Assembly: GCA_016839945.1 (NCBI GenBank)
Contig: JAEOTE010000067.1
Location: 1-28,775 of the forward strand
Reading direction: 5' to 3'
Length of the DNA stretch: 28,775 nucleotides
Source of the DNA: Candidatus Heimdallarchaeota archaeon
GTDB lineage: Archaea; Asgardarchaeota; Heimdallarchaeia; Heimdallarchaeales; Heimdallarchaeaceae
Shown piece after piece: positions 1-28,775 of this stretch. Position 1 is the stretch's first letter; every line of letters starts with the position of its first letter. The notes under the pieces were generated by a model. The model made no database searches and was not told the DNA's origin. It saw only the letters and a program-made list of their open reading frames with translations. The translations under genes were made by a program, and so were the position numbers.

Positions 1-11
1 AAATTGACAGA

Positions 12-335
12 GTGAATAATATGGCTCAAAGTAGAAATCTACTTACAAAGAAGATAGAAGAAAAATCATCAATTCAAGGAATTGTTGTAAGTAGTCGTAG
101 AGTGTATGTATACACTGATGAACCCGAACATGAAATAAAACTTGAAAATTTGCTACTCAACTTACTTGCAGAACATGGCCCTTTAACTAGAAGTGAGTTA
201 GTATCTCTAACCCATATTCCTAGATCAACTCTTTACGATAATCTTGCAAAATTAATCTCTATGGGATTAATCCAGAAAGAAGCAGTACCAAGAGATAACA
301 GAGGAAGGCCAAAGATTTTATTCAAACTAATATGA
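12..335 (+). CDS. Winged helix-turn-helix transcriptional regulator (TrmB/ArsR-like)
   Basis: C-terminal half GPLTRSELVSLTHIPRSTLYDNLAKLISMGLI...RGRPKILF is a typical wHTH with an RGRP wing. Start is GTG 12 or ATG 21. Confidence 0.8.
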   Translation: MNNMAQSRNLLTKKIEEKSSIQGIVVSSRRVYVYTDEPEHEIKLENLLLNLLAEHGPLTRSELVSLTHIPRSTLYDNLAKLISMGLIQKEAVPRDNRGRPKILFKLI

Positions 336-447
336 TATTATCTAGCTTTGCTTCAGTTTAATTTAATGATTGCTCGTTTATTTCAAACGTCAGCTATCGA
401 CAAAGTTAAACAACCATTGCTAAAATATATTTTCAGTTAGTCAAGAG

Positions 448-1680
448 ATGAGAAAAATGGATGAGAAATCATCATCAACAATAGACGAAATATTTGATCG
501 ATATCTAGACGCTGAAACTTCAATATTTAAGAATAGAGAAGTCTTAAGCCCTCATTATGTGCCTGATATTCTTCCTCATAGAGATGACAAATTTGAGGAA
601 TTAGCAAAGATATTAGCTCCAGCTTTAAGAGGAGGGGCACCATCAAATATCTTTATTTACGGAACAACAGGAACAGGAAAAACTGCAGTTACAAAACAAG
701 TTCTATCAAAATTAAAAGAAAGAGCTGAATCAAAGAAATTAGCTTTCAAATATAGTTATATGAACTGTCAACATGTTGATACAAAATATAGAGTTCTAAC
801 ACAACTTTGTGATGATATTGGTATAGATGTTCCTTTTACTGGACTTCATTTTGATGTAATCTATCAGAAATTTAGAGATGCGCTTGATGATCTTGATACT
901 CTTCATGTAACCGTTCTAGATGAAGTTGATATGCTGTATCGAAAGAGCACAGAATCACTATATGTGCTTACTCGTATGAATAGTGATCTAAAGAAATCAA
1001 AACTTAGTATTATAGGTATAACAAACGATGTTAACTTCAAAGAAACCTTGGATCCACGTATTCGCAGTAGTTTGAGTGAAGAAGAGATTGTTTTCTCTCC
1101 ATATACAGCTGAACAGCTTAATGATATTCTCACCCAAAGAGCTAATGTTGCGTTTCAAAAAGGAATAGTTGAATTTGGTGTAATTAATTTGTGTGCTGCA
1201 GTTGGAGCACAACAACATGGGGATGCAAGAAGATCACTTGACTTACTTCGTGTTTCTTCTGAATTAGCAGAAAGAAATAATGATGAAAAAGTTACTGAAA
1301 TACATGTTCGAAAAGCACAACAAGTTATTGAGAGAAACACAGTGATAGAAGTGCTATCATCACTCCCTATACAAACAAAAGCTGTTTTACAATCTATATT
1401 CATAGGTGAAGGTAGATCGGAGGAGATAACTACCGGAGATGTATGTGAAATTTATTCAAAAATATGCAAGCTTGTAAAATTAGACAAATTAACTGATAGA
1501 AGAGTTGGTGATTTAATTAACGAACTTGACATGCTTGGTATAGTAACAGCTCAGGTAATCAGTAAAGGAAGATATGGGCGATCAAAAAGAATCCATCTAA
1601 CCGTACCTCATAAACAAGTAAGAGAAGTATTAGAAAGTGATTTTAGATTATCCAAAATTTTCGACATGGATGAGATATAA
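448..1680 (+). CDS. cdc6: Orc1/Cdc6 replication initiator
   Basis: IFKNREVLSPHYVPDILPHRD N-terminus, Walker A GTTGTGKT, Walker B VLDEVD, sensor II GDARR, C-terminal winged helix ELDMLGIV...GRYGRS. Confidence 0.97.
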   Translation: MRKMDEKSSSTIDEIFDRYLDAETSIFKNREVLSPHYVPDILPHRDDKFEELAKILAPALRGGAPSNIFIYGTTGTGKTAVTKQVLSKLKERAESKKLAFKYSYMNCQHVDTKYRVLTQLCDDIGIDVPFTGLHFDVIYQKFRDALDDLDTLHVTVLDEVDMLYRKSTESLYVLTRMNSDLKKSKLSIIGITNDVNFKETLDPRIRSSLSEEEIVFSPYTAEQLNDILTQRANVAFQKGIVEFGVINLCAAVGAQQHGDARRSLDLLRVSSELAERNNDEKVTEIHVRKAQQVIERNTVIEVLSSLPIQTKAVLQSIFIGEGRSEEITTGDVCEIYSKICKLVKLDKLTDRRVGDLINELDMLGIVTAQVISKGRYGRSKRIHLTVPHKQVREVLESDFRLSKIFDMDEI

Positions 1681-1742
1681 GTAGAATATTTTCAGGAGGG
1701 GAAAGATTTTTCTTTTCTTTTGAATAATTTAAATGAATATTA

Positions 1743-3056
1743 ATGAACGAGTTATATATAGAGTGTAAATATATAATTTCTGGCTCTAAATGTGAAAAAC
1801 TAGTTAAGAATGGAGCTATTTTGATAGAAGATAACAAAATTCTAGAAGTTGATAAAGCTTCAAACGTTAAGAAACTTCTTGCTGGACATGATAAATTAAA
1901 CCGTACTAACCACACCGCTATTCCTTCACTAATTAATGCACATACTCATCTTCCTGAAACATTACTTAGAGGAATATGTGATAGTGAAAAGCTTGTAAAT
2001 TGGTTATATGATTATATTTGGCCTTTTGAAATGAAAATGACAAAAGAAGATGCATATTACGGCGCTTTATTAGGATGTCTAGAACTAATTGAATCAGGAA
2101 TAGCCGGAATAATTGATCAATATTTTTATACTGAATCCATTGAGCAAGCTATTAAAGAATCAGGAATTAGAGCGCTTTTGTGCCCATCCATATTTGATAA
2201 TACGCCTGAATCAGGTAGTCTTGATAATACTTGGAAACACGTATCAAATTTAGTAAACAAAAAAGGTTCTTCCGAAGATAATAATGTTAAATATGGTATT
2301 GGTCCTCATGCTCCATACACCGTACCCAAGGAGTATTTATACAAGATATTAGAGCTATCCTCGAAATTTTCGCTACCAATACATATACATCTAAGCGAAA
2401 CTAAACAAGAAGTTGAAGAGAACAAAGAAAAATTTGGAATGTCTCCTATTGAGTATATTCATGATTTAGGTTTAACTAAAGAAAGAATCCTTGGGGCGCA
2501 TTGTGTTCACACAAATAAAAAAGATTGTGAAATAATGAAAAAAACAGATTTCACAGTTTTGCATAATCCTCAATCTAATCTTAAAATGACTAGTGGAATT
2601 GCACCTGTCTACAAGTATATTGAACATGGAATCAAAGTGGCAGTAGGTACAGATGGGAATGCTTCGAATAATGATTTAGGCATGATTGAGGAGCTTTCAA
2701 CAACAGCCATGCTGCAGAAATATCTTTCTAATGATGCAAAAGTTATGCAAAATGCGTCCGTTCTATATTTAGGGACAATAAGTGGATTGAAGACAATTGG
2801 TATAGAATCTACTGGAATTTCAAAAGGATCTGTAGCAGATATAACTCTTTTAGGTCTAGATAGAAGCCACTCATGGCCTCAAAATGATCCGCTTTCAAAT
2901 GTAATATATTCATCTTCAAGCTCTGATGTTACTGATTTAATCGTAAATGGTAAAATAGTGTATTTAAATAAAGAACATCAAACTTTAGATAAAGAAAAGA
3001 TAATTAAAAAATGTTCATCAATTTCATCTAAGATACTTACAGAAATGAAAAAATAA
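1743..3056 (+). CDS. Metal-dependent amidohydrolase, MTA/SAH deaminase-like
   Basis: NAHTH, GPHAPYT, HIHLSET, GAHCVH, HNPQSNLK and GTDGNASNN motifs of the MtaD/TRZ-ATZ family. Substrate inferred. Confidence 0.85.
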   Translation: MNELYIECKYIISGSKCEKLVKNGAILIEDNKILEVDKASNVKKLLAGHDKLNRTNHTAIPSLINAHTHLPETLLRGICDSEKLVNWLYDYIWPFEMKMTKEDAYYGALLGCLELIESGIAGIIDQYFYTESIEQAIKESGIRALLCPSIFDNTPESGSLDNTWKHVSNLVNKKGSSEDNNVKYGIGPHAPYTVPKEYLYKILELSSKFSLPIHIHLSETKQEVEENKEKFGMSPIEYIHDLGLTKERILGAHCVHTNKKDCEIMKKTDFTVLHNPQSNLKMTSGIAPVYKYIEHGIKVAVGTDGNASNNDLGMIEELSTTAMLQKYLSNDAKVMQNASVLYLGTISGLKTIGIESTGISKGSVADITLLGLDRSHSWPQNDPLSNVIYSSSSSDVTDLIVNGKIVYLNKEHQTLDKEKIIKKCSSISSKILTEMKK

Positions 3057-3081
3057 AAAAGTCAGTTATTAAATTATAACA

Positions 3082-3142
3082 TGGCAATGAAGAATCTAGC
3101 CCTTCACTGAAATAGATGTTGAGGATCTTGAGTTCTGAGCCA
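3082..3142 (+). ncRNA. Box C/D methylation-guide sRNA; D guide complementary to the tRNA-Leu(CAA) anticodon arm
   Basis: Terminal stem TGGC/GCCA; C box ATGAAGA 3087-3093; 13-nt guide; D' CTGA 3107-3110; C' ATGTTGA 3116-3122; 12-nt guide GGATCTTGAGTT; D CTGA 3135-3138; T-tract follows. Confidence 0.85.
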
Positions 3143-3150
3143 CTTTTATC

Positions 3151-5136
3151 TTATCTCTTTCTTTTGTATCCTAGAAACTCAAATTGCCAAAACGCATATC
3201 CTTCCGATGCTGAACGAAGTTCAGACGCTATCTGTAAAGAAGATTCAACACTAATTTGCCCCATAATTGTTGTTTTTGATGTGTAGTGTTCAGTTTTTTC
3301 AATATCACAATTAAATTTCTGAGTAACAGTTAAAACAGCACCTAAGTGGTGAAGAGGTGTATATATTGAAAAAGAGTATATTGGTTCATAAACATTCAAA
3401 TTAGCATTAATAATTGCTTCATGAATTGTATTTTTAACTAGTGGGACAACTATCTCATATCGTAAAGATTCACTAACAATTTCTTTAATCTCGTTAATAA
3501 TTACAGTTAATTTTCTAATTGAGTATCCTTTTAGTGGTCCTTTCATTATCGCATTTCTAAAACTAGTTCTTAATAAATCAAATAATTCTTCGTTTCCCTT
3601 TTCTAAATCAACTAACAAACGATTTTCTTTATAGTCAGAATATATGCATCTAATTTCATTTTCTTCAGTTGGTTTGCATGTTATAGTTATCTGAATCAGA
3701 TTCAAATCATCCGTTTTTGTAAGTGTAAATTCTTCTTCAATTTGTTCTGCTAGGTTAACTTCTGGATTTGAAACTTCAACTTTTATACCTGCTTTCTCAA
3801 TTTCTCCAGTAATAATTTCAAGTTGTAGTTCACCTATACCATAAATCTTCATTTCTCCAGTATTTTCATCTGTTGTATGGTTAAAATTAGGCTTAATTAA
3901 GGAAAGAACGTCTAACAACTTCTGTAATTTAGGAATATCTGAAACTCTAGAAGGCTCAATGCGTTGTGAAATTACAGATTCTTGAAGATATGGAATATTT
4001 TCAAACATAACATTTGGAAAGTCTTCCGTTTTTTCTACAAAAGTATCTCCAATTTGAACGTTCTTTATACCAATAAGTACACCAATATTCCCAGCACTCA
4101 CAGATTCCATTGTTACAAGCGATTGTCCCTTGTAAATACAAACCTGTTGAATTCTTGTAGTTTCCCCCGTTCTTCTATTATAGACAACTGATCCTGACTT
4201 TATTGTACCTGAAAAAACTCTTGAAATTGAGATAATTCCTCTATTATCTTCATACATTAATTTACCAACACACAAAATAGTAGGTCCTTTATCCTCGCAT
4301 TTTATGATAGCTTCTTCTGAACTCTTATCAGCATATTGTGTTATCTGCTCAAAACGTTGTTTTTGTCCTTCATATGGATCTGGTACATTTTCTATAATCG
4401 CGTTTATTATTGCTTCAATAATAGGGAAGTCAGACTTTAGTTGTTCAATGTTGCCTTCTTCATGAAGCTCAATGATTCTATTAAATTGAGGTAAAGTCTT
4501 CGAATATTTTGATATTGCCCATCCATAGAGAGCTGCCCCCATAATAACGGTTCCTTCATCAAATTTAACCTTCCATTCTTTCCTGAAACTTACAGGCGCG
4601 TATTGGTCTATTAATTCGTTTACCATTTGTATAATGTTGTTTATTCTGGTTTCGATTTCTTCTTTAGGTAACTTTAATTCATTGATTAATCTATCAACTT
4701 TATTTATGAAGAGAATTGGTTTTAGACACTCACTCATTGACTGCCTGATTACAGATTCTGTTTGAGCCATAACTTGTTCTACTGCATCAACTACAATAAT
4801 AGCTCCATCGACCAGACGTAAAGCTTGAGAAACCATGCCTGAGAAATCAACATGTCCTGGTGTATCAACTAGATTAATTAAATAAGGCGAATCATTATAA
4901 TTGAAGATGAAAGAGATATTTGCTGTCTTGATAGTGATTCCTCTTCTTTGCTCTTCTTCAAGATAATCTAAAGCACGTGCACTTCCTGCCATAGTCTTTG
5001 ATATTAATCCTCCCGATTGGAGTAAATGGTCAGATAAGGTAGTTTTTCCATGGTCTACGTGACTTACTATGCTTACATTACGTATGTTTTCTTTTTTCTT
5101 CATAGATTTTGAGATTTGATCAATGTATTCACTCAT
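3151..5136 (-). CDS. Elongation factor 2 paralog (aEF-2p-like translational GTPase) lacking the diphthamide histidine
   Basis: G motifs SHVDHGKTT, RGITI, DTPGH, NKVD; EF-2 domains III-V recognisable (GIGELQLEI, YEPIY, LRSASEG). 661 aa with a shortened domain IV and no HRG motif. Confidence 0.88.
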   Translation of the reverse strand: MSEYIDQISKSMKKKENIRNVSIVSHVDHGKTTLSDHLLQSGGLISKTMAGSARALDYLEEEQRRGITIKTANISFIFNYNDSPYLINLVDTPGHVDFSGMVSQALRLVDGAIIVVDAVEQVMAQTESVIRQSMSECLKPILFINKVDRLINELKLPKEEIETRINNIIQMVNELIDQYAPVSFRKEWKVKFDEGTVIMGAALYGWAISKYSKTLPQFNRIIELHEEGNIEQLKSDFPIIEAIINAIIENVPDPYEGQKQRFEQITQYADKSSEEAIIKCEDKGPTILCVGKLMYEDNRGIISISRVFSGTIKSGSVVYNRRTGETTRIQQVCIYKGQSLVTMESVSAGNIGVLIGIKNVQIGDTFVEKTEDFPNVMFENIPYLQESVISQRIEPSRVSDIPKLQKLLDVLSLIKPNFNHTTDENTGEMKIYGIGELQLEIITGEIEKAGIKVEVSNPEVNLAEQIEEEFTLTKTDDLNLIQITITCKPTEENEIRCIYSDYKENRLLVDLEKGNEELFDLLRTSFRNAIMKGPLKGYSIRKLTVIINEIKEIVSESLRYEIVVPLVKNTIHEAIINANLNVYEPIYSFSIYTPLHHLGAVLTVTQKFNCDIEKTEHYTSKTTIMGQISVESSLQIASELRSASEGYAFWQFEFLGYKRKR

Positions 5137-5269
5137 AGATGTATTTGTATTATCAATAGAAGTTTAAAGCTTTATCATGTTTTTTAATAGTTAACGTTTT
5201 AAATTGAAAAACATAATATATTACAAACAAATACGTATTAGAATTATTATTAATTCTGAGGTACTGCAA

Positions 5270-5671
5270 ATGTATGAAACTAAGGTTCCAGGAACAAGGT
5301 ATACTGTTTCGTTAATTAATGTTAAAGGACAATGGATGATACAGATAAAGCTTGATGATATTGTTGAGTCAGATGTTCTTGTAAAGGATATTAGTGAAAG
5401 AGGTATTCGTGAGAATATTAAATCTGTTGTCTCGGAAGTTAATTTATATGTAAATGATTTCATGCTTGATCAAATAACAAAAGAAATCACAGAGCAAGCA
5501 CAAATATTGTTTAGAGAAGTTGAAGCTACTGTTGTAAGAGAAACTCATAAAACTCAAACAGAAATGTCAGCAGTTGAGGAAACAATAATTCAAATTGTAA
5601 AAAGAATAGAAGTTTTAGAAGAAAGAATACGACGATTGGAAAATGCTCTTGCTCAACAAGAAGCAACTTAA
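5270..5671 (+). CDS. Hypothetical protein with C-terminal coiled coil
   Basis: ATG 5270 is preceded by a GAGGT SD, preferred over the TTG at 5204. Heptad pattern IVKRIEVLEERIRRLENAL. Confidence 0.75.
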   Translation: MYETKVPGTRYTVSLINVKGQWMIQIKLDDIVESDVLVKDISERGIRENIKSVVSEVNLYVNDFMLDQITKEITEQAQILFREVEATVVRETHKTQTEMSAVEETIIQIVKRIEVLEERIRRLENALAQQEAT

Positions 5672-5744
5672 ACCTCTCCCTTTTTTGTCTAATAACGTTT
5701 TAGTTTTTTATTACTAAAAACGAAATCTTCTTAAAACCCACAAA

Positions 5745-5762
5745 ACCTTTTGTACAAAAGGT
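5745..5762. promoter_or_regulatory. Perfect 18-bp palindrome overlapping the SD of rps10
   Basis: ACCTTTTGTACAAAAGGT lies downstream of BRE/TATA-like CGAAATCTTCTTAAAA and overlaps AGGTGA. Function inferred. Confidence 0.45.
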
Positions 5763-5768
5763 GACGTA

Positions 5769-6083
5769 ATGGCTCAACGAGCACGAATTAAGTTAATAGG
5801 CAATGATCCTCATTCATTACAAAAAATCTGTGGTCAGATTCAGAAGATAGCAGAACGAACAGGAGTACGTATAAAAGGACCTATTCCACTTCCTTCAAAA
5901 AGAATTGTTCTTCCTGTAAGAAAATCTCCTTGTGGAAATGGAACTGCAACTTATGACCATCTAGAAATGAAATTACACAAAAGAATCATTGATATTGATG
6001 CAGAAGAAAAAAGTATGAGGCTTCTAATGAGAATTCATGTTCCTGAAGATGTACATATCGAGATAGCCATCGAAAGAAAATAA
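5769..6083 (+). CDS. rps10: 30S ribosomal protein uS10
   Basis: ARIKL...IKGPIPLPSKRIVLPVRKSPCGNGTAT...HKRIIDI, archaeal uS10; GGTGA SD. Confidence 0.97.
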   Translation: MAQRARIKLIGNDPHSLQKICGQIQKIAERTGVRIKGPIPLPSKRIVLPVRKSPCGNGTATYDHLEMKLHKRIIDIDAEEKSMRLLMRIHVPEDVHIEIAIERK

Positions 6084-6118
6084 TTCTTTTATTTCCTCTT
6101 ATCACAATTATCAAGATT

Positions 6119-7042
6119 TTAGAATTTAATCCTATAATCAGGATAAAAGTTCTTTAAGTAAAGAATAAAGTCTTCTGGTTCTTCAAAATTGTTTTTTATA
6201 AAATCAGAATTTTCACAGAAATCGATCATTGTATTGAAGTAATTCTTAATTTCATTATCTGAAATTAAAACATTATATGGGGGTTTTAGTTCTCCTGAAA
6301 AAATCTTCGAATATAAGAGTTCCTTAAGGGTAATTAATGAAGATTTTGAGACATCTTTCCAAAAATTGAATGTAATTTTTCTAAATGATTCATATAAATT
6401 ATCAACGAGTTCCATCTGTTGTGTGATAATTTGAGAAAAACTGTCTATTCTATCTGGGTGATAATCCCTAATTTCAACAAACTTATGCCAAAAATGATTT
6501 TCAGGAAGTATATCAAAGGATTCCACTATTAAGTCTGTTTCTTTCAATTGCCCCAATATTCTTACAATTTTACCTACACTTCCATCAGTCTTCTTCTTGA
6601 GTCTTTCTTTATCTTGTGATAAAACAATACATCTTTCTGTATGATAAGGGAAAATAAATTGTTCAATTTCTAAAATAGTATCATAGTTTTTATTATCTAT
6701 TAGCTTCACAATTCCAGTTAGCGTCCTTTTTTGTTTTTCATTCACATTGTAGTATCTCTTTAGTTTTAGTTTTATGTTAGCTTTTCCAAATTTACCATCT
6801 GTTATTACAATCTCTTCTTTTTTGTTTCTTATGCAAAACCCATTTTCAATGATTAAATCTAGTCCAACAATAATATTCTTCGAAAAACCAAGATCCTTTA
6901 AACTATAATTATACACCTGATTCTTAATTTTTAGATTACCGTAAATCCCCCATTTGCTAAATCTAACTGTAAGTATTTCACCCTCTATATACTCAATTGC
7001 TTTACCAGGTTCTAGAATTAAATCCTCTTGTTTAGCGCTCAT
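6119..7042 (-). CDS. Hypothetical protein, possible tandem OB-fold (RPA-like) nucleic-acid-binding protein
   Basis: IIENGFCIRNKKEEIVITDGKFGK resembles the last strands of the archaeal RPA/SSB OB fold. VGKIVRILGQLKETDLIVESFDIL resembles the RPA32 OB fold. Judged by eye only. Confidence 0.55.
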   Translation of the reverse strand: MSAKQEDLILEPGKAIEYIEGEILTVRFSKWGIYGNLKIKNQVYNYSLKDLGFSKNIIVGLDLIIENGFCIRNKKEEIVITDGKFGKANIKLKLKRYYNVNEKQKRTLTGIVKLIDNKNYDTILEIEQFIFPYHTERCIVLSQDKERLKKKTDGSVGKIVRILGQLKETDLIVESFDILPENHFWHKFVEIRDYHPDRIDSFSQIITQQMELVDNLYESFRKITFNFWKDVSKSSLITLKELLYSKIFSGELKPPYNVLISDNEIKNYFNTMIDFCENSDFIKNNFEEPEDFILYLKNFYPDYRIKF

Positions 7043-7093
7043 TCAATTATTTATTATAAAGAATAATATAAAAACTTGCTATGAATTGAGAAT

Positions 7094-8659
7094 TTACAAG
7101 TTTAATGATTTGATTTCCTTAACATTCTGTTTTAGAAAGTCATATATTGACTGAACCTTTTGCTCAAGGATATTTTCAGGATCAATTTGATAGATTTCAA
7201 TTTTCTGATAATCCATTTTTTTTATAAATTTCAAAGATTCATCTTGAGCTAAAAGAAGAGTTTCCTCAGATAAATCAAGGGAGTAAACAAATTGGCTAAA
7301 AGGGTAAGTTTCTGACAATTCAATAGGAACTAAACCTAGAAACGGCAAGAAATAAACCACGTCCATATTTTCTATTTTCTCCCCAACTAACTCTCTGATT
7401 TTAACATTAGATCTAAAAATTTCTAAAGGATTTTTCTTACCAGATGCAATTAAAATTAACAATTTAGAGCTTTTGGGGGAATAATTCAGCAATATCCTTT
7501 TCCTAGCTTTAGACAAGTCTGAACGATAAACGGAGCTTTCATTGAAAATCTTTAAACCAATTTGTTTTGTAAACGGTGTTCCTAGTTCCCAGAATTCACT
7601 GGGAGTTTCCTTTAAAAGATGTTTAAAAGCCCTATATAATTTTGGATGAGCTTTTGATCTTAATTCAAGCAATTCCCACAATCTTCCTTCTTTTAAAGAT
7701 ACACGAACTTGTTTGATTTCAGCTGAAGAAACATGTAAGTTGTGTTCAGCAAGTCTTTTTATTCTTGTTCCTTCTTCTTCCTCTAGTAACTCTTTAGGTG
7801 TCCATCTAGAGCAGACATCACAAGGACATGGAAATTCTGTTAAATCATCAAGATGGTAAGTACCTGTTGGTCTCATGTATCTCTTTTCTTTTGCATACAA
7901 AATATATGCTGCACTATCAAAAACATCACAACCTAAAGCAACAATGTATGGGAAAATCATGGGATGACCAGCACCAAATAAATGAAATGGGATGTTATGG
8001 GGAAGAAGTTGCCTAGCTGCTTTTATCATCGAAAATAAGGTTATGTAGTCATATTGCGTCATTATAGGTACAACACTCCCAAGGGCTTGAAAACCGAAAT
8101 ATTTTGTGTAATCCTTTCTTTTGACTTCTTCGATATACTTTCTAATCAGTTGAGTGTTTTTACCTCCTTGAATAGGTAAAGTCCAAATAATGTCTTGATT
8201 ACTCTTAATAAAGTCTAATGAAATTTTTATTCGATCAATAGTTCCTTCCATCTTTTCTTTAGCTTCTTGAAATGTATCAGTAGGGGGAGTTGGTATATCT
8301 AGAATAACTCCAACATCAGTTTTCAAGCTTGCTTGTATTTTGAGAGATTGTATGGGGTCGATTTCTACATCTCCATAAGCTAATATTTGATATGCTCCGC
8401 TATCCATCATTACATTTCCTTCAAATTGTAGGAAATCATGTATACTTTTCTTCCCATCAGGCATTCCAAAACGTTTCAGGAAAAGATATGCACTCGTAAT
8501 CACGAAGTTGAAACCAAATTTTTCCATCATGTCTTTTGCTGATACTATATTGTCCCTTGGGTCAAGAACAGGTACAAATGTAGGTGTAGTTACATTTCCT
8601 TTAGGCATTTTATAGATACCCAGTTTTCCATGCAAATCTTGTGTTAGTATTTCATACAT
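7094..8659 (-). CDS. tgtA: Archaeosine tRNA-guanine(15) transglycosylase
   Basis: MDSGAYQ, LDIPT, ALGSVVP, HLFGAGHP, DVFDSAAY, Zn site CPCDVC...H, GRLWELLELRSKAHPKL. No C-terminal PUA domain. Confidence 0.95.
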   Translation of the reverse strand: MYEILTQDLHGKLGIYKMPKGNVTTPTFVPVLDPRDNIVSAKDMMEKFGFNFVITSAYLFLKRFGMPDGKKSIHDFLQFEGNVMMDSGAYQILAYGDVEIDPIQSLKIQASLKTDVGVILDIPTPPTDTFQEAKEKMEGTIDRIKISLDFIKSNQDIIWTLPIQGGKNTQLIRKYIEEVKRKDYTKYFGFQALGSVVPIMTQYDYITLFSMIKAARQLLPHNIPFHLFGAGHPMIFPYIVALGCDVFDSAAYILYAKEKRYMRPTGTYHLDDLTEFPCPCDVCSRWTPKELLEEEEGTRIKRLAEHNLHVSSAEIKQVRVSLKEGRLWELLELRSKAHPKLYRAFKHLLKETPSEFWELGTPFTKQIGLKIFNESSVYRSDLSKARKRILLNYSPKSSKLLILIASGKKNPLEIFRSNVKIRELVGEKIENMDVVYFLPFLGLVPIELSETYPFSQFVYSLDLSEETLLLAQDESLKFIKKMDYQKIEIYQIDPENILEQKVQSIYDFLKQNVKEIKSLNL

Positions 8660-8714
8660 GTTTTACACCTACAATCCACTAAAAAAATAGAAAAAGGTGT
8701 CTTTAACTTTATTG

Positions 8715-9134
8715 TTAATCTTGAGTAGCTTTGTATTTATCAAAAATCTTTTGGATTCTCTCAGAGATGGGGCCGGTTCCTTTTACTCCCTCTTCACTCA
8801 CTGTAAATCTATCAAAAACCTGTATTATAGCAGCTTCTTCAATAATTTTAACATTTTGAGGTTGAAACATTTGAGAAAGTTCGCTTGCTAATCCAACAAG
8901 ATCAAAGGGTTCTTCAGCTAATGTTATTTCCACAATATTTGAACCAGTAATGAAAACCCTGAAATAGGTTTCATCTCCACAACTAGCCTCAGCTAAAACT
9001 ACATTTAGTGAATTATCCTGTATCCCTCGAAGGACACCTGTGTATATTTTCTTATTATTCATTGTAATTTTGACTCTTTTATTTACAAGTCCACTTAGTT
9101 CTAATAGAAACTCACGGTTTGGGTTTGCTGGCAT
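8715..9134 (-). CDS. Sm-like protein with C-terminal extension (SmAP3 type)
   Basis: Sm1 motif YTGVLRGIQDNSLNVVLAEA, Sm2 VFITGSNI, then Lsm_C-like EPFDL...GVKGTGPISERI. Adjacent to tgtA. Confidence 0.88.
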   Translation of the reverse strand: MPANPNREFLLELSGLVNKRVKITMNNKKIYTGVLRGIQDNSLNVVLAEASCGDETYFRVFITGSNIVEITLAEEPFDLVGLASELSQMFQPQNVKIIEEAAIIQVFDRFTVSEEGVKGTGPISERIQKIFDKYKATQD

Positions 9135-9195
9135 ATTTAATCAAAGCAAGCTCGAGGTATTTATAAAAAAATGTTATGATACTCGATTTATATTA

Positions 9196-11181
9196 TTATT
9201 CTACAGCAAGGATATCTATTTTGCTTTTTAGATCCTTATGAATTACAGTAATGATTGAACATACTGAAAAACAATGATTGCATTGTGTGCATAATGAATC
9301 ATCCACAATAATTCTTTCATTTTCAATTCTAATCGCATGGAATTCACAACTCCTGACACACAATCCGCATTTTATACAACCAGTTGCTCTAAATACTGTA
9401 GAAACAAAATCATTTATTGTATTCTTAACATATTGCTGTGTGAGTTCTTTTTGTTTTTTGAAATTTATTCTAAAGGTTCCATCTGAATATAATATGATAG
9501 TATGATTCTTATTAGATACGAGAATGAAATTAATATTCTTGTTTGTTTGAACCTTTCCTAATATCGGAAAAAAGGATTGATTTTTTTCGAGATTAATTCC
9601 TCCAGAAAAAGAACCTATGACACTTAATGGTTGTGTTACACAATCACTGTGTTCTTCTTGTATGGAAACAAGATCTATTTCTTTTTCTGTTTTTTCTAAA
9701 AAGTTAAGGTTAAGAGATAATACATTTGAAATTTTTTTAGGTATTTTTTTAAATCTCCACAGACCATAATCCCAATAGGATTTCGGCAAATTCCTCCTTC
9801 TACTCCATTTTTCTACTCCTTCTTTCAGTTTTTCATATTCCTTTTTATGTTTCTTTCGTAGAAGCCGAAATTGTGCCATATCCGTTGATGGACACACCCA
9901 ACACCCTATTCTTTCATATCCTTCCTCGTATAGTTTGTTGTACGGTAGTTTTCTCCATTTAATATACATCCATATCATGAGTGCTGTCCAATTTTGTATT
10001 GGTGACACGTTGATCTGGTTGGGGATATACTGGTTTTGCCAAGTGTCAGATATGGCTCTTCTAAAGGATTCATATCTTCTTTGACCAACGAAACTAATAC
10101 ATTTAGTGTCTGGAAAGGTTTGTGAAATAGCTTTCTGGATAGGAGCGAGCTTGGCAAATTTGCAGCAATAGCGAAAATCTCTTCCTGGGGGACCAAATTT
10201 GTGGAAGGCTTCCCAGAATAGTTCTTCAGGAACGCTTTCAACAATAAGTCTATCTTCGAAACCTAATTGCTTACTAGAACTATGAACGTAGTCAACAGTT
10301 TCAGGAAATTCGATGCCAGTGTCAACAAATAGAACCTGAAAATCCTCGTTAGGAAGAGCTCGACGAACAAGCTCTAGAAGAACCAGGCTATCTTTCCCGC
10401 CACTAAAAGAAACCAAGACAGGTAATTGTAAATCCTCCTTAGTTTTTTGAATTTGAGTTATAGCTTCTTTTTCTAATTTCAGAAGCTCTTGTTCATTCCA
10501 ATGAATAATCTCCTCCCAAGAATATCTTGCTGTTATAGGGTGAACCTGTCTAGCTGCAGCGCGATAGTTCTTTGCATAAACTCCCCTTTCCATTTGAGCT
10601 CTTTCGGTTTCATTTATACGAGCAATTCCTCCTGCAATAATATTATCGCTGGAATCAATAACAACAATGTAATCACCTTTCTTGATATCAGGATCAGCTT
10701 GAATGACACCAGGTATAAGTATGTTAGCTCCTTTAGCAATTTTTTCTACAGCACCAGAACCAACCCTTACCCACCTCTTTGAAAACTTTCCACTCAATTG
10801 AGAAAGACCATTGGAATTTAATTTAATGACCCATTCATTAGAAAGTAAATCATATCTACGAGTACCAATACTAATACCATTGATGATAACCTCATCCATT
10901 TGGTCTTCTGAACCAACATGATTGAGAAAAACAACGTCATCTTTACGTATTATTTTTGAATTACTCCCGAAGTTGCTAATTATTAAATCTTCAATTTCTT
11001 GCATCTCAAACTCTGTAGCGGGTCTAACATCAAAAGGAGGTGTTAGTTGAACTTGATGAGATTCTTTGTTACAAATAGGACAAAATTTTGAGACAACAAT
11101 AGGAAGATTACAGCTATAACAAAAGAAGAAAGTGTTAGGTCCAAGGATAGGAATATTCTTTTTTTTTCTTCTTGATGAGAT
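9196..11181 (-). CDS. PAPS-reductase-family PP-loop protein with N-terminal Zn ribbon, PUA domain and C-terminal 2x[4Fe-4S] ferredoxin domain
   Basis: PUA (VGSGAVEKIAKGANILIPGV), SFSGGKDS, RYCCK, RIGCWVCP, CIKCGLCVRSC and CTQCNHCFSVC. The frame is open upstream of ATG 11004 and encodes CYSC..CPIC..LTPPFDVRPA. Start placed tentatively at ATC 11181, after a GGGGTG SD. Confidence 0.85.
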   Translation of the reverse strand: MSSRRKKKNIPILGPNTFFFCYSCNLPIVVSKFCPICNKESHQVQLTPPFDVRPATEFEMQEIEDLIISNFGSNSKIIRKDDVVFLNHVGSEDQMDEVIINGISIGTRRYDLLSNEWVIKLNSNGLSQLSGKFSKRWVRVGSGAVEKIAKGANILIPGVIQADPDIKKGDYIVVIDSSDNIIAGGIARINETERAQMERGVYAKNYRAAARQVHPITARYSWEEIIHWNEQELLKLEKEAITQIQKTKEDLQLPVLVSFSGGKDSLVLLELVRRALPNEDFQVLFVDTGIEFPETVDYVHSSSKQLGFEDRLIVESVPEELFWEAFHKFGPPGRDFRYCCKFAKLAPIQKAISQTFPDTKCISFVGQRRYESFRRAISDTWQNQYIPNQINVSPIQNWTALMIWMYIKWRKLPYNKLYEEGYERIGCWVCPSTDMAQFRLLRKKHKKEYEKLKEGVEKWSRRRNLPKSYWDYGLWRFKKIPKKISNVLSLNLNFLEKTEKEIDLVSIQEEHSDCVTQPLSVIGSFSGGINLEKNQSFFPILGKVQTNKNINFILVSNKNHTIILYSDGTFRINFKKQKELTQQYVKNTINDFVSTVFRATGCIKCGLCVRSCEFHAIRIENERIIVDDSLCTQCNHCFSVCSIITVIHKDLKSKIDILAVE

Positions 11182-11193
11182 ATGAACACCCCA

Positions 11194-12213
11194 TTAATTT
11201 TCTCTTAATAATCTCATCAATGCTCTAGGAATTTGTTTATAACTAGAAACTTCAGCAAATTTTCCCCTACCCAATCTTGCAAGATCCTTACAAACTCTTC
11301 TACCCCAATCTTGCTTACTTGGTAAAGATATAACATGAAGACGTGGAAAGTATTTAAGGTATGGTCGAGGATCTCCACCTCTATTAAAAGCTCCATCAGT
11401 AATGATAACACCAAACTTGTGTCTTTTCTTAATTTTTTCTAGTTCAAGTCCACCGTATTTCAAACCTTCAGCAATATTAGTATAACCAGCGCTTTCACTT
11501 TCAAGAATTCGATTAACTAGTTCATTAGTTTTGACTTTCTCTTTAATATGCTTAATAGTATAAGCTTTAGTATTAAAAACAACCACACTAAAGTTATCAC
11601 GTTCTAGATTATATGCCATTACTGCAACAGTTAATGCTGCTGTTGTGAATCTTTCACCGTATAAAGAACCAGATGTGTCAAACATAAGAACTGCAGTTTT
11701 TGTTCTCTCTTTTCTTTCCAAACTAACTATGTCTTCTGTGTGGAGTACCCTACTACGGTTTTGTAAATACCTCTCTAATGTCTCATCAATATCAAATTCA
11801 TCTAGACCTATTTCATACTCGGTTTGTTCAAAAACTTCTCCTCTTATCCCTTGACTTGTGATACCAAAAGCTGTAGTTAAGATAACTTGTCTGGCTAATC
11901 GACGGAAAACAGGTTTCATCCTATCATCTAAAGCTGTTCTAAGCATGAAGAACAGCTCGGGAGCGCTACTGTCACCTTTAGAAGCTCTTCTAGCAATTAG
12001 TGTATATCCTTTTTTAGAATTAAGAGCTTCTGCAACAGCAAATTTATTCGAAATAGCTAACCCTTGAATAGCAGGCATATTGTCTACATCGATAGCTAGT
12101 TCTGTTTGTTTTTTGATTTCGTAGTAGCTCATTCCCTCAGATAAACTAGAGTAGATTGAAGGATTTCTTTTTCCTGAAACTATTTCAGCTTCAAGCAACC
12201 TATTCTTGTCCAT
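11194..12213 (-). CDS. von Willebrand factor A (MIDAS) domain protein, CoxE-like MoxR partner
   Basis: FDIDETLE, MIDAS DTSGS, GYTNI, ITDG. May also be translated as the C-terminal part of a frameshift fusion with MoxR. Confidence 0.9.
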   Translation of the reverse strand: MDKNRLLEAEIVSGKRNPSIYSSLSEGMSYYEIKKQTELAIDVDNMPAIQGLAISNKFAVAEALNSKKGYTLIARRASKGDSSAPELFFMLRTALDDRMKPVFRRLARQVILTTAFGITSQGIRGEVFEQTEYEIGLDEFDIDETLERYLQNRSRVLHTEDIVSLERKERTKTAVLMFDTSGSLYGERFTTAALTVAVMAYNLERDNFSVVVFNTKAYTIKHIKEKVKTNELVNRILESESAGYTNIAEGLKYGGLELEKIKKRHKFGVIITDGAFNRGGDPRPYLKYFPRLHVISLPSKQDWGRRVCKDLARLGRGKFAEVSSYKQIPRALMRLLREN

Positions 12214-12275
12214 CTTACCTCGAAAGACATATGGTTTCTGGAAATCTTCTTTATACAGGTCTCCGCTCCCCTCTT

Positions 12276-13175
12276 CTAGAAAAAATCCATATCTTTGAAT
12301 GTTGTTGTTACTATATTCTTTATAACGTCCTCAATTAAGCTTTCTACACCATCTTCTAATTCGATTTTGGTAGCTAAAGCCATGATTGAGCTATCAATCC
12401 ATGATTCGATTTCGTTAGCTTCTAGAAAACGAATAATAGAAGCTAAATCTAATGCACCTCTAATAGAAGAACCTCTTCTTAAATCAGGCCAATCTCTTGT
12501 TTGTCTTATAATCTTAACAGCCATTTTAACTATTTTTTCCTCTTTTATGCCTGTTCTAACACGAACAATGTTTTGTTCTTCTTCTTCAGGTTGATATTCT
12601 AATCTTATCCAGACGAATCTGTCTCTCAATGCTTCGCTTAATGGTGTTGTTGCAACAAGCTCGGCAGGATTCATTGCACTTATAATGAAAAATCCTTCTT
12701 TTGCTTGAATTGCACCTAATTTGGGAATGATAATGGTTCCTTCATCCATTGCACCTAGAAGAACATTCTGTGTTCCTTCAGGCATACGATTTAATTCGTT
12801 TAAAAATAATATAGATCCTTTTTGCATTGCTTTAGTTAAGGGCCCTGTTACAAAAGAATTCCAATCATACCCCTTCTCAATAACCATAGGTGGATCAAAA
12901 TGACCAACTAGTTTTGATGAGCTATATCTTTCATCACCATCAACTCTTTCGAGGTCTTGTGTGAAATATGAAGCCATTGCATGTGCAAGTGTAGTTTTTC
13001 CCACTCCCACATCCCCTTCCAAAAGAATATGTCTATTTGCTAGTTTTGCTGCTAAGCATTTCCTTAATTCAACAGTTCTTCCAACGATATTAAACTGCTC
13101 TTGAATTTCTTCAATCATTTCACTTATTGTTTTATCTTGCATTACTACGCCTTCCATTGGTACCTCTTTCCTCAT
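12276..13175 (-). CDS. MoxR-family AAA+ ATPase
   Basis: HILLEGDVGVGKTT Walker A, GPLTKAM, variant Walker B LFLNELNR, AMNP, ALRDRF, GSSIRG. Alternative start ATG 13157. Confidence 0.92.
   Translation of the reverse strand: MRKEVPMEGVVMQDKTISEMIEEIQEQFNIVGRTVELRKCLAAKLANRHILLEGDVGVGKTTLAHAMASYFTQDLERVDGDERYSSSKLVGHFDPPMVIEKGYDWNSFVTGPLTKAMQKGSILFLNELNRMPEGTQNVLLGAMDEGTIIIPKLGAIQAKEGFFIISAMNPAELVATTPLSEALRDRFVWIRLEYQPEEEEQNIVRVRTGIKEEKIVKMAVKIIRQTRDWPDLRRGSSIRGALDLASIIRFLEANEIESWIDSSIMALATKIELEDGVESLIEDVIKNIVTTTFKDMDFF
12279..12285 (-). other. Candidate -1 ribosomal frameshift slippery heptamer T TTT TTC
   Basis: Correctly phased X XXY YYZ directly before the MoxR TAG. The -1 frame has no stop between it and the vWA ORF. 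Confidence 0.6.
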
Positions 13176-13269
13176 TAAATTTCTTTATACCGTCTTTCTA
13201 ACAATAATTTTGTTATTTCGAGTCTTAAATACTTTTAGATATTTGATTTCAGTAATTTTGAATCTTCAC

Positions 13270-13295
13270 ATTTTAAATTGTATACACTTTAAAAT
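13270..13295. promoter_or_regulatory. 26-bp near-perfect palindrome upstream of the moxR gene cluster
   Basis: ATTTTAAATTGTATACACTTTAAAAT, one mismatched pair. Operator role inferred. Confidence 0.4.
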
Positions 13296-13337
13296 ATTTT
13301 CATTCATCTATTTTTTAGAAAATTGTGTAAGAACAAC

Positions 13338-13943
13338 TTATTTATTCCTAAACGCGATTAAGATTGCAGAATTAATGTTTTTACTATACTCTAGTTTTTT
13401 CTGGTAAGAGTTTACCTTTGAAGTACGATGTTCACTAACAACTTGAATATTTCCTTTATCATGGAAAATCTCTTTTAATCGATCTACAATTTCTTTTCTT
13501 ATTGTCCCCCCACCATCACCAATTTTAATTTCAAACTTTGTAGTTTCTACGTTGAAGAAAACTGCAATTGTTTCTTTCACAACATCAACCGCAGTAAAAA
13601 ACTCACTTGTAGCTAAAATCTTTTTTTCATCAACAACTACTGCAAAACCTGTGGTTTTTCCTGGGTCAATTCCCACTATAACTTCCTCAAAAGTTTCTTT
13701 GTTATTCACCAATAAAATAATGTTAGAGTAAAGATAGTAAAGATTGAATGCTTTTGGAACAAACACAATCTTGTTTTCAAAATATTTTTTTTCTATTTCT
13801 GTAGTTATAATTACTTTAGTTTTATCAGGTATTTGTTCATTAGGTAGAATGTGATTAGTTTTAATGTTTTTAATATTAGCTAGGATTTCATTAAGTTTAT
13901 ACAAAAACCTAAAATTGTTAGTCGCAATTGTTACGTAAATCAC
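13338..13943 (-). CDS. RNase H-like (YqgF/RuvC-like) domain protein
   Basis: VIVGIDPGKTTGFAVV, IKIGDG, VSEHRTS, SAILIA pattern. GTG start. Confidence 0.7.
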   Translation of the reverse strand: MIYVTIATNNFRFLYKLNEILANIKNIKTNHILPNEQIPDKTKVIITTEIEKKYFENKIVFVPKAFNLYYLYSNIILLVNNKETFEEVIVGIDPGKTTGFAVVVDEKKILATSEFFTAVDVVKETIAVFFNVETTKFEIKIGDGGGTIRKEIVDRLKEIFHDKGNIQVVSEHRTSKVNSYQKKLEYSKNINSAILIAFRNK

Positions 13944-14070
13944 AATTGAACAAAGAATCGAAATTAAAAAACTTTAGTATAAAAGAATCTAAAGACAATG
14001 CTAATAAATCATTATTAGAAAATCGAGTTAAAATAGAGATTTCAGTATAATAAATAAAATAACTTAACTG

Positions 14071-17000
14071 GTGAATCAAATCAATCAAAATGATAAGCTT
14101 TCGGTAAATATCCAAGAATATTTTAACAGTATTAACAACGATTTGGATAAGATTTATTCGAAAGCTAAAGAAGCTAGGAAAAAAGGTTTAGATCCATCTT
14201 TAGACGTAGAGATACCTATCGCTAAGGATATAGCTGATCGTGTAGAAGGACTGATAGGTCCCAGAGGGATAGGAGAGAAAATTCGAAAATATGAGAAAGC
14301 AAATTTATCAAGAGAAAATGTGGCTTTTAAGATAGCTGAGGAAATTTGTGAAGATACTAAATCTATTGATAGTAAAGAAAAGGAAATGATAGCGGAACAA
14401 GCATTACGAACTTCGCTTGCAGTTATAACTGAGAGTATAACTGCTGCACCTTTAGAAGGTATTGCAAAAGTGAAAATAAAACGTAATGAAGATGGTTCAA
14501 GTTATTTTGCAGTTTATTATGCTGGACCTATTCGTTCTGCAGGAGGAACTGCAGCAGGTATTAGTATTTTATTAGCAGATCATATTCGTAAAAAACTAGG
14601 ATTAGGTAAATTTCAACCAACACAAAGAGAGGTAGAACGATATCTAGAAGAAATTGAACTGTATAATAGAGTTAGTCACTTACAACTCCCTACTACTAAA
14701 GATGAACAAAGATTTGCTGCTCAACAGCTCCCTATAGAAATAACTGGGGAACCAACTGATAAAGTTGAAGTAACAGGAAACCGTGATCTCAAAAGAGTTG
14801 AAACAAATAGATTGCGTGGTGGAGCATGTTTAGTTTTCAATGATGGTCTTATAGGAAGATCAAAGAAATTACATAGTCGAATCTCACAGCTTGGATTAGA
14901 AGGATGGAATTGGCTTGAAGAACTAATTAATATTCATGTAAAAGCAGGGACTTTCATTGATGAGGGAGTTAGTGACATATATGATGTAGATGAAGGAGAT
15001 GAAGTAGAAACAGAAGAAGTTCCAGATGCTGAGGGAGAAGTCGTTTCTGATGTGGGATATATAAAGGATGTAATAGGGGGGAGGCCTGTTTTTGCACACC
15101 CTTCAGAAAAAGGTGGTTTTAGAATTCGATATGGCCGTTCAAGAACAACAGGTCTTGCTAGTATGGGGATACATCCAGCACTAATGGGGGTTGTTAATGA
15201 TTTCTTAGCTTGTGGTACTCACGTCAGGACAGAAAGACCTGGAAAGGGTGCAATTGTTATGCCTGTAGACACAATTCATCCACCAATTGTGAAGTTAAAG
15301 AATGGGGATGTAATTAAAGTTCAGAGCTATAAGGAAGCTTGTGAAGTTAGAAAGGACATTGAAGAAATACTTTTTCTTGGAGACATGTTATATGGTGCAG
15401 GAGAATTTAATCAAAATAACTTCAATTTAGTTCCCTCAGGATATTGCGAAGAATGGTGGTGCCAAGAGTTAGAAGAATCTCTTATGGATATCCCTGATTC
15501 TAAAAGGAATGATTTAACTAAATCACTTGAGAAAACAATTTCAAACATCTTAAAAAATCCTTTTCAAAACATTCCAGGACCTGATACGGCCATTAAATTA
15601 TCAAAAATATTAGATATACCTCTACATCCTGAATACACATATCATTGGAACAGTATTTCTTTAGAAGATTTTTCATTATTAAGGAAATACGTACATGAAA
15701 ATTTTAATGATCAGAATCAACAATTAGGAATACCTAATGAGGTTAAAATAAAACAGATTCTTGAAAATTTATGTATTCCTCATAAGCTTATTGATGATTT
15801 TATAAATCTTGAAAATCATAGTTTCCCACTTTTCCTTACACTAGGAATTGAAAACAAAGAATTAAAACCAATAAAAAATGAAAATGGGAAGATTATAGAA
15901 ACTATAAATTCTGTTAGTGGAATTAAGATTAAAGCAAAATGTCCCAATTATACAGGTGCTAGGATGGGAAGACCAGAAAAAGCTAAAGACAGAAGAATGC
16001 GTCCACCTGTTCACATGCTATTTCCAGTAGGAAGTGCTGGAGAGCGTTTAAGAGATCTTTTTACAGCTTCTAATAAAAAAGAAATTGAAATCGAGTTAGT
16101 TCATAGATCATGCCCAGGATGTGGAATATCAACAAATGAGGTATTATGTACAACTTGTGAGGTTCCAACAGTTTTTGTGAAACGTTGTTTAAATTGCAAC
16201 TATTACAAAAATGAAGATTTATGTCCAAAATGTGGAAGAGAAATGGTTGCTTATAGAACATCTACATATCCACTAGAGTCACGTGTAAACCAAGCAAAGA
16301 AGACTATCGGTGGTCCTTTCCCCAAAAACGTCAAGGGTGTAAAGAAACTGATGAATAAGAACAAAGTTGCAGAGGCAATAGAGAAAGGGATACTACGTGC
16401 AAAACACGGTATTTTTGTTTATAGGGATGGTACAATCCGTTTTGATGCCACTGATGCGGTTTTAACTCATTTCAAACCAAAAGAGATAGGAGTTACTGTG
16501 CAACAATTACATAAAATAGGATATTCGGTCGACATTTATGGAAAACCATTAGAAAATTCAAATCAAACTACTGAACTAAAGATTCAGGATATCGTTTTGA
16601 ACATTGAAGGTGGAAAACACCTTGTAAAAGTCGCTGGTTTTATTGATGAACTATTAGAAAAATTTTACAAACTTCCTAAATTCTATAATGCAAAAAAGCC
16701 CTCTGATTTAATTGGGCAAATAATCATAGGTCTTGCACCACATACTTCTGCAGGGATTGTCGGTAGGATAATAGGTTTCACAAAAGCTAAAGTAAATTTT
16801 GCTCATCCGTATTGGCATGCTGCAAAACGTCGTAACTGTGATGGTGATGAAGATTCTATACTTCTTGCATTGGATGCCTTTCTTAACTTTTCTAAACACT
16901 ATTTACCTAAAATAAGAGGAGGACAAATGGATGCACCATTAATCCTAGTTGCAAATATTAATCCACATGAGGTGGATGACGAATCACATAATGTTGATAC

Positions 17001-17646
17001 TAGTTCTAGATACCCTTTATCATTTTATGAAGAAACGTTAAAAAGACCACCAGCTAAAGCAGTTTTACCATTAATTGATATGATACGAAATAGATTAAAT
17101 GATGAAAGTGCGTATGAAGGCTTCATGTATTCTCATGAAACTTCAAATATCTTTGCAGGACCAGAATCTAATACTTATAAGAATCTTACAAAAATGGAAG
17201 ACAAAGTAAACGCACAACTTCATGTTGCAGAACTTATACGTGCAGTTAACATAAAGGATGTTGCATCAAGAATTGTTGTTAACCACTTTATACCTGATTT
17301 AATAGGTAATTTGAGAAGGTTTGGTTCTCAAAAAATTAGGTGCACAAAGTGCAATATGACATATAGGAGGGTTCCTTTATCTGGGATTTGTATCAACTGT
17401 AAAAATAAGAATCTAAATCTCACTGTCTATGAAAAATCAATTACTAAATATTTCAGCATGGCCAAGAATTTAGTTGAGAAGTATAATCTATCTGAATATT
17501 TGAAGAATAGACTAGAAATAATAAAACACAACGTTGATTCTCTTTTTGTTGAAAGTGGGTTTGTAGATGAAAAAGAAAAGAGAAAAATTAATGGTGAGGT
17601 AAAACTATCGGACTTCTTTGTCAAATATGATTCAGAAGAAAAATAA
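14071..17646 (+). CDS. polC: DNA polymerase D large (catalytic) subunit DP2
   Basis: YYAGPIRSAGGT, GGFRIRYGRSR, RMGRPEKA, catalytic AAKRRNCDGDED, RGGQMDAPL, Zn fingers, C-terminal PIP-like KLSDFF. No intein evident. Confidence 0.98.
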   Translation: MNQINQNDKLSVNIQEYFNSINNDLDKIYSKAKEARKKGLDPSLDVEIPIAKDIADRVEGLIGPRGIGEKIRKYEKANLSRENVAFKIAEEICEDTKSIDSKEKEMIAEQALRTSLAVITESITAAPLEGIAKVKIKRNEDGSSYFAVYYAGPIRSAGGTAAGISILLADHIRKKLGLGKFQPTQREVERYLEEIELYNRVSHLQLPTTKDEQRFAAQQLPIEITGEPTDKVEVTGNRDLKRVETNRLRGGACLVFNDGLIGRSKKLHSRISQLGLEGWNWLEELINIHVKAGTFIDEGVSDIYDVDEGDEVETEEVPDAEGEVVSDVGYIKDVIGGRPVFAHPSEKGGFRIRYGRSRTTGLASMGIHPALMGVVNDFLACGTHVRTERPGKGAIVMPVDTIHPPIVKLKNGDVIKVQSYKEACEVRKDIEEILFLGDMLYGAGEFNQNNFNLVPSGYCEEWWCQELEESLMDIPDSKRNDLTKSLEKTISNILKNPFQNIPGPDTAIKLSKILDIPLHPEYTYHWNSISLEDFSLLRKYVHENFNDQNQQLGIPNEVKIKQILENLCIPHKLIDDFINLENHSFPLFLTLGIENKELKPIKNENGKIIETINSVSGIKIKAKCPNYTGARMGRPEKAKDRRMRPPVHMLFPVGSAGERLRDLFTASNKKEIEIELVHRSCPGCGISTNEVLCTTCEVPTVFVKRCLNCNYYKNEDLCPKCGREMVAYRTSTYPLESRVNQAKKTIGGPFPKNVKGVKKLMNKNKVAEAIEKGILRAKHGIFVYRDGTIRFDATDAVLTHFKPKEIGVTVQQLHKIGYSVDIYGKPLENSNQTTELKIQDIVLNIEGGKHLVKVAGFIDELLEKFYKLPKFYNAKKPSDLIGQIIIGLAPHTSAGIVGRIIGFTKAKVNFAHPYWHAAKRRNCDGDEDSILLALDAFLNFSKHYLPKIRGGQMDAPLILVANINPHEVDDESHNVDTSSRYPLSFYEETLKRPPAKAVLPLIDMIRNRLNDESAYEGFMYSHETSNIFAGPESNTYKNLTKMEDKVNAQLHVAELIRAVNIKDVASRIVVNHFIPDLIGNLRRFGSQKIRCTKCNMTYRRVPLSGICINCKNKNLNLTVYEKSITKYFSMAKNLVEKYNLSEYLKNRLEIIKHNVDSLFVESGFVDEKEKRKINGEVKLSDFFVKYDSEEK

Positions 17647-17705
17647 AAGACTCTTGTAAAGTATATCAAACGAATCATTTTTAACTTCTTGAAGTTTTTA
17701 AGTAG

Positions 17706-18467
17706 ATGAGCATAATGGAAAAAGAGGAAAAAAACTCCTCCCTTGAATTAAGGCTTTTATTGAATCCTAAGGGAAAGCAAAAAACAATATATGTCCTTCT
17801 ATCATTTACTGCTGTCGTTGTTTTAACTGTTGTACTATATCTAGTGCCAGATTATTATTTCCTTGAAAAACTTACAAATGATGTTGTTTTCGAAGTTTTG
17901 AAAGTATACAAATATGAAGTGGTCCTAGATGGTCTTTATAGTGAAGCAGAAACAGGAACTTCGATAATTATAGTTATTACAAATTTCTTAACTGGACTAG
18001 ATGCACATAATTCATTAACTCCAGTAATAAAATCTACAGCTGCTCAACGTAGATTTGCAGTTGTAAGGGCTTGCACAGGGATGCAAGCTGGTGCTTTACT
18101 AATGGCTCTGATCATTGTTACTCCAGCAGATTTCAAGAAAAAATTAAAAGCTACTATTTACTCACTAATAGCTCTTATAATTGGGAATTTCTTACGTATC
18201 GCTATAGTTATTGGCATGACTATTACACTTGAAATTACTTATGGAACAAGCTCTTCTGCTGCATGGATGTGGGCACATGATGTTTTAGGAAAACCTATAG
18301 GTTTCTTTGGAACAATCTTCTTTGCACTAATAATAGAAAAGCAAGGTGTTCCAATATTAAATACAGTAAGCTTGTGGATTGATTCTCTTCTTGATTTATT
18401 TAATCTAGTCTTGAAAAAAACAGGAATTACAGGAAAGAAGAGTAAAACATCACAGAATAAGAAATAA
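17706..18467 (+). CDS. Archaeosortase/exosortase family membrane protease
   Basis: Multi-TM protein with VVRACTGMQ (Cys), GNFLRI (Arg) and WAHD (His). Confidence 0.85.
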   Translation: MSIMEKEEKNSSLELRLLLNPKGKQKTIYVLLSFTAVVVLTVVLYLVPDYYFLEKLTNDVVFEVLKVYKYEVVLDGLYSEAETGTSIIIVITNFLTGLDAHNSLTPVIKSTAAQRRFAVVRACTGMQAGALLMALIIVTPADFKKKLKATIYSLIALIIGNFLRIAIVIGMTITLEITYGTSSSAAWMWAHDVLGKPIGFFGTIFFALIIEKQGVPILNTVSLWIDSLLDLFNLVLKKTGITGKKSKTSQNKK

Positions 18468-18579
18468 AAAATTAACTTATTTCATAAAATCTCTTTTAAT
18501 CGAACTGGTAGCTTTCGATAAGTTTTATTAAAGGTATTTATATATAGAATCTCGAAATATTGGTGAATGTGAATCAATA

Positions 18580-19461
18580 ATGAGGTATTTAGAAGTTCAA
18601 GAAGATGGATCTTTAATTGAAACCCAAGTATTGGATCTCGGTTCTACGAAGGTTCTAATCGTAGTAGATGAAGATGATAAAAGAATGTGGTTGTGGAAGG
18701 GGTCTGAGTGTCCGATAAGGAAGAAATTCATAGGTAGCAGAGCTTTGTCTGATTTAAGGAAAAAGGAATATGGTTTTGCTTATGTTCCACAAACTTGTGA
18801 TCAGGGTGACGAGACCGCTGAATTTGTAGCAATGCTAAAGAAAATTGATAAAATGGATGCTGTTTCTTCTTCAGTAGTCTCAAGAGCTGAAGAAATTATT
18901 GAAAGACAAAGTAGAATTAATGTTTTTGAAGATGTCCCAAAAGAAGAAGAAATTAAACCTTCAACAGCTGTTTCACAAGAAGATGTATCATTAAAAGATA
19001 GACCTGCTCAAGTTCCAGAATCTCAACTCCCAACACATATGGCTAAAATGGGTGCTCCTGGAAATAGGCCCATGCCAACTATTTTATCCGCTTTAGAATC
19101 AGATTCGATAGAAATAAAGAAACCAGAACCTGCTGTTGAAGTAAAAGCGAATATACTTGAACAATCTATTCATATTCTAAGAGATTTGGGTACTCCCAAA
19201 GGATTCTATCGAGATTTGATAATAATTGGAAACAAAGTTTATACAGAAACTTATACTGGTGAATTTGAAGAATTAGATGAACCTCCTGAAGGAATTTTCT
19301 TCTCCAGTTCTCATGTCCCAAGAATGATATGTTTGAATGGTTTAGTTCGTGCTATTGAATTCTTAAAACCAGAAGAAGGTGCTGAATTAAGCGAAGAAGA
19401 TGAAAAGATTGCACAAGACATTGAAGATCTTCTTGCTATGTTTGAGATTGAAGTAGGATAA
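18580..19461 (+). CDS. Asgard gelsolin-domain protein (single gelsolin domain plus C-terminal domain, 1DGelX-like)
   Basis: LGSTKVLIVVDEDDKRMWLWKGSECPIRKKF...DQGDETAEF matches the gelsolin repeat. Pro/Glu-rich linker, globular C-terminal domain, acidic tail. Confidence 0.8.
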   Translation: MRYLEVQEDGSLIETQVLDLGSTKVLIVVDEDDKRMWLWKGSECPIRKKFIGSRALSDLRKKEYGFAYVPQTCDQGDETAEFVAMLKKIDKMDAVSSSVVSRAEEIIERQSRINVFEDVPKEEEIKPSTAVSQEDVSLKDRPAQVPESQLPTHMAKMGAPGNRPMPTILSALESDSIEIKKPEPAVEVKANILEQSIHILRDLGTPKGFYRDLIIIGNKVYTETYTGEFEELDEPPEGIFFSSSHVPRMICLNGLVRAIEFLKPEEGAELSEEDEKIAQDIEDLLAMFEIEVG

Positions 19462-19501
19462 TCCTTTCCTTCCTTTTTCATTCCTTTTTTAGGTGATTCA
19501 T

Positions 19502-19783
19502 TTGAAACTATATGAAATGATAGTCCATCTTCATTCATCAATTCCTACGAAAATAAGAATATTGAAAAATAAAATTGAAGAAGATTCAACATTACTACAA
19601 GGACTACTTTCAGTCCTTTCTCAAAATAAGGAGGTTTATGAATTGCTAGTGATAGATGAAGATATAAAACCAGGTTTCCTAATTATATCGGATAAAATCG
19701 AGCTAAGGACTACAAAATTATTGAATTCCACAATTACGAAAGACTCAGAACTCACGATAATTCCTATCTCTCATGGAGGTTAA
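19502..19783 (+). CDS. Ubiquitin-like beta-grasp protein (Urm1/SAMP/MoaD family)
   Basis: IKPGFLII and C-terminal LTIIPISHGG di-glycine. TTG 19502 chosen because the GTG at 19493 is part of a GGTGA SD. Confidence 0.85.
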   Translation: MKLYEMIVHLHSSIPTKIRILKNKIEEDSTLLQGLLSVLSQNKEVYELLVIDEDIKPGFLIISDKIELRTTKLLNSTITKDSELTIIPISHGG

Positions 19784-19863
19784 TCTTTCTAGACTTCTCA
19801 ATTAAAAACTTCTTTAGATATATTTTTAATTAAAATGGTAACTAAACAATTTGTTTGTTAGTA

Positions 19864-19949
19864 GCCAGGATAGCCAAGCGGACAACGGCGCTGGTCTTGA
19901 AAATCAGTTCCTTATAGGATCCGGGGTTCAAATCCCCGTCCTGGCTCCA
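19864..19949 (+). tRNA. tRNA-Ser(UGA), CCA encoded
   Basis: Acceptor GCCAGGA/TCCTGGC, anticodon arm CTGGT-CTTGAAA-ATCAG, variable stem TCCT/AGGA, T arm CGGGG-TTCAAAT-CCCCG. Confidence 0.95.
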
Positions 19950-20002
19950 AAATATCCGTTTCTTTCATTTAAAAAAGAAACAAGCAAAAAGGTGTTAATT
20001 AA

Positions 20003-22102
20003 TTGTCTTCCATAGCAGGACCCTTCATTCTTGGTATTTCAGAAAAACCACAAGCTGCAAGCAGAATAGCTATGGCTTTGGATGAGAAAAATAAACCAAC
20101 CATGAAGAAGGTTGAGAACATATCTGTTTTCGTATGCAATAGAGATGGAAAAAAGATTGTTGTAGCACCTGCATTGGGGCATTTATTCTCTCTCTCTTCA
20201 ATAAGCAAAACTTGGAATTATCCTGTTTTAGATTATGAATGGGTACCAAGTTATATCGAAAATAAGAATTTGAAAACAAAAAATTTTATCGCTGCTTTTA
20301 AGACTTTGGCTAAAAATGCAGAGGGAGTCATATTAATGACTGATTTTGATAGAGAGGGAGAAGTAATAGGCTATCTTATACTCAAATATGCTATTGGAAG
20401 AACACAAGCAGAAAGAATGAAATTTTCTACTCTCACAAGAACTGATATCTTAACAGCATATAACAATAGGGAAAAAACCTTAGATTTGGGTTTTTTGAAT
20501 TCAGGATTACTTCGTCACTATGTAGATTGGTTGTATGGTATAAATTATTCAAGAGCTTTAAGTTCTGCATTAAAGAGAGTTTCTGGAAGGTTTAGAACAA
20601 TATCAATTGGTAGAGTACAGGGACCTACATTAGGTGCTGTGGTTGCATTAGAAAATGATTTGGAGTTATTTGTTCCTATACCTTATTGGACAATTGAAAG
20701 TAAGGTTCATATAGGGAATAAATTGTTCCCAGCATTTTATGAAAAATCGAAAATCGCTACTCATCATGAAGCATTACAAATAACTAGAGATTGTAATAGT
20801 TTAGTGGGTAAAGTTTACGATATAACAAAGGAACAAGCTCCAATTTATCCTTTTCCACCTTTCAACTTAGGAGATCTTCAAAGAGAAAGCTATAAACATT
20901 TTAAATTTTCACCAAGTAAGACACTTGCAATAGCTGAAAAATTATATCTGAATGCATTAATATCATATCCGAGAACTGATAGTCAAAAGTTACCTATGAC
21001 CTTGGGGCATAAAACTACATTACAAAAACTTTCAAACCAATCAAAGTATGCAATCTTTGCAAAAGAAATACTAGATAATAAGAAGTTTAAACCTAGGGAA
21101 GGCAAAAAAACAGATGCAGCACATCCTGCAATTCATCCTACTGGTAACAAACCAGAAACAAATCTTCAAGCTAATGAACAAAAATTATATGATTTAATCG
21201 TGAAACGATACCTCTCTGTTTTTGGTAGAAATGCTTCAATTGAAAGAAGTAAAATAAAGATAGATGTCAATAATCACAAATTTGAGGTTAGAGGAAGTCA
21301 AATTCTAGATGAAGGTTGGATTAGATATTATAAACCGTATTATTCACTTAAAGAACAACTATTACCAGAAATCAAAATAGATAGTGAGATAAAATTCAAA
21401 TTTATTGATGCAAAAGAACGTTATTCGTCTCCACCATATCGTTATAATGAATCAACGCTTCTTAAAAAGATGGAAGACGAAAAAATCGGAACTAAAGCTA
21501 CAAGAGCAGGAATAATCCAAACCTTGTTTGATAGAGGTTATATTGAGGGGAAAGTAATAGCATCTACACCTTTGGGAAATGCAGTAGTTAGAGTTTTGAA
21601 AGATGAGTATCCAATATTAGTAAAATCTGAGATGACACGAAATTTAGAAAATATGATGGAGAAAGTCCAAGAGGAAAAAAGTGAGGTAGAGAATATTGTC
21701 CTAGAAATAAAAAAAGAATTGAAGGAAATGCTAGTTTTATTTCACAAAAAAGAAGCTGAAATTGGTCTCTCACTTTATGAGGATCTTCAAAGAACAGAAA
21801 AATCAGATTTACTAATTATTGGTAAATGTTTAGAATGTAAAAAAGGAGAACTAAGAGTTATCAAATCAAGAAAAACAGGAAAGAGATTTATTGCTTGTTC
21901 TTCATATTTTGATAAATCAATAAATTGTACCGCTACATATCCTTTGCCCGGTACAGGTATAATCAAACAAACCTCAAAGACATGTCCTCACGATGGTTTA
22001 CCTCTAATTGAGTGGAGGAAAGGAAAGCTTAGAAAGATAATATGTATATCTCCAGAATGCCCGTCTAAAAAGGAAGAAGCGAAAAATGAAATCAAGAAAT
22101 AA
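20003..22102 (+). CDS. topA: Type IA DNA topoisomerase
   Basis: TOPRIM SEKP and DFDREGE, SIGRVQGPTL, catalytic ISYPRTDS, AHPAIHPT, GTKATR, C-terminal Zn ribbons. Confidence 0.96.
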   Translation: MSSIAGPFILGISEKPQAASRIAMALDEKNKPTMKKVENISVFVCNRDGKKIVVAPALGHLFSLSSISKTWNYPVLDYEWVPSYIENKNLKTKNFIAAFKTLAKNAEGVILMTDFDREGEVIGYLILKYAIGRTQAERMKFSTLTRTDILTAYNNREKTLDLGFLNSGLLRHYVDWLYGINYSRALSSALKRVSGRFRTISIGRVQGPTLGAVVALENDLELFVPIPYWTIESKVHIGNKLFPAFYEKSKIATHHEALQITRDCNSLVGKVYDITKEQAPIYPFPPFNLGDLQRESYKHFKFSPSKTLAIAEKLYLNALISYPRTDSQKLPMTLGHKTTLQKLSNQSKYAIFAKEILDNKKFKPREGKKTDAAHPAIHPTGNKPETNLQANEQKLYDLIVKRYLSVFGRNASIERSKIKIDVNNHKFEVRGSQILDEGWIRYYKPYYSLKEQLLPEIKIDSEIKFKFIDAKERYSSPPYRYNESTLLKKMEDEKIGTKATRAGIIQTLFDRGYIEGKVIASTPLGNAVVRVLKDEYPILVKSEMTRNLENMMEKVQEEKSEVENIVLEIKKELKEMLVLFHKKEAEIGLSLYEDLQRTEKSDLLIIGKCLECKKGELRVIKSRKTGKRFIACSSYFDKSINCTATYPLPGTGIIKQTSKTCPHDGLPLIEWRKGKLRKIICISPECPSKKEEAKNEIKK

Positions 22103-22334
22103 CCATCTTAAATGTCCTATTTGCAAGAGAGATAAAGAACTCGCTCAAATGAAATATTGTGCAACCCATAATGAAGCAAAAGAAAAACTACAAAAAGGTT
22201 ATGAGTCGTGGTTAAAAGCGTATAATATCCTCTCATGGGATGATTATCTTCAGCAATTATTATCTCTCGAAGGAGAAGTGGGGAATCTTATTAGAGATGT
22301 AGCTGAATATGAACTTTATTTTAAACAAGATTAA
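22086..22334 (+). CDS. Small putative Zn-binding protein (CxxC...CxxH)
   Basis: CPIC...YCATH followed by a helical domain. Overlaps the end of topA by 17 nt. Confidence 0.7.
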   Translation: MKSRNNHLKCPICKRDKELAQMKYCATHNEAKEKLQKGYESWLKAYNILSWDDYLQQLLSLEGEVGNLIRDVAEYELYFKQD

Positions 22335-22381
22335 TAGAATATTGGAACAAAAATTCAGTTTTTTATAGAAATTCTAACTAA

Positions 22382-22621
22382 TTAGGAAAACAAAGCTGTG
22401 TGAATTTGTTCTCTTTCAGGCAATCCTTCGATTTTTATTTTACCTACCAAAATTGTTGGAATAGAAGATATATTTGACTGTTCTTTGAATTTTATATTCA
22501 CACTTTTATACTGAAAAAGACCATCATATTCATCCAGAACTGTCTTAAGTATATTCTCAGCTACGTTACAATATGGACAGTCTTCTGCAGTATACAATAC
22601 AATTTCTTTCATTCTATACAT
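22382..22621 (-). CDS. Glutaredoxin/thioredoxin-like protein
   Basis: LYTAEDCPYC active site and cis-Pro motif SIPTILV. Confidence 0.88.
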   Translation of the reverse strand: MYRMKEIVLYTAEDCPYCNVAENILKTVLDEYDGLFQYKSVNIKFKEQSNISSIPTILVGKIKIEGLPEREQIHTALFS

Positions 22622-22720
22622 GTTCTTAATTTTAATATTAAAAAATCAACAAAAATTTTGGGACTAGCGTGGATGACATGCGAATATTACACTTATCATT
22701 TTAACTAGTTTGACTATAAA

Positions 22721-23020
22721 CTAGATTGAATCACAAGAACAAGGATTACTACTGCACCTTGGACAAATCTCATCATATTTCTCTTTAAAAGCTGAAGAAA
22801 CATCTATTTTCAAGATATTTGCAATGCTTAAGGTCCATGCAATTATGTCAACAATCTCTTCTTTTATTTTTTCTTCATCCTCTAGAAGAACTGACTCAGC
22901 TAATTCTCCCATCTCTTCCATTAATTTAAGTACTGTTTTTTCAGTACCTCTTTTACTATCTTTTTCCAAATATAAATTCTTCATTAATTCCTGAGATTCC
23001 TTAATAATTCTCACCCTCAT
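22721..23020 (-). CDS. MazG-like NTP pyrophosphohydrolase
   Basis: KLMEEMGELAE...EEIVDIIAW motif and C-terminal CPRCSSNPCSC cluster. Confidence 0.9.
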   Translation of the reverse strand: MRVRIIKESQELMKNLYLEKDSKRGTEKTVLKLMEEMGELAESVLLEDEEKIKEEIVDIIAWTLSIANILKIDVSSAFKEKYDEICPRCSSNPCSCDSI

Positions 23021-23035
23021 AAATCGATAAGATTC

Positions 23036-23227
23036 TCATGGTGCAGGAGCTGTGTAGAAAATATTCCCTACAATAACTGCTATAATCAAGACAACACTAA
23101 AAATTACAACGTACCAAGGGCCAATTTTAACGCCAGGTAGATCTTCATCATAGTATCTCATCAATCCTGCTCCTGTTGCAGGCATTGGACTGGTGTCTCT
23201 TTTTTTCTTTTTCTGAGAACTACTCAT
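23036..23227 (-). CDS. Protein translocase subunit Sec61beta
   Basis: AGLMRYYDEDLPGVKIGP followed by a single TM helix. ATG 23227, or TTG 23236. Confidence 0.92.
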   Translation of the reverse strand: MSSSQKKKKRDTSPMPATGAGLMRYYDEDLPGVKIGPWYVVIFSVVLIIAVIVGNIFYTAPAP

Positions 23228-23320
23228 TATTATCAAAAATCCCTAATAACTAAACTATATATTATTTTTCATCAATCACTTTTATTATATATAAAGAAAT
23301 TAAGAGATTAATGATGGAGA

Positions 23321-23417
23321 TGGCGACCCCGACGCGATTCGAACGCGCGACCACCAACTTTCTTCAAGAAGCTTGAATTTAGAAGGCTGGTGCTCTATCC
23401 AGCTGAGCTACGGGGTC
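23321..23417 (-). tRNA. tRNA-Arg(UCU) with 20-nt intron at position 37/38, CCA encoded
   Basis: Acceptor GACCCCG/CGGGGTC, D stem GCTC/GAGC, CCAGC-CTTCTA[intron 23379-23360]A-GTTGG, T loop TTCGAAT. CTTC/GAAG forms the central helix of a BHB-like motif. Confidence 0.95.
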
Positions 23418-23525
23418 ATTACAAGGTTTATCTTCCTTCATGATATTTAAATCTTAAACTTTTTGATGTAAGGATTCTTTTTATTCTGTATTCGAAAATT
23501 ATATATTTGTTTACCAAATCAAAAA

Positions 23526-25112
23526 ATGCTTATGGATTCTTCAAAGCAACTTAGTAAGCTTATATTGGCAGGATATCAATTAACTCCAGAAGCTTATAAT
23601 TATATGGTTTCTGTAGATAATATAGAGGAGATAATTGAAGAAATATTATCCTCTAAAATTCAAACAGTTATCTTGTCCTTACAAGATATTAAAAGCATTT
23701 TAAATAAGCTAGAGCCAAAGAAAAAGGAAAAAGTTGTTGATGCTGAAGAACCTAAAGTGAAAAAAGAAATTGTAGAAGAAAAAATATCAGAAATTAAAAA
23801 ATTAGAAGAAGAAGAGAAAAAAACGCTAAAAACTAGACCTAGAAAGGAGAAATATGTCACAGATTTGGAAATAATAAATTCTCCAAAAATTGCAAAATCT
23901 CCGGGAAAAATAGAAAATTTTCATCAATATTTAGAAAGTAGATTTCTAAGCATAAATAAGATGTTTTTAAATAGACAAGATATAGAAAATAGAGTTAGTA
24001 TATCTTCTCTTCTTCCAAACAAAAGTAAAGATGAAGTGTCACTTGTTGCAATGGTATTTTCAAAAAGGAAAACATCACGTGGAAATTATATTTTAGAATT
24101 AGATGATCAGACTGGTAAAATAACAGCTATTATAAGTCCTAGCAGCAAAAATATTGAGTTAGCAAAAAAAGCTAAAAATATTCTAGAAGACACAGTTTTA
24201 TGTTTTTCTGGAAATTGGAAAGGTTTTGGGGATAAAAGTAAACTAGAAGTCAAAGATGTTATTTGGCCTGATATCCCATATGATCGTAAAGCAAACAAAT
24301 CCTATGAAGATCCATTTGCACTTTTTATTTCAGACATTCATGTAGGGTCAAAAAATTTTGCAGAAAATCTTTTCTCAAGACTAATAAAATTCTTGAATGG
24401 TAAACTTGAATCAAAGAAATGGAATGATGCAGGTGAGCGAGTCAAGTATTTATTTGTAGCTGGTGATTTAGTTGATGGAGTAGGTATCTATCCAGGACAA
24501 GAAGCAGACCTCATTCAAGAAAACATTCATCTTCAATATCTTCTTTCTACTGCTTATTTTGAAAAAATACGCAGTGATGTTGAAATTATTATAATTCCTG
24601 GAAATCATGATGCTGCGAGAGCTGCTGAACCACAAACACCTATACAAGAAGAATTTGCACCTGAATTATACGCATTAGATAATGTTCATCTCTTAGGTAG
24701 TCCTGCATATGTAAAAACACATAATGTGGAAGTTTTAATGTCTCATGGAAATTCAATTTTAGACATAAATTCAGCAATAGTTGATATATCTCATGAAACA
24801 TCTATACCTGCAATGATTGAAATGCTTAGAAATCGTCATTTAGTTCCCATTTATGGCAGAAGAACTTCTATTGCTCCAGAGTCTTTTGATCAATTAGTAA
24901 TATCAAAAATCCCTGATATTTTTCATACTGGTCATACACACATTTCTGGAGATGAAAATTATCGGGGTGTAACTCTTATTAATTCAGGAACATTTCAATT
25001 TCAAACAGATTACCAGAAAAGTATGAATATAAATCCCACAACTGGTAAAACTTGCATTGTGAATCTTAAAACCTTAGACAGAACAAGAATAGATTTTAAC
25101 ATTATAACATGA
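23526..25112 (+). CDS. polB: DNA polymerase D small (proofreading) subunit DP1
   Basis: OB fold (ELDDQTG) and calcineurin-like phosphoesterase motifs SDIHVGS, AGDLVDG, PGNHD, SHG, HTGHTH. Confidence 0.96.
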   Translation: MLMDSSKQLSKLILAGYQLTPEAYNYMVSVDNIEEIIEEILSSKIQTVILSLQDIKSILNKLEPKKKEKVVDAEEPKVKKEIVEEKISEIKKLEEEEKKTLKTRPRKEKYVTDLEIINSPKIAKSPGKIENFHQYLESRFLSINKMFLNRQDIENRVSISSLLPNKSKDEVSLVAMVFSKRKTSRGNYILELDDQTGKITAIISPSSKNIELAKKAKNILEDTVLCFSGNWKGFGDKSKLEVKDVIWPDIPYDRKANKSYEDPFALFISDIHVGSKNFAENLFSRLIKFLNGKLESKKWNDAGERVKYLFVAGDLVDGVGIYPGQEADLIQENIHLQYLLSTAYFEKIRSDVEIIIIPGNHDAARAAEPQTPIQEEFAPELYALDNVHLLGSPAYVKTHNVEVLMSHGNSILDINSAIVDISHETSIPAMIEMLRNRHLVPIYGRRTSIAPESFDQLVISKIPDIFHTGHTHISGDENYRGVTLINSGTFQFQTDYQKSMNINPTTGKTCIVNLKTLDRTRIDFNIIT

Positions 25113-25141
25113 AGCAATGGAAAAATGTTATAGATGAGATA

Positions 25142-25555
25142 CTATTCCATCGGCATCTCATCTTCTTCAATTTGTACGTATGATAAGATGTCTGCTATTT
25201 GTGGTGCATGATTTGAAAGAACAGCAATTGCGTTTTTGAATTCCTCTATATCACTAGTTCCTCCAACCAAATGAAAATCACCTATAGATTTCAAGATTAA
25301 AAAACCATTTTTTCCTCGTACCATTACATCATTTATTGGGGCGAAATTCAGCCTCTCTAGCGCTAATCTTGCAGCTGCAACAAGGGCTGCTCCTATTGCA
25401 GATAATTCAGTTGAATTTGCTCTTTTATCACCAGCATAAAAAGCAATTCTATCTCCTGTAGCTGTTAAAACAGCCAAAGCTTCCAATTTTGCTTCTTGAG
25501 TTATGTCTTTCAATTCTTTAGCTAAAGCATAAGCAATCTTTCTCTCAAGTCTCAT
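25142..25555 (-). CDS. Roadblock/LC7 domain protein
   Basis: ALAVLTATGDRIA...ELSAIGAALVAAARLALERL...VMVRGKNGFLILKSIG is a roadblock pattern. Confidence 0.85.
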   Translation of the reverse strand: MRLERKIAYALAKELKDITQEAKLEALAVLTATGDRIAFYAGDKRANSTELSAIGAALVAAARLALERLNFAPINDVMVRGKNGFLILKSIGDFHLVGGTSDIEEFKNAIAVLSNHAPQIADILSYVQIEEDEMPME

Positions 25556-25732
25556 TTGTATCTAATCAATTTAGTCTGAAATATGTTAATTAACTTTACT
25601 ATAATTTTCGTAAAAATAATATATTGTACGTAAAAAGCTATATTCATAAGTAATATTTTTAAACGCATTTCTTTATCTCACTTCAAATAAAGCATTAGCT
25701 AGTTTCGTAGATTGATAATATAGGTGAATTGA

Positions 25733-28006
25733 TTGTCTAGTGGCACAGGGTTAACCGGTATATTAAGTAGAATTTGGAAAAAGATAGTAGATCACTTTGA
25801 AGATTATGAAATTAAGAGAGAGACACTATTGAACAGAATAAGTTTCTTACTTATTCTTGCAATAGGAATCACAGTTCGATTACTCGCTGTTATGAGAGGT
25901 TACGATACTCTGATAAAAGCATTCGATCCTTATGTTCAATTAGTTAGTACTGAATATATAAATCAAAATGGTTTTATTGAATTCGTTCATTGGTTTAAAT
26001 CAGATTCATGGTATCCTTATGGTTTTTACACTGGAAAACTGTTATACTGGGGAGTTCCAACTAGTGCTATAGTAATACATGGTTTTCTTAACCTTCTTTC
26101 AATAAATGTTTCAATCAAAATAGTTGCTTTTTACAGTCCAGTTTTTTATGGGGCACTAACAATAATAGCTGCATATTTTCTTGGGAAGGAGGCTGTAAGT
26201 ACTAGAACTGGCCTCTTTACAGCTTTCTTTATGGCTATCTCTCCAGCGTTTGTTTCAAGAAGTACGGCTGGTTTCTTTGACAATGAATCGATAGGGATTC
26301 TTTTTACGGTTCTAACCTTGTTCTTCTTTATACGTGCAATCAAAAGAGGAGGAACATTATCAGCTTTTGGGGCAGGTATAAGTCTTGGTCTCTTAATTGC
26401 AAGCTGGGGTGCATATAGATATGTCTTAGATTTGTTACCTCTAGCAGTGTTTTTCTTGGTAATAACAAGAAAATTGACTTATAAGCTCATAAAAGCGTAT
26501 ACTATTACAATTGTTACAGCTTTAAGTATAGGTTTTCTACTCCCAAGAGTTATCGCAAATCAATTCTTCAATATAGATGTAATGATTCCTGTACTGATGA
26601 TAGGTTTTCTAATAATAGTCGGCATTATTCAAAATCTTTCACAGAGTTTAAGTGAGAAGACGTTCAAACAAGTCTTGATTGTTGGTGCTTTAACAATATT
26701 TGTACTCTTAATAATACTAGTAACTGTTTTTCTTTCATTAGGTATATTTACAAACATAGCAACCAAATTCTGGGCCGTTATCTTACCAGGTGGAAGAGAT
26801 GCAATACCCATTATAGCTTCAGTAAGCGAACATCAACCCATGACTTGGGCTGAGCTTTTTATGAATCTTCACATTATGACCTTCCTTATTCCCTTAGGAT
26901 TATATTACTGTTTGAAGAAACCAACAGACATTAACATACTAATTGTCGTATGGGGCATTACAACAATTTACTTCTCTGGATCAATGGTTCGATTAGCTTT
27001 ATTACTAGCACCCGCAGCAGCTTTAATCAGTGCCATTGCAATCGATAAGTTACTTTATACTTATTCTCTCAGTGCTCATGGTAAAATTGCTTTAACAAAA
27101 AGAAAAATACGCTTAACAAAATCAATAGGAAGAGACGAAGCAATAATTGCTTATGTTGTTATATTTGGATTACTTATCGCATTTTCGGTTCATAGTCTAA
27201 ATATGGCTGATCAATTTTCAAGATCTGAAATGGCCCCAGTGCTTTTTTATCCAAAACCTGGTTTTCCAATGGGTGATTGGCAAGAATCCTTGGAATGGAT
27301 AAGAAACCAAGCGCAGTTAGATGGAATTGTTAAAAATAGCCCTACGGTAGTTTTAAGCTGGTGGGATTATGGTTACTGGATTACGAACTATGGTAATGCA
27401 ACGTCACTTGTAGATAATGCTACAACGAATAGTTCACAAATAGGAACTGTAGGCACTATGCTCATGTGGGATTTCATAGAATCCGTTAAACTCATGTACA
27501 AGTATAATGTAAAATACGTTCTAGTAAACTCTCAAGCAGGTATTCCAGGTTTAGGATCGGATCTAGGAAAAGCCATATGGTGTATAAGAATCGCAGAATC
27601 AACAGTATCAAGGTATGGAATTACAGAGGAAGCTTATTATGGTCTAGATGAAGAGAGAAGATATTATCAGTATAAGGTACCATTCTTTTCTTCTGTTCTC
27701 TACAGATTATGTGCTTATGATCGGGAAACAGGTTTCGCTTGGGATTCAAATACTCCAGGAACACCAACAAGTAACGAACCTGGACTTCTAAGACTTGCTT
27801 CAAGCTATCCAGTTTACGATTTAAAGGGCGACGATGGAGTTACATATTTCAGAGAAGTGTTTAGAAGCTATGGTCTAGCTGATTCCCTTGAAACAGCTCG
27901 TAAATTTCCATTAGTTAGGATATATGAAGTAATATACCCTGAAAACATCGCTCAACTATCTACGGAATTAAACAGCTTGTATCCTTTAAGCAGCAGTTCT
28001 GAATAA
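25733..28006 (+). CDS. aglB: Oligosaccharyltransferase AglB/STT3
   Basis: AFDPY, GFFDNE, SVSEHQP, WWDYG, DNAT and DLGK motifs; many TM helices; TTG start after GGTGA. Confidence 0.96.
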   Translation: MSSGTGLTGILSRIWKKIVDHFEDYEIKRETLLNRISFLLILAIGITVRLLAVMRGYDTLIKAFDPYVQLVSTEYINQNGFIEFVHWFKSDSWYPYGFYTGKLLYWGVPTSAIVIHGFLNLLSINVSIKIVAFYSPVFYGALTIIAAYFLGKEAVSTRTGLFTAFFMAISPAFVSRSTAGFFDNESIGILFTVLTLFFFIRAIKRGGTLSAFGAGISLGLLIASWGAYRYVLDLLPLAVFFLVITRKLTYKLIKAYTITIVTALSIGFLLPRVIANQFFNIDVMIPVLMIGFLIIVGIIQNLSQSLSEKTFKQVLIVGALTIFVLLIILVTVFLSLGIFTNIATKFWAVILPGGRDAIPIIASVSEHQPMTWAELFMNLHIMTFLIPLGLYYCLKKPTDINILIVVWGITTIYFSGSMVRLALLLAPAAALISAIAIDKLLYTYSLSAHGKIALTKRKIRLTKSIGRDEAIIAYVVIFGLLIAFSVHSLNMADQFSRSEMAPVLFYPKPGFPMGDWQESLEWIRNQAQLDGIVKNSPTVVLSWWDYGYWITNYGNATSLVDNATTNSSQIGTVGTMLMWDFIESVKLMYKYNVKYVLVNSQAGIPGLGSDLGKAIWCIRIAESTVSRYGITEEAYYGLDEERRYYQYKVPFFSSVLYRLCAYDRETGFAWDSNTPGTPTSNEPGLLRLASSYPVYDLKGDDGVTYFREVFRSYGLADSLETARKFPLVRIYEVIYPENIAQLSTELNSLYPLSSSSE

Positions 28007-28138
28007 CTGCTGTATCTATTATATTTTTTTCAATACATTGAAGTAAGTAATATGATTTTGAAAACGACTTTGTTTCTGCCTACTTTTAGTAATCTAAGTA
28101 ATTAAAACATTAAATGAAAAACAACCGAACCAAAATGC

Positions 28139-28170
28139 TTTTAATAATTCAACTAGGGGAATTATTAAAA
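28139..28170. promoter_or_regulatory. 12-bp perfect inverted repeat over the EF-1alpha promoter region
   Basis: TTTTAATAATTC-N8-GAATTATTAAAA. The left arm contains the TATA-like TTTTAATA. Confidence 0.45.
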
Positions 28171-28215
28171 TACAACCCAAATATTAGTATTCTAATAAAA
28201 AAAGGTGTAGAAAAA

Positions 28216-28775
28216 ATGAGCTCAAAAGATAAACCTCATTTGAATTTAGTAATCATAGGTCACGTTGACCACGGAAAATCTACAATGACAGGTCATTTAT
28301 TGTATCTCTGTGGTAGTGTGTCAGATAGAGACATACAAAAATTCGAGAAAGAAGCTGAATTAATCGGACGAGGTAGTTTCAAATTCGCTTGGGTTTTAGA
28401 CAAGCTGAAAGAAGAGCGAGAAAGAGGTGTAACTATCGATCTTGCATTCTATAAATTTGAAACTAAAAAACATTATTTCACCATTATTGATGCTCCTGGA
28501 CATCGTGACTTCGTGAAGAATATGATAACAGGAACCTCACAAGCTGATGCCGCAATATTGGTTGTCAGTGCAGGAACTGGTGAATTTGAAGCAGGAATTA
28601 GTACAACTGGACAAACAAGAGAACATGCTTTACTAGCAAAAACCTTAGGTGTTGACCAAGTAGTAGTTGCAGTCAATAAAATGGATCTTGCTAAATATAA
28701 GAAAGAACGTTTTGATGAAATTAAAGATGAAATGGAAAGAAACCTCAAGCTTTTTGGTTTTGACATGAAAAAGGT
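28216..28775 (+). CDS. tuf: Elongation factor 1-alpha (5' part, runs off the window)
   Basis: Not in the ORF track. Manual translation gives [23 protein letters not shown]...ERERGVTID...[17 protein letters not shown]...NKMD; AGGTG SD. Confidence 0.97.

Follow-up and report, generated by a model that had tools for sequence, protein, structure and literature searches.

A very probable programmed −1 ribosomal frameshift joining a MoxR-type AAA+ ATPase to its vWA adaptor in Asgard archaea

In a Heimdallarchaeaceae archaeon (Asgard), the adjacent minus-strand genes for a MoxR-type AAA+ ATPase and a vWA adaptor very probably form one recoded locus, in which a programmed −1 ribosomal frameshift would yield two N-terminally identical proteins in a set ratio, a 299-aa ATPase and a 660-aa ATPase-vWA fusion. 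We put the probability of this reading at about 0.8. The stretch of DNA analyzed, here called the window, is 28,775 nucleotides long, and the features of the locus are collected in Table 1. At the level of sequence, the case is carried by a conserved and phased slip site, the stop that follows it, an open coding linker, fused orthologues, and a NorD-like fold.

The mechanism that we propose starts from one mRNA, on which most ribosomes would end translation at the UAG at 12276, giving the 299-aa ATPase. At G_GAU_UUU_UUC, a smaller share of ribosomes would move one base backward as tRNA-Phe re-pairs from UUU to UUU, aided by the adjacent stop and 3' RNA structure, and would then continue through a flexible linker of 24 residues into the vWA domain to complete the 660-aa fusion. 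The two products would most likely co-assemble into a MoxR hexamer with about one tethered vWA/MIDAS adaptor, comparable to NorQD or CbbQ6O1, and the mixed ring would remodel or metallate a client. The exact codon pair, the stimulator, and the efficiency of the shift, like the mixed ring, its ratio, and its client, are parts of this proposal.

Table 1. Features of the candidate frameshift locus, in window coordinates
Feature	Position	Strand	Details
MoxR-type AAA+ ATPase ORF	12276..13175	minus	299 aa, zero-frame product; AAA_5 E 2e-22, AAA_3
G_GAU_UUU, preferred −1 shift site (phylum-conserved position)	12282..12288	minus	N_NNU_UUY in 89/90 −1 loci; G_GAU_UUU in 44/90
U_UUU_UUC, overlapping canonical heptamer	12279..12285	minus	U_UUU_UUN in 48/90 −1 loci and 27/27 family loci
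UAG stop of short product	12276..12278	minus	one codon 3' of conserved UUU
Coding linker, −1 frame, predicted flexible tether	12214..12275	minus	residue conservation, no vWA-frame stops, low pLDDT
Weak hairpin region	12240..12273	minus	GA at +8 nt, then GGGGA...UUUCC; second GA missing
GUCUUU, possible 3' arm pairing with 12264-12259	12223..12228	minus	GUC Val codon fixed at nucleotide level; helix 86% paired, no covariation
vWA ORF	11194..12213	minus	339 aa: helical N-domain, finger-like hairpin, vWA domain, intact MIDAS (DxSxS, residue 179)

Recomputation of the locus returned both ORFs with the lengths and coordinates given in a preliminary description, together with its T TTT TTC heptamer (12285-12279), which lies in phase directly before the TAG (12278-12276). 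The ATPase ORF ends ATG GAT TTT TTC TAG, with six T in the assembled run, and 62 nt separate its stop from the vWA ATG at 12213. The vWA frame is −1 relative to the ATPase and is open from 12330; a one-base backward slip gives the conceptual fusion of 660 aa with the junction peptide DMDFFLEEGSGDLYK, all of which reproduces the earlier claim. The gap had also been described as G+C rich and coding in appearance, and this description stands: G+C is 43.5%, compared with a median of 23.4% for 383 comparable gaps in the same genome (0.5% are equally high), and the linker is open with conserved residues. Of 2168 long ORFs in the genome, 3 end in T_TTT_TTN-stop, and the ATPase ORF alone ends in G_GAT_TTT_NNN-stop. 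Readthrough of the UAG was rejected: the zero frame contains a further stop and does not match the vWA frame.

Orthologous loci were compared across about 22 Asgard families, giving a set of 106 that are kin, such that counts are not independent trials. Joining the ATPase to the vWA domain takes a −1 shift in 90 of these loci and a +1 shift in 15, and the remaining one is fused in frame. Within a 20-codon linker window, stops occur in the vWA frame of 0/105 split loci and in the other two frames of 55 and 86; the vWA frame is always open upstream past the ATPase stop, and linker length differs among loci by whole codons. The pattern that the preliminary description had sought in relatives is thus present, in that the U run, the stop, and the open linker are kept and natural in-frame AAA+-vWA fusions exist; relatives that lack the heptamer and carry linker stops, named there as evidence to the contrary, were not what the 105 linkers revealed. 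Because the site is a homopolymer, a sequencing or assembly error in an ordinary fused gene, or a recent pseudogene, deserves consideration. However, the same break is found in 105 independent assemblies, including the single-contig genomes G027 and G030, and the split persists at 40-50% protein identity, with both halves 78-99% conserved within the family. This conservation of the break excludes an assembly error, and we give the explanation as a whole next to no weight. Database annotations of such loci as two genes, often with invented starts, would appear to be mis-annotations. One ATPase ORF of the set (L050, G026:C213) is interrupted by an in-frame TGA, which falls on a conserved Ser roughly 63 codons short of the usual end, while its slip site is intact; this TGA is a sequencing error or a broken allele.

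Where the ribosome would slip is a separate matter. The preliminary description placed the shift at U_UUU_UUC, and that heptamer is indeed present in phase, but N_NNU_UUU with a stop behind it, which overlaps the heptamer and reads G_GAU_UUU in the window, is the likelier conserved −1 site. We prefer it because N_NNU_UUY is near-universal among −1 loci (89/90), whereas U_UUU_UUN occurs in only 48 and is absent from 42. The N_NNU_UUY variants in the 90 −1 loci comprise G_GAU_UUU (44 loci), A_AAU_UUY (16), A_GAU_UUU (15), C_CGU_UUU (6), G_GGU_UUU (3), and five others. A phased U_UUY lies within a few codons of the ATPase stop in 89/90; in 70/90 the base preceding the P-site codon equals that codon's first base, and in 87/90 the stop is 0 or 1 codon 3' of UUU, with the distance from UUU to the downstream hairpin constant in either case. 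In the 21 loci of the window's genus, the GAT TTT TT core shows no nucleotide variation. As the two heptamers overlap in the window, the junction peptide is identical from either. The sole −1 locus without U_UUY, L109 (G251), has A_AAC_CCU before the stop, still a heptamer of the X_XXY_YYZ form.

The same T run could act during transcription, with RNA polymerase adding one U in the T6 run and ordinary translation then producing the fusion. A T6 run common to many −1 loci and all +1 loci fits this explanation, as one homopolymer could serve either direction. Against it, 42 of the 90 −1 loci lack the second element, U_UUU_UUN, and many have only T4, while the T runs cited for such slippage exceed 8 (PMC3711429). 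Sites with only four U disfavor polymerase slippage, and the run is strictly codon-phased, with a phase that differs between −1 and +1 loci. The stop position, the CGN codon of the +1 sites, and the hairpin at fixed distance are, moreover, features of the ribosomal type. Polymerase slippage is consequently improbable, and we infer that the slip is ribosomal.

Evidence that the gap is coding comes from the linker itself. Upstream of the vWA ATG, the residues Q, P, V, F, R, G, and K are invariant in the 21 genus loci, most with synonymous variation, and because invariant residues carry varying codons, the linker is, on this alignment evidence, under coding selection. Predicted confidence over linker residues 1-23 is low (pLDDT <50), and the predicted fold begins at the vWA Met. 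This boundary is also compatible with two ordinary genes, in which the vWA protein would be made from ATG 12213 through reinitiation, a weak SD, or an internal promoter, the slip site being a relic in the family; such an arrangement could coexist with frameshifting. The ATG is retained in 27/27 family loci, every one of the order's 44 loci has an ATG at some point in its linker, GAGGT precedes the window's ATG, a TATAAA-like word lies at 12255-12250, and a clear stimulator is lacking. Yet GAGGT stands 3 nt from the ATG, a spacing seen in 3 of 75 cases in a genome with an SD peak at 6-9 nt, and its T is kept in only 3/21 genus loci, while the TATAAA-like word is missing from 8/21. A relic, furthermore, would not show a fixed GAT TTT TT or conserved linker residues with synonymous changes. 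As the only route to the vWA domain, separate initiation is countered by the 40/105 orthologues with no ATG within 32 codons of the site. An SD paired with any start-like codon, non-AUG starts allowed, is found in 13/105 loci, and the window has no such pair. Two ordinary genes are therefore an unlikely account of the locus as a whole. A free vWA protein in the window's family is structurally plausible all the same, since the ATG is kept in every family locus and the fold begins there, and the start at ATG 12213 may operate in addition to the programmed frameshift.

The argument from missing start codons is weakened by the next gene, which appears to start at a non-AUG codon. This PUA-PAPS-reductase-4Fe4S gene, 3' of vWA (window 11193-11004, minus strand), encodes a CxxC...CxxC ribbon at its N-terminus, ahead of the first ATG (11004). 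In the window and in most genus relatives it has no in-frame ATG there, and a GGTG-type SD is followed after 5-6 nt by ATC, ATA, or ATT; L047, L048, and L051 have ATG at that start position. The gene is a candidate for a conserved non-AUG start.

The nature of a stimulator in the window is less clear. A weak pseudoknot had been suggested, and both of its helices can be drawn, but they show no covariation and the region folds no better than shuffled sequence (z of +0.9, −0.06, and −0.1), which leaves a pseudoknot in the window unproven. Over 27 family sequences, 82.6% of cells in the proposed pseudoknot are paired, compared with 32-61% in slid controls; covariation in its helices was not detected in these sequences, and the score was matched by 185 of 500 shuffles. 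Its 14-nt loop 2 is atypical. A hint in favor of the second helix is that the GUC Val codon at 12228-12226 is the sole invariant codon among 149 fourfold sites in the 21 genus loci, GTC accounting for 7% of Val codons. A long-range helix (12276-12272 with 12227-12223) is 87% paired with no compensatory changes, and RNAalifold found no consensus structure for the window's family.

Most other families have a kink-turn-like hairpin at a constant 8 nt. In 28 loci of 11 other families, a GA sits exactly 8 nt after UUU; a canonical stem, variable in sequence, comes next, then a bulge of 3 nt (GAU in 26/28) and a second GA. A detector of a similar kind gives hits at 6% of background positions. We call these elements kink-turn-like only, as in many cases their non-canonical stem is weak, and the GA pairs double as Glu and Asp codons. 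Family f14 has the element in reverse orientation (11/11 loci), and further families have plain hairpins at about 8 nt. A tandem G.A/A.G kink-turn was not found in the window, where the first GA and the GGGGA/UUUCC stem are kept and the second GA is absent, although it is still present in L026, a neighbor 98% identical to the window. By its position, the hairpin of the window appears to be what is left of the putative kink-turn-like stimulator seen elsewhere. Pseudoknot, family-consensus, kink-turn, and shuffle tests yielded no convincing stimulator in the window. L7Ae-family genes are present in the genome, as expected in any archaeon, and their presence is no evidence for kink-turn regulation. 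An incomplete search of the literature returned nothing on kink-turn frameshift stimulators.

The wiring of the locus has changed repeatedly. All 15 +1 loci (families f6, f22, f23, and f24) carry UUU_UUU_CGN; CGN makes up about a quarter of the Arg codons in the window's genome, with CGG at 1%. Five in-frame f24 fusions (Njordarchaeales by cluster names) have the same motif exactly at the domain boundary and a +1-frame stop 3-6 codons beyond it, and a slip there would give the short form, an inverted wiring. All 120 longer homologues among the matches listed are natural AAA+-vWA fusions; four natural fusions align through the linker end with 42-45% vWA identity. The fused orthologues P0002 and P0067 have no slip site, and Bathyarchaeia and other fusions also lack the motif; the loss in P0002 and P0067 indicates that a free ATPase from the locus is not always needed. 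A quick tree with paralogues included and a midpoint root requires at least four changes for each wiring state, places the +1 family f6 as sister of the window's −1 order, and nests four fusions among −1 loci. Production of two products seems to be what selection keeps, because repeated rewiring preserves both, and this is the strongest argument that the sequences offer.

Related arrangements were seen outside the orthologous set. A second MoxR-vWA pair in the same genome (G000:C89, about 20430-22230; L055, L085) has an A_AAA_AAA −1 site, a wiring shared by L086-L088, L091, L089, L092, and L094. Two in-frame fused paralogues, L093 and L097, have an A run of at least 9 at the domain boundary, about 25 codons past the ATPase end; a slip there would truncate the product, and this may be another case of the inverted wiring, based on an A-rich site. 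In Bathyarchaeia, an in-frame fusion (P0091; L160, gene 2001-3815) has two TTT TTT pairs at the boundary, one of them within an A_AAT_TTT heptamer, a single example for which a metagenome scan with P0091 gave nothing useful.

By sequence and predicted fold, the two halves are a MoxR-VWA pair. The ATPase matches NorQ, CbbQ, and midasin AAA domains and has a MoxR-type domain with Walker A (residue 54), Walker B, and sensor motifs. Walker B reads LFLNE (residues 123-127, about 12809-12795, minus strand), with N for the usual first D, and NE is found in 84/105 orthologues. The MIDAS D, S, G, S, and later D are invariant in 65 sequences, and the predicted structure of the vWA part has the NorD VWA+finger as its best fold match (9qhd_G, E 6e-9). 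CbbQ/CbbO is a 6:1 complex in which each hexamer has a single vWA protein (PMC4660213), and in NorQ/NorD the finger of NorD inserts into the pore of the ring (PMC13036017); one adaptor can thus suffice for a ring, and frameshifting by a minority of ribosomes would provide it. Co-assembly of short and fused forms into a MoxR hexamer with about one tethered adaptor is accordingly a reasonable conjecture, at slightly under even odds. Recoding might set the ratio of ATPase to ATPase-vWA in the ring, as the preliminary description held, with the proviso that the ratio is not fixed family-wide, because site-less fusions and inverted f24 genes exist.

As for a client, the PUA-PAPS-reductase gene lies behind all 51 family loci examined but is a weak candidate, being absent behind the L052-L053 and L138-L156 loci of other families. 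A nor or cbb client was not found near the locus in the window. The window also contains two EF-G/EF-2-type GTPase genes (3151-5136, minus strand, and 28114-28775, plus strand), and genes for Cdc6, for the two PolD subunits, for a type IA topoisomerase, and for STT3 lie nearby, a housekeeping context.

Taken broadly, these loci could represent a phylum-wide Asgard recoding switch, repeatedly rewired (−1 to long, +1 to long, and in-frame long with slip to short), which combines sites of the eukaryotic-virus type with an L7Ae-bindable kink-turn in most −1 families and, tuned by protein, produces midasin-like rings with a single MIDAS adaptor. In the window the kink-turn would have decayed, with another or weaker stimulator in its place. 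We offer this wider view tentatively, as an idea with rather less than an even chance of being correct. The case for cellular programmed frameshifting in archaea has so far come from fucA1 and predicted chelatase cases (PMC8211752, PMC5009743), and a site kept across most Asgard families can be put to a direct test in the lineage closest to eukaryotes, where it can be asked whether Asgard ribosomes obey G_GAU_UUU-stop and UUU_CGN signals. Recoding would also be a genetic means of assembling a ring that is asymmetric, with several ATPases but one adaptor, and would extend the chlD trick to MoxR chaperones.

A close precedent is frameshifted chlD, in which a −1 shift makes a short AAA+ and a long AAA+-vWA subunit from one locus, with in-frame fusions also known and archaeal examples in Methanocaldococcus and Methanococcus (Antonov et al. 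2013, PMC3711429; Kuznetsov et al. 2022, PMC9227772; reviewed in PMC5009743). The parallel drawn in the preliminary description is sound for the mechanism, as the locus likewise encodes a short AAA+ and a long AAA+-vWA product, but this is not chlD: chelatase family scores are 24 bits for both TIGR02442 (cut-off 779) and TIGR02031 (cut-off 500), the natural fusions also fall far below, and CobN/ChlH (PF02514) was not found in this 88%-complete genome. Unlike chlD, with its A_AAA_AAR, the window's site is U-rich with an adjacent stop, and the MoxR-vWA family adds +1 and inverted wirings and a kink-turn-like hairpin. The words "MoxR" and "von Willebrand" are absent from the text of PMC3711429, and, in keeping with the claim that the arrangement is undescribed for MoxR in Asgard archaea, an incomplete literature search found no paper on MoxR-vWA or Asgard frameshifting. 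In Saccharolobus (Sulfolobus) solfataricus, fucA1 is a cellular archaeal −1 frameshift that in 2021 was called the only reported case in Archaea (PMC8211752); it is strain-restricted, A-rich, and repairs one enzyme, whereas the proposed MoxR-vWA shift spans the phylum, and two functional products are predicted from it.

The candidate signals themselves have their counterparts in viruses of eukaryotes. Pea enation mosaic umbravirus shifts −1 at G_GAU_UUU followed by one codon and UAG, and the stop is needed for shifting (PMC5009743); the window has the identical heptamer and stop spacing. Influenza PA-X uses a +1 site, UUU_CGU, a tRNA-Phe motif (PMC3498833), which the UUU_UUU_CGN of the +1 orthologues resembles. 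At the protein level, NorQ/NorD and CbbQ/CbbO (and CoxD/CoxE by Pfam) likewise pair a clade-7 AAA+ ring with a MIDAS-bearing vWA adaptor, but as separate proteins from separate genes, whereas the window's adaptor is predicted to be covalently tethered through recoding. Midasin is the best PDB sequence match of the ATPase, with a score that sums several repeats, and midasin/Rea1 also combines an AAA+ ring with one covalently linked MIDAS domain. There, six AAA units and the MIDAS lie in one chain of 4700-4900 aa.
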